Below, piece by piece: positions 1 to 64,000 of a stretch of 64,000 nt of DNA. The position numbers and the translations under genes are program-made. The notes under the pieces are model-generated. The model did no database searches and had not been told where the DNA came from. It saw only the letters and a list, made by a program, of their open reading frames with translations. The number at the start of each line of letters is the position of its first letter. Position 1 is the first letter of the stretch. The stretch lies in assembly GCA_963981015.1 (NCBI GenBank), contig CAXCCG010000001.1, positions 12,560 to 76,559 of the forward strand. The letters run 5' to 3'. This DNA is from an uncultured Gammaproteobacteria bacterium. GTDB lineage: Bacteria > Pseudomonadota > Gammaproteobacteria > GCF-002020875.

Positions 1-446
1 TCAAGGTGCTCATGGTAGTGTTCACCGACCTGCATCACCGGTGCATTCACACAGGCTCCAAGACACTCCACCTCTTTCAGTGAGAACAGGCCATCTTCGG
101 TTATTTCACCAAAACCGATACCCAATTTATCTTCGAGGTGATCAACCACCTGTTTGGAGTTACGCAACATGCAGGAGATGTTGGTACAGACACAGAGCTT
201 ATGTTTTCCCTGTGGCTTATGTTCATACATTGAATAGAAGGTGGCAACCTCATAGACGTTGATCGCTGGCATCTGCAGATACCCGGCCACAGCATCCATC
301 AGCTCTTGCGTCAGATGCCCACCATTCTGATCTTGCACAATACGCAGTGCAGCCATTACCGCAGACTGTTTCTGCTCTGCTGGATACTTATTGACCCAAC
401 GATCTATATCAGCGCGGGAGGTATCGGAAATTAGTTCTGCACTCAT
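1..446 (-). CDS. nuoE: NADH-quinone oxidoreductase subunit E (24 kDa), partial; 3' end lies beyond the window
   Basis: Reverse-complement translation from the ATG at 444-446 reads MSAELISDTSRADIDRWVNKYPAEQKQSAVMAALRIVQDQNGGHL...CVCTNISCMLRNS...ECLGACVNAP, matching the NuoE 2Fe-2S motifs. It continues the nuoDCBA order downstream. Confidence 0.85.
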   Translation of the reverse strand, partial: MSAELISDTSRADIDRWVNKYPAEQKQSAVMAALRIVQDQNGGHLTQELMDAVAGYLQMPAINVYEVATFYSMYEHKPQGKHKLCVCTNISCMLRNSKQVVDHLEDKLGIGFGEITEDGLFSLKEVECLGACVNAPVMQVGEHYHEHL

Positions 447-456
447 CGATCCATGC

Positions 457-1737
457 TCATCTATCTATTTCACCAAATACCACATCCATGGTACCGATTA
501 CAGCAACTACATCTGCAAGCATATGCCCTTTCACCATTTCTTCCATTGCAGCAAGATGGGCAAAGCCCGGGGCACGAATCTTCAGCCTGTAAGGCTTATT
601 GGCACCATCCGAAAGAATATAGGTTCCAAATTCCCCTTTGGGGTGCTCAACCGCCGCATACGCCTCACCTTTTGGAACACTATACCCTTCAGTAAAATGT
701 TTAAAGTGGTGAATCAGTGACTCCATCCCCTCTTTCATCTCACTCCGTGGCGGTGGGGTCACCTTATGGTCATCGGCCATCACTGCTCCAGGGTTCTGTC
801 TCAACCAGGTTACACACTGTTGAATGATGTGGTTGGACTGGCGCATCTCTTCGATACGCACCAGATAACGGTCATAGCAGTCACCATTCACACCGATAGG
901 AATCTCAAAGTCGAGTTTGTCATATACCTCATAAGGCTGCTTACGACGCAAATCCCATGCTACACCAGAACCACGCAACATCGGCCCGGTAAAGCCTAAC
1001 TGCTTTGCCAAATCTGCATCTATCACACCGATATCCACGGTACGCTGTTTCCAGATACGGTTATTGGTCAACAAGGTCTCATATTCATCAACCAGCTTGG
1101 GGAAACGCCCGGTAAAATTCTCAATAAAGTCGAGTACAGAGCCATCACGCCCCTCATTCTGTCGCTTCAGATCTTTTTCACTTCGCCACTGGTTAGATTT
1201 GTATTTCGGCATCTCATCCGGTAGATCACGATAAACCCCACCCGGACGATAGTAGGCCGCATGCATACGCGCTCCAGAGACCGCCTCGTAGAGATCCATC
1301 AGATCCTCACGCTCCCGAAAACAGTAGAGGAACACAGTCATAGCACCCACATCCAGTGCATGGGTACCCAGCCACATCAAATGGTTGAGAATACGGGTTA
1401 TCTCATCAAACATCACGCGGATATATTGGGCCCTCTCAGGGACCTCTACCCCCAGCAGCTTCTCAATGGTCATCACATAGGCATGCTCATTGCACATCAT
1501 CGAGACATAGTCGAGACGATCCATATAGGGGATGCTCTGGTTATACATCCGCTGCTCAGCCAACTTCTCTGTTCCACGGTGAAGCAGACCAATATGCGGA
1601 TCAGCCCGCTCAATGGTCTCACCATCCATTTCCAAAATCAGTCGCAGTACACCATGCGCTGCAGGGTGCTGAGGGCCGAAATTCAGCGTAAAGTTACGGA
1701 TTTCTGCAGCACTCATCTCTGCCGGATTAGTGGACAT
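457..1737 (-). CDS. nuoD: NADH-quinone oxidoreductase subunit D
   Basis: 426 aa ORF; MSTNPAEM...[15 protein letters not shown] is typical of NuoD/49 kDa subunits. Confidence 0.95.
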
Positions 1738-2332
1738 AACGATTATCCTTTCGAATCACACGTTCGGTATTGACTCGTTCATCGATCGTCACCGGCTCAT
1801 ACACTACACGTCCCTTCATCTCGTCATAGCGCATCTCAACATGCCCCGTCATCGGGAAGTCTTTACGCAGTGGGTGACCAATGAAGCCATAATCTGTCAA
1901 AATCCTGCGGAGATCCGGGTGTCCATCAAAGGCAATCCCGTAGAGATCGAACGCCTCACGCTCATACCAGTTTGCCGATTTCCAGATATCAACAACGGTT
2001 GGGATCACTGGAAAACTGTCTTCTTCAACAAATACACGGATGCGGAGTCGCTCATTCAGACGGTAGGAGATCAGGTGAAGCACAACCGCATAGCGTTTTC
2101 CTGTCCAGTGCTTACCTGCTGCCTGTTCATACGCTGAATAGTCGACACCACAGAGATCAATCAACTGCTCCATCTGAAATTGTGGCTTTTCTCTTAAAGC
2201 CAGACAAAACTCCAGGTAGTCGCTAGCCTCTACCTCTACGGTTAGCTCATTCAACTCTTCGCTAATTTTCAGATCAAGCTCTTCAAATTGCTCTTCGAGC
2301 CGCTCCTGCAGGGTATCGTCAGTCAGTGCCAT
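1727..2332 (-). CDS. nuoC: NADH-quinone oxidoreductase subunit C
   Basis: 201 aa ORF, NuoC-like (30 kDa subunit), overlapping nuoD start in conserved order. Confidence 0.9.
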
Positions 2333-2338
2333 AATTAA

Positions 2339-2836
2339 TTATCGTGCAATGGTGTTGGTACGACGAATTTTGTCGTGCAGTTGCAGGATGCCGTAGACCA
2401 GCGCTTCTGCGGTTGGAGGACAGCCGGGAACATAGATATCAACCGGTACCACACGATCACACCCTCGCACCACCGCATAGGAGTAGTGGTAGTAACCCCC
2501 ACCATTGGCACAAGAACCCATTGAGATCACCCAACGTGGCTCAGACATCTGGTCGTAAACTTTTCGTAGCGCAGGTGCCATTTTATTAACCAAGGTACCT
2601 GCCACAATCATCACATCCGATTGTCGCGGACTGGGGCGGAAGATCATTCCAAAACGGTCCAGATCATAACGTGCTGCGGCTGAGTGCATCATCTCCACTG
2701 CACAGCAGGCCAATCCAAAGGTCATTGGCCACATCGATCCTGTACGCGCCCAGTTGATCAATTTATCTGCACTGGTGGTGACAACTCCCTCTTCAAGTAT
2801 CCCTTCTATTCCCATTCCAGTGCCCCTTTCTTCCAC
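2339..2836 (-). CDS. nuoB: NADH-quinone oxidoreductase subunit B
   Basis: 165 aa; CCAVEMMH and CPP...GCPP motifs of the NuoB 4Fe-4S (N2) subunit. Confidence 0.93.
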
Positions 2837-3186
2837 TCATAGATGAATCCAATCACCAGAATTAACAGGAAGATCCCCATTGAGGCCAAGCCGAATGCAC
2901 CCAGCTGATCCAGTACAACAGCCCAAGGAAACAGAAAGGCAATTTCAAGATCAAAAATAATAAAAAGAATGGCGACAAGATAGAAACGCACATCAAATTT
3001 CATGCGTGAATCTTCAAAGGCTTCGAAGCCGCACTCATAAGGTGAATTTTTTTCCCGATCCGGGCGGTGCTCGCCCAGCAAGAAACCGATCGCAATCGGT
3101 CCGAGGCCTACGCCCAAACCAACAACGATAAACAGCATAACCGGCAGATAGTGTTCTAGCATTGTTATTGTTTCAATCCTACTCAA
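2806..3186 (-). CDS. nuoA: NADH-quinone oxidoreductase subunit A
   Basis: 126 aa small membrane protein at the head of the nuo operon. Confidence 0.85.
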
Positions 3187-3287
3187 CAGCCATCAATAAT
3201 GAGAACTTTGGCCACAACAAAAAGAGGGGCTAAGTTTACATCTCAACCATGGAGAGCCGCAAACGAAATCTCCAATCCATTAATATA

Positions 3288-3372
3288 TGGTGCCGAAGGC
3301 CGGACTTGAACCGGCACGGCTTACGCCACTACCCCCTCAAGATAGCGTGTCTACCAATTCCACCACTTCGGC
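3288..3372 (-). tRNA. leuU: tRNA-Leu (anticodon GAG)
   Basis: Reverse complement is GCCGAAGTGGTGGAATTGGTAGACACGCTATCTTGAGGGGGTAGTGGCGTAAGCCGTGCCGGTTCAAGTCCGGCCTTCGGCACCA. It has a 7-bp acceptor stem, a long variable arm, anticodon loop CTTGAGG and a CCA end. It sits just downstream of secG, as with E. coli secG-leuU. Confidence 0.9.
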
Positions 3373-3413
3373 AAAAACTTACTTTTACTTCTCTTTTCTA
3401 CTACTTCTCTTCT

Positions 3414-3884
3414 TTACTTCTTCTCTTCGGAGACAGAATCTACCATCTCTTTAAGTTTTTCCACTTCACCTTCTGGAACAGCCGGTAGTGCATCACCTGA
3501 TGGCATCAGTGGTGCAACCTCTTCACCGTTTTGAGGTAGAGGAATACCGCTATTCATCTGGCTCTGATCGAAGAGTTTCTCATCTACTGGTAACGGAATT
3601 TCACTCTTCTGCTCTGCTTGCACACGATCAACCACACTGGTCGAGACCTCTTCCTTATGCCCTGCGAAGTATGCCAAGGAGAGGCTGGTGATAAAGAACA
3701 CCGTTGCCAACCCCCCTGTCAGCCGACTCACGAAGGAGGTGGAACCCTGTGAACCAAATACGGTTGCTGAAGCACCACTGCCAAAGGCTGCACCAGCATC
3801 TGCGCCTTTACCGTGCTGCATTAAAATCAACCCTACCATGCCAATAGCTGCAACGACATGGACTAGTAATAAAATTGTTTGCAT
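3414..3884 (-). CDS. secG: preprotein translocase subunit SecG (with extended C-terminal tail)
   Basis: MQTILLLVHVVAAIGMVGLILMQHGKGADAGAAFGSGASATVFGSQGS is the canonical SecG N-terminus. It is followed by tRNA-Leu. Confidence 0.9.
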   Translation of the reverse strand: MQTILLLVHVVAAIGMVGLILMQHGKGADAGAAFGSGASATVFGSQGSTSFVSRLTGGLATVFFITSLSLAYFAGHKEEVSTSVVDRVQAEQKSEIPLPVDEKLFDQSQMNSGIPLPQNGEEVAPLMPSGDALPAVPEGEVEKLKEMVDSVSEEKK

Positions 3885-3896
3885 TAGATCAAGTAC

Positions 3897-4649
3897 CTAT
3901 CCAGCAGCCCGGCAGATGGTCAGAAAATCCTCAGATTTCAGTGAAGCACCACCAATCAAACCACCGTCAATATCAGGCTGCGCCAAAAGCTCAGCCGCAT
4001 TTGCAGCATTCATGCTACCACCATATTGAATTCTTACACCATCAGCAACTAACTGATCTTGCTTGGCAATATGAGAACGAACAAAGGCGTGAACCTCTTG
4101 AGCCTGTTCAGGGGAAGCTGTTTTACCCGTACCAATCGCCCATACCGGCTCATAAGCAATCACCGAGTTCTGCAGTGCTGCAACACCATAGGCGTTGATT
4201 ACCGCGTCCATCTGACGTGCACAAACCTGCTCGGTTACTCCCTCTTCACGCTCTTCCAGCAGTTCGCCGATACAGAGAATAGGCGTCAGGCCGGAATCCT
4301 GTGCTGCCTTGAACTTTTCAGCAACCAACTGATCACTCTCACCCCGACCATGACGGCGCTCAGAATGTCCTACAATGGCATACTGACAATTAAAGTCATT
4401 CAACATAGAACCTGAGATTTCGCCGGTATAGGCTCCTGAAGCTGCATTACTCAGGTCCTGACTACCCAGCGCAATTGCTGTGCCTCCGGTCAGTGCTGAG
4501 GCCTCTGCTATGTAGATCGCAGGTGCACAGACAACAACCTCGGCTACATTCACTTCACCGATCCCTGCTTTTAGCCCTGCAACCAGTTCACGGATAGACT
4601 CCAGTGTTCCATTCATCTTCCAGTTTCCGGCAACAATCGGTTTGCGCAT
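3897..4649 (-). CDS. tpiA: triosephosphate isomerase
   Basis: MRKPIVAGNWKMNG...IVGHSERR...AYEPVWAIGTG TIM signatures. Confidence 0.95.
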   Translation of the reverse strand: MRKPIVAGNWKMNGTLESIRELVAGLKAGIGEVNVAEVVVCAPAIYIAEASALTGGTAIALGSQDLSNAASGAYTGEISGSMLNDFNCQYAIVGHSERRHGRGESDQLVAEKFKAAQDSGLTPILCIGELLEEREEGVTEQVCARQMDAVINAYGVAALQNSVIAYEPVWAIGTGKTASPEQAQEVHAFVRSHIAKQDQLVADGVRIQYGGSMNAANAAELLAQPDIDGGLIGGASLKSEDFLTICRAAG

Positions 4650-4777
4650 TGACGACTCCCTTATTCAAAACTCATTCTTCCATGCAACCCCCTCATTCTT
4701 ATCACATGAGGTTGTTGCCAAAATTGCAGCGGCGAATCTTAGCGATTCAGCCTCAATAAATCAATCGAAATTGGTGA

Positions 4778-6118
4778 CTAAATCTCACCGACCTCTTGTT
4801 GCACAATATCTGACAACCATTTTACCTCTCTCTCAACCTCTTCAGAGTCCTCACCTTCTACCATCACTCGAACCAGAGGCTCAGTACCCGAAGCACGTAA
4901 CAGCACGCGTCCACGCTCTGCCAGACGCCGCTCAACCTCTTTAAGTGCCTGCTGAATTGCGGGCGAATCATTCACACTTCGTTCACGCAAGACCACATTG
5001 ATCATCTGCTGTGGGTAACGCGCCACTTCACGACTCCACTCAGACAGTGGTTTTCCACTCTCTACCAACTCGTATAGCACCTGCAACGCACTGACAATAC
5101 CATCTCCGGTTGTCGTTCGGTCGAGACAGATCAGATGCCCTGAGGACTCTCCACCCAGTAATCCCTGATGTTGTTGCAGTAGCTCCAACACATAACGGTC
5201 CCCGACAGCGGCCCGCATAAAAGGGATTTCAAGACGTGAAAAGGCGTGTTCCAATCCCAAGTTGGTCATCAAAGTACCCACTACAGGCCCCTGAATGCCC
5301 CCTTCACGCTGCCGAGAGCAGGCAATAATATAGAGCAACAGATCCCCATCCACCACCTCGCCACACTCATCCACAAGAATGCAGCGGTCGCCATCCCCAT
5401 CCAGTGCTACGCCCAGGTCCGCCTCATGATGTTTGACCAGGTCTGCCAGTAGTTGAGGATGTGTCGAACCCACCTGATGGTTAATATTGATTCCATCCGG
5501 CTGAGCCCCAATCACAATGACATCTGCACCCAGCTCCTCAAATACATGCGGTGCCGTTGCATAGGTTGCACCGTTGGCACAGTCAACCACAATACGCATA
5601 CCAGACAATGAAAAATGGGCGGGGACAGAGCCTTTGCAAAATTCGATATAGCGCCCTTGGGCATCTTCAACTCTGCGGGCCTTACCCAAATCGACCGATT
5701 CAACTAGCCGAATCGGCTCATCTAACAGGGACTCAACCTCATGCTCCCATTGATCGGGCAGTTTTTTCCCCTCTGCTGAGAAAAATTTAAAGCCATTATC
5801 ATAAAACGGATTATGTGAGGCACTGATGACAATGCCTGCCTTTGCACGTAGGGTTCGAGTCAAATAGGCTACTGCCGGAGTAGGCATTGGGCCTAGCAGG
5901 CCGATATCCATTCCTGCTGCAGAGAACCCTGCTTCCAGGGCAGACTCAAACATATAACCGGAGATACGCGTATCTTTGCCGATTAATACCATACCATCGC
6001 CTTCACGCGCCAACACCTTACCCGCAGCATAGCCCAGACGCATTACAAAGTCCGGGGTAATGGGGTGCTCCCCTACCCGCCCCCGAACACCATCTGTACC
6101 AAAAAACTTCCTGCTCAA
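4778..6118 (-). CDS. glmM: phosphoglucosamine mutase
   Basis: MSRKFFGTDGVRG...ISASHNP phosphohexomutase signature; 446 aa. Confidence 0.95.
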   Translation of the reverse strand: MSRKFFGTDGVRGRVGEHPITPDFVMRLGYAAGKVLAREGDGMVLIGKDTRISGYMFESALEAGFSAAGMDIGLLGPMPTPAVAYLTRTLRAKAGIVISASHNPFYDNGFKFFSAEGKKLPDQWEHEVESLLDEPIRLVESVDLGKARRVEDAQGRYIEFCKGSVPAHFSLSGMRIVVDCANGATYATAPHVFEELGADVIVIGAQPDGININHQVGSTHPQLLADLVKHHEADLGVALDGDGDRCILVDECGEVVDGDLLLYIIACSRQREGGIQGPVVGTLMTNLGLEHAFSRLEIPFMRAAVGDRYVLELLQQHQGLLGGESSGHLICLDRTTTGDGIVSALQVLYELVESGKPLSEWSREVARYPQQMINVVLRERSVNDSPAIQQALKEVERRLAERGRVLLRASGTEPLVRVMVEGEDSEEVEREVKWLSDIVQQEVGEI

Positions 6119-6912
6119 AAATGACTCCTTTCCATCAATCCTGCACCTACCAAAGCCTCATACGTCTCTCGCACATCGTGCACACGTACAACATCAGCAC
6201 CTCGTTCCACAGCAACCACTGCAGCCCCGACACTCCCCATCAAGCGCTCCTCAACGGGTCGCCCTCCCAGCAAAGTACCTATCATCGATTTCCTGGATAT
6301 CCCAACCAGAAGAGGTACTTCTGCTATTTTAAAACGGGCCAGACCTCGCAATAGTTGCATATTATGATCCAGTGTTTTGCCAAACCCGAAACCTGGATCA
6401 ATCCAGATTTTTGAGCGGTCGATGCCCGCATGTTCACTCACCTCAATACGTGCTGACAAAAAGCCCAGCACATCCTCAACCACATCTTGATAATCGGGTT
6501 GCTGTTGCATTGTTCTTGGCTCACCCTGCATATGCATCAAACTGACTGTTGCCCCCGTATCAGCAGCCGCTTGTAACGCCCCGGCCCCTTGAAGGGCACA
6601 GACATCATTAATAAGATCTGCCCCTGCTGCAACCGCTGCACGCATTATATCCGCTTTGCTGGTATCGACTGAAAGTTGAACATCACTCTCTTGACGAATC
6701 GCTTCAATAACTGGAATAACACGCTGCAGCTCCTGGTCCAGCGAAACTGCAGATGCACCCGGACGAGTCGACTCCCCTCCGACATCAATAATGGCTGCCC
6801 CATCCCTGACCATTTTTAATGCTTGAGTACGCGCACTCTCCAGCGCAATAAAAGCCCCCCCATCGGAAAAAGAGTCCGGGGTTACATTGAGTATCCCCAT
6901 AATTCGGGACAC
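6115..6912 (-). CDS. folP: dihydropteroate synthase
   Basis: MGILNVTPDSFSDGG pterin-binding motif; 4-nt overlap with glmM, conserved ftsH-folP-glmM order. Confidence 0.93.
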   Translation of the reverse strand: MSRIMGILNVTPDSFSDGGAFIALESARTQALKMVRDGAAIIDVGGESTRPGASAVSLDQELQRVIPVIEAIRQESDVQLSVDTSKADIMRAAVAAGADLINDVCALQGAGALQAAADTGATVSLMHMQGEPRTMQQQPDYQDVVEDVLGFLSARIEVSEHAGIDRSKIWIDPGFGFGKTLDHNMQLLRGLARFKIAEVPLLVGISRKSMIGTLLGGRPVEERLMGSVGAAVVAVERGADVVRVHDVRETYEALVGAGLMERSHF

Positions 6913-6939
6913 ATTCAGTACCAGAATACTGCTACTGAA

Positions 6940-8865
6940 TCAGTGCTGATTGGCCGGATCACCCACAGGATCTTCTGAATCGGCTTCATCACTCTCTGAA
7001 GCAACGATGAACTCAACCCCATCATCATCTTCGTCATCATCAGACTCACTCCAATCTTCTGGCGGACGCGGTGTACGCCCCTCCATAATATCCTTGATTT
7101 GAGTACCATCAATCGTTTCAAATTTGATTAATGCCTCTGCCATCAGATCCAGTATGGTTCGATTCTCTTTCAGAATGGACTCTGCACGCTCATAGTTCTG
7201 ATCGATCACAGCACGAATCTCCTCATCAATCAGATGTGATGTTTCGTCCGACACCTCTTTATGTTTGGTTACAGAACGCCCCAGAAAGACCTCTCCCTCC
7301 TCCTCTGCATAGGAGAGTGGCCCCAATTTTTCTGACAGCCCCCATTTGGTCACCATATTACGGGCTATTTCTGTAGCACGCTCAATGTCGTTAGAGGCAC
7401 CTGTTGTCACCGCATCTGCACCAAACACCAACTCTTCTGCAATACGTCCACCAAACAGACTGGATATTTGACTCTCCAGACGTTTTTTACTATGGCTATA
7501 GCGATCTTCTTCCGGAAGGAACATGGTGACGCCGAGAGCACGCCCTCGAGGAATAATGGTCACCTTATAAACCGGATCATGCTCAGGAACTGACAATCCA
7601 ACAATCGCATGACCTGCCTCATGGAAGGCTGTCAGCGACTTCTCCTCATCACTCATCACCATTGAACGGCGTTCCGCACCCATCATAATCTTGTCCTTGG
7701 CCTTCTCAAACTCAGACATATTGACCAGACGTTTGCCGGCTTTGGCAGCAAACAGGGCCGCCTCATTCACCAGGTTGGCGAGATCGGCACCAGAGAAGCC
7801 CGGAGTTCCCCGCGCCAGCAGTTTGGGCTTGACGTTCTTGGCGACCGGAACCTTATTCATATGCACTTTAAGGATATGCTCACGTCCGCGCACATCGGGT
7901 AGTGGCACCACCACCTGACGGTCAAAACGGCCAGGGCGTAGCAGTGCAGGGTCCAATACGTCTGGACGGTTGGTTGCTGCAATCACAATCACGCCATCAT
8001 TGGCCTCAAAGCCATCCATCTCTACCAGTAGCTGATTCAGTGTCTGCTCACGCTCATCGTGTCCTCCACCAAGCCCGGCACCACGATGGCGCCCCACCGC
8101 GTCGATCTCATCAATAAAGATGATACAAGGCGCACTTTTCTTGGCCTGCTCAAACATGTCACGTACACGCGAGGCACCGACACCGACAAACATCTCAACA
8201 AAATCAGAGCCAGAGATAGTAAAAAAAGGCACCTTGGCTTCACCGGCAATCGCCTTCGCCAGCAGTGTCTTACCGGTGCCTGGAGAACCTGTCAGCAATA
8301 CACCACGAGGAATTTTTCCACCCAGCTTCTGAAATTTTCCAGGATCTTGCAAAAAATCAACCAGTTCAGAGACCTCCTCTTTCGCCTCCTCAACTCCAGC
8401 CACATCCGCAAAGGTGACTTGCACTTGATCTTCATTCAAGAGACGTGCCTTGCTCTTACCGAAAGACATCGGCCCCCCTTTACCACCAACTCCACCTTGC
8501 ATCTGGCGCATAAAGAAGACCCACACCGCAATCAGCAGCAGCATAGGGAACCAGGAGATGAAAATCTGCATCAACATCCCCTGCTGCTCAGGGGGCTGTG
8601 CATCGATTGACACCCCATTTTCGATCAGATCACCGATCAGCCCACGATCACCCGGATCATAGGTGGTGAATTGCTCTCCTGTAGCGCTGACCCCACGAAC
8701 CACTCGCCCCTCAATCTCCACTCGATTCACACGACCTTGACGAACATCCGAGATAAATTGCGAGTAGTCGACACCTTTCTGGCTGCTGTTGCGGGGACCA
8801 AAACTATTAAAAACAGACATGAGCACAGTTGCAATAACGGCCCACAAGAGGATATTTTTCATCAT
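6940..8865 (-). CDS. ftsH: ATP-dependent zinc metalloprotease FtsH
   Basis: 641 aa; AAA+ Walker [12 protein letters not shown], a second region of homology, the HEAGHA zinc motif and an acidic C-terminal tail. Confidence 0.97.
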
Positions 8866-8981
8866 GATGTAAGTAACCAGGTTTCCAGAGTAATTTAGTA
8901 AGGTATGAAAGAGTAGCTTATAGTGGAGGTAATTATAACTAAATTCAATAGCCCCTCCCTATTTTCTCCTCACGATGACGA

Positions 8982-9599
8982 CTACGCACCCAATGTAGTG
9001 TCTGAGCGAAATACTTTTTTCCAGTAGAGTATGCGGTTATTGGCTGGCATGGCAACATCACCCTGCAACCGCATTCCCCCCTTCTCGGCCAACTGGTTAA
9101 GCCACTCAAAGTCCCGTACACCACTGGCAGGATCACGCTGTTTAAGCCATTGATCAAAGCTACGGTTGCTCTCACTGGTAAAGTCTCCCTTATAGTTAAA
9201 TGGTCCATAGAGCAGAAAAATTCCCTCTTTAGACAGCACATTTGCCACACCTGACACAAAGCTTTCAACCATTTGCAGACTCATGATGTGGGCGGTATTG
9301 GCGGAGAATACAGCATCTGCTTTCAGTTGCGGCCACTGCTCTTGGGTCACATCCAGCTCCAATGGTATTGGGGTGTTGCTCAATCCGCGCTCCTCCAACC
9401 ACGCATTGATGCTCGGATGGTTTTCCAGCCGGTCGCTACACTGCCAGCTCAGGTGGGGCATCGCTTGAGCAAAATCAACTGCATGCTGCCCTGAGCCACT
9501 GCCAATTTCCAACAACTGTGACCGACCGCTCAGCAGAGGCTGAATGACCGAAAGAATTGGATCCCGGTTCTCTATGCAGGACTGAGAAAACTGCTTCAT
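8982..9599 (-). CDS. class I SAM-dependent methyltransferase-like protein (DUF938 family)
   Basis: 205 aa; LEIGSGSGQHAV glycine-rich SAM-binding motif. It lies between ftsH and rlmE, where the two are normally adjacent. Confidence 0.6.
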   Translation of the reverse strand: MKQFSQSCIENRDPILSVIQPLLSGRSQLLEIGSGSGQHAVDFAQAMPHLSWQCSDRLENHPSINAWLEERGLSNTPIPLELDVTQEQWPQLKADAVFSANTAHIMSLQMVESFVSGVANVLSKEGIFLLYGPFNYKGDFTSESNRSFDQWLKQRDPASGVRDFEWLNQLAEKGGMRLQGDVAMPANNRILYWKKVFRSDTTLGA

Positions 9600-9639
9600 G
9601 ATAAAACCTTTATTGAAGATATGAGAGCAACCTCTACTA

Positions 9640-9799
9640 GGGAACCTCTGAATAAGTCATGTGTAAATGCCTAACGCCCATAGTGCCCAATATCTTCATT
9701 GAAAACCTTGCTAATAGCCTGCTATTGGCTGCGATCTTCGCCTTGATCTTGGACACTATGGACGTAATTCAAATTACCCAGACTTGTTCAGAGGTTCCC
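9640..9799. mobile_element. MITE copy 1 (160 bp, 19-bp TIRs GGGAACCTCTGAATAAGTC / GACTTGTTCAGAGGTTCCC, TA flanks)
   Basis: Near-identical elements at 30695-30854 and 39917-40076. A perfect/near-perfect terminal inverted repeat is flanked by a TA dinucleotide on each side (9638-9639 and 9800-9801). There are internal hairpins (cccatagtg...cactatgg; gctaatagc/gctattggc). No coding capacity. Confidence 0.85.
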
Positions 9800-10422
9800 T
9801 AGCTACCTCTGTATTTTCTAGCCAGAAGATAGACCTCTCGACTACGACCTCTTGACGCCTTGGGTTTTCGGGTCAACACCGTACTAAAATCATGACGTAA
9901 CCCCTGTAATAGCTGGTCAAAACCATCTCCCTGAAAAACCTTCATCAGCAGGTCTCCACCCGGCTTTAATGTCTGACGTGCAAAGTCGTGCGCCAATTCC
10001 ACCAAAAACATCGCCTTTGGAATATCTACCGCACTCATTCCACTCATATTGGGAGCCATATCTGAGAGAACCAGATCCAGAGGCTCCCCTCCCAGCAGTG
10101 TTAACAGTTGCTCCAGTACAGACTCTTCCCGAAAATCCCCCCGCAAAAATGTTGCACCAACAACCGGGTCCATATCCAGAATATCCATTGCAACCACCAC
10201 ACCACTCTTCCCCACCTTCTGTGCAGCAACCTGGGTCCAGCCGCCAGGAGCTGCCCCAAGATCTACAATACGCAGCCCAGGGCGCAACAGATGATCTTTC
10301 TCATTAATTTCGATCAGTTTATAGGCTGCACGGGAACGGTAACCATCCACCTGAGACCGTTTGACGTATTCATCATTGAAATGTTCCTGCAACCAGCGAC
10401 CACTGCTTTTACTTTTTGCCAC
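9799..10422 (-). CDS. rlmE: 23S rRNA (uridine2552-2'-O)-methyltransferase RlmE/FtsJ
   Basis: [24 protein letters not shown]...[18 protein letters not shown]; stop codon TAG shares its TA with the MITE flank. Confidence 0.95.
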
Positions 10423-10512
10423 ACGCTATTCTCAACTGTTACTTTGCCTTCCATAAGGCCTTCCATTACTATACGCGCCCTTCACCACAATACTTAATGA
10501 GCATCAAACCCC

Positions 10513-10806
10513 ATGGATCTTACCGGAAAACAGAAACGACATCTTCGAGGACTTGGACATGAACTGCATCCACTGGTCACCATCGGGGGGAACGGTCTCT
10601 CTGAAAGTGTACTCTCTGAACTGAACCAAACGCTGGAACACCATGAATTAATCAAGGTAAAGGTTAACGCCGGAGAGCGCGATGAGAAGAAGGTGCTGAT
10701 TGCGGAGATGGTTGAGAAGAGCAAAGCCACTCTGGTTCAGACCATCGGTCATGTCGCACTACTCTATCGCAGAGCTGAACAACCCAAACTACAGCTCCCA
10801 AAGTAA
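10513..10806 (+). CDS. yhbY: ribosome assembly RNA-binding protein YhbY (CRS1/YhbY domain)
   Basis: 97 aa; LTGKQKRHLRGLGHELHPLVTIGGNGLSE...IKVKV; divergent from rlmE as in E. coli. Confidence 0.9.
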   Translation: MDLTGKQKRHLRGLGHELHPLVTIGGNGLSESVLSELNQTLEHHELIKVKVNAGERDEKKVLIAEMVEKSKATLVQTIGHVALLYRRAEQPKLQLPK

Positions 10807-10808
10807 AA

Positions 10809-11288
10809 TCACACGATATAACGGACCTCAACAATCTCCAGGTTTCGGATTCCACTGGGTGCTTGCACCACGGCAACCTCACCCTCCTCCTTACCAATCA
10901 TCGCCCGTGCGATGGGTGAGTTGACGGAGATCTTCCCCTCTTTAATATTGGACTCATCATCCCCCACAATTTTGTAGGTGACCGCTTCGCCACTATCTTC
11001 ATCTTCAAGATCTACCGTTACCCCAAAAACCACCTTACCGTTCTGTGGTAACGAAGAGATATCAATCTCTTGTGCATTACTAAGCTTTGCTTCCAGGTCC
11101 TGAATACGCCCTTCAATAAACCCTTGCTGTTCACGAGCTGCATGATATTCTGCATTCTCTTTCAAATCACCATGGGCACGCGCCTCTGCAATATCATCTA
11201 TCACCTGAGGACGATCTATGGTCTTCAGTTGATTTAGCTCCTGACGCATTTTCTCTGCACCCTGTACAGTCAGTGGAATTTTGTTCAT
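10809..11288 (-). CDS. greA: transcription elongation factor GreA
   Basis: 159 aa; [21 protein letters not shown]...[12 protein letters not shown] typical GreA. Confidence 0.95.
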
Positions 11289-14200
11289 TTAATTTCCCTC
11301 ATGTAGATCTTGAAGACGGTTGACCTCCCGGTCATCCAGATTAGACAGTGCAAACGCCATCGCCTGTGCACCCGCTATAGTGGTGAAGTAGGTGACTTTA
11401 TGGTTAAGCGTCTCACGGCGAATGGAGTAGGAGTCTGCAATGGCCTGTTTGCCATCCGTGGTATTAACAATCAGATCAATCTCATCATTTTTAATCTGAT
11501 CTACGATATGAGGGCGCCCCTCTTCCACCTTGTTGATACGTTGGCAGGGGATTGAGGCCTCATTTAATACCTTGGCTGTGCCACGGGTTGCGACAATTTC
11601 GAAACCCGCATCTGCCAACGTCTTGGCCACCGGAACTACGCGCTGCTTGTCACTGGCCCGTACACTAATAAAGGCACGACCTGACCGGGGCAGTGGGCCG
11701 CCCGCAGCCAACTGAGACTTTGCAAAGGCCTCACCAAAGCTTTTACCTACTCCCATCACCTCACCAGTAGATTTCATCTCTGGCCCCAGCAGTGGATCAA
11801 CTCCGGGGAATTTTACAAAGGGGAAGACGGCCTCTTTGACCGAGTAGTGTTTTGGAATCATCTCTTCGGTGACTCCCTGCACTTTCAGACTCTGTCCTGC
11901 CATGCAACGAGCCGCAACCTTAGCCAGCGGACGACCGATTGCCTTAGAGACAAACGGTACGGTACGTGAAGCACGAGGATTGACCTCCAGCACGTAGATC
12001 AGATCACCTTGAATAGCGAACTGCACATTCATCAAACCAAGCACTTTCAGCTCCAGCGCCATTGCTCGAGTCTGTTCACGCAGGCGGTTCTGAATCTCTT
12101 CAGTGAGATCATACGGAGGCAATGAACAGGCTGAGTCACCCGAGTGGACACCCGCCTGCTCGATATGTTGCATAATCCCACCAATCAAGACCTCTTCACC
12201 ATCACAGATCGCATCCACATCCACCTCAACGGCATCATTGAGGAAACGATCCAGTAACACCGGGCTCTCATTAGAGACCTGCACCGCTTCGCGGAAATAG
12301 GTCTGCAACCCCTCGGCATCATGGACGATCTCCATCGCGCGACCACCTAATACATAGGAGGGACGTACCACTAACGGGTAGCCAATCTCTTCTGCCAGCT
12401 TCAGCGCCTCATCATCGGCACGCGCTGTTCGATTGGGTGGCTGCAACAGTCCCAGTTTATTGAGAGCCTGTTGAAAGCGTTCTCGATCCTCTGCCAAATC
12501 AATCGCATCCGGTGAGGTGCCAATAATAGGCACGCCCGCCTTCTCCAGATCAGCTGCCAGCTTCAGTGGAGTTTGACCACCATACTGTACGATGACACCA
12601 ACAGGCTGCTCTTTATGCACCACCTCCAACACATCCTCCAGTGTTAGAGGCTCAAAATAGAGGCGGTCCGAGGTGTCGTAGTCGGTCGATACCGTCTCTG
12701 GGTTACAGTTGACCATGATGGTCTCGTAGCCATCTTCACGCATTGCCAATGCCGCGTGTACACAGCAGTAGTCAAATTCGATACCCTGACCGATACGGTT
12801 GGGTCCACCGCCCAGTACCATAATCTTCTTGTTGTCCGAAGGGTTGGATTCACACTCCTCCTCATAGGTGGAGTACATGTAGGCTGTATTGGTCGGGAAT
12901 TCGGCAGCACAGGTATCGACCCGCTTGAAGACCGGACGTACACCTAACTGGTGACGGTGAGCACGTACCGCATACTCATCACTATTGACCAGCTTGGCGA
13001 GGCGACGATCCGAGAAGCCCTTACGCTTCAGCAGACGTAGCATCATCGCATCCAGTCCTGCGAGGCCACCCGATTTCACCTGTGCCTCATCCTTAATCAG
13101 ATCCTCGATCTGAATCAGAAACCAGCGGTCAATCTGGGTCTCTTCAAAGATCTCTTCCATGCTCCATCCAGCACGGAAAGCATCACCCACATACCAGATG
13201 CGCTCTGCACCCGGCACCCGCAACCTCTTGCGCAGTACCTCGGTGAGATCTTCCGCATCCAGTGCAATCTTCTCATCAAAACCATCGGCCCCCACTTCAA
13301 GACCACGCAACGCCTTCTGCAAGGACTCCTGTTGGGTACGACCCATTGCCATCACCTCACCGACTGATTTCATCTGTGTGGTCAGAGTGCCATCGGCCTG
13401 CGGGAACTTCTCGAAGGTAAAACGTGGAATCTTGGTGACTACATAGTCAATGGATGGCTCGAACGAGGCAGGGGTTGAACCGCCGGTAATCTCATTCTGC
13501 AGCTCATCCAGTGTGTAACCAATTGCCAGTTTTGCCGCCACCTTGGCAATCGGAAAGCCGGTTGCCTTGGAGGCCAGAGCCGAAGAGCGCGATACGCGTG
13601 GGTTCATCTCAATAATGATCATGCGCCCATTCTCAGGGTTGATCGCAAACTGTACGTTGGAGCCACCGGTATCAACACCGATCTCACGCAGTACCGCCAG
13701 TGAGGCGTTACGCATGATCTGGTACTCCTTATCTGTCAGCGTCTGTGCTGGTGCAACGGTGATGGAGTCCCCGGTATGAACCCCCATCGGATCAAAATTT
13801 TCAATCGAACAGATGATGATGCAGTTGTCCTTGCGGTCACGCACCACCTCCATCTCATACTCTTTCCACCCCAATACCGACTCTTCGATCAGCAGCTCGT
13901 TGGTTGGTGAGAGGTCAAGACCACGCTCACAGATCTCAATAAACTCTTCTTTGTTATAGGCAATACCACCACCACTACCCCCCATGGTGAATGAGGGACG
14001 GATAATGACCGGAAAGCCGAGTGGAATCTGCACCTGCTGCGCCTCTTCCAGACTATGAGCAATGGCAGATTCCGGAGTATCAAGGCCAATCTTGTGCATT
14101 GCATCCCGGAAACGTTCGCGATCTTCCGCCTTGTCAATGGCATCACGGGTCGCACCCACCATCTCAACACTGTACTTCTCCAGCACCCCTTCCCGCTCCA

Positions 14201-14504
14201 GGTCAAGGGCACAGTTCAATGCGGTCTGTCCCCCCATGGTTGGAAGCAGTGCATCCGGTCTCTCTTTTTCAATAATCCGCTCGACCGTCTCCCAGTGGAT
14301 TGGCTCGATATAGATCGAATCGGCCATCTCCGGATCGGTCATGATAGTTGCAGGGTTGGAGTTGACCAGAACAACCCGAAATCCCTCTTCCCGTAGCGCC
14401 TTACACGCCTGTGCACCCGAGTAGTCAAACTCACACGCCTGACCGATAACGATCGGTCCTGCGCCAATAATCAGGATGCTGTTAATGTCGGTACGCTTTG
14501 GCAT
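11289..14504 (-). CDS. carB: carbamoyl-phosphate synthase large subunit
   Basis: 1071 aa; duplicated ATP-grasp halves and an MGS-like C-terminal domain. Confidence 0.97.
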
Positions 14505-15682
14505 TACTTGGCTCCCATTTCTGCAGATTCGGCAGCTGCGTCCCGGCGCTGCTGCATCAACTCGATAAAGTGGTCAAATAGCGGGGCTACATCATGTGGC
14601 CCAGGACTCGCCTCAGGGTGTCCCTGGAAGCTGAAAGCTGGACAATCGGTACGCTCCACACCTTGCAGTGATCCATCAAACAGTGAACGGTGGGTAGCTG
14701 CCAGACACTCTGGCAAGCTCTGATCATCTACCGCAAAACCGTGGTTCTGACTGGTGATCATCACCTCGCCCCCACCCAGTTTCTGCACAGGATGGTTGGC
14801 ACCATGATGGCCAAACTTCATCTTTAAGGTTTTGGCGCCGCTCGCCAGTGAAAGCAGCTGATGTCCTAGACAGATCCCGAATAGAGGCATTTTCTCGCCC
14901 AAAAGACGTTTGATACTGTTTTGTGCATAGTCACAAGGCTCAGGGTCACCCGGTCCATTAGAGAGGAAGATCCCGTCCGGGTTGCGTGACAGCACCTCTT
15001 CTACCGGTGTATCCGCTGGAACCACCTGCAGACGGCAGCCACGATCTACCAACATACGCAGAATATTGCGCTTTACTCCGTAGTCGTATACCACCACATG
15101 CCAAGGCAGTGAAGCGGGATTTTCAACCGGATCAGGCAAGCCGCCCTCCAGTGTCCAGCTCCCCTGCTCCCAATCATATTCAGTTTTTGTCGTTGCCTCA
15201 ATTGCAAGGTCCATCCCCTGCAGTCCAGCAAAATTCTTCGCACTCTCAACAGCGGCCTGCTCATCAATATTCTCGCCAGCCACTATGCACCCACCTTGTG
15301 CACCCTTTTCTCGCAAGATACGGGTAAGGCGACGGGTATCAATCCCGGCAATTGCAACCGTATTGTGGCGAACCAGATAATCTGTGAGATCTTCAGTACT
15401 GCGCCAGTTACTGGTGATTTGTGAACGATCCCGAATCACCAGTCCAGCAGCCATCACACCACCGGCAGACTCTTCGTCCTCTGCATTAGTGCCAACATTA
15501 CCGATATGGGGATAGGTGAGCGTCACAATTTGACGCAGATAGGAGGGGTCCGTAAGGATCTCCTGGTAGCCAGTCAGTGCGGTATTGAAGACTACCTCAC
15601 CCACCGTTTCACCAGAAATACCAATCGACTCTCCGTAAAAGAGACTCCCATCTTCCAAAGCAAGAATAGCAGGTGTTGTCAT
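14504..15682 (-). CDS. carA: carbamoyl-phosphate synthase small subunit (glutamine amidotransferase)
   Basis: 392 aa; GICLGHQ class I GATase catalytic Cys motif; 1-nt overlap with carB. Confidence 0.95.
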
Positions 15683-15915
15683 AGTTCAATCTTCGCACAT
15701 AAAAAACGGGACCCTCTATATTTATCAGCCGCTTACTAGCGCCTACACAAATATGAATCCCGTTACTAATAATTCCATTCGGACCGTTCCTCTCAGGACG
15801 AGAGATTGAGTGCGAATTCTACTCTTCCAACCCGGAAAGGTCTACGGGGAAGACTTGAATATTAGCCATTAATTTTACAGTTCAGTGAAACACTGCATCT
15901 TTTCAGGGGATACAC

Positions 15916-16311
15916 TTACAGGAGAGAACCAACAAACGCCTCTACCACTTTCGCAGTTTGGATTGATTTTATCGCTCTATTCTCGGTTACCGCATCTCTT
16001 GGAGCAAGATCATTCATCGGGTAACGTGCAAGCTGATTCTGTTCTGCCAACATCAAAAGATCGTCCTGTGAGGGCAGATCCGCAATCGAAATCCCCGCCT
16101 CTTCAATCTGTCTCGCCAAAATTACAAGCTGATGAGTGTATTCAAATTTGGCTCCTGCAAAAATCAGAATACCTTTCAGGTTTTTCTCTGCAGATTGTTG
16201 TGCCGCATAGGCCGCCCACTCATAGCGCCCTGCACGCATAGAGTCCTTTGCCTGCTGCAGGTCCTGCTCTGCCTGACGAAGCCACAAAAGATGATCACTC
16301 ACTGTATTCAC
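15916..16311 (-). CDS. HEPN domain protein (HEPN/MNT toxin-antitoxin module)
   Basis: 131 aa; AAQQSAEKNLKGILIFAGAKFEYTHQLVIL matches the conserved helix of COG2250-type HEPN proteins. It overlaps the upstream MNT gene by 17 nt. Confidence 0.75.
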   Translation of the reverse strand: MNTVSDHLLWLRQAEQDLQQAKDSMRAGRYEWAAYAAQQSAEKNLKGILIFAGAKFEYTHQLVILARQIEEAGISIADLPSQDDLLMLAEQNQLARYPMNDLAPRDAVTENRAIKSIQTAKVVEAFVGSLL

Positions 16312-16645
16312 AGATCACCTCCTTCTCCTGATCCACATTCTTCCAGAAGAGTGAGTGCTCTCGCTTCTGCTGAAGAGCCTCTGGAGTAGTCACCACCGTA
16401 TCTCCCGGAAGTTGTGCTGCACAGGAACGGGCTGCATCTTCATGATCTGTCACAATTAACACATCAACATCAGACAATGAAGAGAAGCTCCCCGTTGCAT
16501 AAGAGCCAAACAGATAGATCTTGGAGTTTGTGCCCTGCAACAGCGGCGAACAGACGAGTTTAATTCTCTGAATCTCAGACTGCTTTCTTTTATCCCGACT
16601 TGCCCGAATAGCGAAGTGCATCACCAGAGTATACTTTTTTTTCAC
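16295..16645 (-). CDS. minimal nucleotidyltransferase (MNT) partner of HEPN
   Basis: 116 aa; LFGSYATGSFSSLSDVDVLIV is the GS-x9-13-DxD nucleotidyltransferase motif. Confidence 0.8.
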   Translation of the reverse strand: MKKKYTLVMHFAIRASRDKRKQSEIQRIKLVCSPLLQGTNSKIYLFGSYATGSFSSLSDVDVLIVTDHEDAARSCAAQLPGDTVVTTPEALQQKREHSLFWKNVDQEKEVICEYSE

Positions 16646-16652
16646 CCACTAT

Positions 16653-17675
16653 TCAGCTCTTACGACAGACATCCAGTGCCTGCAATAGTGCCGGAAAACT
16701 GATTCTCTCCTGTTCCAGCCTCAGATTGGTTGCGTGGCTGTGGTTGAGCAGCTGCTGATAGAGCCGCTGTTCCTCCTCATTGAGATACCTCAACATACGT
16801 TGGGTAGGGTGCTGCTCACGGCCCCAGAACTGGCGATGCAGCAGCAGTATCTGACGATCCATCAGCATCGATCGGGCCTGTGGAAGGTAGTGTCGAATCT
16901 GGTCCAGCATGGCAAAACCATGGGTATCGATGTCTCCCCAGTAGTAAATTTCTGATGCTTTCAGCCATAGCACCTGTTGCAGCGGTTGCAGTCCATAACC
17001 CAGACCGAAGATCACCAAACTCTTTGAATATTCAGGAAAGACCAATCCGTTAATCTCATTTTCTGTAATAAAGACTGTTTCAACACCAAGATCGAGTACT
17101 GCAAACTCTTCAACCGAAAGAGTCAGATCAGAAAGACCGGAGAGCCGGAGTGCTGGATCAAGAATACGAAAGCGGATCAGCAGAGGCTTACTACGCAATC
17201 CATAGCGTGACTCAAACCCCTTGATACCGGTGTATTCACTATTGATTGCTGTTGCTGGAAGAGTCTGGTCGAGCAGCTCCGTCAGAACCTTGCGATGCTG
17301 TTCAATAAATTTGGTATCGATCTGAGCAAGATCAATTTGACGCAGGTAGATTCCCGCTTGCGGGTGGCTAAGAAACCACTCGATAACGGTGATAATGCTC
17401 TCCCACTGTTGATGATGCAGAAGGATTTTGTGGGGATAGCGAATGACCCAGTCACGCAGTTGCGGAAAGTGCTCCAGCAGACGGGAGGCATCGTACTGAA
17501 AACGCTCAGCCTCGCCAAGCTTGCCAATCATGCGCAACAGCGCCTCTTCACTCTCGAAACAGATGCTCTGCGGAATCCTATTTTCACCAATCTGCCGATG
17601 CTGGACTGTTTTCCACTGAATAGAGCATTCTCTCCTTTTCTCCATCTTCTGCAGCTGCTGAATCCAGCTACGCAC
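16653..17675 (-). CDS. jetD: Wadjet/Mks JetD (MksG) toprim-domain nuclease subunit (DUF2220-like); N-terminus uncertain
   Basis: 340 aa from a GTG start. Toprim catalytic glutamate FITENE and metal site YYWGDIDTHGFAML resemble Topo VI-A/JetD. The reading frame stays open a further 74 codons upstream (to 17897) but has no start codon there. Confidence 0.75.
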   Translation of the reverse strand: MRSWIQQLQKMEKRRECSIQWKTVQHRQIGENRIPQSICFESEEALLRMIGKLGEAERFQYDASRLLEHFPQLRDWVIRYPHKILLHHQQWESIITVIEWFLSHPQAGIYLRQIDLAQIDTKFIEQHRKVLTELLDQTLPATAINSEYTGIKGFESRYGLRSKPLLIRFRILDPALRLSGLSDLTLSVEEFAVLDLGVETVFITENEINGLVFPEYSKSLVIFGLGYGLQPLQQVLWLKASEIYYWGDIDTHGFAMLDQIRHYLPQARSMLMDRQILLLHRQFWGREQHPTQRMLRYLNEEEQRLYQQLLNHSHATNLRLEQERISFPALLQALDVCRKS

Positions 17676-17836
17676 CTCATCAAATGACTCCCCTAATGCA
17701 TGACTATTGGGCCCCTTCAGGCGCAGACACCAGGGGAATAGCGATTCATTACCATCAACCTGTGCAGCAAGAAAGAGTCCTTGTTGCCACCGTTTCAGCA
17801 GAATCTTGCGGATCTCATCCGGGGTAGTCCATGGGG

Positions 17837-18376
17837 TTACAGCAGCGATTGTTGCGGCTCCATATCGATGATGCGATGACGTGTCTCCTGCTCTCCGTCA
17901 ATTACCGGAAACAGAGAACGGTAGTAGACATTCCAGATCACATCCGGTGTACGGATCTTGGCACGTTTAGGGTTGAGTTTGACCACCTCACCATAAATCA
18001 GCGTACCATCACGGCCACGAAACCCTACCGGGTCGCCAACAGACAGTGAGTTTCGATCCAGCACCCCTGTAGTGGTGGGTGCCACTTCAGTGACCACCTG
18101 CTCCAGGTTGAGCATATAGATTGGAAGATTCCAGCGTTTCCCACTCTCCAGTTCGGTGGCCAGCACATGGGTACGTTTAACCACCGTGATGGTGACATCG
18201 ACCATACAGTTTTTGTCTGGATCAAAAAAACTGGTGACCATTCCCGGACGCAGCTGGTTGCGAACCCGCAGAATGGTTTGCGGGTCATCGAGCAGGTGAT
18301 CAATCAGTATGCGCAGGCGAAACAGGTCAAAGGGGGAGGCATCCTGTATCGCCTCATTCAATAAATTGTAGTCCAT
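17837..18376 (-). CDS. hypothetical protein between jetC and jetD (possible novel accessory subunit or frameshifted JetD N-terminal region)
   Basis: 179 aa ORF with no recognisable motif. It starts 15 nt downstream of the jetC stop, and its stop overlaps the upstream-open jetD frame in a different frame. Confidence 0.45.
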   Translation of the reverse strand: MDYNLLNEAIQDASPFDLFRLRILIDHLLDDPQTILRVRNQLRPGMVTSFFDPDKNCMVDVTITVVKRTHVLATELESGKRWNLPIYMLNLEQVVTEVAPTTTGVLDRNSLSVGDPVGFRGRDGTLIYGEVVKLNPKRAKIRTPDVIWNVYYRSLFPVIDGEQETRHRIIDMEPQQSLL

Positions 18377-18390
18377 AATATTTCTCTTTG

Positions 18391-21300
18391 TTAGGTACTT
18401 GTTGTACGCGCCGCCTTCTCACTGCGATACTCATCGATAGTGAGGTTACGCAGCTTCGACTCCCGTCCCTCATCATTGTGGACAAAGCCGACACTGGCAA
18501 CATAGGGTTCAATGATATGGATCTTCTGCAGCGGAGTGACGATCAGCAGTTGCAGATTGAGCTGCTTGAAGAGCCTCAGTCCGAACCGTGCCGACTCATC
18601 GGAGCCACGCCCGAAGGCCTCATCAATCACCACAAAACGGAAACTACGGGAGCGGGTCGCCCCCCACTCCAGCCCAAACTGATAGGCGAGGCTGGCGGCC
18701 AACACCGTGTAGGCGAGCTTCTCCTTCTGTCCGCCAGACTTACCCCCACTATCGGTGTAGTGCTCATGTTCGCGATCATCCTCGCGCCAGCGCTCTGAGG
18801 CAGAGAAGAGAAAGCTGTTACGCACATCACTCACCTTTTGAGTCCAACGGCGGTCCAGCTCACCACTCCCTTCGCGTCCGCGAAAACGCTCAATGATACG
18901 TTTGACCTGCACAAATTTTGCCTCTGAGTACTGCTCCTCCTCTGAACCGGTCAAGCCCCCTTCCAAACAGCTGCGCAAATCCTGTTTGAAGGCATTAATC
19001 TCCGGATCACCGTTACGCTGTCGTTCCAGCAGGATATAGCGCCCAGGATTATAGTCGATCTGGTTCAGTGAGTGGTTGATGCGCTCAATACGCTCCTTAA
19101 TGGTGTTCTCCTCACGCGTGAGCTGTGACTGGAAGTTGGCCACTTCACGGATGGTATTCTCATTCAGCAGGGTTTTGAAGCGGGCCTCAAAGACGGGGAG
19201 ACCATCTCTCTCCAGCTCCTGCAACTGGGTACGATACCCCTCGGCGGCCTCGATACCAACATCCAGCTCCTCAGTCTCTTGAGGGTAGTCATTGCGATAC
19301 TGCTGCATCACTGCGATGATGCGCTGTGACAGGGTATTGATACGTTGGTTTTTGCCATTGATCTGCCTCTGTAGCCACTCACGCAGCTCATGGGCGCGAT
19401 TCTCACATGACTCAACGCTCAGAGTGTGCTCTCCCAACGCCTCACTGCGCAATATCTCCAGCTGCTCGAACTGCTGCACACGAAACTCCGGTTCTAGCTG
19501 ATTGACCAGCAACTGGCTCTGTTCAATCTGCTCGCTGGACTGCTGCAGCTTCAGTTCACAAGTGGTTCGCTCCTGCTTCAACTTGTCTAGCTGGATCTCA
19601 CTCTGCTGTAACCGCTGCTCCAGCTCACCAAGCTGTTGATTGAGCACCAGCAACAGATCTGAAGCGGACTGCAACTGCTCAAACTCATCACCCAGCTGAC
19701 TGATCTCCAGCGAGAGCTGCTGCCACTCAATTTCACCAAAGTCACGATACTCACCAATTTTGACCAGCTGCTCCTGTTGTTGGCGCAGCTGCTTCAACTG
19801 TTGCTGCGACTCAGAGAGCTGGACAGAGGTGCGCTGCATCTGCTGCTCCAACTGTGCGGCCTGCTGCTCCAGTACATCAATCTTGGCCTGGTTGCTCCAA
19901 CCCAACAGATAACGGCTGCGATCGTTGATACGGTGGCGATCATCTTTCTCGTGACGTACCCCACCCGCTTTGATCTGTCCATTGCGGGTAACCGCACGCT
20001 GTTCACGGCGAAACTGTTCTAGCTGCTCACAGCAGGCATAGTCAAAGCGGCGTCCCAGCTCCTGCTCGATCCAGCCATAGAAGAGAGAATCCGGTTTGAT
20101 ACTGAGTTTTCGGATCAGCGAATCGGGGTGGAGAGTATGCTGCTCACTGCGTTGTGGTTGACGAATTCGGTAGTAAACCAAGCGCCCACGGAGATGTGTC
20201 TGCTCCACCCAGTCGCTCACTACGGCATAGAGTGCATCTGGCACCAGCAGTGAGAGGGCAAAGTTGTGCAGCAGACGTTCGGCTACCCCCTCCCAGTCAT
20301 GCGCCTCCTCACGTACCTGAATTAGCTCACCAGCAAATGGCATCTCCTCAGGGTCAATCTGCAGGGTACTACAGAGCAGCTGGCGAATCTGAATCTGCTG
20401 ATCACTGATATTGCTGCTGCGGCGACGCAAGGATTCCAGCTCAATATTATACGCTTCATAATTTTGTTTGAGGGTGCGCAACTCCACCCCCTGCTCGGTC
20501 ATCCAGTTCTGCTGTTGCTCCTCTGCACCATCACACTGTTGCCGCTGTAGCTTGAGCTGGTGACGGTTATCGATAAACTGATCACTATTGTGGGCTTTCG
20601 GCAGTTGCAGTGCCTCCGCCAGCCGGTTATAACGCTCGGCACGCTGCTGTCGACGCTCTTTGTCCCTGGTTTTCTCTTCAATATCGCTACGCAGCCGTTC
20701 CAGCCGGTCACCGCCATTACGGGCGATAGCCTGCTTGATTTGGTCGCGTTCACCCAACTGCTCACTAAGCTGTTGCTGCTGCTGTTCGAGCCGCACTGCA
20801 ATGCGTTGCTGCTCCTGCTGCAGCCGTTCCATGCGTCGCTCTAGCAACTGCCTCTTGAGATTGGCAAAAAAGGGGATGATCGCCTCCCGGTTATGCCGCC
20901 ACTGTGTAGTGAGTGCTGAGAGCTGCTGCTGCTCATCACAGTCAGAAATCAGCGGGGTCAACCGCTCGATTTGTCGCTTGGCACGCAAAATTGCCTCATG
21001 GGCTCGATTAAGGTCATCAAAGTGGTGAATCAGCGCATCGATACGAGGCTGCACATCGAATGGTTCCAGCATGTGCTGGCGCACAAAATTCGTTAGGTTA
21101 CCCACTGATTTCATCGACACAGTCTGGTGAAACAGCTCCAGTGCCTGCTCGTTATCAATCCCGAAGAGGCGGCGAAAACGGGCGCTATAGGGGGGAAAGC
21201 TTTCGAAAAGATCAATATGAGGATCGTTGCGTAGCCGCCGCTTCAGCGTATTAATCTCCTTACCGAAGCCGGAAAAGTCATCGGCAACAGTCATCGGACG

Positions 21301-21786
21301 CCGAGCAACCACAAAGAACCGAGCTGGCTGCCCCTGTGTATCCTTGCTCCAGAACAGCTGCGCCAGAGTCACACTTTGATCATATCCGGCGTTATGGAAA
21401 GTAGCGAGGATCACCGAGTAACTATTGTGGTCGCGCAGTGCAACCGGCTTGGAGCTACCGCCAACTTCGCTGCGTTCCGACTTATAGTAGCCCTGCACAT
21501 AGGAGCGTAGAGTGCGCTCCTTGCTACCTGCACCAGCGGCCTTGTTATAAGCGACTCGCTGCGCCGGTACCAGCAGTGTGGTAACGGCATCGACCAGAGT
21601 CGATTTTCCGGAGCCAATATCGCCGGTAACCAGGGTGTTGTTGCCATTGGCCTGAAGTGACCAGACCCGATTGTGGAAGGTACCCCAGTTATAGAGTTCC
21701 AACCTCTGCAGACGAAATCCTGCCAACGTCTCCTCAACACCGAAATCAAACTGCCCCAGCAAGTCGTCACTCTGATCGATCATCAC
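18391..21786 (-). CDS. jetC: Wadjet/Mks JetC (MksB) SMC-like ATPase
   Basis: 1131 aa; N-terminal Walker A LYNWGTFHNRVWSL...TGDIGSGKSTLVDAVTTLL; long Q/E/L-rich coiled coil; C-terminal Walker B FVVIDEAFGRGSDES. Confidence 0.9.
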   Translation of the reverse strand: MMIDQSDDLLGQFDFGVEETLAGFRLQRLELYNWGTFHNRVWSLQANGNNTLVTGDIGSGKSTLVDAVTTLLVPAQRVAYNKAAGAGSKERTLRSYVQGYYKSERSEVGGSSKPVALRDHNSYSVILATFHNAGYDQSVTLAQLFWSKDTQGQPARFFVVARRPMTVADDFSGFGKEINTLKRRLRNDPHIDLFESFPPYSARFRRLFGIDNEQALELFHQTVSMKSVGNLTNFVRQHMLEPFDVQPRIDALIHHFDDLNRAHEAILRAKRQIERLTPLISDCDEQQQLSALTTQWRHNREAIIPFFANLKRQLLERRMERLQQEQQRIAVRLEQQQQQLSEQLGERDQIKQAIARNGGDRLERLRSDIEEKTRDKERRQQRAERYNRLAEALQLPKAHNSDQFIDNRHQLKLQRQQCDGAEEQQQNWMTEQGVELRTLKQNYEAYNIELESLRRRSSNISDQQIQIRQLLCSTLQIDPEEMPFAGELIQVREEAHDWEGVAERLLHNFALSLLVPDALYAVVSDWVEQTHLRGRLVYYRIRQPQRSEQHTLHPDSLIRKLSIKPDSLFYGWIEQELGRRFDYACCEQLEQFRREQRAVTRNGQIKAGGVRHEKDDRHRINDRSRYLLGWSNQAKIDVLEQQAAQLEQQMQRTSVQLSESQQQLKQLRQQQEQLVKIGEYRDFGEIEWQQLSLEISQLGDEFEQLQSASDLLLVLNQQLGELEQRLQQSEIQLDKLKQERTTCELKLQQSSEQIEQSQLLVNQLEPEFRVQQFEQLEILRSEALGEHTLSVESCENRAHELREWLQRQINGKNQRINTLSQRIIAVMQQYRNDYPQETEELDVGIEAAEGYRTQLQELERDGLPVFEARFKTLLNENTIREVANFQSQLTREENTIKERIERINHSLNQIDYNPGRYILLERQRNGDPEINAFKQDLRSCLEGGLTGSEEEQYSEAKFVQVKRIIERFRGREGSGELDRRWTQKVSDVRNSFLFSASERWREDDREHEHYTDSGGKSGGQKEKLAYTVLAASLAYQFGLEWGATRSRSFRFVVIDEAFGRGSDESARFGLRLFKQLNLQLLIVTPLQKIHIIEPYVASVGFVHNDEGRESKLRNLTIDEYRSEKAARTTST

Positions 21787-30856: not shown

Positions 30857-32212
30857 TTAATCCAGCGTTTCCATACGGATACGCATTACCGAACCATCCA
30901 CACAATCCAGCGCCTCAATGGCCTCAATCGCCCGGTTCATATGACCCTCCAAGGTCTTGTGCGTCAGTAGCACAACCGGCACCTGGCTACTTCCATCAGT
31001 GCCCCCCCCCGGGGAGCCCTCTCTACCAACTTCGCTGTCATTCACCTTGTCTTTCTGCACAAAGGCTTCGATACTGATCTCATTTTCACCCAGGATACGG
31101 GTAATATCCGCCAACACCCCCGGCTTGTCCTCTACTGCAATACGCAGGTAGTAGGCTGTCTCGATCTGCTCAATCGGCAGTATCGGCAGATCTTGCAGTG
31201 CATCCGGTTGGAAGGCGAGATGAGGGACGCGATTCTCTGGGTCTGCGGTCATTGCACGTACCACATCAACCACATCTGCCACCACTGCAGAGGCTGTTGG
31301 CTCATCGCCCGCGCCCGCTCCGTAGTAGAGCGTTGGTCCTACAGCATCCCCCATCACCAATACCGCATTCATCACTCCATCCACATTGGCGATCAGTTGG
31401 CGCTCCGGGATCAGTGTCGGGTGAACACGCAGTTCAACACCATTTTCTGCTTTACGTGCCACACCAAGGTGCTTGATGCGATAACCAAGCTCTTCCGCAT
31501 AGGCAACATCTTCTGCAGTAATTTTAGTAATCCCTTCTGTCATTGCCTGCTCAAACTGCAACGGTATCCCAAAGGCAATCGAGGCAAGGATAGTCAATTT
31601 ATGGGCTGCATCGATCCCCTCTACATCGAAGGTGGGGTCTGCCTCGGCATAGCCCAGCTCTTGCGCCTCTTTGAGCACATCCTCAAAGGCTCGCCCTTTG
31701 TCGCGCATCTCGGTGAGGATAAAATTACCCGTTCCGTTAATAATCCCCGCGAGCCACTGAATCTGGTTGGCCGCCAGCCCTTCACGCACCGACTTGATAA
31801 TGGGGATTCCACCCGCAACCGCCGCTTCAAAAGCGACCATTACCCCCTTTTTCTGTGCCAGTTCAAACAACTCATTACCGTGAGTTGCAATCAATGCCTT
31901 GTTGGCAGTGACCACATGCTTACCTTGTTTCAGTGCAGCAACCACCACTTCACGTGCAAACTCAGTACCACCCATCAGCTCCAGCACGATCTCTACTTCG
32001 GAGTCATTGGCTACTTCAAATGGATCTGTAGTGAGACGAATACCTTCGGTACCACAGATGCGGGGGCGATCCAAATCACGTACCGCCGCCATGCTCACTT
32101 CAATTTGACGTCCGGCACGACGTGCGATCTCCGCTGCATTGCGCGTCAATACATTTACACTACCACAGCCTACCGTACCTAACCCCAGCACACCCACTTT
32201 AACCGGTTTCAT
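30857..32212 (-). CDS. hom: homoserine dehydrogenase (with C-terminal ACT domain)
   Basis: 451 aa; N-terminal NAD-binding VGVLGLGTVG, catalytic domain, ACT tail. Confidence 0.93.
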   Translation of the reverse strand: MKPVKVGVLGLGTVGCGSVNVLTRNAAEIARRAGRQIEVSMAAVRDLDRPRICGTEGIRLTTDPFEVANDSEVEIVLELMGGTEFAREVVVAALKQGKHVVTANKALIATHGNELFELAQKKGVMVAFEAAVAGGIPIIKSVREGLAANQIQWLAGIINGTGNFILTEMRDKGRAFEDVLKEAQELGYAEADPTFDVEGIDAAHKLTILASIAFGIPLQFEQAMTEGITKITAEDVAYAEELGYRIKHLGVARKAENGVELRVHPTLIPERQLIANVDGVMNAVLVMGDAVGPTLYYGAGAGDEPTASAVVADVVDVVRAMTADPENRVPHLAFQPDALQDLPILPIEQIETAYYLRIAVEDKPGVLADITRILGENEISIEAFVQKDKVNDSEVGREGSPGGGTDGSSQVPVVLLTHKTLEGHMNRAIEAIEALDCVDGSVMRIRMETLD

Positions 32213-32284
32213 ATAATTCTCTATTTTTCTGTTTTCTCTCTACAACTTCTCACCAAAGGGTGCCATGTAAAAACCCTTGTGAGG

Positions 32285-33484
32285 CTATTCGTTGTCCATC
32301 ACACCATCTTTTCTAAACATCTCTCGAATACCACGCACCGCCTGTTTGGTACGGTGCTCGTTTTCAATCAGTCCGAAACGGACATACCCATCACCATACT
32401 CACCAAAACCGATACCAGGAGAGACTGCCACCCTCGCCTCTTTCAATAATTTCTTACAAAACTCCAGCGACCCCATCGCACGATAGGGTTCTGGAATAGG
32501 TGCCCAGACAAACATCGTCGCTTTCGGCGGTGTAACGCTCCACCCTACTGAGTTGAGACCATTGCAGAGCGCATCGCGCCGCTTCAGGTACATATCACAA
32601 ATATCCTGCACACAATCTTGAGGCCCTTCGAGTGCAGCAATAGCCGCCACTTGTATTGGGGTAAACATGCCGTAATCAAGGTAGGATTTCATTCTGGTCA
32701 AAGCTGCAACCAGAGTAGGGTTACCCACCATAAAGCCAACACGCCATCCCGGCATATTATAACTCTTGGAGAGGGTATAGAACTCTACCGCCACCTCTTT
32801 TGCCCCCTCGACCTGCATAATGGAGGGTGACTTGTAGCCATCAAAGACGATATCAGCATAAGCGAGGTCATGAACCACCCAGATCTTATGCTCCTTTGCC
32901 AAGGCGATCACCCGCTCAAAGAACTCCAGCTCAACACAGTGCGTGGTGGGGTTTCCGGGAAAGTTGAGTACCAGCATCTTGGGGCGTGGCCAGGAGTCTT
33001 TGATCGCTTTTTCCATCTCATTGAAAAAGTCCTCTTCTGAGTCCACCAGTGGTACATGTCGAATATCGGCACCGGCAATAATGAAACCGTAGGGATGGAT
33101 TGGGTAGGCTGGATTGGGGACCAGCACCGTATCTCCCGGTCCAACGGTCGCTAACGCCAGATGTGCCAAGCCCTCTTTTGAGCCAATAGTCACAATCGAC
33201 TCACTCTCCGGGTCTAACTCCACATCAAACTGATCTCGATACCAATTGCAGATTGCCCGACGCAGACGGGGAATCCCTCTGGACATCGAATAGCGATGGG
33301 TGTCCGGGCGCTGTGCAGCCTCGACCAGTTTATCCACGATATGTGGTGGGGTCGGCTGGTCAGGATTACCCATCCCAAAATCAATAATATCCTCTCCCCG
33401 CTTTCTCGCTTTTGCCTTCAACTCATTGACAATATTGAAAACATAAGGGGGCAGACGTTTAATTCTCTGAAAATCTTCAATCAA
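32285..33484 (-). CDS. PLP-dependent aminotransferase, class I (AlaC/aspartate aminotransferase-like)
   Basis: 399 aa; fold-type I aminotransferase signature ([12 protein letters not shown]); conserved upstream of hom-thrC in many Gammaproteobacteria. Confidence 0.85.
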
Positions 33485-33655
33485 GATGATTGCTCCAGCA
33501 CTCTACAAACCATTCAAAATAAGACAGCGCGCAAGTATAACACTACGATTCAAGATAAATACCAACATAACCAAGCCATCTTTTCTGCTTTTCTATCCAG
33601 ACAGAGAATAGCTACAATAGCGCTATTCTTGTAACTCTCCTCTAAAACTTGCTTC

Positions 33656-34030
33656 ATGAATCTACTTCAAGCTACCTATGAAGATGGGCACTCTATTCGT
33701 CGCTATTCAACGACCACGATCCAGATTGCAGAAAAGGTCTACCAACGTTCTCTGCTCCTGGCTCCAGATAGCATTAACCCCGGCTGGGGTCCAGACAACC
33801 CGAACAGACTCAACTCGGCACATTTGGACATGATCGCTCAGCTATCTCCTGAAGTAATTTTGTTGGGGACAGGCCTGAGGCGTGTACTCTTTACCACGCC
33901 TGAGCAGCAACATTGGTTACAACGCTTTCCGGGCATGGAGATTATGGAGACGGGTGCAGCCTGTCGGACCTATAACCTGCTCTTATCTGAAGGACGCCGT
34001 GTGGTTGCGGGGCTTATTCTTGAACGATAA
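33656..34030 (+). CDS. Mth938-like (DUF498) domain protein
   Basis: 124 aa; VILLGTG...NLLLSEGRRVVAGLIL pattern typical of Mth938/Xcc1710-like proteins. Confidence 0.6.
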   Translation: MNLLQATYEDGHSIRRYSTTTIQIAEKVYQRSLLLAPDSINPGWGPDNPNRLNSAHLDMIAQLSPEVILLGTGLRRVLFTTPEQQHWLQRFPGMEIMETGAACRTYNLLLSEGRRVVAGLILER

Positions 34031-34051
34031 TTGTTAAAAGCGAGGTTTCTA

Positions 34052-34357
34052 CTATTCTGGTAACTCAACCCACACGGCCCCTGCTTCAATTTTTAGCGGG
34101 TAAACGGTTACTGACTCCTCGGCAGGTGGCTCTAGCGGCTCTCCGCTCTGCAGACTAAAACGGCTTCCGTGCAACGAACAGCGCACTACTTCACCCTCCA
34201 GACAGCCCAGATCCAGTGCAATCACATCATGAGGACAGCGATTCGCAATCGCATAAAAACCAGTGGCCGTGTGCGCAACTAAAACATCATGCCCTCCGAA
34301 CTGATAGGCCCGCATCTTTCCTTCAGCCAACTCATCAACATTGAGTAGTTTTTGCAT
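34052..34357 (-). CDS. Rieske [2Fe-2S] ferredoxin-like protein
   Basis: 101 aa; CPH...(16)...CSLHGSRF Rieske cluster-binding boxes. Confidence 0.85.
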   Translation of the reverse strand: MQKLLNVDELAEGKMRAYQFGGHDVLVAHTATGFYAIANRCPHDVIALDLGCLEGEVVRCSLHGSRFSLQSGEPLEPPAEESVTVYPLKIEAGAVWVELPE

Positions 34358-35514
34358 CAGATTCGCCCGGCCGCCCCGCCACTCTTGAGCACATCCCGAA
34401 CCAGCTCCGCCCCTTGCTCCAGTGTTTCACAGCGCCCAAGATGATGTAGCACAAGCGTTGCACTCAACAACAATGTATCGAAGGTAATTCCCTCTCTGCC
34501 CTCAAGCGCCTTAATGCCCGCCTCCGCAGCACGCTTTGAGATCTCTTCATTACCCTCGACCCCAACGGGTATCGCTGGGGCACGAAGGTCATGCTGAATA
34601 CCAAGAGACTCAGGATCTACCTCAACCGCCACCTCAGGTTGCTCTCCAATAAACTGGTAGGTTGTAGATGCCTGTCGCAGAGATGCCGTTACCCCTCCTT
34701 CAACACCACGCACCAGCAGTGCGGAGTCAAACCCACCATGTCGTGCCAGCATTGCATAGATGGGCGCATAAGGTTTATGTACATAACCTGTCATCAGATG
34801 TGTCTGCTGCCTGCCACGAATTGGGCGCGTCAGTACCTCTGCCGTGGTGATCACACTGCGCTTGATTAATTCGTTTCGCAATGGGATCAGCTCATGCAGC
34901 ATTGGGCAGGAGTATTTCTGGTCAATATAAGCCCACCCCTTAGAACGGTCTCCCAACTGAGCCGCCGCTGCCTCAACCGATAAATCCACATTTACACCCG
35001 CTGCACGCAACATCTGTCGATGAGTAAATCCATACTTTGGGCTCACCGTCTCCAAACCCTGAGTAACCGCGGGGATCCCCAGCTCTGCCAATAGTGGCGC
35101 CAAAAAGGGGGCTGCCGGTAAGGTACGATTATAACCATTATAAGGATCTGCAATATCAACTACCTCATCCACCGCTGCAGTCGCTGTATGGGTAAGATCC
35201 TGAATACCACTTAAAATGCCACAATTCTCACCATCGGTTTCTCGTTTCATTCTCAGTGCAATCAGAAACACGGCCGCCTGAACCTGGCTCACATGCCCTT
35301 CCAGAATTGCACGCATCCCAATTCGAACCTCTTCCTGATCAACATCTTTGCTCAGGGTTGGGCCCGTAGCTATTCGTTGAATAATGGACCGCATCACCTC
35401 TTGGGCATGCGCTGGATCTAGGGAAGAGAGCGTTGTCATACAATGATTCCTTTCATTAAATTTGATTTTTATCATATCGACTGTATCATAACTGGCGCAG
35501 TTTTCACCCAACAC
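34357..35514 (-). CDS. glycosyl transferase family 3 / TrpD-like phosphoribosyltransferase paralog (likely start at MTTLSS, 35439)
   Basis: N-terminal helical domain with VQAAVFLIALRMKRETDGEN resembles TrpD/YbiB family; stop overlaps Rieske gene start. Confidence 0.6.
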   Translation of the reverse strand: MLGENCASYDTVDMIKIKFNERNHCMTTLSSLDPAHAQEVMRSIIQRIATGPTLSKDVDQEEVRIGMRAILEGHVSQVQAAVFLIALRMKRETDGENCGILSGIQDLTHTATAAVDEVVDIADPYNGYNRTLPAAPFLAPLLAELGIPAVTQGLETVSPKYGFTHRQMLRAAGVNVDLSVEAAAAQLGDRSKGWAYIDQKYSCPMLHELIPLRNELIKRSVITTAEVLTRPIRGRQQTHLMTGYVHKPYAPIYAMLARHGGFDSALLVRGVEGGVTASLRQASTTYQFIGEQPEVAVEVDPESLGIQHDLRAPAIPVGVEGNEEISKRAAEAGIKALEGREGITFDTLLLSATLVLHHLGRCETLEQGAELVRDVLKSGGAAGRI

Positions 35515-35535
35515 GATATTTACAAGGAACGATAA

Positions 35536-35706
35536 TATGAACGTAGATCAACATATCAAAGTAGCAGAATGGCACATGGAACAGGCTCGCCTGCATGCTG
35601 CAAATGGTGACCACAGCTGTGGCTGTCCTGCGAACGAACATGACCAGAAGGCCATTGATGCGGTCGAGAAAGGTAACGTTGAAGAGGAGACCGCTTGTAG
35701 CGTCTA
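35536..35706 (+). CDS. small Cys-containing hypothetical protein (56 aa, not in the ORF track)
   Basis: Translation is MNVDQHIKVAEWHMEQARLHAANGDHSCGCPANEHDQKAIDAVEKGNVEEETACSV. It has an SD (AAGGAAcgataatATG) and a dedicated intrinsic terminator downstream. Confidence 0.4.
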
Positions 35707-35775
35707 GCTCAATCATAGGAAGCTTGCTGCTCTGAACCTGAGACAACAGCAGAGCCTCTGATTTACCTAAGAGGT

Positions 35776-35807
35776 CCGGCACAGATAGACTGTGTCGGGC
35801 TTTTTTT
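35776..35807 (+). terminator. Rho-independent terminator
   Basis: CCGGCACAG-atagac-CTGTGTCGG hairpin followed by T7. Confidence 0.6.
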
Positions 35808-35829
35808 ACGCACTCTTTTTTATTCTCTT

Positions 35830-36534
35830 TTGGCTTATGTCTATACTTCGCACACTATGCTCACAGAATCACTCCTCTTCTCAGCCTTTTTAATGGGGCT
35901 ACTGGGCAGCACCCACTGTGCTGGAATGTGTGGCGGCATTGTCTCTGCACTGACCATTGGCATTGAACAACAGCAACGCAAGCAGCATATCGCCACCTAC
36001 CTAGTAGCCTACAACAGCGGACGAATATTCAGCTACATGGTAGCCGGGGCACTGATTGCCAGTATCGGCAATATACTGGGCGTTATCGCTGACGCGATCA
36101 TCGTTCGCCAGTTGCTGACACTCTTCTCGGCCAGCTTGTTGATCTTGCTTGGATTCTATCTGAGCGGTCTCTGGCCAACGGCAATCCTTAAAATTGAACA
36201 GGGTGGTGCGTACCTTTGGAGGTTCATTGAACCCACAGCACAACGCTGGATTCCCATTCGCACCAACGCTCAGGCCATTGTTGCCGGTCTGCTTTGGGGC
36301 TGGATTCCCTGTGGCCTAGTCTATACTGCACTACTTTGGGCAATGTCCGCTGAGAGCATCTTGTACGGTGCGCTGATTATGGGTAGCTTTGGCCTGGGGA
36401 CGCTACCTGCCCTGTTTGGTCTTGGACTCTTCTCAGGTGAACTCAGCAAACATCTGCAACAACAGTGGGTACGCCTGACTACAGGTATAATGGTCGCCTC
36501 TTTTGGTCTATTTCAGCTGACGACACTCTACTAA
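35830..36534 (+). CDS. DsbD_2/COG2836-family membrane protein (CcdA-like thiol-disulfide membrane protein)
   Basis: 234 aa polytopic membrane protein with GSTHCAGMCGG motif in the first TM helix; likely start at MLTESLL (35857). Confidence 0.55.
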   Translation: MAYVYTSHTMLTESLLFSAFLMGLLGSTHCAGMCGGIVSALTIGIEQQQRKQHIATYLVAYNSGRIFSYMVAGALIASIGNILGVIADAIIVRQLLTLFSASLLILLGFYLSGLWPTAILKIEQGGAYLWRFIEPTAQRWIPIRTNAQAIVAGLLWGWIPCGLVYTALLWAMSAESILYGALIMGSFGLGTLPALFGLGLFSGELSKHLQQQWVRLTTGIMVASFGLFQLTTLY

Positions 36535-36537
36535 ACC

Positions 36538-37050
36538 ATGAAATTCAATATTGATGAAGCCCAACTCAAGGCAAGCAAGATCCCTCATGAGATCTTTCTG
36601 ACCAACCTGATCGTTAACCATATTCTCTACTTTATCTCTGCACTGGGGATCATCAAATCAATCCCTCAACTGGTGATGGTCACTCCTGTCGTCTCCGTTC
36701 TGGCGCTCAGTTATATTCTGATCCACGGCAAACAGATGGTCAAAAATGCCCCCTGGTTTGTGCAGTGTCATTGGCGCATTGCGATGAACCGCAGCCGCCT
36801 GCTACTACTGATGATTGTTGGACTTATTACACTACTGAGCTCACTGTACGCGGTACACCTCTACGGTGAAGTTGCCTTTTCACAAGTCTTCCCGTTTGCC
36901 GCAGTGGTCACCCTTCCCGTCATGATAACGATTCTGGCATTGATCCTGATGGAGTCAGAAGCTTTACATTTTTCCCGTAACGGACAGCTCTCCAAATCGA
37001 TGGTTGAGAAATTCCCTCCCCCCACAGATATCGAAGTGGTTGAGGTCTAG
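36538..37050 (+). CDS. hypothetical membrane protein
   Basis: 170 aa, 4 predicted TM segments; 3 nt after previous gene. Confidence 0.45.
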   Translation: MKFNIDEAQLKASKIPHEIFLTNLIVNHILYFISALGIIKSIPQLVMVTPVVSVLALSYILIHGKQMVKNAPWFVQCHWRIAMNRSRLLLLMIVGLITLLSSLYAVHLYGEVAFSQVFPFAAVVTLPVMITILALILMESEALHFSRNGQLSKSMVEKFPPPTDIEVVEV

Positions 37051-37728
37051 ATGATGCAACGCACCGGACTGCTTGCTGTTCTACTTCTGACCACCCTGCT
37101 CTTTTTGGCAGCCTCTTTCATCCCGGATGAATCCGTTGGGCCGCAGCACAATACACCATGGGACATTACCCTCTCCACTACTGGCAATAGCCAGCTGTTT
37201 GGCATTACTCTGGGGGAAAGTCTGTTGGATGATGCACAACGGCAGTGGAAAGAGGCTGCAGAGATCACCCTTTTCCTGACTGAAGGTGCCCCCTCAAAGG
37301 TCGAGGCCTATTTTCAACAAGTCACTGTTGGTGGCCTTCGCGCCAGCATAGTTGCCGAGATCCAGGTCAACGAGAAGGAGATGACAACCTTGATTAATCA
37401 AGGTGCGCGGATCTCTACCCAAGGGGACGGCAGTCGCAAAATCACTCTCAGTGATGAAGGGGTGAAGGGTGTTGAACAGAGCGTGGTCAATAGCCTCACC
37501 TATCTCCCAAAATCTAACCTCTCCAAAGAGATCATTCAACGCCGCTTTGGTCTGCCAAACCAGGTTTTTATCATGGAGAACGGCGTTGAACATTGGGTCT
37601 ACCCGCAGTGGGGGCTGGATATCGCAATTTCCGAGCAAGAAAAAGAGGTGCTCCAGTATGTTCCTCCCAGCCAGTTTGAGCGACTATTGGCTCCTCTTTT
37701 AAAAACACAGCAAGCCCCCACGACATGA
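37051..37728 (+). CDS. hypothetical secreted protein
   Basis: 225 aa with N-terminal signal peptide (LLAVLLLTTLLFLAASF); translationally coupled to the upstream ORF. Confidence 0.45.
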   Translation: MMQRTGLLAVLLLTTLLFLAASFIPDESVGPQHNTPWDITLSTTGNSQLFGITLGESLLDDAQRQWKEAAEITLFLTEGAPSKVEAYFQQVTVGGLRASIVAEIQVNEKEMTTLINQGARISTQGDGSRKITLSDEGVKGVEQSVVNSLTYLPKSNLSKEIIQRRFGLPNQVFIMENGVEHWVYPQWGLDIAISEQEKEVLQYVPPSQFERLLAPLLKTQQAPTT

Positions 37729-37955
37729 TCACCCTTGACCCACTTTCTGACCTGGTAGATGAACATATTGCAGTAATCTACACCCCAACACAGCGTCGCA
37801 AACGCTTTCCAGAAAACTGCGTTCAGATTGTGGACAGCTTCGAGGCGGCAATTAAAGGAGCTGCTGAGCTTGAAAACAGTCATGCGGCCCGAGTACTGGG
37901 TCCCGCACGCTCTTCGGAGGGAGTGATGCTCTACTATCTTGTTCAGTGGATATAA
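37725..37955 (+). CDS. hypothetical protein
   Basis: 76 aa ORF overlapping upstream gene stop by 4 nt. Confidence 0.3.
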   Translation: MITLDPLSDLVDEHIAVIYTPTQRRKRFPENCVQIVDSFEAAIKGAAELENSHAARVLGPARSSEGVMLYYLVQWI

Positions 37956-38133
37956 ACAAACTCAACTTTTCTATTAAAATCATCAATTTATATAAATATA
38001 ATACTTTCTGGAATCTTAACTTCTTTATCCATGAAGTAGTTTGATGGAGTCCCTTTTGGACACGCAACACTCCATTCACGACCGTTATAGTCGGCTTTAT
38101 TCAAAATAATTACACTTTTTCATAAATTGACAT

Positions 38134-38162
38134 TTGACAATTTTTCAAACTTCGTCTATATT
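38134..38162 (+). promoter_or_regulatory. sigma70-type promoter (TTGACA-17-TATATT) in AT-rich 270-nt intergenic region
   Basis: Perfect -35 hexamer, 17-nt spacer and near-consensus -10, ~65 nt upstream of the 60-aa ORF / dsrA-like operon. Confidence 0.5.
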
Positions 38163-38227
38163 CCTGACTACATTGGTTGGTTATTACACCCAATACCATG
38201 GATTAACAATTATCAGGAGATACGCAC

Positions 38228-38410
38228 ATGAGAAGAGCAATTAAAGTTTGGGGTGCCATTATGAAAGATGGTTCACAAATCACAGAAGATACTGAGGGTG
38301 TTGTTTCCGTTACCTGCCACCCGGACCACTCCGTTACCACAATGGATCAGAACAACCAAAAGACCAAGTGGGATGGTGAATGGGTCTCTTACAACCCCCG
38401 TTACAACTAA
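38228..38410 (+). CDS. small hypothetical protein preceding dsrA-like gene
   Basis: 60 aa ORF with strong SD (CAGGAGatacgcacATG). Confidence 0.4.
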   Translation: MRRAIKVWGAIMKDGSQITEDTEGVVSVTCHPDHSVTTMDQNNQKTKWDGEWVSYNPRYN

Positions 38411-38422
38411 AACAACCTCTGC

Positions 38423-39838
38423 ATGATACAGAGCACTGAAAAGTGTCTGTTCATGCAGCCAATTAAACCCACAGGAGTCAATGATATGTCTGAGGAAAAG
38501 ACCAAACTCAATTCCGCCAGCCCCATTCTGGACATCCCAACCCCCAACCTTGATGAGCTGGAAAAGGGACCTTGGCCAAGTTACGTATCGGGGCTGAAAC
38601 GTCTGGCAGCAAGTGATGCCGCACAAGCGAAGATGATGCGGGGTGTAATCGGCACACTGGAACAATCTTTCGCCAACCGACGCGGTTACTGGAAAGGTGG
38701 AACTGTAGGTGTGATTGGATATGGCGGTGGTGTTATCCCCCGCTTCTCAGAGCTGAAGGATGACCAGGGTAAGGTCATGTATCCTGATGCTTTGGAGTTC
38801 CATACAATACGCATCATGCCGCCTTGGGGTAACCACTACAATAGCGCTCTGTTGCGCAAGATGTGTGATGTCTGGGAAGAGGCTGGTACCGGTCTCATTG
38901 CTATGCATGGTCAATCTGGAGATATTATGTTCCAGGGTACAGACACCGAAGGTGTTCAGGTTGCCTTTAATAAATTTAATGACGCTGAGACCTTCAAGGA
39001 TGTAGCAGAGGATTTTCAGTTTGATATGGGGGGTGCCGGACCCGCAGTGCGTACCTCAGTCGCCTGTGTGGGCGCGGCTCGCTGTGAACAGTCCTGCTTT
39101 GATGAAGGGAATCTGCAGCGTGCCACCATTAATAACTTCCTGGATGATATGCACCGCCCCGCCCTACCGTACAAGATGAAATGGAAGTTCTCGGGATGTC
39201 CAAACGACTGTACCAACTCTATTCAGCGTGCTGATATGGCGGTAATCGGTACTTGGCGAGATGAGATCAGAATCAATCAAGACGGCTGGAAGGCGATGGT
39301 TGCCGACAAAGGGATAAAATATGTCGTTGATAACATCACCAGCCGTTGCCCTGGTCAGTGCATGACTGTCAACGATGACACTAGTCTCGAAATTGAGAAT
39401 AAACAGTGTGTACGCTGTATGCACTGTATCAATGTAGTTGCCCCATTGAGCCAACAGTATGCCGGCAAAGAGGGCGACGCCATTCTCGCACAAGGCGAAG
39501 ACAAGGGTATTACCATTCTCATGGGGGGTAAACGTACACTGAAGATTGGTGACCTCTTTGGCACTGTGATTGTTCCATTCATGAAAGTAGATACCGAAGA
39601 GGGTATCGAAGCTTTCCTCGAAATCAGTGAAAACCATGTCGACTTCTTTGCCGAGAATGCACTTGAGCATGAGCGTTCCGGTGAGATGATTGAGCGTATT
39701 GGTCTACCCGCCTACCTGGAAGGTATGGGGATTGAGGTTGAACCAGAGATGATCAATGAACCACGTCAAAGCCCCTATGTCCGTATGGATGATTGGGACA
39801 ACGAGGTTGCGAAGTGGAATGATAAAAAGAGTGCGTAA
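38423..39838 (+). CDS. dsrA: dissimilatory-type sulfite reductase alpha-subunit-like protein (DsrA family); probable start at 38484 (MSEEK)
   Basis: LDELEKGPWPSYVSGLKRLA N-terminal signature of DsrA. Siroheme-[4Fe-4S] motif CVGAARC...CPNDC. Ferredoxin insert CVRCMHC. SD AGGAG before 38484. Confidence 0.7.
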   Translation: MIQSTEKCLFMQPIKPTGVNDMSEEKTKLNSASPILDIPTPNLDELEKGPWPSYVSGLKRLAASDAAQAKMMRGVIGTLEQSFANRRGYWKGGTVGVIGYGGGVIPRFSELKDDQGKVMYPDALEFHTIRIMPPWGNHYNSALLRKMCDVWEEAGTGLIAMHGQSGDIMFQGTDTEGVQVAFNKFNDAETFKDVAEDFQFDMGGAGPAVRTSVACVGAARCEQSCFDEGNLQRATINNFLDDMHRPALPYKMKWKFSGCPNDCTNSIQRADMAVIGTWRDEIRINQDGWKAMVADKGIKYVVDNITSRCPGQCMTVNDDTSLEIENKQCVRCMHCINVVAPLSQQYAGKEGDAILAQGEDKGITILMGGKRTLKIGDLFGTVIVPFMKVDTEEGIEAFLEISENHVDFFAENALEHERSGEMIERIGLPAYLEGMGIEVEPEMINEPRQSPYVRMDDWDNEVAKWNDKKSA

Positions 39839-39873
39839 GGTAAGCTGAGAACCCTCCTCTCTTGGCAAACCGG

Positions 39874-39903
39874 ATGCCCCCTGTTTTCAGGGGGCATTTT
39901 TTA
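39874..39903 (+). terminator. Rho-independent terminator after dsrA-like gene
   Basis: ATGCCCCCT-gttttc-AGGGGGCAT followed by TTTTTT. Confidence 0.7.
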
Positions 39904-39916
39904 TGCAACACTCTTA

Positions 39917-40076
39917 AGGAACCTCTGAATAAGTCATGTGTAAATGCCTAACGCCCATAGCGTCCAATATCTTCGTTGAAAACCTTGCTAATAGCCTGCT
40001 ATTGGCTGCGATCTTCGCCTTGATCTTGGACACTATGGACGTAATTCAAATTACCCAGACTTGTTCAGAGGTTCCT
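39917..40076. mobile_element. MITE copy 3 (160 bp, perfect 19-bp TIRs, TA flanks)
   Basis: TIRs AGGAACCTCTGAATAAGTC / GACTTGTTCAGAGGTTCCT; TA at 39915-39916 and 40077-40078. Confidence 0.88.
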
Positions 40077-40140
40077 TAAACTTAGAATTCTAGGCTTAAA
40101 CAGAAAAATATTATTAATTTCAGACAACGGAGAATTATCC

Positions 40141-40617
40141 ATGCTAGAAACGGGCGAAACTATTCCTCATTTTTCAAAACCTGATCAAGAGGGTAATGAG
40201 AAGGCCTTCAGTGACCTTACAGGAGAAAAAGGGCTTATCCTCTACTTCTACCCCAAAGACAACACACCCGGATGCACCAATGAGGCAAAAGATTTTCGGG
40301 ATGAGATTGAAACCTTCAGAAAAATGGGGGTTGAGGTGGTTGGTGTCTCCAAAGACACGGCACGCACCCATACCAACTTCATCACCAAGCATGAACTCCC
40401 TTTTACACTGCTCAGCGACAGTGATCCAGAGGCAGAGATGTGTCAAGCCTTTGGGGTATGGCAAGAGAAGAAAAATTACGGCAAGGTCTATATGGGGATT
40501 GTGCGAACCACATTTCTGATTGATGCAAAAGGCACGATTCTGAAAGTCTACAACAAGGTACGCGTCAAAGAGCATGTATCAGAAGTCTTCTCAGATACCC
40601 GCAATTTACTCAAATAA
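40141..40617 (+). CDS. bcp: thiol peroxidase Bcp (peroxiredoxin Q family)
   Basis: 158 aa; FYPKDNTPGCT peroxidatic-Cys motif. Confidence 0.9.
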   Translation: MLETGETIPHFSKPDQEGNEKAFSDLTGEKGLILYFYPKDNTPGCTNEAKDFRDEIETFRKMGVEVVGVSKDTARTHTNFITKHELPFTLLSDSDPEAEMCQAFGVWQEKKNYGKVYMGIVRTTFLIDAKGTILKVYNKVRVKEHVSEVFSDTRNLLK

Positions 40618-40630
40618 AACCCGAACCTGA

Positions 40631-40846
40631 GAAAACCCTGAATAAGTCATGAACGAGTGTCTTACGCCTATAGAACCCAAACTCTTCATTGAAAATCTTA
40701 TGAACAGTTCACGATTAGTTTCGATTTTTCAAAGTGAAACATATACGCCGGGCAAGACACTCTGGGGGCACCTTGATCTTGAACCCTCTTTTAAACCCTA
40801 TAGACAGACATGATTCATTTCGCACAGACTTATTCAGAGCTTCCCC
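40631..40846. mobile_element. divergent MITE-family member (copy 4, ~215 bp, degenerate TIRs)
   Basis: Shares the CCTGAATAAGTCATG...CAGACTTATTCAGAG ends and internal blocks (cgcctatagaacccaa..cttcattgaaaa..ccttgatcttg) with copies 1-3, but is ~30% diverged and longer. Confidence 0.6.
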
Positions 40847-40901
40847 GACTATTATCGCTCAAGGGTGATAATAGTCAGGTCTGAACTGGGATGAACTCTA
40901 C

Positions 40902-41360
40902 TCAGCCATCCCCATATTGCTGTGCTCCCATCCCATTCTCATCGGTAATGCAACTCTCTGGTGAACTGGATGAGAATCGGCTGGAGCTATAACGTAGTAC
41001 CAACACAGCAATACTCAAAATCAAAATTGAAGCTGAAATGGCAACCACTGACTCCATTGACATGGTCTTGATATCGATTGCCAGAAACCGGGTCATTGCA
41101 GTCATGGTGATAAACAGCAGGAAGATCACTGGAATACGGTGGGTACGGAAGAACACACCCACCATAGCCCCCAATTCCAGGTAGATAAAGAGTAACAAAA
41201 TATCTCCCAGAGAGGCATGCCCTTTTGTGATGATCGTTATATATTCAACCACTGCTGACCATACAATGGTTGCCCCAACGACAAACAACCCCAACAAGTG
41301 AAACCCCTCCACTACATTATCACCCGCGCTGTGTACCCAAGAATATTTTTGTTGACTCAT
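40902..41360 (-). CDS. psiE: phosphate-starvation-inducible PsiE-family membrane protein
   Basis: 152 aa; LFIYLELGAMVGVFF...IFLLFITMTAMTRFLAID parallels E. coli PsiE YFLYFEFIALIVKYF...VYIGITAIVRLIIVD. Confidence 0.65.
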   Translation of the reverse strand: MSQQKYSWVHSAGDNVVEGFHLLGLFVVGATIVWSAVVEYITIITKGHASLGDILLLFIYLELGAMVGVFFRTHRIPVIFLLFITMTAMTRFLAIDIKTMSMESVVAISASILILSIAVLVLRYSSSRFSSSSPESCITDENGMGAQQYGDG

Positions 41361-41497
41361 GAACTTCTCATTCCTACGCTGTTTTTAATAAAATGCCCTA
41401 CCTGTAACTTGAATTTTTATAGTAGCATACGCAACTGGATCGTTTTCAGAATAATAAAAACGAAAAAAATATCTATCAACTACTGTCTGGAGGAACT

Positions 41498-42112
41498 ATG
41501 AATTTCAAAAAGACTCTTGCTGCAGCGCCACTCTTGCTGCTTCCATTTACGCTACAAGCTGCCGATCTTGAGAACGGTAAAAAACTAAGCCGTAGCTGTG
41601 CACTCTGTCACGGCCAGTATTTGCAAGGGGTTGCTGGAGACCTCTACCCCCGACTCGCCGGCCTGCCCAGCGGCTATGTCGAAAATGAGCTGCACCGCCT
41701 TCAGGAAGGTCGCCGCAAGGCCCATATGCCAATGCTGATCACCAGCATGGTTGATATGTTGAGCGGCAGTGATATGGAAGATATTGCGAACTACATGGAA
41801 CATATCAATGTACCTGCTGCACATAAACGTAGCATTATGCAGGCCCCTGGAGATGTTGCGAAAGGCAAGGAAGTTTATCTGGAAGAGGAGTGCGATGGCT
41901 GTCACAACAAAGATGGCTCCGGAAAACCCAAGAAAGACATTCCCCCTCTGCGAGGTCAACACACAAGCTACCTGACCAAACAAATTGAAGAATTTAAAAA
42001 TATCACCCGTATCCATGATGGTGAAGATGAGAAAGAGGACAGCAGCTTTGCTGAATTTAACCAGGACATGGTACGTGACCTTGTTGCTTATCTCTCAACG
42101 CTTGACGATTAA
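41498..42112 (+). CDS. dihaem c-type cytochrome (cytochrome c4/c553-like), secreted
   Basis: 204 aa; signal peptide; two CxxCH haem-binding motifs (CALCHG, CDGCHN). Confidence 0.85.
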   Translation: MNFKKTLAAAPLLLLPFTLQAADLENGKKLSRSCALCHGQYLQGVAGDLYPRLAGLPSGYVENELHRLQEGRRKAHMPMLITSMVDMLSGSDMEDIANYMEHINVPAAHKRSIMQAPGDVAKGKEVYLEEECDGCHNKDGSGKPKKDIPPLRGQHTSYLTKQIEEFKNITRIHDGEDEKEDSSFAEFNQDMVRDLVAYLSTLDD

Positions 42113-42127
42113 TGGAGGAATCTGACC

Positions 42128-42631
42128 ATGAAATTTAACAATATCTTTTTTACGCTGCTATTCACTCTGCTGTTCTCAACCTCAGTATCTGCTACAGAGC
42201 CCAATGTTGGTGTTTTCAATGTAGAGCAATCGGTCATTAAAATTGCTCTGCGCGATGGCATTTCACCACAAGACGCTATTGACGCAATGATGTCAAAAGC
42301 CAGTGATCTGAATATGAAAAATGTAGGCCGACAAAATGTCTCGGGTGAACTACAAGCACGTGGTCAAAAAGTGGGCCATCTTGAGGTCTTTCAGTTCTGC
42401 CGACCAGCGGATGCCCGTGTGATGGCTGACTACAATGTAGTCTATGCCGCTTATATGCCTTGTCGCATCTCTATGGTTCAGGATAAGGCGGGACGCTACT
42501 GGTTGGTAACACTAAACCTGGACATGCTGATTGAGAATACCGTACTACCGGATGAGATCTATAGTCTCGCGATCAAAACCAACAGCAACATGTTGACAAT
42601 CATGTCCTCTGCAGCAACGGGTGAATTCTAA
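42128..42631 (+). CDS. DUF302 domain protein, secreted
   Basis: 167 aa; signal peptide; LEVFQFCRPADARVM...MPCRISMVQDKAGRYWLVTLN fits DUF302 conserved blocks. Confidence 0.7.
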   Translation: MKFNNIFFTLLFTLLFSTSVSATEPNVGVFNVEQSVIKIALRDGISPQDAIDAMMSKASDLNMKNVGRQNVSGELQARGQKVGHLEVFQFCRPADARVMADYNVVYAAYMPCRISMVQDKAGRYWLVTLNLDMLIENTVLPDEIYSLAIKTNSNMLTIMSSAATGEF

Positions 42632-42663
42632 ACACCCCCCCCTTTCATTAAAGAGAACGATAA

Positions 42664-42696
42664 GCGGAAGAGGTTCAAACCTCTTCCGCTTTTTTT
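42664..42696. terminator. Rho-independent terminator (bidirectional candidate)
   Basis: GCGGAAGAGGTT-caaa-CCTCTTCCGC followed by T7; lies between convergent genes. Confidence 0.7.
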
Positions 42697-42705
42697 GCCT
42701 CCAAT

Positions 42706-43161
42706 TCATAGCTCTCCATTGCCTGCACGACCAATGGCTGCAGTAGACATTACAAAGGTAGCTAACACCAGAAGTATCGCCGGCATCACAGCAACGCGTG
42801 TCAAGGCTACAAATGCGATAGAGTCAGGCTCTACAAACAGACGCACCAAGCCGATCAACAGCGCTACAACAGCATATCCAATATAGAGCCAGCGGAACCG
42901 TTTCAGCCCTTGTGTCCAATGTGATTGAAGCCATTGCATAGAATCCTGATCAAATGCCATAACCTTGTTACGATAATAGAGCAGCAACAGGCTGCTGGAA
43001 ATCACCGGCACCAGCATCCCCCAATAACCAAAGCCAAAGGATAGTCCTGCCGGTACCGCCAGCAGGTGGGAGAAAATCAGATTCAATACAAAGAGCTCAT
43101 GAGGACGTTTTCCCTCTCTACACACCGTGGGATTATCTTGATGTTCATTTTGACTCTGCAT
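42706..43161 (-). CDS. hypothetical membrane protein downstream of ccoS
   Basis: About 151 aa from MQSQNEHQD with 4 TM segments; the 5' end overlaps the ccoS stop. Confidence 0.45.
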   Translation of the reverse strand: MQSQNEHQDNPTVCREGKRPHELFVLNLIFSHLLAVPAGLSFGFGYWGMLVPVISSSLLLLYYRNKVMAFDQDSMQWLQSHWTQGLKRFRWLYIGYAVVALLIGLVRLFVEPDSIAFVALTRVAVMPAILLVLATFVMSTAAIGRAGNGEL

Positions 43162-43360
43162 CTTGCTCTCCTCTGCTGCTATCTGTAGATGATACAGTGG
43201 GGGTTGGAGCATCCGGCATCCGATCATCATCCATCAGGATTCTCGCACCATCCCCCTCCAAATCATCATACTGTCCTTTTCTGATTGCAATGATTAACAC
43301 TGCGACCAAAATAATACCCATTAAAATCATTCCGGGTATCAACACATAGATCACTTCCAT
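43145..43360 (-). CDS. ccoS: cbb3-type cytochrome oxidase maturation protein CcoS
   Basis: 71 aa single-TM protein (MEVIYVLIPGMILMGIILVAVLI) immediately after ccoI. Confidence 0.8.
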   Translation of the reverse strand: MEVIYVLIPGMILMGIILVAVLIIAIRKGQYDDLEGDGARILMDDDRMPDAPTPTVSSTDSSRGEQDAESK

Positions 43361-43404
43361 TTTATTGACCTTATTCTACTCAAGCAATGAATCATGAGGC
43401 GGTT

Positions 43405-45885
43405 CTAATCCTTTTTATTAACCACGTGACGCCCAACCTCACTCCGGATTCGCGCCGCATTTCCAATCACCAACAGTGAGCTGATGGGCATCGAAACCGC
43501 TGCAACCAGTGGTGTAATCCAGGCCATCATCGCCAAGGGGATCATAATAAGATTGTATAGAATTGAGATTGCAATATTTTGTCTAATTGTTTTAAGTGTT
43601 CGCTTGGAGAGTCGACTTGCCAGCTCAACCTGCTCTAGTTCGCTGCTGAGCAACACAATATCTGCACTTTCAACCGAAACATCTGTTCCGGAACCCATTG
43701 CGATACCAACATCTGCCATAATCAGTGCCGGAGCATCATTAACACCATCTCCGACCATTGCAATCATCTCACCCTGTTGCTGAAGTTCACGAATTACGGC
43801 AGCCTTTTGTTCCGGCAATACCTCGGCAATCACCTTCATCCCCCCTCCCAGGGCTGCTGCGGTTGCTTCTGCAACCTGTTTGCGATCTCCCGTCAATAGT
43901 GAGGTTCTCATCCCCTGCTGGTGCAAACGCTGTATCAGTCCAGAAGCACCATTGCGCAGCTGGTCTGCCAGGGTAGCAATACCTATCACTTCTTTATCCA
44001 CTGCGAGATAGACTACACTTTCTGCGAGTTTCTCTCTCTGAAGTGCATACTCTTCAAGACTTGAGCTACAGCTGACCTGGTTCTTTTTCATCCAGCTGGC
44101 AGTACCCATGAATAGAGTACGCCCCTCAACAACCCCCTGTACACCGGCCCCCGGTGCATACTGAAAATCACTCAGTTGCACCTCATTAAGCTGCTCATTA
44201 TCCAGCAACAATTCGGCCTGATGCACAATAGCATGAGCAACCGGGTGCTCTGAATAGCGTTCCAGTGCATGTGCGAGTTGGTAGAAACGCTGTTCATGCT
44301 CTCCTGCTACTAGTTGCAGCTGCTGCACCTGCAACTGCCCTTGGGTCAAAGTCCCTGTTTTATCAAATATCAGATGACGGATTGCAGAGAATGACTCCAA
44401 TACACCTCCATTTTTGACTAATACACCGTGCCGGGCTCCGACTCCAGAGGCAACCGCAATCGCCATTGGCGTTGCCAGACCGAATGCACAGGGGCAGGTA
44501 ATGATCAGCACCGAGGTCGCAGCCATCAGTGCAACCTCAAAATCAACCTGGAGCCAAAAGAGGAAAGTAGCCCCCGCCAGAACAAGTGTTGCCATAACAA
44601 ACCAGGGGACAATACGATCTGCTGTACATTGAATCGGGGCCTTTGAGGCTTGCGCCTCTTCAACCAGATCAATAATTCGCCCCAGAGCACTATTTTTCAG
44701 CACCCCTTCAACTTCAAGCTCAACCACCCCATGACCATTCACTGTTCCTGCATATAGCCTGTCTCCTGCCTGCTTATGGACAGGAAGTGATTCACCACTG
44801 AGCATCGATTCATCAACCTCACTCTGCCCCGACACCATCCACCCATCAACTGCTACTCTCTGTCCAGGCTTGACCCGAACCCGATCTCCCTGCTTCAGCA
44901 ATCGCACCGCCACAACCTCTTCTTCATTTGTACCAATCCGTAAGGCCACACGCGGCTGAAGGTCCATCAAGCGCTGAGTAGAAGAGACGGCTTTACGTTT
45001 GGCTGCAGATTCCAGGTAACGCCCTACCAATATCACAAAAATGAAGTTGACCACGGTATCAAAATAGACTTCCCCTATCTCATTTCCACTTACGGTGATA
45101 TACGTTGAATAGAGATAAGTTATCGTGGCACCAATCGCAATCGGTAAATCCATGGTTAAGTGGCGAACTTTCAATCCACTCCATGCCCCTTTCAGAAATG
45201 GAAAACCCGAGTAGAGCAGTGTTGGCGTAGCAAGCAAGAATCCTAACCAGTGAAACCAGTGTCGAAACTCACCCTCATCTGCACCACTGTAGAGTGCAAT
45301 CGAGATCCACAACAGGTTCATCATCGTAAATCCTGCGAAAACCAGACGATAAAGCAGTGATCGATCCCGTTTTCTGAGCGTCCCTTCTGCCGTCTCCGGA
45401 TCAAAGGGAACCGCAACATAGCCAATTTGAGAGAGCCGTATAATCGCCTCAGAGAGCTTAATCTGCTGTGGGTCCCAACGAAGATGGAGCCTTTTACCGG
45501 AGAGATTTACCTGGGCTGAGTGGACCCCCTGCAACGGCTCCAGAGAATGTTCTATCAACCAAACACATGCCGCACAGTGAATGCCTTCAACCAGTAAATT
45601 GATCTCTCGTAACCCGCCGCTAGAACGGACATACTCAGACTGAATCTCCTCAAGATCGAAAAGTGCGGCCTCTTCAGAAAGTTCCGGAGGAGGCGCTAAT
45701 TGAATGCCTTCAGGGGTACGCTCATAGAAACCTTCCATGCCGGCACCATAAATTGCCTGACAGACACTACCACAGCCGTGACAGCAAAACTGCCGCTGCT
45801 CTCCCTGGATTAAACGGTTAACCGGCTGTTGATCTGGAACAGGAAGGCCGCAGTGGTAACAGCCCTCCTTATGGTGCCTACTCAT
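43405..45885 (-). CDS. ccoI: copper-translocating P1B-type ATPase CcoI/FixI
   Basis: 826 aa; N-terminal CxxC metal-binding repeats, CPC in TM6 ([12 protein letters not shown]), DKTGTLT phosphorylation site, GDGVNDAP hinge. Confidence 0.92.
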
Positions 45886-45921
45886 TCGCAGTGATCAAGT
45901 CCGGGAAGGTAAACAGCAGGC

Positions 45922-46431
45922 TTAAGAGGCCTCGGCATGTACCCGTTGTTCAGCGGTGTACGTATCCTCTTCGTGTTTCAGGGTTACTTGAAGATCCCAC
46001 ACCCCCTTCAACATGACCGTATAGTATGCACGATAGATACCCGGCTCGGTTTCAAGCAGAGAGACAATCATATCTTGCTGTCGATCTGAAGGTCTATAAA
46101 CCTGCAGATTACCACTCAAGCCAGTTACCTCCTTGCCATCTCTATCCATTACCGTAATTTGAAGCTGAGAAGGCGCACCAACTTTAACAACCCCAGACTC
46201 AAGGGATACTTGCCAACCCAAGCGTTTGCGTGCCTCGATCAGCTGCAGTACAGTGCGCTCATAGTCTCTGCCCTGCTCATAATAGTCATCTTTAACCAGA
46301 CCAGGATTGGTCAGAAAGGCGGTCATAATCATCCCTATATTGACCAGCACAACAACAACCAGCAGTAAAATCCACCCTAACACCCACGGGTTTTTAAATG
46401 CCTGTTTATTGGATTGGGATAAAAAACTCAT
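45922..46431 (-). CDS. ccoH: cbb3 oxidase assembly protein CcoH/FixH
   Basis: 169 aa, single N-terminal TM, FixH-like; position between ccoG and ccoI. Confidence 0.8.
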   Translation of the reverse strand: MSFLSQSNKQAFKNPWVLGWILLLVVVVLVNIGMIMTAFLTNPGLVKDDYYEQGRDYERTVLQLIEARKRLGWQVSLESGVVKVGAPSQLQITVMDRDGKEVTGLSGNLQVYRPSDRQQDMIVSLLETEPGIYRAYYTVMLKGVWDLQVTLKHEEDTYTAEQRVHAEAS

Positions 46432-46455
46432 CTGTAATATTCCTCGATTAAAATT

Positions 46456-47871
46456 CTACCTAGGTCCTAAGAACATACTCTCATATTTTGAGTTCAACTC
46501 AGGCTTCTCTACCCCTTCCAATTTGAAATAGACGGGCATAGAACTCTCTTTCATCGCTCTACGTGGCAATCTCAGGTAGACCGTATAAGGGGCCACTTTT
46601 CCCGGAGGAGAGACGAATGGTTCCTCAGCCCCAACCAGCTCGACCCCTTCCAACCCTTCCGCTGTTACTCGGACAGTCATCTGTTCATTGGTCTTATTGA
46701 GGATCTTCAACTCATATTTATTCTGAATGGATCCATTACTCAGTTGAACAAACAGCGGCTGACGTTCATGCAGTACCTTGATTTCCAAACCCGTTATATT
46801 CAGCAGACCATAAATAATACCCACAAAAGAGAGCGTCATAATCACAAGATAGACCAGTACTCTAGGCCGTTTCATCAACGGTAATACCGGTTTACCTTCA
46901 AGCGCATCCACCGACTCATATCGAATCAATCCATGTGGTTTATCAATTTTATCCATTACCGAGTTACAGGCATCAATACATAGTGCACAGGTAATACACC
47001 CCTCATCCAACCCATGACGAATATCAACACCCGTTGGGCAGACTGCAACACACTGGTTACAGTCAATGCAGTCTCCATTACCCTCAACAGTCTCCCCCTT
47101 CTTGAGACGTCCGCGAGGCTCACCACGATTATAATCGTACGTTGGAATCATTGACTCACGATCCAGCATCACCGCTTGAATACGTGCATAGGGGCAGAGC
47201 CAGAAACAGGTCTGTTCACGCAATACCCCCGCCATAATATAGGTCCCAACCGTAAACAGTGCCAGAACACTCCACTCGGTTGAACTTGCTGTCAGCGTAA
47301 AATAATCAATCCATAGCTGATAGACATCGGTAAACCATGCCACAAAACTGACCCCTGTAAACATCGAAACCAGTATCCACAACAGGTGTTTTTTCAACTT
47401 AACAACAATTTTATCTACATTCCAAGAGGCTTTATCCAGCTTTTTACGCTTCGCAGGAGATCCCTCCAGCTTCTCTTCCAACCAGGTAAAGATATCCACC
47501 CAGATAGTCTGAAAGCAGAAGAAACCACAGTAGACACGACCAAACAAGGTTGTCACCACAGCCAGCATGATCGCAAAAAAAAGCAGCACCAATGAAAGCA
47601 TCCAGACATCTTGGGGCAGAATAGTAATCTCAAAGATATGGTATTGACGCCCGGGAATGTCAAACAGGACAGCCTGTCGACCATTCCAGCGTAGATAAGG
47701 CCCAAAAAAGAAGAGCAACCAGCTTGAAGCGGCAATCCATTTCAGCCTACGAAACGCTCCTGGCATCCTTTTGGCGTGAATCGTCTCTTCACCGGTATTG
47801 ATTTTCCACTCTTGACTCTCTGCATAGAGCGCATCAACTTCCTTTCGTTGACTGGATGTTGCCTCTGACAT
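46456..47871 (-). CDS. ccoG: cbb3 oxidase accessory ferredoxin CcoG/FixG
   Basis: 471 aa; TM segments and two 4Fe-4S motifs (CIDCNQCVAVCP, CITCALCIDACN). Confidence 0.9.
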   Translation of the reverse strand: MSEATSSQRKEVDALYAESQEWKINTGEETIHAKRMPGAFRRLKWIAASSWLLFFFGPYLRWNGRQAVLFDIPGRQYHIFEITILPQDVWMLSLVLLFFAIMLAVVTTLFGRVYCGFFCFQTIWVDIFTWLEEKLEGSPAKRKKLDKASWNVDKIVVKLKKHLLWILVSMFTGVSFVAWFTDVYQLWIDYFTLTASSTEWSVLALFTVGTYIMAGVLREQTCFWLCPYARIQAVMLDRESMIPTYDYNRGEPRGRLKKGETVEGNGDCIDCNQCVAVCPTGVDIRHGLDEGCITCALCIDACNSVMDKIDKPHGLIRYESVDALEGKPVLPLMKRPRVLVYLVIMTLSFVGIIYGLLNITGLEIKVLHERQPLFVQLSNGSIQNKYELKILNKTNEQMTVRVTAEGLEGVELVGAEEPFVSPPGKVAPYTVYLRLPRRAMKESSMPVYFKLEGVEKPELNSKYESMFLGPR

Positions 47872-48040
47872 AACAAATAGACTCCACTAAACCCCATTAA
47901 ACTTACTAAGCTATTACGAAAAAATGAATATTCGTACTCCATGTGGCTGTCCGAGAATAGAGAGCCTACTATTTCTAAACCATTTCAGTCATAAAGTACT
48001 CACGTTTTACCATATTTAGCTGATATTTTCTCTATAAGAT

Positions 48041-48074
48041 CAAGATAAAAAGGGGAGCAGTATCACTGCTCCCC
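48041..48074 (-). terminator. Rho-independent terminator after cco structural operon
   Basis: GGGGAGCAG-tatca-CTGCTCCCC perfect hairpin followed on the minus strand by TTTTTATC. Confidence 0.65.
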
Positions 48075-48100
48075 TCCGGTACAACATCAAGTTCTAACAA

Positions 48101-48238
48101 TCAGTCTTCTGAATGTGTGGTATTCATCAGTGTACGCAATTTAAACCCTAAATAGATAACGATGATTGCAGTAACACCAATAGCAGCTACCGATGCTATA
48201 AGTACAAAATCTAGATCATGTCCGGTAAACATTCCCAT
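48101..48238 (-). CDS. 45-aa single-TM peptide downstream of ccoP (not in the ORF track)
   Basis: MGMFTGHDLDFVLIASVAAIGVTAIIVIYLGFKLRTLMNTTHSED; sits between the ccoP stop and the terminator. Confidence 0.3.
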   Translation of the reverse strand: MGMFTGHDLDFVLIASVAAIGVTAIIVIYLGFKLRTLMNTTHSED

Positions 48239-48304
48239 AACACTATCCCTCTCTGCTAAACCTCTCTTATCTGAAGCAGATAAGAGAGGGAATTATTATC
48301 AAAT

Positions 48305-49228
48305 TTACTGACCGCCACCTAATTGGTGAACATAAACAGCAAGCTTCTTAACTGAACCAGCACTCAAATCCTTACCCAAAGGACCAAAAGCAGGCATCAC
48401 TGCATTTCGTGACGCAGGATCAATCAGCTCACTATTCACACCATGGGCAATGGTATGCAGTGCACTAGCGTGACGATGATCACCGCCACCACTGACTTCA
48501 AAGCGCCATACAGCATCTGTCAAGTTTGCTGAACCGAGTGCCGCCATACCCTTGGCATCCATACCGTGACAAGCAAAACAGCCACCCTTGGTTGGATTGA
48601 TAAACAACTCTTTACCTACAGCATGCTCACCACCTTCACTCAGAGCAACTACATGCTTGGCTAGGTCAGCAATTTCAGTTTCGCTCAGGCGTGCCCCATA
48701 GTTTGGCATGATTCCCTTACGACCATTGTAGATGGTTGTCTCAATCTGTTCGACGGTACCACCGTAGAGCCAATCATCATCTGCCAATACTGGATAGCCA
48801 GACTGTGCTGCAGACATTGCACCATTACCTGAACCACCAGAACCATGACAGGCTGCACAGTAGTCACCAAAAAGTACCTTGGCAGATCGTACTGTATAGT
48901 TCTTCAGATCATCATCAGCAAGGATCATCGCAGCAGAGGTTTTTGGATCATTGATCTTATCCTCCCACTTCTGACGAACCTCATCAATTGCAGCCAAGTC
49001 AGCTTTATACTCACTAACTGCAGTCCAACCCAATGATCCTTTACTGTACCCTTCGAGATCCAGTGAAGGAATTGAAGGGTATAGGAAGAAGTAGACCAGA
49101 CACCAGATCCAGCTCGCGTGCAGACCAATGGTCCACCAACCAGGAGGATCGTTACTCAGCTCACGCAGGGTATCATCCCAGAAGTGACCTGTATTATTTT
49201 CATTTGGAAACGGATTATTCTCACTCAT
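48305..49228 (-). CDS. ccoP: cbb3-type cytochrome c oxidase subunit CcoP (dihaem)
   Basis: 307 aa; two CxxCH motifs (CAACHG, CFACHG). Confidence 0.92.
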   Translation of the reverse strand: MSENNPFPNENNTGHFWDDTLRELSNDPPGWWTIGLHASWIWCLVYFFLYPSIPSLDLEGYSKGSLGWTAVSEYKADLAAIDEVRQKWEDKINDPKTSAAMILADDDLKNYTVRSAKVLFGDYCAACHGSGGSGNGAMSAAQSGYPVLADDDWLYGGTVEQIETTIYNGRKGIMPNYGARLSETEIADLAKHVVALSEGGEHAVGKELFINPTKGGCFACHGMDAKGMAALGSANLTDAVWRFEVSGGGDHRHASALHTIAHGVNSELIDPASRNAVMPAFGPLGKDLSAGSVKKLAVYVHQLGGGQ

Positions 49229-49461
49229 TTGTTTTCTCCGTGAATGCTGTTTTCAGCCAGAAATTTCTCCCCTTCTACCCCATCCACGAGGTAGCGTTGA
49301 GACTCTAACTGCTCTTTGTTCTTTGGATTAAAGACCAGAAAGTAGGCTACCGCTAACACGAGCGCCACGGTTACAGTCACGATCAATCCAACCCAATCGT
49401 TTACTGTCATCGAAGCCCAGTCGGTATAGAAGTAGCCCATCTCTTTTTCCGTACTCATCAC
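49225..49461 (-). CDS. ccoQ: cbb3-type cytochrome c oxidase subunit CcoQ
   Basis: 78 aa single-TM protein between ccoO and ccoP with 4-nt overlaps. Confidence 0.8.
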
Positions 49462-50183
49462 TTACGGTAGGTCTTGCTGTAATCCAGTTTAGCCATGGTT
49501 CCGAGCACCTGGAGATATGCAATCATTGCATCCATCTCCGTCTTGCCACGGATCTTCTCAGCCGCACCATTGATGTCCGAATCCAGATAAGGAACTTTTC
49601 CTATACCTGGCATCATCTGCATCACTTTCATGCGTGCCTCGATACCATCAGCGTCCACCTGATTCTCAGCCAGCCATGGATAGTTTGGCATTACAGACTC
49701 AGGAACTACAGAGCGAGGAGCCATCAGATGCTGGCGCTGCCACTCATCTGAGTATTTGCCTCCCAAACGCGCCAGATCAGGTCCGGTACGCTTTGAACCC
49801 CACTGAAAAGGATGATCATACATGGACTCAGAAGCGAGTGAGTAGTGACCATAACGCTCTTTCTCATCACGGAAAGGACGAATCATCTGCGAGTGGCAGA
49901 GGAAACAACCTTCACGAATATAGATATCACGCCCTGCAAGCTCTAGCGCAGTGTAAGGACGAATACCATCACCTGCTTTCCAGGTTTCCAGGGTATCACC
50001 CTCTTTACGTTGCCAAAGAATCTCAGGATTTGCATTGTGCTCCATAGTCTCATCAATTGTGAAGAGTGGAACAATCTCTACCAGACCACCGACAGAAACG
50101 GCCACCATGGTAAAGAGCAGCATCAAGATCGCGCTACGCTCGATCTTATCCTGAAGTTTGGTTGAATAAATCTTATCAGCCAT
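49458..50183 (-). CDS. ccoO: cbb3-type cytochrome c oxidase subunit CcoO (monohaem)
   Basis: 241 aa; CFLCHS haem motif. Confidence 0.93.
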
Positions 50184-50201
50184 CGTTATCTACTCCCTTA
50201 T

Positions 50202-51596
50202 TTAAGCTTGACGGTCTTTTGCTGTCGCAACCGTTACCACCACGTTGTAAAGCATTACAACGCCCCCAAGCCAGTAGATCAGGCCACCAATTGCACGCAT
50301 CTTGTAGTAAGGCATCATCGCCGCTACAGATTCTGCGAAGGTATAGCTCAAAGTGCCATACTCATCATAGTCGCGCCACATCAGCCCCTGCATGATACCG
50401 GATACCCACATCGCAGTGATGTAGACCACCGCACCGATTGTTGCCAACCAGAAATGCAGATTAACCAACGCTGGAGAGTACATTTTGGTATTCCAAAGTT
50501 TCTCAACCAAATGGTAGAGGGCACCTGCTGCAACCATTGCTACCCAACCCAATGCACCGGAGTGTACGTGTCCAATCGTCCAGTCTGTGTAGTGAGAGAG
50601 TGCATTCACTGTCTTCACGGACATTACAGGGCCTTCAAAGGTAGACATTGCATAGAACGCGAGTGAAACGATGAGGAAACGCAAAATGTAATCATCACGC
50701 AATTTATCCCAGGCTCCAGAGAGCGTCATCATTCCGTTTACCGCACCACCCCAAGACGGGATGATCATTGCCAGAGAGACTGCTGCACCGAGTGATCCAG
50801 TCCAGTCAGGCAGTGCTGTGTACTGAAGGTGATGTGCTCCCAGCCATACATAACCAAACATCAGTGCCCAGAAGTGGATCACAGAGAGGCGGTATGAGTA
50901 GACCGGACGGTTCGCCTGTTTCGGTACAAAGTAGTACATGATCCCGAGGAAGCCTGCAGTCAGGTAGAAACCAACTGCATTATGGCCCCACCACCACTGA
51001 ATCATCGCATCCTGAACACCAGAGAACAGTGAATAGGATTTAAACAGACTCACGGGGATTGCCAAGCTATTGACCACATGTAAATAAGTGATCATTACCA
51101 GCATTCCGAGGAAGAACCAGTTAGAAACATAAATATGTGAAGTCTTCTTGTTGACCAATGTCATCACAAAATTGATAAAGAAACTCAACCAGACAACGGC
51201 GATCGCCAAGTCAATCGGCCACTCCAGCTCTGCATACTCCTTACCCTGAGTGATACCCAGTGGCAGAGTAATTACTGCTGAAACGATGATCAGGTTCCAT
51301 CCCCAGAAGGTGAACCATGCCATGCCCGGACTCCAGATACGTGTACCACAGGTACGCTGTACACTATAGAAGGCCGTTGCCATCAACGTTGAACCACCAA
51401 ACGCAAAAATCACTGCATTTGTATGGAGAGGACGGAGACGACCAAAAGTCGTATACGGTAAGTCCAGATTCAATACTGGCCAAGCCAACTCCGCTGCGAT
51501 ATAGAAACCAACCAGGGTCCCTACAACCAGATAGACCACCGCGGCGATGGAAAACCACCGAACGGCACTAAAGTCATATTTTTCTGCTGCTTCCAC
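50202..51596 (-). CDS. ccoN: cbb3-type cytochrome c oxidase subunit CcoN (catalytic)
   Basis: 464 aa; 12 TM haem-copper oxidase subunit I fold with conserved His ligands. Confidence 0.95.
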
Positions 51597-51942
51597 GAAA
51601 AACCTCCCTAAGGGATCATGAAAAAATTAGATAAAAGGTGCCATTCACTGCTATATCTTCTTAAAGTGTATAGAGCACCACCGACTACTAAATAATTGCT
51701 TTTATGAAAACATACCCTTCAAACAGCTCAAAAGTATGTATATTCTACGGGCAATTCGCCAGCATATTACCTCGTGAGAAACCCTTTTACAAGAACTACA
51801 AACACTCTTTATAACCCATAGAAATAGTCAGACACTGAACTTTCTACTTCCATGAAAGCCAGCTCTGACAGCTGATACAATACTTCCCTTTAACACCCCA
51901 TAAATAGATAACGTACAGGCAGTGCGTATCCGGTAAAAACTG

Positions 51943-53385
51943 ATGAGAGAAACCACCCTCTACTGGCACGATTACGAAACATCTGGTGCAGACCCTCGCG
52001 GTGACCGTCCCGTCCAATTTGCCGGCATTCGCACAGACCTTGAGTTAAACCCCATTGGTGAACCACTCATGGTCTACTGCCGCCCCGGCATGGACTATCT
52101 TCCTCAACCGGGTGCCTGCATGGTGACCGGCATCACCCCACAGGAGGCTTTAAACAAGGGAAGTTGTGAAGTCGATTTCATTCAACAAGTTATGGATGAG
52201 TTAGCAGTGCCAGGCACCTGTGGTGTAGGCTACAACACACTACGTTTCGATGACGAAGTGACGCGCAACACACTCTACCGCAACCTCTATGACCCTTATG
52301 AACGTGAATGGAAATATGGCAATTCACGTTGGGATCTGATTGATCTTCTGCGCCTGACCCGGGCCCTTCGCCCGGAAGGGATTCAGTGGCCATTCTATGA
52401 AGATGGAAAACCCAGCATGAGACTGGAGCACCTCACTGCAATCAATGGAATTGACCACGGCATGGCACATGACGCACTGGCTGACGTTCACGCCACCATT
52501 GCCATGGCCCGCTTGGTAAAGGAGCAGCAACCCAAACTCTACCACTACATCTGGGATCATCGAGACAAAAAGAGCGCCTCTGCCCTGCTTAACCTGAAAA
52601 AAAAGACACCTCTGCTTCATGTCTCCTCAATGATCCCTTCTGAACGCAGCAATCTGGCTATTGTGATCCCCATCGCACGTCATCCTACCAATTCAAACGG
52701 GGTAATTGTCTACGATCTGTACCAGGACCCTACCCCATTGCTCTCACTCTCTGCACAAGAGATACAGTTGCGGCTCTTTACCCGCAATGAGGATCTACCC
52801 GAAGGAGTTGACAGAATTCCGTTAAAAACAGTCCACATCAACAAATGCCCCGTATTGGCACCACTCAATACACTCGATCATGATTCACAACAGCGCCTGA
52901 AAATCGATGTATCACTCCAGCTGCAGCATGCCGGGATACTGCAGAACAGTCCTCACTTCGCACAACAGGTCTCTCAAGCACACCTGCTCAACACCTTTCC
53001 TGAAGAGGTTGATCCAGACCGCATGATCTACAGTGGTTTTTTTGGTGATAGTGACAAACAACAGATGATGCGCATCCATACGCTCACTCCAGAACAGTTG
53101 GCGACCCAAACATTTACTTTCCAAGACCCTCGACTAGAACAGCTATTTTTCCGTTTTCGGGCCCGTAACTGGCCTGAATCGCTCAACGAGGAAGAGCAAC
53201 AGCACTGGAGACGATTCTGTCAACATCGAATTCTTGATCAGGATAGTGGTAGCTCTATCCACTATGCACAATTCCAGTCAGAGATTGCGACCCTGCTGCA
53301 AGAGCACGTTAATAACCCTGAAAAGATTCAGGTGCTGCAAGCCCTGATTGAGTATGGGGAACAACTACTCAATCAAGTACAATGA
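51943..53385 (+). CDS. sbcB: exodeoxyribonuclease I
   Basis: 480 aa; LYWHDYETSGADP DnaQ-like exonuclease motif I and ExoI-specific C-terminal domains. Confidence 0.93.
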   Translation: MRETTLYWHDYETSGADPRGDRPVQFAGIRTDLELNPIGEPLMVYCRPGMDYLPQPGACMVTGITPQEALNKGSCEVDFIQQVMDELAVPGTCGVGYNTLRFDDEVTRNTLYRNLYDPYEREWKYGNSRWDLIDLLRLTRALRPEGIQWPFYEDGKPSMRLEHLTAINGIDHGMAHDALADVHATIAMARLVKEQQPKLYHYIWDHRDKKSASALLNLKKKTPLLHVSSMIPSERSNLAIVIPIARHPTNSNGVIVYDLYQDPTPLLSLSAQEIQLRLFTRNEDLPEGVDRIPLKTVHINKCPVLAPLNTLDHDSQQRLKIDVSLQLQHAGILQNSPHFAQQVSQAHLLNTFPEEVDPDRMIYSGFFGDSDKQQMMRIHTLTPEQLATQTFTFQDPRLEQLFFRFRARNWPESLNEEEQQHWRRFCQHRILDQDSGSSIHYAQFQSEIATLLQEHVNNPEKIQVLQALIEYGEQLLNQVQ

Positions 53386-54260
53386 ATACGATCATAATAA
53401 CGGGCACGATAGAGCAACCGCTTTGAAGCGGGGTCATCTCCATCCTCAAACGTACTGCGATCATGCAGTACATTATTCGAAATCAGCCCCCACCCTGACT
53501 GCAGGGTCGCGTGAAAAATATGTTCACAATCACTCTTTAGTAGTTGTTCCAACCACGCCACAGCTTCCTGAACCAGTGGGTCCTGATTCCATACAATATT
53601 ACGCTTGCGCATCGTGTAACGCATATGGAGGTTACCCGCCGCAGTCACCATAAAGACCGGCCCAACCCGCTCTGGACGTAACTCCTCTCCATCAACTACA
53701 TGGTTTGGAATCACCATCGCATCCTCACGCATCAATGCCCTTACATAATCTGTACTCTCTTCTCTCATCAGCAGATAGGCCATCTCATGGTCCATCAAGC
53801 CATTTTCACCCCCTTCCATCGCAGGGCGAACACAATGAAGCAGGTTAGAGTAATTCTGTAGATCAAGACGATTGTAGTAACCGTCCGTATGCCAATGAAT
53901 TTCTTTATTCGTATAGGGGATATAGGGCGCATGAAGCTGATCATCCTGCACCGTTAATGCGGTTACTGCATCCTCTTCTGCACCCCTGTTATGGTTGATG
54001 TTATTACAGCCAAAACGCATACCCACTGCACGAGGAATATAGGTCCCCTCCTCTCCACCCAAGGCACTGACATAGATTGCCATATTGGAGCGACGACAAC
54101 GCTCCAGCACGGCCTGATGTTCGCTGGCACTAATGGTTCTTGGATCATCGATCTCAACCAGTAGCTCGTTTAGGGATGCCGGTGCTTGTGACAGTTTACG
54201 ATCACGCCAACGCAACCAGCTATCACTTTTGGCTAACTCAAATGGACTGTGATTACTCAT
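53373..54260 (-). CDS. TauD/TfdA-like Fe(II)/2-oxoglutarate-dependent dioxygenase
   Basis: 295 aa; HWHTDGYY facial-triad-like motif; clavaminate-synthase-like size. Confidence 0.55.
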   Translation of the reverse strand: MSNHSPFELAKSDSWLRWRDRKLSQAPASLNELLVEIDDPRTISASEHQAVLERCRRSNMAIYVSALGGEEGTYIPRAVGMRFGCNNINHNRGAEEDAVTALTVQDDQLHAPYIPYTNKEIHWHTDGYYNRLDLQNYSNLLHCVRPAMEGGENGLMDHEMAYLLMREESTDYVRALMREDAMVIPNHVVDGEELRPERVGPVFMVTAAGNLHMRYTMRKRNIVWNQDPLVQEAVAWLEQLLKSDCEHIFHATLQSGWGLISNNVLHDRSTFEDGDDPASKRLLYRARYYDRIHCT

Positions 54261-54293
54261 GATTTTATATCATCCTGTTCTGTCAGAAAATTA

Positions 54294-55235
54294 TTAGAAC
54301 TCATTGGCCTCAACTTCAAGGTAAGCATACCCCACATGCCTTCCTATTTCCAGCTCATAGCCTACCCAATTTCTATAGTGTATCGTCTGCTCAACAACAA
54401 TCGGTTTTACTTCGTCACTCTCAATCCCCTCATCAAAGGCGTACAGTGCAGCACCATAAACTGTATTCAGATAATCCGCAAATGTAGTAACAACCTCACT
54501 ACCTCCAGTTGGGCCATGACCGGGCACCCATGTCTCGGCACCACTCTTCAATACCTGTTGCAGCGCATTAGCGTTTCCCAGGAAAGTACCATCCTGCATA
54601 CCACCAAAACGGCCCGACATAGCATTATCTCCCAGAAAAACCATCTTCTCTTCCACCACCTCCACCATTAGATCTGTATGGGTGTGTGATTGCCCATAAT
54701 GGTGCATACGAAAAGTATGGTTTCCAATTTTTATTTCATCACCATGATTGAGGGCACGGTTAGGAAGCTCTGCAACTGTTCCACGGGTAAAGCCCTCCGT
54801 CAATCGATCCATCATTGCAAGCCACTGACCGGCTTTTCCCTCTTCTGCCTCCTTGATCAGGTTGGGATGCCCATAGATTGGAGCATCAGGATAAGCTGCC
54901 CGTATTGCTTGATTGCCAAACCAATGGTCACCATGTACATGGGTGTTAAAGGTGGCTACTATAGGGGCAGAGGTCACTTGCTTGACCATCCGTAAAACCA
55001 TCTCACCGACCTGAACACTAGAGCCTGGATCAACCAGTACCACCCCCGCTTCAGTAATAATCATCCCCGGATTATTTATAAAACCCTGATTTTCTGCTGT
55101 AGGATGACCCAGAGGACCATGCATCACCCAACCATTTGCGGTTACCTGCTCGAATGGAAAATTTTTCACCACATTTTTTGCCTCAGCAATCAGGGAAAAC
55201 ATCCCCAGTAGAAATATCGTTAGAAAAACTCTCAT
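54294..55235 (-). CDS. MBL-fold metallo-hydrolase, secreted
   Basis: 313 aa; signal peptide; [10 protein letters not shown] metallo-beta-lactamase motif. Confidence 0.85.
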
Positions 55236-55330
55236 TACATCTCCTTATAATCGATTATTATTATGCCACCCACTTATTGAGTATATCTACCCAATATTAT
55301 TCCATCCCAACCAGAAACCTTATATATTTC

Positions 55331-55672
55331 ATGTGCACACTTTCAGAAGAGCGTTGTGAGGCCTGTCAGACAGGGGCACCCAAAGTCAGCGATCAAGAGA
55401 TGGCAATTTTAGTTCGTTCTGTTCCAGAGTGGAACTTTGAAACCCGAGACAATATCTTGCAGCTTGAACGAAGTTACTCTTTTCCAAACTTTGTCGATGC
55501 TCTCACTTTCACCCGGAAGATTGGTGAGCTTGCCGAGCAGGAGGGGCACCACCCTGCAATCTTAACGGAGTGGGGAAAGAGCACCGTAACCTGGTGGAGC
55601 CACAAGATTGGTGGATTGCACCGTAACGACTTCATTATGGCAGCCAAAACTGACCAGATCTTCAATCAGTAA
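55331..55672 (+). CDS. phhB: pterin-4-alpha-carbinolamine dehydratase (PCD/DCoH)
   Basis: 113 aa from [12 protein letters not shown]; EQEGHHP catalytic motif. The longer ORF called at 55136 is probably over-extended. Confidence 0.85.
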
Positions 55673-55680
55673 GGTCACAG

Positions 55681-56058
55681 ATGACCAAGATTAAAATTAC
55701 CCCCGAAAACAAGTGTAGTTTCTGCAAGGGGACCAAGTGTTGCAGCTATTTTACCCAGCAGATTGATACTCCCCGCAGTAAAGAGGATTTTCAGACCCTA
55801 CTCTGGCAAATTGCGCACCACAACGTGGATATCTATCAAGATGAAGATGGCTGGTTTCTCCTGATCAATAACCCCTGTCAGTTTCTGGAAAAGAGTGGTG
55901 CATGCGGAATCTACAAGGATCGCCCTACCATCTGTCGTGAATATGAGAATGACTGGTGTGAATATGATGAACCGGCTGAGAAGCACTTCAAGCGCCACTT
56001 CACCAGCTATCAAGAACTCTTAAAATATTGCAGGAAACGCTTTAAACGGTGGCCATAA
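55681..56058 (+). CDS. YkgJ-family cysteine-cluster protein (UPF0153)
   Basis: 125 aa; CSFCKGTKCC plus CGIYKDRPTICREY motifs. Confidence 0.75.
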   Translation: MTKIKITPENKCSFCKGTKCCSYFTQQIDTPRSKEDFQTLLWQIAHHNVDIYQDEDGWFLLINNPCQFLEKSGACGIYKDRPTICREYENDWCEYDEPAEKHFKRHFTSYQELLKYCRKRFKRWP

Positions 56059-56127
56059 GCACCGCCCCCCATAGGCACCACCAAGAACCGATAAACGGCT
56101 GTCGACGGCCACAAGGACCATAAAACA

Positions 56128-57003
56128 ATGAATGAAAGCAGCGACGAAAATCTGCCCTATATTATCGATGTAAATGAAAGTAATTTTGAAGAGGCCGTAC
56201 TACAAGCCTCCTTTAAAGTTCCGGTGATGGTCGATTTCTGGGCTCCCTGGTGCAACCCATGCAAGATGTTAATGCCGATTGTCACCAAGCTGGCCGAGGA
56301 GTTTGAGGGAAAGTTCATTCTTGCCAAGGTCAATGTTGATGAAAATCAACCACTGGCAACCCAATTCAATGCACGTAGTGTTCCTGCGGTTAAAATCTTC
56401 CGCAATGGGGCTGTTGTTGATGAATTTATGGGTGCTCAACCTGAAAGTAATGTACGCAAAGTTCTCGATAACCATATAGAGCGTGCCTCAGATCAGGCAC
56501 GACTTGAGGCCAGCAAACTAATTCAACAGGGGGACCTGGATGATGCCATCGAGTTACTCCGGAAAGCCAACAGGGACGACCCTGATAATCCCAGGGTACG
56601 TAGTGATCTGATTGCCACTCTATTTCTACTCGAGGATTATGACCAGGTAGAGGAAGCCATTAAGGCACTGCCAGCCATAGAGCAAGAGGCCGATGAAATA
56701 AAGGGGCTGAAAAATCGGCTGCTATTCGCCAAAATAACCGTGAAAGCAGCAGATATGGATACACTGAAAAGTACCATCGCACAAAATCCCGACAACAGTG
56801 AGGCACGTTACCAATATGCGGCCCGACTTGTGATGGAAGGCGGGACTGAAGAAGGACTCAGTGAACTATTGATTCTCTTAATGCGGGATCGTAACTATGG
56901 TGATGATGCTGCACGAAAGGCGATGCTTGCAATTCTCGATTCCATGGGGGATCACACTACAGCTAATCAGTGGCGACGTAAGATAGCCAACACCATACTC
57001 TGA
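56128..57003 (+). CDS. ybbN: thioredoxin-TPR co-chaperone YbbN/CnoX
   Basis: 291 aa; thioredoxin fold WAPWCNPCK followed by TPR-like repeats. Confidence 0.88.
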   Translation: MNESSDENLPYIIDVNESNFEEAVLQASFKVPVMVDFWAPWCNPCKMLMPIVTKLAEEFEGKFILAKVNVDENQPLATQFNARSVPAVKIFRNGAVVDEFMGAQPESNVRKVLDNHIERASDQARLEASKLIQQGDLDDAIELLRKANRDDPDNPRVRSDLIATLFLLEDYDQVEEAIKALPAIEQEADEIKGLKNRLLFAKITVKAADMDTLKSTIAQNPDNSEARYQYAARLVMEGGTEEGLSELLILLMRDRNYGDDAARKAMLAILDSMGDHTTANQWRRKIANTIL

Positions 57004-57035
57004 AAAAGGCTAAAATCTCTCAGGCAATCTGACAA

Positions 57036-60000
57036 TCACTCCTCCACCACCTTCTGGAGGTGTTGCATTAACGTCCGTCTCAGCTCAATACGGTCAATCG
57101 GCTTCCCAAGAAAACCAGAACAGCCCGCAGCCTCAAATTCTTGATAGTGCTGGGGCATCATATTTGCCGTCAAGGCATAGATTGGCTGCTCATAACCTGA
57201 CTCTCGCAACCGCCTTGTAGCCTCAATACCATTCATCACCGGCATCTGCATATCCATCAGCACCAGATCAAAGTGACCCGCTGACGCGAGCTCTATCGCC
57301 TCTTGACCATTATTGGCCATTACCGCCTCTGCTCCATAACGATTGAGGATACGTCGTAATAGAATTTGTAGTTCAGGAGCATCCTCTGCAACCAGCACGC
57401 GCCCACTGAAGAGATCACTACTCGCTGCAGTAAATTGTTCTGCATCCTGCCGGACAGACTCTTTGACTGCACTCAATTTGAGAGGCAGGTACAACTCAAA
57501 CCTGGAGCCTTTGCCAACTTTACTCTCCACTTGCAGGAACCCACCCATTTGACGCACCAGAGAGTGTGAAATATAGAGCCCTAACCCGGCCCCCCTGAAA
57601 CGGCGCGTTGTCGCAAAATCACCCTGTTCATAGGGTTGAAACAGCCGCTTCAGTGACTCTGGAGGTATACCGATACCCTGGTCCTCAACCGTAAACTGAA
57701 GCTGTTCACTATTTTTATCGACATTGATGGAAAAAGTCACCACCCCTTGATCGCTATATTTGATTGCATTGCCCAACAGATTGGTTAACACTTGATTGAT
57801 TCGTCTTACATCTCCATTCAGTGCCTCCGTAAAATCAGCACTCTGAAACTCGACAACAAACTCCAACCCTGCCTGACTCGCCTGTAGGCTAAACATTTGC
57901 TGTAAATTTTCAACCAGCCGAGTCAAATAATAAGGCTGATCAAAAACCTCAAATTTACCTGATTCAATTTTAGAAATATCCAGAATATCGTTAATAATGG
58001 AGAGCAGTCCGCGGCTGGCAAGATCAATCGAGTGGAGCATTCTCTGCTGTGACTCTTGCAGTGAAGTTGCAGAGAGCAACTCACAATTTCCGATCACAGA
58101 GGCCAATGGTGTTCTCAACTCATGGCTCATTGCTGCCAGAAACTCATCCTTGGTGCGGTTACTTTCCCGCGCGCGTTCCACACCAATCAGCTCATTCAGG
58201 TCATGTAGTACCAGCACGGCCCCTTTAAATTGCTGCTCTCCATGTACCGCCTGAAATAGTGGTGCCCCTGAAACATAGACCGCAACACTCTGACCAGCAG
58301 CCCCCCTCAAGTGACGCTCTTTATGGCGTTCCACAAAGAGTTCACCAAACTCCGTCACCTGGAACTGCTCCCACTGATTCAGGTCAAATGGATTATGCAG
58401 CAAAACCAAAACGATCTGTCTCCCTTCTGCATGCAACGGTAGCAGACCCACCTCCACCTCAAGCACTACTCCCTCGGCATTGAGTAGAGGAAACACCCCT
58501 TCCCCCATCATCCTTGACTCCGTACTCTGGAAAAATTGCTCTACATGAGTATGATGATGCTCTTTATGTTCTCCGGGTATGAGCTGTGTCAGCCCCTGGC
58601 CCACCAACTCACCAGTCTTCCAACCGGTAAACTTCTCCATTGCATAATTTGAGCGTATCACAACGCCATGCTCATCAACCAAGAGCGTTGCAATAGAAGA
58701 TTCATCACACATCTGATAAAGGTATTGCACCCTTTTATCCAATATTTTCTGCAGTTTCTTATCTGCATTTTTCAGGATCTGCTCTCCAGTAGTTGGAAGC
58801 AGACCTGCATCCTCTCCTACAAACAGGGTCTGAACTGAACGCCCAATCAAACGTTCATGATGGAGTCCGGTCCACTGCTCTAATTGACTATTGACTCGAA
58901 CAATACGGTTGGATGAATCAACCACAATCAACCCTTCCTGAATTGAGGCCAGAATAGAGGCATTCTCATTGCTCTGCTGCCGCAATTCAGCCGTACGCTC
59001 CTCCACCTTATTTTCCAGCCGCTGCTCGCTCTTCTTTTGCGCGGCAACCATCTCTTTGAGAGAGGCTGCCAACAGATTGAGCTCCTGGACCTTGCCATAG
59101 GGGTAGACATCAATGTGGTGGTTCTTGGTGGCCTCTGTCAAATGCTCAATCGGTTGCACCAGAGCGTGCGCATATCGATAGATTACAACAACCAAAATCA
59201 ATAGCAGCAAAGGAAGAGAGAGCAGAATATTTTCCCGCATCGTCTCCACGGGTCGAATGGCCTCCTCCTGATAACGCAGTACAACCATGCCCCATTCCAG
59301 CTCTGGTATCCAGTCCCACACCGCATAGACCGGGTCACAGCCACCGCTCAACATCCATCCTGACCCGACCTGCTTTTGTAACGCATGGGTCATTGAGAAT
59401 CTTTCTGGCTCATTCAACATCAGTTCAGCGCATGCTTCATCTTGTTCATGCAATAAATCAACTCGATAGTGGTTGATAAAGTTAATCCCTTGCCGGTCCA
59501 TCCTCTGTTGGGCAACGACAACATCTCCGGTCTCCCCGAGTCCACTATGACTCTCCAGGAGTGAACTTAACTGATCCAGTGAAAACGGCCTCACCAACAC
59601 ACCGGACAGCCTTTTCCCGCCATCGCTCTGTTCAGTAAAAAGGGGTTCACCCATCAATACTGTTGCACGCTGCATCTGTTCGACCCAACCAAAATTGGAG
59701 ACTACCAGTTTATGCTCTGACTTCACTTTTTTCAGCAGATCAGAGATCACGGTCTCTCCATAAAATCCATTCTCGCTGAGATCAACGCCCAGTTCACTCT
59801 GCATGGGCTGTAGTGAAAAGACCAATGCTCCCTGTGGACTCACAATAAAGAGTTCATCCACCTCCTGCATTCTCAATAAAGGTTGATATTCTGAGCGAAA
59901 AAAACCACTTAGACGCTGGTATCGTTCTGAGTCAACGCCGTCTTCCTGGTATGCACGAACCAATTGAACTGCATTGATACGTATTGTTGTGGTTTGTGAA

Positions 60001-60212
60001 AGTTGCTTAGTCCACCGTTTCTGCTGGTCAAAAAGCTCGAGAATCTGCTCTTTGCGCAATTCTGCATGATAGCGTAAAGACTTTTCTAGTGACTCCTCCA
60101 ACATACGGTCAGAGAAAATGTAGATAACCCCACCGATCAAGAGTGTTGTAATGAGCAGAACAACAAGACTTGCCCTTAAGTAGTGCTCAAAGATTGAACG
60201 TGTTGCTACCAC
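57036..60212 (-). CDS. hybrid sensor histidine kinase/response regulator (periplasmic sensor, HAMP, 2 PAS, HisKA, HATPase, REC)
   Basis: 1058 aa; H-box AMSHELRTPL, N/G boxes, C-terminal receiver with DLVLMDMQMP. Confidence 0.9.
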   Translation of the reverse strand: MVATRSIFEHYLRASLVVLLITTLLIGGVIYIFSDRMLEESLEKSLRYHAELRKEQILELFDQQKRWTKQLSQTTTIRINAVQLVRAYQEDGVDSERYQRLSGFFRSEYQPLLRMQEVDELFIVSPQGALVFSLQPMQSELGVDLSENGFYGETVISDLLKKVKSEHKLVVSNFGWVEQMQRATVLMGEPLFTEQSDGGKRLSGVLVRPFSLDQLSSLLESHSGLGETGDVVVAQQRMDRQGINFINHYRVDLLHEQDEACAELMLNEPERFSMTHALQKQVGSGWMLSGGCDPVYAVWDWIPELEWGMVVLRYQEEAIRPVETMRENILLSLPLLLLILVVVIYRYAHALVQPIEHLTEATKNHHIDVYPYGKVQELNLLAASLKEMVAAQKKSEQRLENKVEERTAELRQQSNENASILASIQEGLIVVDSSNRIVRVNSQLEQWTGLHHERLIGRSVQTLFVGEDAGLLPTTGEQILKNADKKLQKILDKRVQYLYQMCDESSIATLLVDEHGVVIRSNYAMEKFTGWKTGELVGQGLTQLIPGEHKEHHHTHVEQFFQSTESRMMGEGVFPLLNAEGVVLEVEVGLLPLHAEGRQIVLVLLHNPFDLNQWEQFQVTEFGELFVERHKERHLRGAAGQSVAVYVSGAPLFQAVHGEQQFKGAVLVLHDLNELIGVERARESNRTKDEFLAAMSHELRTPLASVIGNCELLSATSLQESQQRMLHSIDLASRGLLSIINDILDISKIESGKFEVFDQPYYLTRLVENLQQMFSLQASQAGLEFVVEFQSADFTEALNGDVRRINQVLTNLLGNAIKYSDQGVVTFSINVDKNSEQLQFTVEDQGIGIPPESLKRLFQPYEQGDFATTRRFRGAGLGLYISHSLVRQMGGFLQVESKVGKGSRFELYLPLKLSAVKESVRQDAEQFTAASSDLFSGRVLVAEDAPELQILLRRILNRYGAEAVMANNGQEAIELASAGHFDLVLMDMQMPVMNGIEATRRLRESGYEQPIYALTANMMPQHYQEFEAAGCSGFLGKPIDRIELRRTLMQHLQKVVEE

Positions 60213-60391
60213 TGCCCCAAACCTCCATCCATCCGCTCATCACACTCCAACAGTGTGTGATCCCATTGATTCAATTGATTCAATTGAACTCACGGTACAC
60301 CGACTACCCACTAAACTCAACCAGAAACCTGAACAATCTCCATATTCACCAGCCAGTAGAGAAAGAGGCTTGAGATAAAAGTCGGGCTGAC

Positions 60392-61642
60392 TTATCGCAC
60401 CGAATAGCGTGGAATTTTTGAAAAAGAGGGTAACGTATCCAGCTTGGGTAATGAGAGGCCACTCATCCCCCCCACCTCGGTCAACTTATGGATAATTCCC
60501 CACTGCACTGGAGGAAAGTGGTTTCCAAAACGCAGCGCCGCCTTTCTCAATAGTTTTGCGGGCAATGTCTCATTGGTAAAGAGGCGGACAATCGCATTGG
60601 TGCCGTGAAAAATAGGACGACTTGCAAGCTGCTGCCTATGATCATAGTGTTGCAACACCGGCTCAGCATAAAATGGCTCACCATTGGCAATCGCCTGCTT
60701 CATACGTTTCGCTAAACTAGCCTGTCCACGTAACCCCAGATTATAACCATGTGCCGTCACAGGATGCATGCCTACTGCTGCATCTCCCAGTAGCACAAAG
60801 CGTGTTGAATGAAGGCGATTGGCATGTACTGCAACCAGTGGATAGGCATACCGTTGCCCCACCAGCTCCATCTCACCAAACTGCCCACCCAAACCTTCAG
60901 CGATGGTTGCATTAAACAGCGCTGGTTCCATATTGAGATAACGATCTGCCTGGCTTGTCGGAACCGTAATGACAACAGATGCCCGATCACCATTCAGCGG
61001 TAACAGTGCCAGGGTTCTCCCATAACGAAAACACTCCCAGGCTGTCTGTTGGTGTGGACGCTGATGGTTGGCACGAAACACGATTGCGGTCCGCCCAAAG
61101 TCGAACATCTCTGCTGAGATTCCCATCATTCTACGGGTTGAGGAGAAACGGTTATCGGCAGAGACCACCATCTCAGCCTCAATCTGTTCCCCGCTGGCCA
61201 GTGTCACCAAGGCACCTTGATCATCCGTACTCAGACCTGTGACCTCACACTCCGCCTGAACCTCTACGTTATTGGCTTCAACCACCTGATCATAGATCGC
61301 CTGACGAATGGTATGGTTGGAGATCAGATATCCTAACTCGTTCACAGCCCGCCCGTGAGTGTCAAACGCCAAGGTATAATCCGATGCCCCATCGACCACT
61401 TTTGCCGCTTCAAGTGGCGCAATCTCACTACTATCAATACGCTCCCAAAGCCCTAACTCCTGCATCACTTTTTTAGAGTGGTGGGTAATGGCAAAATCAC
61501 GCCCATCATACTGAGGAGACCGAATATCCTTTAACGACTGACGCTCCAGAATGAGCACATTGAGTTTGGTGTCCGCCAATGAGCAACCAAAGCTGAGGCC
61601 TGCCGCGCCCCCTCCAATGACAACCACATCAACTCGTTTCAT
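60392..61642 (-). CDS. FAD-dependent monooxygenase, UbiH/UbiF/Coq6 family
   Basis: 416 aa; VVIGGGAAG dinucleotide fold, GDAAVGMHPVTAHGYNLGLRG signature. Confidence 0.8.
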   Translation of the reverse strand: MKRVDVVVIGGGAAGLSFGCSLADTKLNVLILERQSLKDIRSPQYDGRDFAITHHSKKVMQELGLWERIDSSEIAPLEAAKVVDGASDYTLAFDTHGRAVNELGYLISNHTIRQAIYDQVVEANNVEVQAECEVTGLSTDDQGALVTLASGEQIEAEMVVSADNRFSSTRRMMGISAEMFDFGRTAIVFRANHQRPHQQTAWECFRYGRTLALLPLNGDRASVVITVPTSQADRYLNMEPALFNATIAEGLGGQFGEMELVGQRYAYPLVAVHANRLHSTRFVLLGDAAVGMHPVTAHGYNLGLRGQASLAKRMKQAIANGEPFYAEPVLQHYDHRQQLASRPIFHGTNAIVRLFTNETLPAKLLRKAALRFGNHFPPVQWGIIHKLTEVGGMSGLSLPKLDTLPSFSKIPRYSVR

Positions 61643-62583
61643 ATCGACCTCACCCGTTGTACCTGAGACAGCTCTGGTTGGCGACTCTTAACATGCCGAC
61701 GTCTCAGCTCCTCTTCAATAGCATTGAGCACTTTCCACTTCTTGCCACACCACAGCGGTGTCAAAAGAATACTTTCAGAGGCCGTAGCCGTCAGCCGATG
61801 GTAGACCATCTCTTCAGGGGCCTGTTCAATCCAATTAACTACCGTCTCAACATACATCTCCTGGCTCATTGGCTCAAATTCTCCCTGACGCCACTGATTC
61901 GCCAACATCGTCCCTTTGACAACATGTAGCGGATGAAACTTAAAGCCATCGGTACCTAACTCCAACACCCGCTCCATAGTCTCCCGGTAATGGTATTCAT
62001 CCTCTCCGGGCAGTCCTGCAATCAGGTGAGTACAGAGCTGTAACCCTCTCAACTGCGACGCTCGTACTGCCTGACGGTATTCCGAAAAGTAGTGGAGCCG
62101 GTTGACCCGATCCAGTGTCGTATCAAATGCCGACTGTAACCCCAACTCCAGCCACACCTCATGCCCCTCTTCACGATAACCGGCCAGTAGATCGAGGACA
62201 GGATCCGGTACACAGTCGGGTCGGGTACCCACAGAGATCCCTAACACATCAGGTTCAGCTAACGCTTCCCGGTACATTTGATCTAATGCTTGAGGATCTG
62301 CATAGGTATTGGTATAGGCTTGGAAATAGGCGATATAACGTTTAGCACCGGTACGTTTTTGAATTACCTGACGGCCCGATTCAACCTGTTCCGCTACGCC
62401 ACGTGATTTTCGTCCGTGAGGGCTGAAAGAGACGTTATTACAGAATGTGCAACCTCCTCTTCCTTTTGTTCCATCGATATTGGGGCAAGTAAACCCTGCA
62501 TCAATCGCAACTTTGTGAACCCGCGTTCCAAAGCGCACCTTCATGGTACTCCCGAAGGTGCGAATATAGTCTGTCAGTGCCAT
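61639..62583 (-). CDS. TIGR01212-family radical SAM protein
   Basis: 314 aa; CPNIDGTKGRGGCTFC radical SAM cluster motif typical of YhcC/TIGR01212. Confidence 0.85.
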   Translation of the reverse strand: MALTDYIRTFGSTMKVRFGTRVHKVAIDAGFTCPNIDGTKGRGGCTFCNNVSFSPHGRKSRGVAEQVESGRQVIQKRTGAKRYIAYFQAYTNTYADPQALDQMYREALAEPDVLGISVGTRPDCVPDPVLDLLAGYREEGHEVWLELGLQSAFDTTLDRVNRLHYFSEYRQAVRASQLRGLQLCTHLIAGLPGEDEYHYRETMERVLELGTDGFKFHPLHVVKGTMLANQWRQGEFEPMSQEMYVETVVNWIEQAPEEMVYHRLTATASESILLTPLWCGKKWKVLNAIEEELRRRHVKSRQPELSQVQRVRSI

Positions 62584-62737
62584 AACGGCCCATCATACCT
62601 GATATAGGTCATAAGAGGGGTCCCTCCCTGAAGAGAGGAGAGTACTCGTATACCATTCACCGTCGCCTGTTTTCTGTATACAACGAACACTCAATAACCC
62701 TGCCGATCACACGATAACCAAAAGTAGCCGCTATGAT

Positions 62738-64000
62738 TTAAAACTCTTCCCACTCTGAATCACTTGATGACTTTGCCGATACCAGGCTTGGTTTTGCCTC
62801 AGCTGCTGGTTTTCGAATTGTCGCTGGTGCTGCTGTAGTACTGCTCGCAACCGGTACCGATTCAGGGCTATCATTGAAAGCTGCTGACTCGATTTTATTG
62901 AGCAGATCAACCACCTGTTTAGAGAGTGGCTCAATCTCATTGAAACGCTGCTCTGCCTCCTGTTCGTTGCCTGATTTTTTCAGAGTCACAATCTCACTAA
63001 TGGTTGTATGCATCTTCTCATGCACTTGATCCATCTCTTTCATTTCGGAAAGATAGGCAAATTTCTCACGTCCTTCCCAGTCAAGCCACTGCCCTAACAT
63101 GCACTCGTGGTGTGAGACTGCTGACTTCTGGTCCATCTCAATTACACCATCCAGGAACCCTCTGATTTTCCCTCTCCAGGCCAGATGTGCAGAACGAGCC
63201 TTCATAAAGGTATCCGCGTACTCACCCTGAGCTGTGCCTATTTTGGCCATAGAGGAGAGTGCTGATGGGCTCAATTTAAAGATTGAAACCACTTTACTCA
63301 ACTCATCTGCCTGATGACTTAATTGAGAGCTGGAGGCAGCACTCTCTTCAACCAGTGCCGCATTCTCTTGTGTTGCACTATCCAGTTGCGTTACAGCCAG
63401 ATTTACCTGATCAATCCCTTGTGTCTGCTCTTTGGTGGAGGCTGCAATTTCACCTGAGATATCATTCATCTTCTTCACAGACTCTTCAATTGCTTCAAGC
63501 GCCTCGCCACTTCGACCCACCAATTCAGCACCTTGCTCAATTCTGCTGGTCGTATCCTCAATCAACCCTTTAATATCCTTTGCTGCATCCGCAGAGCGTT
63601 GAGCCAAGGTTCTTACTTCTCCGGCAACCACCGCAAACCCCCGCCCATGTTCACCCGCACGAGCCGCCTCAACAGCGGCATTCAATGCCAAAAGGTTGGT
63701 CTGGAATGCGATACCATCAATCAAGCTGATAATCTCAGCAATTTTGTTGCTGGATTCATTGATACCTTCCATTGCCTTCACGGTATCTGCAACCACAATC
63801 CCCCCCTCTTTTGCCCGTCGTACTGATTCTGCAGCCAGCTGATTTGCCTGTGCTGCATTATCAGCATTCATGTTTACGGTGCTCGCCATCTGTTCCATGC
63901 TGGCAGCAGTCTCTTCCAGGCTGGCTGCCTGCTCAGAGGTCCGGCTGGAGAGGTCCATGCTGCCTTTTGAAATCTCATCAGAACCACTGCGTACCAGTTC
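62738..64000 (-). CDS. methyl-accepting chemotaxis protein with C-terminal CZB zinc-binding domain; 5' end beyond the window
   Basis: MCP signalling domain ([21 protein letters not shown]...) then [14 protein letters not shown]...[15 protein letters not shown] motif and a Ser/Ala/Pro-rich tail. The reading frame stays open to the window edge. Confidence 0.88.

Follow-up and report, generated by a model that had tools for sequence, protein, structure and literature searches.

The repeat present in three near-identical copies in the window (i.e. the whole stretch of 64,000 nucleotides that was analysed) is, judging from its sequence, a non-autonomous MITE of the IS5 group, 'Tourist-like' and not 'Stowaway-like', and its copies very probably stem from an IS5-group (InsH-like) DDE transposase that moved them in trans. 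This result does not overturn current understanding; the value of the element lies in its corrected classification, in a very clean YTAR/stop-codon insertion pattern and in what appears to be a conserved fold.

The three near-identical copies and the diverged relative announced by the original prediction were confirmed by direct reading, by alignment and by a repeat finder, which recovered the same element families in the window. The features concerned are the following:

9637..9640: left target-site duplication of copy 1, CTAG
9641..9798, plus strand: MITE copy 1, 158 bp, flanked by the stop of rlmE/ftsJ and the start of the DUF938 gene, both on the minus strand
9641..9658, plus strand: left terminal inverted repeat of copy 1, GGAACCTCTGAATAAGTC, identical at 30696-30713 and 39918-39935
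9659..9802, plus strand: ORF through copy 1, 47 codons, from an ATG after the left terminal repeat to a TAG in the right duplication
9781..9798, minus strand: right terminal inverted repeat of copy 1, GGAACCTCTGAACAAGTC when read on the minus strand, identical at 30836-30853 and 40058-40075
9799..9802: right target-site duplication of copy 1, CTAG, of which 9799-9801 is the TAG stop of rlmE on the minus strand
9799..10422, minus strand: rlmE ORF
30692..30695: left target-site duplication of copy 2, CTAT
30696..30853, plus strand: MITE copy 2, 158 bp, flanked by the stop of the homoserine dehydrogenase gene and the start of the threonine synthase gene, both on the minus strand
30854..30857: right target-site duplication of copy 2, CTAT, whose final base lies within the TAA stop of hom (30857-30859, minus strand)
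39914..39917: left target-site duplication of copy 3, TTAA
39918..40075, plus strand: MITE copy 3, 158 bp, 3' of the terminator of a gene with a NIR_SIR domain and 5' of an AhpC/TSA-family gene
40076..40079: right target-site duplication of copy 3, TTAA
40631..40844, plus strand: copy 4, a diverged long-form relative of 214 bp, with terminal repeats GAAAACCCTGAATAAGTC and GGAAGCTCTGAATAAGTC

In the alignment, the three canonical copies differ from one another at 2-3 of 158 positions, and the SNPs quoted previously (catagTgcc, catagCgcc and catagCgTc) are correct. Copy 4, located after the AhpC/TSA-family gene, aligns with the canonical form at 71% identity over the first 96 nt, plus two internal insertions; its flanks (CTGA and CCGA) match at three bases out of four and resemble a decayed duplication. 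A search of the window for the terminal motif GGAACCTCTGAATAAGTC with up to three mismatches returned eight matches, i.e. both ends of four elements, against a mean of 0.04 matches in shuffled sequence, none of 100 shuffles reaching eight. No further copy or fragment was detected in the window by low-stringency BLAST. The proposed MITE status is well founded, the element being short, bounded by terminal inverted repeats, devoid of a transposase, inserted at unrelated loci between target-site duplications and recently spread.

The boundaries had been set at about 160 bp, with a variable base 'x' at each tip and a TA dinucleotide on either side. This delimitation had to be corrected, as the element measures 158 bp and the 'x' together with the TA makes up a 4-bp direct repeat: the four bases outside GGAACC...GGTTCC are directly repeated around copy 1 (CTAG/CTAG), copy 2 (CTAT/CTAT) and copy 3 (TTAA/TTAA). 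Additionally, the 'x' bases of copy 2 (T...C) are non-complementary and are therefore not part of the inverted repeat.

To survey insertion sites more widely, a metagenome collection was scanned with the first 31 nt of the element, yielding 56 stretches from which each copy was extracted with its flanks. Some contigs end inside the element, metagenome assemblies being broken there. The census pool comprised 32 distinct complete sites, i.e. the three of the window and those of metagenome contigs. A perfect 4-bp direct repeat was found at 29 of these 32 sites, and none of the 32 fitted a duplication of 2, 3, 5, 6 or 7 bp, so that the duplication of a TA dinucleotide had to be abandoned. The duplicated tetramers were CTAA (nine sites), TTAG (eight), CTAG (four) and TTAA (four), plus ATAG, CAAG, TTAT and CTAT. 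Twenty-five of the 29 perfect duplications conform strictly to YTAR, the deviants being the CTAT of the window and three tetramers of the census, and the third base of the target is A at 32/32 sites, with YTAR as consensus. The TA found beside every copy is thus explained, since TA is the core of YTAR. In the three non-matching sites, the left flank of one site is joined to the right flank of another; as they mix the flanks of other sites, they are recombinants or chimeric assemblies rather than counter-examples. These flank combinations suggest that the element mediates rearrangements or chimeric joins.

The junctions of 64 sites were reconstructed without the element and searched against all collected sequences, which gave one genuine pair of filled and empty sites. 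In the filled site (L189, 6427-6584), the 158-bp element stands between two TTAG; the empty site (L177, 301-332, minus strand) carries a single TTAG, no element and the same flanks, which are 98% identical along a 158-bp stretch on one side and 96% identical along 83 bp on the other. An empty-site comparison had been put forward by the original prediction as a means of confirming a TA duplication; one TTAG having become two, it shows instead a duplication of 4 bp and not of TA. For the three insertions of the window, no empty allele was found, the strain-level contigs with identical FtsH, Hom or AhpC being all filled, and the exact empty junction of copy 3 had no match in the metagenome contig collection. 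Relatives whose Hom is 81-87% identical carry unrelated sequence in the hom-thrC spacer (in one a (CTAAC)n microsatellite, in one a different palindromic element), which hence cannot serve as an empty site. The host is an uncultured marine gammaproteobacterium, and the nearest named Hom homologues were those of a 'Thiotrichales bacterium' MAG (81%) and of Thiohalophilus (72-74%).

The ends of the element, GGAACCTCTGAATAAGTC on the left and GGAACCTCTGAACAAGTC on the right, were compared with those of IS5A of Escherichia coli K-12, GGAAGGTGCGAATAAG and GGAAGGTGCGAACAAGTC, respectively. The 18-bp terminal repeat matches the right end of E. coli IS5 at 14 of 18 bases, with the same left-T/right-C asymmetry; it is of the IS5-group type (GGAAGGTGCGAAYAAG-like), a type common to autonomous IS5-family elements. 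The 4-bp YTAR duplication is likewise shared, the published duplication motif of IS5 being 5'-YTAR-3' (PMC5009759). Unlike IS5 (InsH), the element is only 158 bp long, encodes no transposase and differs at positions 5, 6, 8 and 9 of the terminal repeat, and its interior is an extended palindrome, unlike that of autonomous ISs.

The distribution of the terminal repeat was assessed by scanning one genome per species with its 18 nt, which returned at least 119 stretches; by our own estimate, about 35 18-mer matches are expected by chance per 596 Gb, and some of the single-match loci may be due to chance. The matches listed came from Gammaproteobacteria, Betaproteobacteria, Dehalococcoidia, Acidobacteria and other taxa, and most were short (60-600 bp) terminal-repeat pairs, of which at least 66 were found in 60 loci. 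Among the 66 short pairs listed, 32 are flanked by a perfect 4-bp repeat (YTAR in 27 of these), and duplications of 2, 5 or 6 bp fit none. The matches listed also included complete elements of 1080-1194 bp (L054, 3094-4268; L009, 4204-5397; L068, 211-1290; L043, 558-1735), flanked by four identical bases (CTAG or CTAA) in three cases out of four and by CTAG/CTAA in L043. Their single ORFs (291-329 aa) all match the NCBIfam model NF033581 'IS5 family transposase' (E = 1e-87 to 1e-103) as well as the Pfam domains DUF772 and DDE_Tnp_1, and the proteins share 46-60% identity with E. coli InsH, so that the autonomous carriers of the MITE repeat, of about 1.1-1.2 kb, resemble E. coli IS5 in both size and enzyme. 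Taken together, the IS5-like ends, the IS5 transposases bounded by the same repeat and the 4-bp YTAR duplication argue for the IS5 group, and the earlier assignment to an IS630/Tc1-mariner type is rejected on these three grounds. The same label, i.e. an IS5-type MITE with a YTAR target and not a TA/mariner-type element, should be given to this repeat and to the numerous comparable short elements of uncultured Gamma- and Betaproteobacteria, Dehalococcoidia and Acidobacteria.

Within the data reached (i.e. the genome matches listed and the related contigs), most carriers of the terminal repeat are non-autonomous. A screen with IS5-type transposase queries found a transposase beside the terminal repeat in 7 of the 119 loci listed, and none of the 56 stretches sharing the first 31 nt of the element continues into a transposase, five of them being truncated copies. 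No IS5-like coding sequence was detected by tblastn in the 64-kb window or in the element, using four IS5-like transposases and InsH, nor did some 600 kb of contigs, belonging to the same or to closely related organisms, yield an autonomous IS5 element bounded by these ends. The sole trace of a transposase in these contigs was a 111-aa C-terminal relic without terminal repeat (L142, 416-751, and L143). Mobilisation would occur in trans, by an IS5-type enzyme encoded outside the window. This transposase would recognise the 18-bp terminal inverted repeats GGAACCTCTGAAYAAGTC, the element would be inserted at a YTAR tetranucleotide whose four bases would be duplicated, and the duplication would regenerate a stop codon located at the insertion point.

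Copies of 158 bp were compared at 21 distinct sites: 11 match the consensus exactly and the other copies are 1-2 nt off, with a mean pairwise difference of 1.19 nt, the census scan requiring an exact 31-mer and the first 31 nt being biased towards low divergence. Relative to the family consensus, private changes number two in copy 1, one in copy 2 and one in copy 3. This star-like pattern indicates a recent burst from one source. Mobilisation had been described as 'recent but not simultaneous'; recency is borne out by the star-like pattern, with 11/21 copies equal to the consensus, and the order of events is not something that this pattern shows. At least 32 distinct complete sites were documented, at least 29 of them in metagenomes, beyond the window. 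The density is of four copies in the 64 kb of the window and of four in 90 kb in contig Ga0233439_10000246, and hundreds of copies per genome are possible by extrapolation from it. Many gammaproteobacterial genomes contain related elements of about 160 bp that share this terminal repeat. The closest relative among the matches listed, 87% identical to the element of the window, is found in a MAG labelled Piscirickettsiaceae; other hosts include an Escarpia tubeworm endosymbiont, Ca. Spongiihabitans, MAGs of Sedimenticolaceae, Arenicellales and Thiotrichaceae, and other gammaproteobacterial MAGs. Plasmid and phage records gave no match to the element.

All 33 sites examined are intergenic, and at about 11 of them the duplication lies on the stop codon of a flanking gene or within 5 nt of it. 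The right CTAG of copy 1 includes the TAG stop of rlmE/ftsJ, and copy 2 had its target within the TAATAG that ends hom. Such placement follows from YTAR containing a stop triplet on both strands and from surviving insertions being intergenic; the element can in this way insert exactly at stop codons without destroying them. Copies 1 and 2 are each inserted between two genes of the same direction within a conserved string (rlmE-DUF938-ftsH-folP-glmM and hom-thrC, respectively), and are therefore almost certainly transcribed. Orientation with respect to neighbouring genes is mixed and without preference, copies 1 and 2 being antisense and copy 3, which is preceded by an intrinsic terminator, sense. 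Neither a promoter consensus nor a terminator consensus nor a U-tract was found in the element. A role as transcription terminator, which had been envisaged, is accordingly unsupported: the terminator consensus is missing, and copies 1 and 2 lie upstream of genes that must be expressed and would be harmed.

The element is a long imperfect palindrome, and the nested internal hairpins that had been predicted are correct. The minimum free energy of the RNA is -65.7 kcal/mol for the plus strand (z -9.3) and -73.3 for the minus strand (z -10.5), against an average of about -30 to -35 for shuffled sequences. Covariation was analysed with RNAalifold on an alignment of 18 elements from at least 10 genomes, which gave 39 pairs in five helices, with double-sided changes that keep the pairing at 16 pairs. 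Paired cells amounted to 92%, as compared with 81% in 500 shuffles and 31-41% when partners were slid by 1-3 columns; the covariation score was 0.334 for the observed pairing, 0.146 for the shuffles (0/500 reaching the observed value) and 0.03-0.09 for slid partners. In autonomous ISs, the two ends have just 15-18 bp in common, so that the extended pairing is specific to the MITE and not inherited from symmetric transposase sites. We conclude that the fold itself appears to be maintained, related elements of many Gammaproteobacteria having preserved it by compensatory changes; in hosts so distant, this is not usual for MITEs. Covariation between the arms could also arise through conversion of one arm by the other instead of selection on the fold. 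Most likely, the fold is kept because transposition of so short an element benefits from it, and it would aid propagation, for example, through a foldback or cruciform geometry bringing the ends of such an element to synapse; alternatively, it might provide tolerance of the element inside transcripts.

With respect to the identity of the element, two other origins were considered. A 'Stowaway-like' IS630/Tc1-mariner MITE, inserted at and duplicating TA and with a variable base at each tip, would account for the TA next to every copy. This reading is barely credible: the bases around the TA are repeated too, all four positions being duplicated in 3/3 window copies and at 29/32 sites, the tip bases of copy 2 do not pair, the empty site carries one TTAG, the terminal repeat both matches IS5 ends and bounds IS5-family transposase genes, and the screen of the 119 loci listed with IS5-type queries showed no IS630-type transposase beside it. 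Palindromic, intergenic and multi-copy sequences may also be REP/REPIN palindromes moved by a RAYT (IS200/IS605-like), or conserved regulatory RNAs at orthologous sites. REP/REPIN sequences have no target-site duplication and are recognised by a hairpin with a conserved GTAG/CTAC head and by an associated RAYT gene. The DDE-type terminal inverted repeats and 4-bp target duplications observed here speak against a REPIN; the copies occupy unrelated loci and the hom-thrC spacer differs in the relatives with 81-87% identical Hom, which counts against both possibilities, and Rfam 15 has no match on the element at the gathering threshold or at E <= 1, which counts against a regulatory RNA. The probability of either is next to negligible.

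As to the function of the element beyond its status as an IS5-group MITE, the fold raises the question of an exapted structured RNA, in which mobile DNA would have retained its hairpin as an RNase III processing site or as an mRNA-stability element uncoupling operon neighbours. The strong fold with its compensatory changes across many genomes is consistent with this view, as is the location of two window copies between co-directional genes (rlmE-DUF938-ftsH and hom-thrC), and a precedent exists in the binding and cleavage of Neisseria Correia elements by RNase III (PMC2649163). Orientation relative to flanking genes nevertheless shows no preference; mismatches of the G-U type and of the A-C type are about equally frequent (29 vs 28), so that neither strand is favoured as RNA; no Rfam match and no promoter or terminator consensus was obtained; and the near-identical, star-like copies resemble a recent selfish burst. 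We thus regard exaptation as unlikely. A broader proposal, quite unlikely in our view, is that of a structurally constrained mobile module present in several orders of Gammaproteobacteria, whose branched hairpin would be selected for a function either at the RNA level or, less likely, as a small peptide gene. If true, the RNA-level function would be that of an operon-processing or stability site placed beside stop codons by the YTAR rule, and internal modules that are in frame would fit the small peptide gene. The conserved fold offers a concrete, testable case in which to ask what MITE hairpins owe their selection to, transposition or RNA function.

The element exists in forms of 158, 200, 221, 234, 242 and 263 bp, made of the core, a module of 21 bp and a pair of hairpin modules of 42 bp that are homologous to each other; 'module C' of the 242- and 263-bp variants has a homologue of about 42 bp inside copy 4. 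The statement that the copies contain no ORF does not hold to the letter, as an ORF equivalent to that of copy 1 is present in copies 2, 3 and 4 (47-48 codons in the 158-bp copies) and thus spans each copy, though without coding signature. That this internal ORF of 47-81 codons would be a real small gene could be argued from the frame being open in copies 1-4, in the 158-, 185-, 200-, 212-, 221-, 242- and 263-bp variants and in the related elements L083, L063, L048 and L028, and from the internal modules (9, 21, 42 and 42 bp) being all multiples of 3. The coding reading was rejected on codon-position statistics: among the 18 members, substitutions at codon positions 1, 2 and 3 number 2728, 2629 and 2526, with no 3-periodicity, and the comparison of copy 2 with copy 4 gave 13/8/19 (p = 0.10). 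Furthermore, (i) the four SNPs among window copies are all non-synonymous; (ii) a lineage (L030, L024, L031, L014 and L042) carries 2-4 in-frame stops; (iii) several family members have no ATG; and (iv) the frame is shifted in the 234-bp variant. Palindromic MITEs often contain ORFs, which in most cases are unproven (PMC10969869). A small gene is therefore highly improbable, and the internal ORF is probably not a gene.

Several known systems resemble this IS5-group MITE. Tourist MITEs belong to the PIF/Harbinger superfamily, whose transposases are IS5-related. Like the element, eukaryotic Tourist is short, palindromic and non-autonomous, derives from an IS5-like DDE transposon and has a target centred on T(N)A; it duplicates 3 bp (TWA) instead of 4 bp, the two have no sequence relationship and the host of the element is bacterial. 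The Correia elements (CREE/NEMIS) of Neisseria and the ERIC sequences of enterobacteria are similar in being palindromic MITEs of about 100-160 bp in intergenic or intra-operon positions, and form long hairpins in transcripts, Correia elements being bound or cleaved by RNase III (PMC2649163). Correia elements differ in that they duplicate TA, have other terminal repeats and show no sequence similarity to the element. Palindromy, ORFs, intra-operon location and the RNase III effects of Correia elements are already known traits of bacterial MITEs (PMC10969869, PMC2649163).

MITEs with IS5-family terminal repeats have also been described, namely BrickBuilt, MITE239, MITE293, MITE464 and MITE700 of Porphyromonas gingivalis and the Neisseria ATR, whose parent is ISNme1 (PMC4596501). 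Like the element, they are non-autonomous, share their terminal repeats with the IS5 family and retain no transposase remnant. These MITEs have an unrelated terminal repeat (GAGACCTTTGCA) and variable or absent target duplications, whereas the 4-bp YTAR duplication is nearly invariant in the element. In copy 3, a 9-bp unit (CCATAGCGT) occurs once in the window and in four or seven copies in related strains; this variable repeat parallels the internal minisatellite of BrickBuilt (PMC4596501).

Modular size classes of 158, 200, 221, 234, 242 and 263 bp were revealed within the MITE family by an alignment of the compared loci L145, L153, L142, L190 and L177, and their building blocks are one module of 21 bp together with two hairpin modules of 42 bp that are homologous to each other. 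The frame of the internal ORF is preserved by all of these modules, the exception being the extra 13 bp of the 234-bp form.

At a finer scale, MITE copy 3 holds the 9-bp unit CCATAGCGT (window positions 39956-39964), which is present once in the window and once in L125, four times in the L123 counterpart and seven times in that of L124 (alignment A2). The insertion is otherwise identical among these strains, and the differing unit number thus identifies a strain-variable tandem repeat within copy 3. This copy also borders, on the left, an AhpC/TSA (Bcp-like) gene (window 40141-40617) that is flanked on the right by the diverged copy 4, both copies having the same orientation. Paired elements of about 160 bp, arranged head to tail with a gap of about 4 bp and belonging to the superfamily of the window MITE, were found in two Thiotrichaceae contigs (L021, 1810-2132; L072, 942-1265); in each pair, the elements inserted at a TTAA, either in tandem or one nested in the other.

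In one strain, copy 1 was itself interrupted by an IS3-family insertion sequence carrying rve and HTH ORFs (L003, approximately 1985-2106; ENA ERZ27246222, k141_593177), which left only 119 bp of the MITE on the DUF938 side, the rlmE side being replaced. Elsewhere, the C-terminal 111 aa of an IS5-family transposase were detected in L142 (416-751, minus strand) and in L143 (approximately 8080-8490), at a distance of 3.3 kb from a MITE copy of the 200-bp class. No recognisable terminal repeat was found at this fragment in either locus; an autonomous element once present in this lineage is its probable source.

Four contigs (L157, L176, L191 and L158), when compared with L166, L177, L188, L145, L190, L146 and L162, combine the left-hand flank of one insertion site of the MITE with the right-hand flank of another, so that either the MITE has truly mediated recombination or the assemblies are chimeric at the repeat. 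Two further contigs, L128 and L129, end within the MITE.

A search of the whole window against Rfam at gathering threshold returned a single match and no other:
3291-3372, minus strand, tRNA gene

The hom-thrC spacer, which houses copy 2 in the window, is occupied in a relative whose Hom is 87% identical (L130, 3830-3945) by a different palindromic element, with inverted ends of about 31 bp beginning CAACTCTCTCCCTATTCTATTTTCAGGGC. In another relative, a 'Thiotrichales bacterium' MAG (Hom 81% identical; L134-L137, approximately 3830-3900), this spacer contains a (CTAAC)n microsatellite, whose unit number varies by sample, with about 4 at the low end and more than 9 at the high end.

Follow-up and report, generated by a model that had tools for sequence, protein, structure and literature searches.

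Where does translation of a nuclease gene begin when its reading frame offers no canonical start codon, and what is the gene that separates it from the rest of its operon? Both questions are raised by a type I Wadjet operon in the DNA of an uncultured Gammaproteobacteria bacterium, within the stretch of 64,000 nucleotides analysed here (the window). The operon is a known Wadjet system with a new arrangement, combining a conserved extra gene with a JetD that has no regular start.

The Wadjet operon and its additional gene

The gene order is jetA-jetB-jetC-ORF179-jetD, all on the minus strand. JetA, JetB, JetC and JetD are full length, stand in canonical order and match the PADLOC type I models strongly:

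22654..24096, minus strand: jetA (kleisin, DUF3375), 480 aa; Pfam DUF3375 E 1.9e-159, PADLOC JetA1 E 1e-219, 728 bits
21783..22403, minus strand: jetB (DUF4194/MksE-like, KITE), 206 aa; Pfam DUF4194 E 6.7e-43, PADLOC JetB1 289 bits
18391..21783, minus strand: jetC (SMC-like ATPase), 1130 aa; PADLOC JetC1 PDLC00512 1577 bits over 6-1121/1123
17837..18376, minus strand: ORF179, 179 aa, ATG to TAA; extra gene of an uncharacterised family
16653..17849, minus strand: jetD, toprim nuclease, 398 codons if read from ATC; DUF3322 and JetD_C, bounds identical in the NCBI annotation

The length and GTG start of jetB follow the gene call on identical public contigs (L001/L002), and its stop codon is overlapped by the jetC ATG (TGATG). 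JetC matches AAA_29 and SbcC_Walker_B of Pfam, with the Walker A and Walker B regions present. Restriction of circular plasmids by loop extrusion and JetD cleavage is a trait of type I Wadjet, to which the window operon is assigned by its genes.

A first-pass annotation, made from the DNA letters alone, had pointed to a 179-aa ORF without recognisable motif between jetC and jetD. The ORF lies exactly there, and searches against Pfam, PADLOC and NCBIfam gave no match. ORF179 belongs to an uncharacterised family of proteins of about 175 aa, comprising 1314 clusters. Homology search retrieved 45 clusters (E 1e-114 to 3e-30, coverage 90-100%) with 18 invariant columns, and proteins of Sedimenticola, Thiodiazotropha, Chromatiaceae, Legionellales and others are 41-52% identical to ORF179 over the full length. 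Stand-alone members have the same length and architecture as ORF179 but do not adjoin jet genes; some longer ones carry an additional C-terminal SEC-C zinc motif. Jet genes were found within 6 kb in none of 80 species-level loci of ORF179 relatives, and clustering of the neighbours of 45 stand-alone loci revealed no conserved partner gene, the neighbours varying between toxin-antitoxin genes, resolvases and PRiA4_ORF3. A metagenome scan with the Wadjet-embedded subgroup yielded only two distant loci.

The predicted fold of ORF179 consists of three N-terminal helices and two small Tudor/KOW/SH3-like beta-barrels. In the sequence profile search against the PDB the only match was the KOW domain of uL24 (E 0.17), and in PHROGs the second barrel weakly matched phrog_2251, a family of unknown function. 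DUF7205 was matched neither by ORF179 nor by P0020, P0038 or P0041 at E up to 10, with faint precomputed hits in some relatives. Fold searches returned generic Tudor/KOW/SH3 barrels and domain-level matches to giant-virus 'SprT-like' proteins at a TM of about 0.3; these matches lend no support to assigning it a function.

Within Wadjet operons, the members following jetC form a sub-clade of 72-100% identity, and a 59% relative also follows jetC on a short low-coverage contig. All six diverged lineages in which both flanks are visible have the gene between jetC and jetD, and the sub-clade is under purifying selection (dN/dS 0.11-0.23 at dS around 1). In relatives, jetC overlaps the start of ORF179 by 23 nt. 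The corresponding gene of L098, ORF175, ends four codons earlier. In L007 (ORF181, 72% identical) the inserted gene is followed, after 13 nt, by the normal ATG of jetD. Outside the clade, the nearest Wadjet (L103/104) lacks the insertion; its jetC and jetD overlap by the canonical 4 nt, and jetD starts normally. These two states indicate the order of events: the ancestor of a small gammaproteobacterial clade would have captured a stand-alone ORF179 gene between jetC and jetD, and one branch of this clade, including the window, would later have lost the short spacer together with the JetD ATG. The possibility raised earlier, that the ORF is simply an inserted gene, agrees with the occurrence of the family mainly outside Wadjet; yet inside the clade ORF179 is conserved and selected.

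ORF179 could be a true fifth Wadjet component, namely an accessory subunit or regulator of JetD or JetABC, with the overlaps enforcing co-translation and stoichiometry. We consider this possible but doubtful. Its retention in six diverged lineages under the selection described speaks in favour, as does the tight packing, with jetC reaching over its start and JetD over its end; subunits of complexes are over-represented among overlapping gene pairs (PMC10666635), and the predicted fold would be typical of small nucleic-acid- or protein-binding modules. However, the family is overwhelmingly stand-alone and its surroundings are variable, the nearest Wadjet outside the clade lacks such a gene, JetD homologues number more than 6000, and published Wadjet systems operate with four subunits (PMC10586767). 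Retention could also reflect a cis-requirement, the JetD start lying inside ORF179, combined with an independent function of ORF179. More specifically, ORF179 might be a 'JetE'-like adaptor or regulator built on its tandem Tudor-like barrels, with JetD synthesis under its translational control via an ATC start or +1 recoding (see below), which appears rather unlikely. If it were so, JetD would be made only in small, ORF179-coupled amounts, providing a safety throttle on an effector that threatens the cell's own DNA. Descriptions of Wadjet count four subunits. A fifth gene conserved between those for the motor and the nuclease would point to an unrecognised regulator or adaptor, and through it the function of a family of more than 1000 uncharacterised clusters would become accessible for the first time.

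JetD is complete but lacks a canonical start codon

The following elements of the jetD region are referred to below:

17898..17900, minus strand: first in-frame stop (TGA) upstream in the JetD frame
17858..17862, minus strand: SD-like TGGAG, 8 nt upstream of the ATC; anti-SD duplex energy -5.6 kcal/mol
17847..17849, minus strand: in-frame ATC, proposed JetD initiation codon; same position in 5/5 startless lineages
17837..17839, minus strand: ORF179 stop codon
17815..17832, minus strand: out-of-frame mini-ORF ATG GAC TAC CCC GGA TGA; ATG in 5/5 startless lineages
17829..17831, minus strand: Trp codon of the JetD N-terminal WTTP motif; Trp in 116/116 full-length close homologues
17673..17675, minus strand: GTG, the gene callers' start for a 340-aa JetD, not the real start; the 54 codons upstream are selected
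16653..16655, minus strand: JetD stop TGA

The ORF lister gives JetD a length of 340 aa, with a GTG start at 17675-17673 and a TGA stop at 16655-16653. As the first-pass annotation had also observed, the frame continues open upstream of this GTG for 74 codons, to the TGA at 17900-17898, and overlaps the ORF179 stop (17839-17837) in a different frame. This extension contains no ATG, GTG or TTG; the chance of finding 74 sense codons without a canonical start is P ~0.024. Read from 17837, the JetD frame covers DUF3322 completely (1-190/190), JetD_C over 1-176/179 and the PADLOC JetD1 model PDLC00530 over 4-385/391. The first quarter of DUF3322 would be missing from a 340-aa product. The proposed comparison with the length of homologues points the same way, as among the 120 best-scoring clusters just 4 fall below 380 aa, three of them from the same startless clade. 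In the NCBI annotation of an identical MAG contig (L003), jetD extends over 6528-7724, codes for 398 aa and starts at the ATC.

It had been suggested that ORF179 and JetD are two parts of a single JetD (DUF3322 plus DUF2220) split by a frameshift. This was rejected, because a single frame holds the whole of JetD, to which ORF179 bears no similarity. The window is identical over 12,540 bp to three independent assemblies (ENA ERZ27237609, JGI 3300025488 and NCBI GCA_018702875.1) and four further diverged lineages show the same feature, which rules out the suspected sequencing or assembly error. There is no indel at 17840-17900; the anomaly is the missing canonical start beside the ORF179 stop.

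The canonical JetD start is absent in five diverged lineages (the window, L004/5, L014-16, L098 and L101). Pairwise dS between them is 0.65-1.6 for the bulk of JetD; for L098 against L101, ORF179 gives a value of about 0.36. In the 54 codons from the conserved Trp to the GTG, dN/dS is 0.10-0.22, similar to the rest of JetD (0.12-0.19), and all indels within this stretch are multiples of three. Constraint of this kind on the upstream codons excludes both a pseudogene, as had been considered earlier, and a 340-aa product from the GTG. Judged by these alignments, JetD must be a complete, selected and translated gene. Standard gene callers truncate it to 340 aa, and catalogues will therefore score such operons as having a defective JetD.

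Proposed translation of JetD from an ATC codon

Of the three explanations first offered, a non-canonical start or reinitiation is the best supported. Our preferred reading, for which we see a little better than an even chance, is that JetD is translated by initiation at an ATC codon, coupled to the translation of ORF179. Ribosomes would initiate at the near-cognate ATC at 17849-17847, which falls among the final codons of ORF179 and has an SD-like G-rich tract ahead of it, and those ending ORF179 at its stop codon, 10 nt downstream of the ATC, would probably help to load it by termination-reinitiation coupling. Near-cognate starts reach roughly 0.1-3% of the efficiency of ATG in E. coli (10.1101/063800), so a low amount of JetD is to be expected. 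JetD would thus probably be translated weakly from this rare codon inside the end of ORF179, giving little nuclease at a level tied to the translation of ORF179.

The choice of the ATC is inferred from the comparison of the lineages. All five have it unchanged, six codons ahead of the conserved Trp. The JetD frame of L004 has a TGA 11 codons before the Trp, which confines the JetD start to the stretch between the two, and the ATC is the only near-cognate start left there. The Trp is found within the first 25 residues in all 116 full-length close JetD homologues, most commonly in the motifs WTTP and WSTP. A start at the ATC retains this motif, and its distance of six residues to the Trp is the second-commonest spacing among these homologues. 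The SD-like pairing before the ATC amounts to -5.6 kcal/mol in the window and -3.7 to -8.4 in the other lineages, which is similar to the values for the canonical ATG of the relative L007 (-5.8) and for jetA (-6.0 kcal/mol). Counts of internal promoters or terminators between ORF179 and jetD were no higher than in shuffled sequence.

The SD-like tract doubles as ORF179 coding sequence (D-M-G/E) and the ATC overlaps the ORF179 codons for (Q/K)-S, so that the conservation of the ATC may partly reflect ORF179 coding. L098, the sole lineage with an earlier stop of this gene, diverged too recently to separate the two constraints. Overlapping gene pairs show translational coupling, with overlaps of -1 to -8 nt coupling best (PMC10666635); the overlap of ORF179 and jetD, at 13 nt, is longer. 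An invariant A at a third codon position, which creates an out-of-frame ATG, is not accounted for by ATC initiation.

This ATG (17832-17830) overlaps the JetD Trp codon, and a +1 shift from its mini-ORF enters the JetD frame. Ribosomes might start here, perhaps by reinitiation 4 nt after the ORF179 stop, read three to four codons and slip at a CCC next to the TGA, or one codon before it, in a programmed or tolerated +1 frameshift. We give this only a minor chance. All five startless lineages have the ATG, and its A is invariant while the first position of the same JetD codon varies (CCA/GCA/ACA). In L004, L098 and L101 the mini-ORF terminates with CCC_TGA, a classical +1 shifty stop (PMC3082878), from which the shift lands exactly in the JetD frame with Pro encoded in both frames, and the efficiency of CCC_UGA, generally up to 2%, is comparable to that of near-cognate initiation. 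However, the shift site varies, with CCC GGA TGA in the window and AGC GGA TGA, without any slippery codon, in L014. No SD-like sequence precedes the ATG (+0.7 to +0.9 kcal/mol) and a stimulatory SD before the shift site is absent. Junction RNA showed no conserved covarying structure, RNAalifold being uninformative (0 compensatory pairs, positive covariation term), and an Rfam search of the junction gave no match. Every substitution that falls between the ATG and the shift site is non-synonymous when read from the ATG, but in the JetD frame most are synonymous or conservative; the three codons following the Trp carry five substitutions, three of them synonymous for JetD and none for the ATG frame, a weak statistic based on few codons (P ~0.1). 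Finally, the product, M-D-Y-P-D-E-I-R..., would lack the Trp that is universal among the homologues.

It is very improbable that the deletion of the start codon inactivated JetD and that the gene is decaying, with a truncated 340-aa GTG product or nothing being made. The canonical start is indeed absent and gene callers give products of 340 or 344 aa, but five lineages whose synonymous divergence is saturated have kept the full ORF, with in-frame indels only and with selection across the 54 codons that would be untranslated, and the short form would have an incomplete DUF3322; loss is effectively refuted. Least credible is an ORF179-JetD fusion protein made by -1 frameshifting towards the end of ORF179. 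Upstream of the Trp the JetD frame does stay open, for 22 codons in the window and 52 in L014, and L004 has a CAAAAAT run. However, the lineages share no conserved slippery heptamer, an A-run is missing from the window, a stop closes the JetD frame of L004 11 codons ahead of the Trp, and ORF175 of L098 terminates four codons earlier.

Relation to known systems

The operon shares the JetA-D set and its canonical order with the type I Wadjet anti-plasmid SMC system JetABCD (also MksBEFG or EptABCD), whose published representatives function with four subunits (PMC10586767). In type I Wadjet jetD directly follows jetC, whereas in the window and five related lineages an ORF of the 179-aa type intervenes, and the jetD of the window has no ATG, GTG or TTG. 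This jetD offers a clear example from nature of an essential defence effector that has persisted through long evolution without a canonical start codon.

With the CCC_UGA '+1 shifty stop', known from phage tail genes and antizyme and incidentally from pheL, three lineages share the arrangement ATG-N6-CCC_TGA. In contrast to such recoding, the window and L014 have the motif displaced or lack it, searches revealed no stimulatory element, and the substitution pattern upstream of the motif favours the JetD frame.

ATC initiation has its parallel in genes whose near-cognate start serves to throttle or regulate expression, such as infC and pcnB of E. coli. Shared features are an in-frame AUH codon with an upstream SD-like sequence as the only plausible start, its preservation across diverged relatives and the low amount of product to be expected (10.1101/063800). 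The ATC in frame and the SD-like sequence at 5-10 nt are present in 5/5 lineages, both confounded by ORF179 coding. However, infC and pcnB use AUU, while for JetD an AUC is proposed. Unlike theirs, it sits inside the upstream gene and has no known link to IF3 autoregulation; owing to this position its use may require translational coupling. Should either the ATC start or the +1 shift be confirmed, JetD would join a very short list of conserved non-canonical bacterial starts, which would suggest that the dosage of the Wadjet nuclease is tuned at the level of translation.

Operon layout and the JetD reading frame

The type I Wadjet operon of the window carries an extra gene for 179 amino acids (ORF179) between jetC and jetD. 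All features that the first-pass annotation had described for this ORF and the JetD frame were found where it had placed them.

Features of the operon (window positions)
26897-24105, minus strand: SNF2-type helicase gene
24096-22654, minus strand: jetA
22403-21783, minus strand: jetB
21783-18391, minus strand: jetC
18376-17837, minus strand: ORF179, 179 aa
3' end at 16653, minus strand: JetD reading frame

For JetD, the toprim nuclease of this anti-plasmid system, the ORF lister sets the start at a GTG (17675), resulting in 340 aa. Upstream of this GTG the frame continues without a stop as far as a TGA (17900-17898), and the 74 codons in between indeed contain no ATG, GTG or TTG. Translated from 17837, the frame yields 394 aa and matches Pfam DUF3322 (1-190/190), JetD_C (1-176/179) and the PADLOC JetD1 model PDLC00530 (4-385/391); full-length relatives in the homologue search have about 395-405 aa. 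The N-terminus (...T-P-W-T-T-P-D-E-I-R-K-I-L-L-K-R-W...) starts directly past the ORF179 stop codon. Since the full profile matches lie in one frame and ORF179 resembles none of the JetD domains, JetD is complete, and the proposed split of DUF3322 and DUF2220 by a frameshift is refuted. The sole anomaly of the gene is the absent start codon. Among the 120 best-scoring homologue clusters, all 116 full-length ones carry a Trp among their first 25 residues, most commonly in the motifs WTTP (36 clusters) and WSTP (22 clusters).

A sequencing error is dismissed by three independent assemblies (ENA, JGI and the NCBI MAG GCA_018702875.1, labelled 'Gammaproteobacteria bacterium'), which equal the window exactly across 12,540 bp. 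The layout and the absent canonical JetD start recur in four more lineages among related public loci (L004/L005, L014-L016, L098 and L101), with 70-82% identity to the window for the ORF179 homologues and 66-71% for JetD. Nei-Gojobori analysis of four startless lineages (window, L004, L014 and L098; the L101 contig has only part of jetD) gave dN/dS values of 0.10-0.22 for the 54-codon stretch between the conserved Trp and the GTG and 0.12-0.19 for the remainder of JetD, at a dS of 0.7-2.7 over the 54 codons, where synonymous sites are near saturation. Within this stretch, the startless lineages differ in length by multiples of three only. Judged by this purifying pattern and these length differences, the 54 codons are translated, which rejects both decay to a pseudogene and a recent frameshift. 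A 340-aa JetD from the GTG is ruled out by the dN/dS of the upstream codons. By these comparisons, the operon is a conserved five-gene variant of type I Wadjet with a nuclease gene that lacks a canonical start codon and whose translation most likely begins from an ATC within the extra gene.

Initiation of JetD

Junction sequences of the startless lineages
window: A ATC GCT GCT GTA ACC CCA TGG ACT ACC CCG
L004: A ATC GCT GCT GTA GCC GCA TGG AGT ACC CCT
L098: A ATC GCT GCT GTA GCC ACA TGG AGC ACC CCT
L101: A ATC TCT GCT GTA GCC ACA TGG AGC ACC CCT
L014: A ATC ACT GCT CTG ACC CCA TGG ACT ACA GCG

The in-frame ATC six codons ahead of the Trp is invariant in all five startless lineages. Any JetD start in L004 is confined by an in-frame TGA 11 codons ahead of the Trp to the short stretch after this stop, where ATC is the sole near-cognate start codon. 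Upstream of the ATC lies a G-rich SD-like tract with anti-SD duplex energies of -3.7 to -8.4 kcal/mol, compared to -5.8 for the normal ATG of L007 and -6.0 for jetA. The resulting six residues ahead of the Trp are the second-commonest spacing in the JetD family, and the NCBI annotation of an identical contig starts JetD (398 aa) from this ATC. Together with the conserved 54-codon N-terminus, these features favour the non-canonical start among the earlier proposals, and we lean towards initiation of JetD at the ATC embedded in ORF179.

Alternatively, JetD could be made from an ATG overlapping the Trp codon (xxA TGG), which is out of frame and likewise invariant in 5/5 startless lineages. It opens a mini-ORF of 4-5 codons (window: ATG GAC TAC CCC GGA TGA; ending in ...CCC TGA in L004, L098 and L101 and in ...AGC GGA TGA in L014), from which a +1 slip would lead into the JetD frame. 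Ribosomes are known to slip at CCC_UGA, a classical shifty stop, with an efficiency generally up to 2% (PMC3082878). However, the window and L014 do not share this motif, the stretch ahead of the ATG shows no SD-like pairing (+0.7 to +0.9 kcal/mol), and a search of the junction revealed neither a stimulatory RNA structure nor an Rfam element. Five substitutions in the three codons past the Trp are synonymous (3) or conservative (2) in the JetD frame and all non-synonymous in the ATG frame, and a protein made by the shift would be without the Trp that is invariant in the family. For these reasons the ATC start is favoured and the shift appears unlikely, whereas the invariant A that creates the out-of-frame ATG is left unexplained by the ATC start.

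As the ATC precedes the ORF179 stop by 10 nt (13-nt gene overlap), ribosomes finishing ORF179 probably contribute to the JetD start by termination-reinitiation. Such coupling is known for overlapping gene pairs and is most effective where the genes overlap by -1 to -8 nt (PMC10666635). Near-cognate AUC, AUU, AUA and CUG starts in E. coli reach about 0.1-3% of AUG (10.1101/063800); with weak near-cognate starts and an inefficient shift, low JetD output is predicted by either route. The startless operon bears on Wadjet regulation and on annotation practice. The L098 homologue of ORF179 begins with GTG and ends four codons early at a premature TAA (CTA TAA TCG CTG CTG TAG; L098:1376-1391), which shares one base with the putative JetD ATC (TAATC) and resembles a classical -1 stop/start overlap.

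The ORF179 family

A word-index search found 45 homologue clusters of ORF179 and a profile search 1314 at E up to 1e-3 (163 at E up to 1e-30), almost all of 165-200 aa. ORF179 itself passes none of the Pfam, PADLOC or NCBIfam models; the second of its two predicted barrels bears a weak resemblance to phrog_2251 and uL24 KOW. Relatives of up to 52% identity, from Sedimenticola, Thiodiazotropha, Chromatiaceae, Legionellales and others, have no jet genes within 6 kb in 80 species-level genome loci, in line with the inserted gene considered earlier. Their neighbours vary (PRiA4_ORF3 at 5 loci, PIN/AbrB toxin-antitoxin pairs, resolvases). The location after jetC is limited to a sub-clade of at least 59% identity, with dN/dS of 0.11-0.23 (dS about 1) where both flanks are visible. 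A family that stands alone elsewhere and is selected after jetC in one sub-clade identifies ORF179, at the sequence level, as a functional protein captured once by this Wadjet lineage. ORF179 possibly retains a function of its own, or is possibly kept in part since the JetD start now sits inside it. That it became a Wadjet accessory factor is less likely than not. Published Wadjet systems need just four subunits (PMC10586767).

The PRiA4_ORF3-domain gene, the only recurrent neighbour seen, in several unrelated genomes, lies directly upstream on the same strand (L011-L013:4203-5615 and five genome loci, e.g. L043). Longer members of 231-271 aa (remote relatives P0170, P0171, P0176, P0199, P0241 and P0296) carry a C-terminal SEC-C metal-binding (zinc) motif, and in L017 a separate SEC-C/DUF1186 gene adjoins the family gene. 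In L102 (286-918; coverage only 1.5x, unreliable), a 59% identical homologue follows a JetC C-terminus (79% identical); the next 99 nt code for a short unrelated ORF (MIKLEDLKK...) and not a JetD N-terminus.

Flanking genes

The 930-aa SNF2/Helicase_C protein (24105-26897, minus strand) has the same orientation as jetA and stops 8 nt before that gene begins, an order also present in public contigs identical to the window, and may be co-transcribed with the operon. It is similar to DpdE/ZorD/BrxH-type defence helicases (PADLOC, E down to 6e-68), with a weak SWIM zinc-finger match. Beginning 8 nt past the jetD stop, nucleotidyltransferase (NTP_transf_2/MntA-like; 16295-16645) and HEPN (15916-16311) genes, both on the minus strand, form a type VII toxin-antitoxin-like module, which is also found downstream of jetD in L004/L005 and is followed by carA-carB-greA. 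In the window, jetC ends 14 nt short of ORF179 (gap 18377-18390), whereas in L004 (5001-5023), L007 and L014 it extends about 23 nt into the homologue; thus the JetC C-terminal tail differs among lineages. L105 (1-2620; a short contig of low coverage) could be a different JetD-containing arrangement: an SNF2-type helicase C-terminus, a 357-aa protein bearing a CxxxCxxC (radical-SAM-like) motif and a 402-aa JetD homologue (58% identical, normal start), whose start the gene of the 357-aa protein overlaps by 8 nt, with no jetC ahead.

Comparison with other Wadjet operons

In L007-L009, the extra gene (ORF181, 72% identical; JetD 56%) is followed by a 13-nt spacer, in which an SD-like sequence lies, and by a normal ATG (M-S-E-W-S-N-P); the startless lineages lack this spacer. 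This distribution, taken with the nearest Wadjet outside the clade, shows that the gene was inserted between jetC and jetD first, and that spacer and JetD ATG were lost later in one branch, a loss that the ATC either compensated or made possible. In that nearest Wadjet (L103/L104; JetD 58% identical), jetC and jetD show the canonical 4-nt overlap with no extra gene between them, whereas the type I operon of the window adds a fifth gene at this position.

Follow-up and report, generated by a model that had tools for sequence, protein, structure and literature searches.

The genes dsrA and dsrAB are used as single-copy markers to count and classify sulfur-cycling microbes, and in the Allochromatium vinosum-type cluster, dsrABEFHCMKLJOPNRS, the gene for the alpha subunit comes first. 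Two scattered precedents exist for an extra alpha-subunit gene. In Thiobacillus denitrificans, two copies of dsrA lie apart from dsrB (Beller et al. 2006, as described by Loy et al. 2009, PMC2702494); in that account, this sulfur oxidiser possesses a canonical dsrAB cluster, and no dsrB follows its extra dsrA genes (78 to 83% identical). The second precedent is found in phages of SUP05, of which Lau218 (Podophage/Lauvirus; KJ183191-3, NC_024329) carries an oxidative-type rdsrA without dsrB, presumed to supplement the alpha subunit of the host. Second dsrAB copies have also been reported in Moorella thermoacetica, Chlorobaculum tepidum and Nitrospirae CG2_30_53_67 (PMC10504309, PMC2702494, PMC7596348). 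On the evidence of these reports, such genomes resemble the case examined here in having more than one dsr reductase gene set and differ from it in that dsrA-dsrB pairs were duplicated, often with one pair of another phylogenetic type or pseudogenised. The clade examined here duplicates the alpha gene only, and this gene appears to be homogenised with the operon copy.

We examined a stand-alone dsrA gene in a 64-kb window (the whole stretch of DNA that was analysed), the features of which are listed in Table 1. The longest ORF (38423-39838, forward strand) encodes 471 aa, and a start at 38483 was favoured by the fit to homologs and by a ribosome-binding site, ACAGGAGTCAATGATATG. The TIGR02064 dsrA model gave the protein 460.3 bits against a cut-off of 392.85, whereas the dsrB model gave only 91.6 bits (cut-off, 341.5), the AsrC model 26.7 bits, far below its cut-off of 324, and the NirB and NirA models 14 to 17 bits against cut-offs of 578 to 883. 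Identity as an Asr-type or assimilatory reductase was ruled out by these family scores. The GPWPSYV and CX5C...CX3C motifs, claimed in an earlier note on this DNA, and the ferredoxin-domain cysteines were confirmed by alignment with the solved DsrA chains 3mm5_A and 3or1_A, with the CVGAARC, CPNDC and CP..C...CVRCMHC segments matching the corresponding cysteines of these chains. The siroheme-[4Fe-4S] and ferredoxin-domain cysteines were kept in all orphan and operon copies of DsrA.

The window protein was 89 to 90% identical to the orphan copies and 77 to 87% identical to the operon copies of related metagenome-assembled genomes (MAGs), 54 to 64% identical to DsrA of SUP05, Sedimenticola, Thiohalomonadaceae and Sulfuricella, and 64% identical, over 96% of its length, to the Lau218 rdsrA product. 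By identity it groups with the clade's dsrABEFHCMKLJOP operon copies, and the oxidative (reverse) type was judged from these identities to operon DsrA accompanied by dsrEFH and dsrL rather than from a reference DsrAB tree. In a relative with an 85% identical DsrA, the gene heads a canonical dsrABEFHCMKLJOPN operon. The window gene shares protein family and oxidative type with the A. vinosum-type cluster, of which its 77 to 87% identical relatives are the first gene, and differs in being a single dsrA with a promoter and a terminator to itself.

A search of the six-frame translation of the 64-kb window by phmmer, with DsrA as the query, detected no DsrB, either adjacent or fused, and tblastn with DsrB, E, F, H, C, M, K, L, J, O and P of the relative's operon revealed neither dsrB nor any further dsr gene. 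The canonical adjacency of dsrA and dsrB is replaced by a terminator, a miniature inverted-repeat element (MITE) and bcp, a feature of the context and not of the protein. These results bore out the description in the earlier note of a dsrA without dsrB, preceded by a promoter and followed by a terminator, a MITE and bcp.

Table 1. Features in and around the orphan dsrA locus (positions within the 64-kb window)
Feature	Position	Strand	Description
76-aa conserved ORF	37725..37955	+	upstream of orphan-dsrA promoter
Promoter ATTGACATTTGACA	38126..38162	+	-35 TTGACA 38134-38139, 17 nt, -10 TATATT 38157-38162
Conserved initial transcribed region/leader CCTGACTACATTGGTTGGTTATT	38163..38185	+	candidate operator or 5' stem-loop
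w60, 60-aa ORF	38228..38410	+	first gene of unit, AGGAG upstream; small all-beta protein (predicted)
Orphan dsrA	38483..39838	+	oxidative-type dissimilatory sulfite reductase alpha subunit, 451 aa
Conserved 3'-UTR hairpin	39839..39871	+	invariant loop ACCCUCCUC at 39851-39859
Rho-independent terminator of w60-dsrA unit	39872..39902	+	12-bp GC-rich stem + T6
MITE, 158 bp	39918-40075 (with TTAA flanks, 39914..40079)	.	18-nt terminal inverted repeats, TTAA target-site duplication
bcp	40141..40617	+	thiol peroxidase (peroxiredoxin Q/BCP); NF006960, 154 bits
Divergent MITE-like element, 214 bp	40631..40844	.	related terminal repeats; after bcp

The window contains two more MITE copies, 98% identical, at 9641-9798 and 30696-30853. 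A separate 4-bp duplication flanks each of these (CTAG and CTAT), and the three 158-bp copies agreed at 155 to 156 of 158 positions. The inverted repeats had eight matches in the window against 0.04 expected by chance. Terminal inverted repeats, a target-site duplication, near-identical copies and the lack of a transposase ORF identify the element as a MITE, which we take to be IS5-like from its 4-bp YTAN-type target duplication. The element was missing from the dsrA-bcp spacer of all relatives, indicating that it was inserted after the terminator and is incidental to dsrA. The suggestion that a dsr operon had been broken by a mobile element was not upheld, as the dsrA-terminator-bcp junction lacked the MITE in every related locus.

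Thirteen related MAGs, each at the species level, and a number of metagenome contigs had the order w60-dsrA-bcp without the MITE (loci L002-L013, L015, L024, L046, L049, L051 and L052). A second dsrA was present in all 13 MAGs having the orphan locus and was in a confirmed dsrAB(EFHCMKL...) context in 12, while the 'operon' copy L026 is a 1.6-kb fragment without context. At L015 a single contig carries both the orphan dsrA-bcp and dsrKLJOP. The part of the earlier note that proposed an orphan or paralogous gene was borne out by these second copies. These results indicated that the window dsrA is a genuine and intact second gene for the oxidative-type DsrA alpha subunit, apart from the dsr operon. 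The locus has been inherited, with synteny kept, throughout a group of uncultured marine low-oxygen Gammaproteobacteria that corresponds in rank to a family. The NCBI labels within this group are Piscirickettsiaceae or Thiotrichales.

MITEs on both sides of bcp, and the fact that the comparison genomes are all MAGs or co-assemblies, could point to a mis-assembly that joined dsrA to unrelated DNA or to a pseudogene left after a MITE broke the operon. The same junctions, however, recurred in over 15 assemblies made independently from different samples, with the ORF intact everywhere, a dN/dS of 0.05, a conserved promoter, terminator and 3' element, and no MITE in the relatives. An artefact or a decaying remnant was hence considered extremely improbable.

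The orphan and operon copies were then compared. Orphan copies had a dN/dS of 0.050 and operon copies one of 0.070, indicating that purifying selection on the orphan dsrA is as strong as that on the operon copy. No column of the alignment separated orphan from operon DsrA, save N-terminal residues outside the tblastn ranges, and a clade-specific 12-aa insert was common to both. A functionally diverged paralog was rejected for lack of separating columns. The same two observations, together with distant relatives of w60 that on checking did not lie beside dsrA, spoke against the earlier proposal of a diverged 'DsrA-like' protein with a different partner.

In a tree, orphan and operon copies of dsrA were interleaved. 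Identical tracts of 674, 200 and 83 nt were detected between copies within genomes, and each was matched in 0 of 2,000 shuffles; such tracts were significant in 3 of 13 genomes. For 5 of the 13 genomes, the nearest sequence at synonymous sites was the operon copy of the same genome. These tracts indicate gene conversion between orphan and operon copies, with the qualification that the tracts and the swapped flanks of loci L050 and L051 could in part reflect chimeric assembly at a gene that occurs more than once.

The promoter of the orphan unit matched 11 of 12 consensus positions, and ATTGATATTTGACA-N17-TATATT was kept at the nucleotide level in 11 of 12 orphan loci, with synonymous sites near saturation; this conserved promoter was absent upstream of operon dsrA. 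The leader, CCTGACTACATTGGTTGGTTATT, was near-invariant across orphan loci, also occurred upstream of the unusual L050 locus and matched no Rfam family. Promoter and leader were otherwise confined to orphan loci, as was the 3' element, which indicates that the regulatory DNA of the orphan copy is distinct from that of the operon. FNR-type control, prompted by a TTGAT in the promoter and by neighbouring cbb3 oxidase genes, was dropped; no FNR box (at most one mismatch) was found at the orphan promoter or upstream of ccoN.

The 60-aa ORF between the promoter and dsrA, w60, exhibited 80 to 93% identity among related loci and a dN/dS of 0.05, indicating that it is a real gene. Conservation of this ORF upstream of dsrA homologs, which the earlier note had proposed to check, held for related orphan loci with the exception of L051, in which the orphan dsrA was present without w60. 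The AF2 model of w60 had six strands and a pLDDT of 87, and the best Foldseek match in the PDB was no better than E = 0.7. A wider family of about 20 clusters of 53 to 72 aa shares a C-terminal Y.PR[FY]N. The distant relatives that were checked lay in a phage-like contig or beside YceI/LysR, none of them adjoining dsrA, and w60 as a dedicated DsrA partner was weakened by these contexts and by the w60-less L051.

The same observations bear on whether the orphan DsrA works without DsrB, either as a homo-oligomer or with a small partner such as w60, in a separate sulfite-, siroheme- or redox-related role. Conserved pairing of w60 and dsrA under a shared promoter and strong purifying selection would fit such a role, as would intact siroheme and Fe-S motifs and the redox and oxidative-stress genes among the neighbours of the orphan locus, including bcp, cytochrome c and cbb3 oxidase genes. 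A changed interface or function should however have left orphan-specific substitutions, and none was found; gene conversion with the operon copy was tolerated, L051 dispenses with w60, and the distant w60 relatives that were checked do not adjoin dsrA. Furthermore, bcp lies downstream of the orphan dsrA in related loci, and the spacer accepts both the MITE and, in L009, an inserted ectR-ectABC cluster, and therefore dsrA and bcp are not coupled; bcp is probably its own transcription unit. Overall, a DsrB-independent function appeared unlikely.

The w60 family also had members in an IMG/VR viral contig and in phage-like contigs that carry Thy1, DUF3310, T5_A2 and ligase genes. These contexts, and the stand-alone rdsrA of Lau218, raise the question of whether the clade's ancestor fixed a phage-borne cassette of a small phage ORF and rdsrA, which was later homogenised with the gene of the host. 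Neither in the window nor in relatives did phage genes surround the orphan locus, and viral contigs scanned with the window DsrA and with w60 gave no close relative. The w60 alignment varied too much to be used in a pattern scan. The rdsrA of Lau218 lies on a phage genome, whereas the window gene is chromosomal and syntenic across species, sits amid housekeeping and respiratory genes and is closest to the operon dsrA of its own clade. Any phylogenetic signal of origin has been erased by gene conversion. We regard a phage origin as quite unlikely. It concerns origin only and is compatible with a function of the gene as a spare alpha-subunit copy.

Downstream of dsrA, the unit ends in two consecutive hairpins, the second being the terminator. 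The loop of the first, ACCCUCCUC, contains CCUCCUC and resembles an anti-Shine-Dalgarno sequence. Its stem covaries across loci (CUAAGA/UCUUAG, CUGAGA/UCUUGG, CCAUGA/UCAUGG and GAUAAAAC/GUUUUAUC), and the terminator is kept with compensatory changes in all orphan loci. For the two-hairpin element, compensatory change was observed in 14 of 20 pairs, a value reached by 0 of 500 shuffles; 91% of cells were paired, compared to 40 to 54% with the partners slid, and the folding z score of the window sequence was -4.2. A covariance model of the 3' element matched every orphan locus having sequence downstream of dsrA and had no match at operon or outgroup loci. The element occurred once in the window and matched no Rfam family.

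This conservation, the invariant loop and the restriction to orphan loci would also be expected if the hairpin and terminator were released as a 3'-UTR-derived sRNA pairing with the Shine-Dalgarno regions of targets, in which case the dsrA coding part would be little more than a redundant carrier that gene conversion keeps intact. In 3'-UTR-derived sRNAs, a seed region usually stands directly ahead of a terminator. However, a dN/dS of 0.05 across species with synonymous sites near saturation shows selection on the DsrA protein itself, and conversion tracts in 3 of 13 genomes are too sporadic to maintain an unselected ORF. The lack of an Rfam family also counts against an sRNA, and the hairpin could merely protect the 3' end of the mRNA. 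A role mainly at the level of RNA was accordingly rated as improbable.

Weighing these results, we consider that the orphan dsrA is probably a separately regulated spare alpha-subunit gene, the product of which would pair with operon-encoded DsrB. The w60-dsrA unit would be transcribed alone from its strong, clade-conserved promoter and would end at the conserved hairpin and terminator. Pairing with DsrB is suggested because the orphan DsrA has no orphan-specific substitutions and is under purifying selection; the orphan protein would thus be interchangeable with operon DsrA and would join operon DsrB as ordinary alpha2-beta2 rDsrAB. Such interchangeability would make the unit an independently controlled extra supply of alpha subunits, which would help when DsrA is in short supply or has a more rapid turnover than DsrB. 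The same logic is usually proposed for the stand-alone rdsrA of SUP05 phages. Extrapolating from relatives, a canonical dsrAB operon would be expected in the source genome outside the 64 kb.

A simple spare-copy model does not account for the tight conservation of the w60 ORF or for the CCUCCUC hairpin. A more speculative view, which we put forward only tentatively, is that w60, dsrA and the hairpin form a dedicated, separately controlled module. Either damage-prone DsrA would be replaced from this locus under particular redox conditions, in the manner of psbA repair, or the mRNA 3' end would give rise to an anti-Shine-Dalgarno small RNA tuning translation of dsr or other genes. The promoter and leader of the unit, the conserved small ORF, the orphan-only covarying 3' element and concerted evolution are compatible with such a module. 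The psbA (D1) families of cyanobacteria and cyanophages comprise extra, separately regulated subunit copies that undergo concerted evolution by gene conversion, and the rationale for D1, rapid photodamage and replacement, has been established experimentally. Both cases involve extra copies, some of them phage-carried, of one subunit of a multi-subunit redox enzyme, and the analogy for DsrA serves to generate hypotheses only. Repair logic of this kind, if true, would also explain why phages carry rdsrA alone.

Unlinked extra dsrA genes are already known from T. denitrificans and SUP05 phages, and what is new here is some anatomical detail. T. denitrificans is a betaproteobacterium, and its extra copies, as far as they are described, are presumably of independent origin. 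The Sulfuricella MAG L038, T. denitrificans and this clade together suggest that alpha-only duplication arose at least three times. A chromosomal, conserved and selected case joins the two alpha-only precedents, which suggests that reverse-Dsr sulfur oxidation has some general use for extra DsrA but none for extra DsrB. The promoter, the small ORF and the 3' RNA element are concrete handles on this usefulness. Surveys based on dsrA would count twice any clade that always has two such genes, because one of the two is without dsrB, and gene conversion between the copies would blur dsrA phylogenies.

Upstream of the orphan-dsrA promoter, a 76-aa ORF occupied the same position in most related orphan loci, with 61 to 79% aa identity. 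It had no Pfam or NCBIfam match and probably forms a separate transcription unit.

The start of dsrA was placed at position 38483 on the basis of homologs and of the ribosome-binding site, which gives a protein of 451 aa. This protein scored 460 bits against the NCBIfam equivalog TIGR02064 (dsrA; cut-off, 393) and was far under the thresholds of the dsrB model (92 bits; cut-off, 342) and the AsrC model (27 bits; cut-off, 324), so that membership of AsrC, which the earlier note had raised, was not supported. A NIR_SIR 4Fe-4S domain was detected by Pfam, and the solved DsrA chains 3mm5_A and 3or1_A aligned (E value of about 1e-85) across the GPWPS(Y/F)V, CX5C...CX3C and ferredoxin-domain cysteine motifs. 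Neither dsrB nor any other dsr gene was found within the 64-kb window. The earlier description of a lone dsrA bracketed by a promoter, a 60-aa ORF (here termed w60), a terminator, a MITE and bcp was borne out, and the gene is intact, selected, of the oxidative type and equipped with its own promoter and its own terminator. Two interpretations had been attached to that description, an orphan paralog with a different partner or an operon disrupted by a mobile element; the orphan paralog stood, and neither the different partner nor the disruption did.

Coordinates of features in the window
Feature	Position	Strand	Remarks
tRNA gene, single	3291-3372	-	Only Rfam gathering-level match in the window
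MITE copies, 158 bp	9641-9798, 30696-30853, 39918-40075		Flanking duplications CTAG, CTAT, TTAA (4 bp)
Promoter TTGACA-17-TATATT	38134-38162	+	11/12 consensus positions
60-aa ORF (w60)	38228-38410	+	Good ribosome-binding site
dsrA ORF, longest reading	38423-39838	+	
Two-hairpin 3'-UTR element	39839-39902	+	Invariant CCUCCUC loop, anti-Shine-Dalgarno-like
GC-rich stem-loop, then T-run	39872-39902	+	Downstream of dsrA
MITE, 158 bp	39918-40075	.	18-nt terminal repeats
bcp	40141-40617	+	Downstream of MITE
Divergent MITE variant, 214 bp	40631-40844		After bcp
cbb3-type cytochrome oxidase cluster	43405-51596		A few kb from orphan dsrA
FixI-type P-type ATPase	43405-45885		
FixH	45922-46431		
FixG	46456-47871		
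ccoP	48305-49228		
ccoO	49458-50183		
ccoN	50202-51596		

The three 158-bp MITE copies are 98% identical to each other, with terminal repeats of GGAACCTCTGAATAAGTC; all four elements of the family in the window are intergenic, and the one beside dsrA is a genuine MITE. P0001, the database protein closest to the window DsrA (89% identity), was found on at least five independent metagenome contigs, which had the gene order of the window (76-aa ORF, 60-aa ORF, dsrA, bcp, psiE, cytochrome c and DUF302) and a 130-bp dsrA-bcp spacer with no MITE inside. As relatives keep the arrangement and these spacers are MITE free, the orphan arrangement is inherited and the MITE was not its maker. In one species (L009, 9950-13160), an ectoine cluster of ectC-, ectB- and ectA-like genes and a MarR-type regulator, called by sequence recognition, was inserted between dsrA and bcp, and hence these two genes are not an obligatory unit.

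In a scan with each species represented by a single genome, the orphan locus was detected in 13 species-level MAGs, labelled uncultured Piscirickettsiaceae, Thiotrichales or Gammaproteobacteria and in several cases originating from Saanich Inlet. All 13 had a second dsrA locus, with a confirmed dsrAB or operon-upstream context in 12 (the thirteenth, L026, is a 1.6-kb fragment without context), and these loci ran on through dsrEFHCMKL wherever the contig was long enough. A divergent gene set preceded 11 of the 12 context-confirmed copies, its place being taken in the twelfth, L050, by a 76-aa ORF and a w60-like ORF. Contig CAYFOU010000080.1 (L015) holds both the orphan dsrA-bcp and, convergently, dsrK-L-J-O-P, so that coexistence in that species is independent of binning. 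The orphan pair and the 3' end of the operon (dsrKLJOP and a 451-aa gene) are on opposite strands with only a few kb between them, which makes the two dsrA copies of that species inverted repeats separated by roughly 15 to 20 kb. In a 14th related MAG, labelled Methylophaga, the operon copy alone was seen. By extrapolation, a dsrAB operon would be expected in the window's genome, outside the 64 kb.

When 15 orphan copies were aligned with 14 from operons, no column distinguished the two classes, and the ferredoxin domain of both had a 12-aa insertion that is specific to the clade and absent in outgroups. Median dN/dS values were 0.050 for orphan and 0.070 for operon copies; purifying selection on them is equally strong, and a diverged DsrA-like protein with a different partner was thus unsupported. 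In a neighbor-joining tree the classes were interleaved, with the copies being sisters in three genomes, and at synonymous sites the nearest relative was the operon copy of the same genome in 5/13 cases. Identical tracts of 674 nt (ERP019367_co2_103), 200 nt (ERP019367_co1_32) and 83 nt (SI047_bin108) were detected within genomes against a diverged background, lengths reached by none of 2,000 shuffles of variable sites. An older dsrA 3' end and stop, AGAGTGCGTAAGG, was present 20 to 160 nt past the present stop in L008, L046, L015 and L051, suggesting that the 3' end was replaced in these lineages. Together, the lack of a class-separating column, the interleaved tree, the identical tracts, the synonymous-site kinship and the 3'-end remnants indicated sporadic gene conversion between the copies, part of the mosaicism being a possible assembly artefact since the comparison genomes are all short-read MAGs. 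That the orphan locus is itself an artefact or a pseudogene is highly improbable for a selected gene recovered on independent contigs. In the relatives, orphan dsrA coexists and recombines with the second copy. In MAG SI047_bin108 the flanks look swapped: L050 has a 76-aa ORF, a 79-aa w60-like ORF and an orphan-type leader upstream of dsrAB-EFH..., and L051 reads MFS-dsrA-bcp. This reflects either recombination between the dsrA copies or mis-assembly across the 97 to 99% identical 3' part.

As nothing distinguishes the orphan product from operon DsrA, it would, on balance, be likely to assemble with the only DsrB into an ordinary alpha2-beta2 rDsrAB. Orphan dsrA would be expressed from its own promoter and ended by its own terminator, the locus providing an additional supply of alpha subunit under separate regulation. 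A role independent of DsrB, possibly with w60, which is encoded first in the same unit, is unlikely given this lack of distinguishing columns and the distribution of w60. The 60-aa ORF proved to be conserved upstream of dsrA homologs, with 80 to 93% identity across loci and a dN/dS of 0.05, and is a real gene. The exceptions were L052, with a divergent 79-aa version, and L051, without w60. Searching 1.8 billion representative proteins with a profile yielded only about 20 clusters of unannotated proteins of 53 to 72 aa that share MRR.I.VWG...DG...VVSV..HPD.SV...W.SY.PR[FY]N, with a C-terminal Y.PR[FY]N. AF2 modeled w60 with confidence (pLDDT 87) as an all-beta fold of six strands, to which no PDB match was found. 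One distant relative sits between YceI and a LysR regulator on a bacterial contig, and another is on a phage-like contig and has kin in an IMG/VR viral contig (distant relatives: L057-L060, phage-like contigs, and L056). A function as dedicated DsrA partner was not favored, because the distant members checked are not beside dsrA, L052 is divergent and L051 lacks the gene. In phage genomes, the family keeps company with Thy1, DUF3310, T5_A2, a radical SAM enzyme and a ligase.

Of 12 orphan loci, 11 had the promoter block ATTGATATTTGACA-N17-TATATT-CCTGACyATATTGGTTGGTTATT in almost invariant form; it was not found upstream of operon dsrA, where TATCCCATTGGGGATA-type repeats and TGACTGGTAAACGTTAAGGAGC are conserved instead. 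Because synonymous divergence between the species is close to saturation (pS 0.5 to 0.7), the near base-for-base conservation of positions 38126-38185 implies a putative bound regulator or structured 5' end; this block contained no FNR box.

At every orphan locus, the dsrA stop codon is directly followed by a hairpin with an essentially invariant 9-nt loop, (A/C)CCCUCCUC, and a covarying stem, with the terminator next (window, L002, L007-L013, L015, L024, L046, L051 and L052). Compensatory changes were detected in 14/20 pairs among 12 sequences, values reached by 0/500 shuffles; 91% of cells were paired, versus 40 to 54% with partners slid. The window element folded at -31.9 kcal/mol (z = -4.2). 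A covariance model scored 42 to 90 bits after dsrA in every orphan locus with downstream sequence, including one outside the model set. It had no match in operon or outgroup loci (best other match, 19.5 bits), the element was absent from the operon dsrA-dsrB spacer, and no Rfam family matched. This candidate element may be an mRNA 3'-end stabilizer or a 3'-UTR-derived regulatory (small) RNA. That it acts mainly at the RNA level, as its covariation might suggest, is quite improbable as an account of a locus whose protein is under purifying selection; an additional source of alpha subunit remains our preferred reading.

Unlinked dsrA copies of Thiobacillus denitrificans are among the exceptions to dsrA-dsrB linkage described by Loy et al. 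SUP05 phage Lau218 likewise carries rdsrA without dsrB (64% identity to the window protein). A Sulfuricella MAG (L038, 9977-11308) also has a lone dsrA, which encodes 443 aa with its own 15-aa ferredoxin-domain insert and has no dsrB within the fetched locus. Duplication of the alpha gene alone is thus a recurrent pattern that is known but unexplained, and the window is a new member of it. Derivation of the orphan locus from a phage cassette, to which Lau218 and the viral w60 relatives are pertinent, has a low probability and is compatible with an additional alpha-subunit source. As far as the literature was searched, what appears to be new is that the orphan locus is conserved throughout a clade, shows evidence of concerted evolution with its operon counterpart, and has a promoter and leader of its own, a small ORF upstream and a structured element at the 3' end. 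The L038 gene is preceded by an MFS transporter gene and followed, on the opposite strand, by genes for a 2Fe-2S ferredoxin and nifK/nifD-like proteins.

The neighborhood of orphan dsrA (cbb3 cluster, cytochrome c, DUF302, psiE and bcp) is respiratory or redox related. The conserved, divergently transcribed gene set at operon dsrA comprises a 61-aa ORF, a 224-aa ORF, a Cas6-like gene (Pfam PF09559 match) and a second DsrC-like gene, and the TATCCCATTGGGGATA-type repeats are conserved in the intergenic region between this set and dsrA. The set was observed in L001, L014 and L016-L025, as well as L031, L036, L037, L040 and L047, and is kept at the canonical dsrA as far as Sedimenticola and Thiohalomonadaceae.
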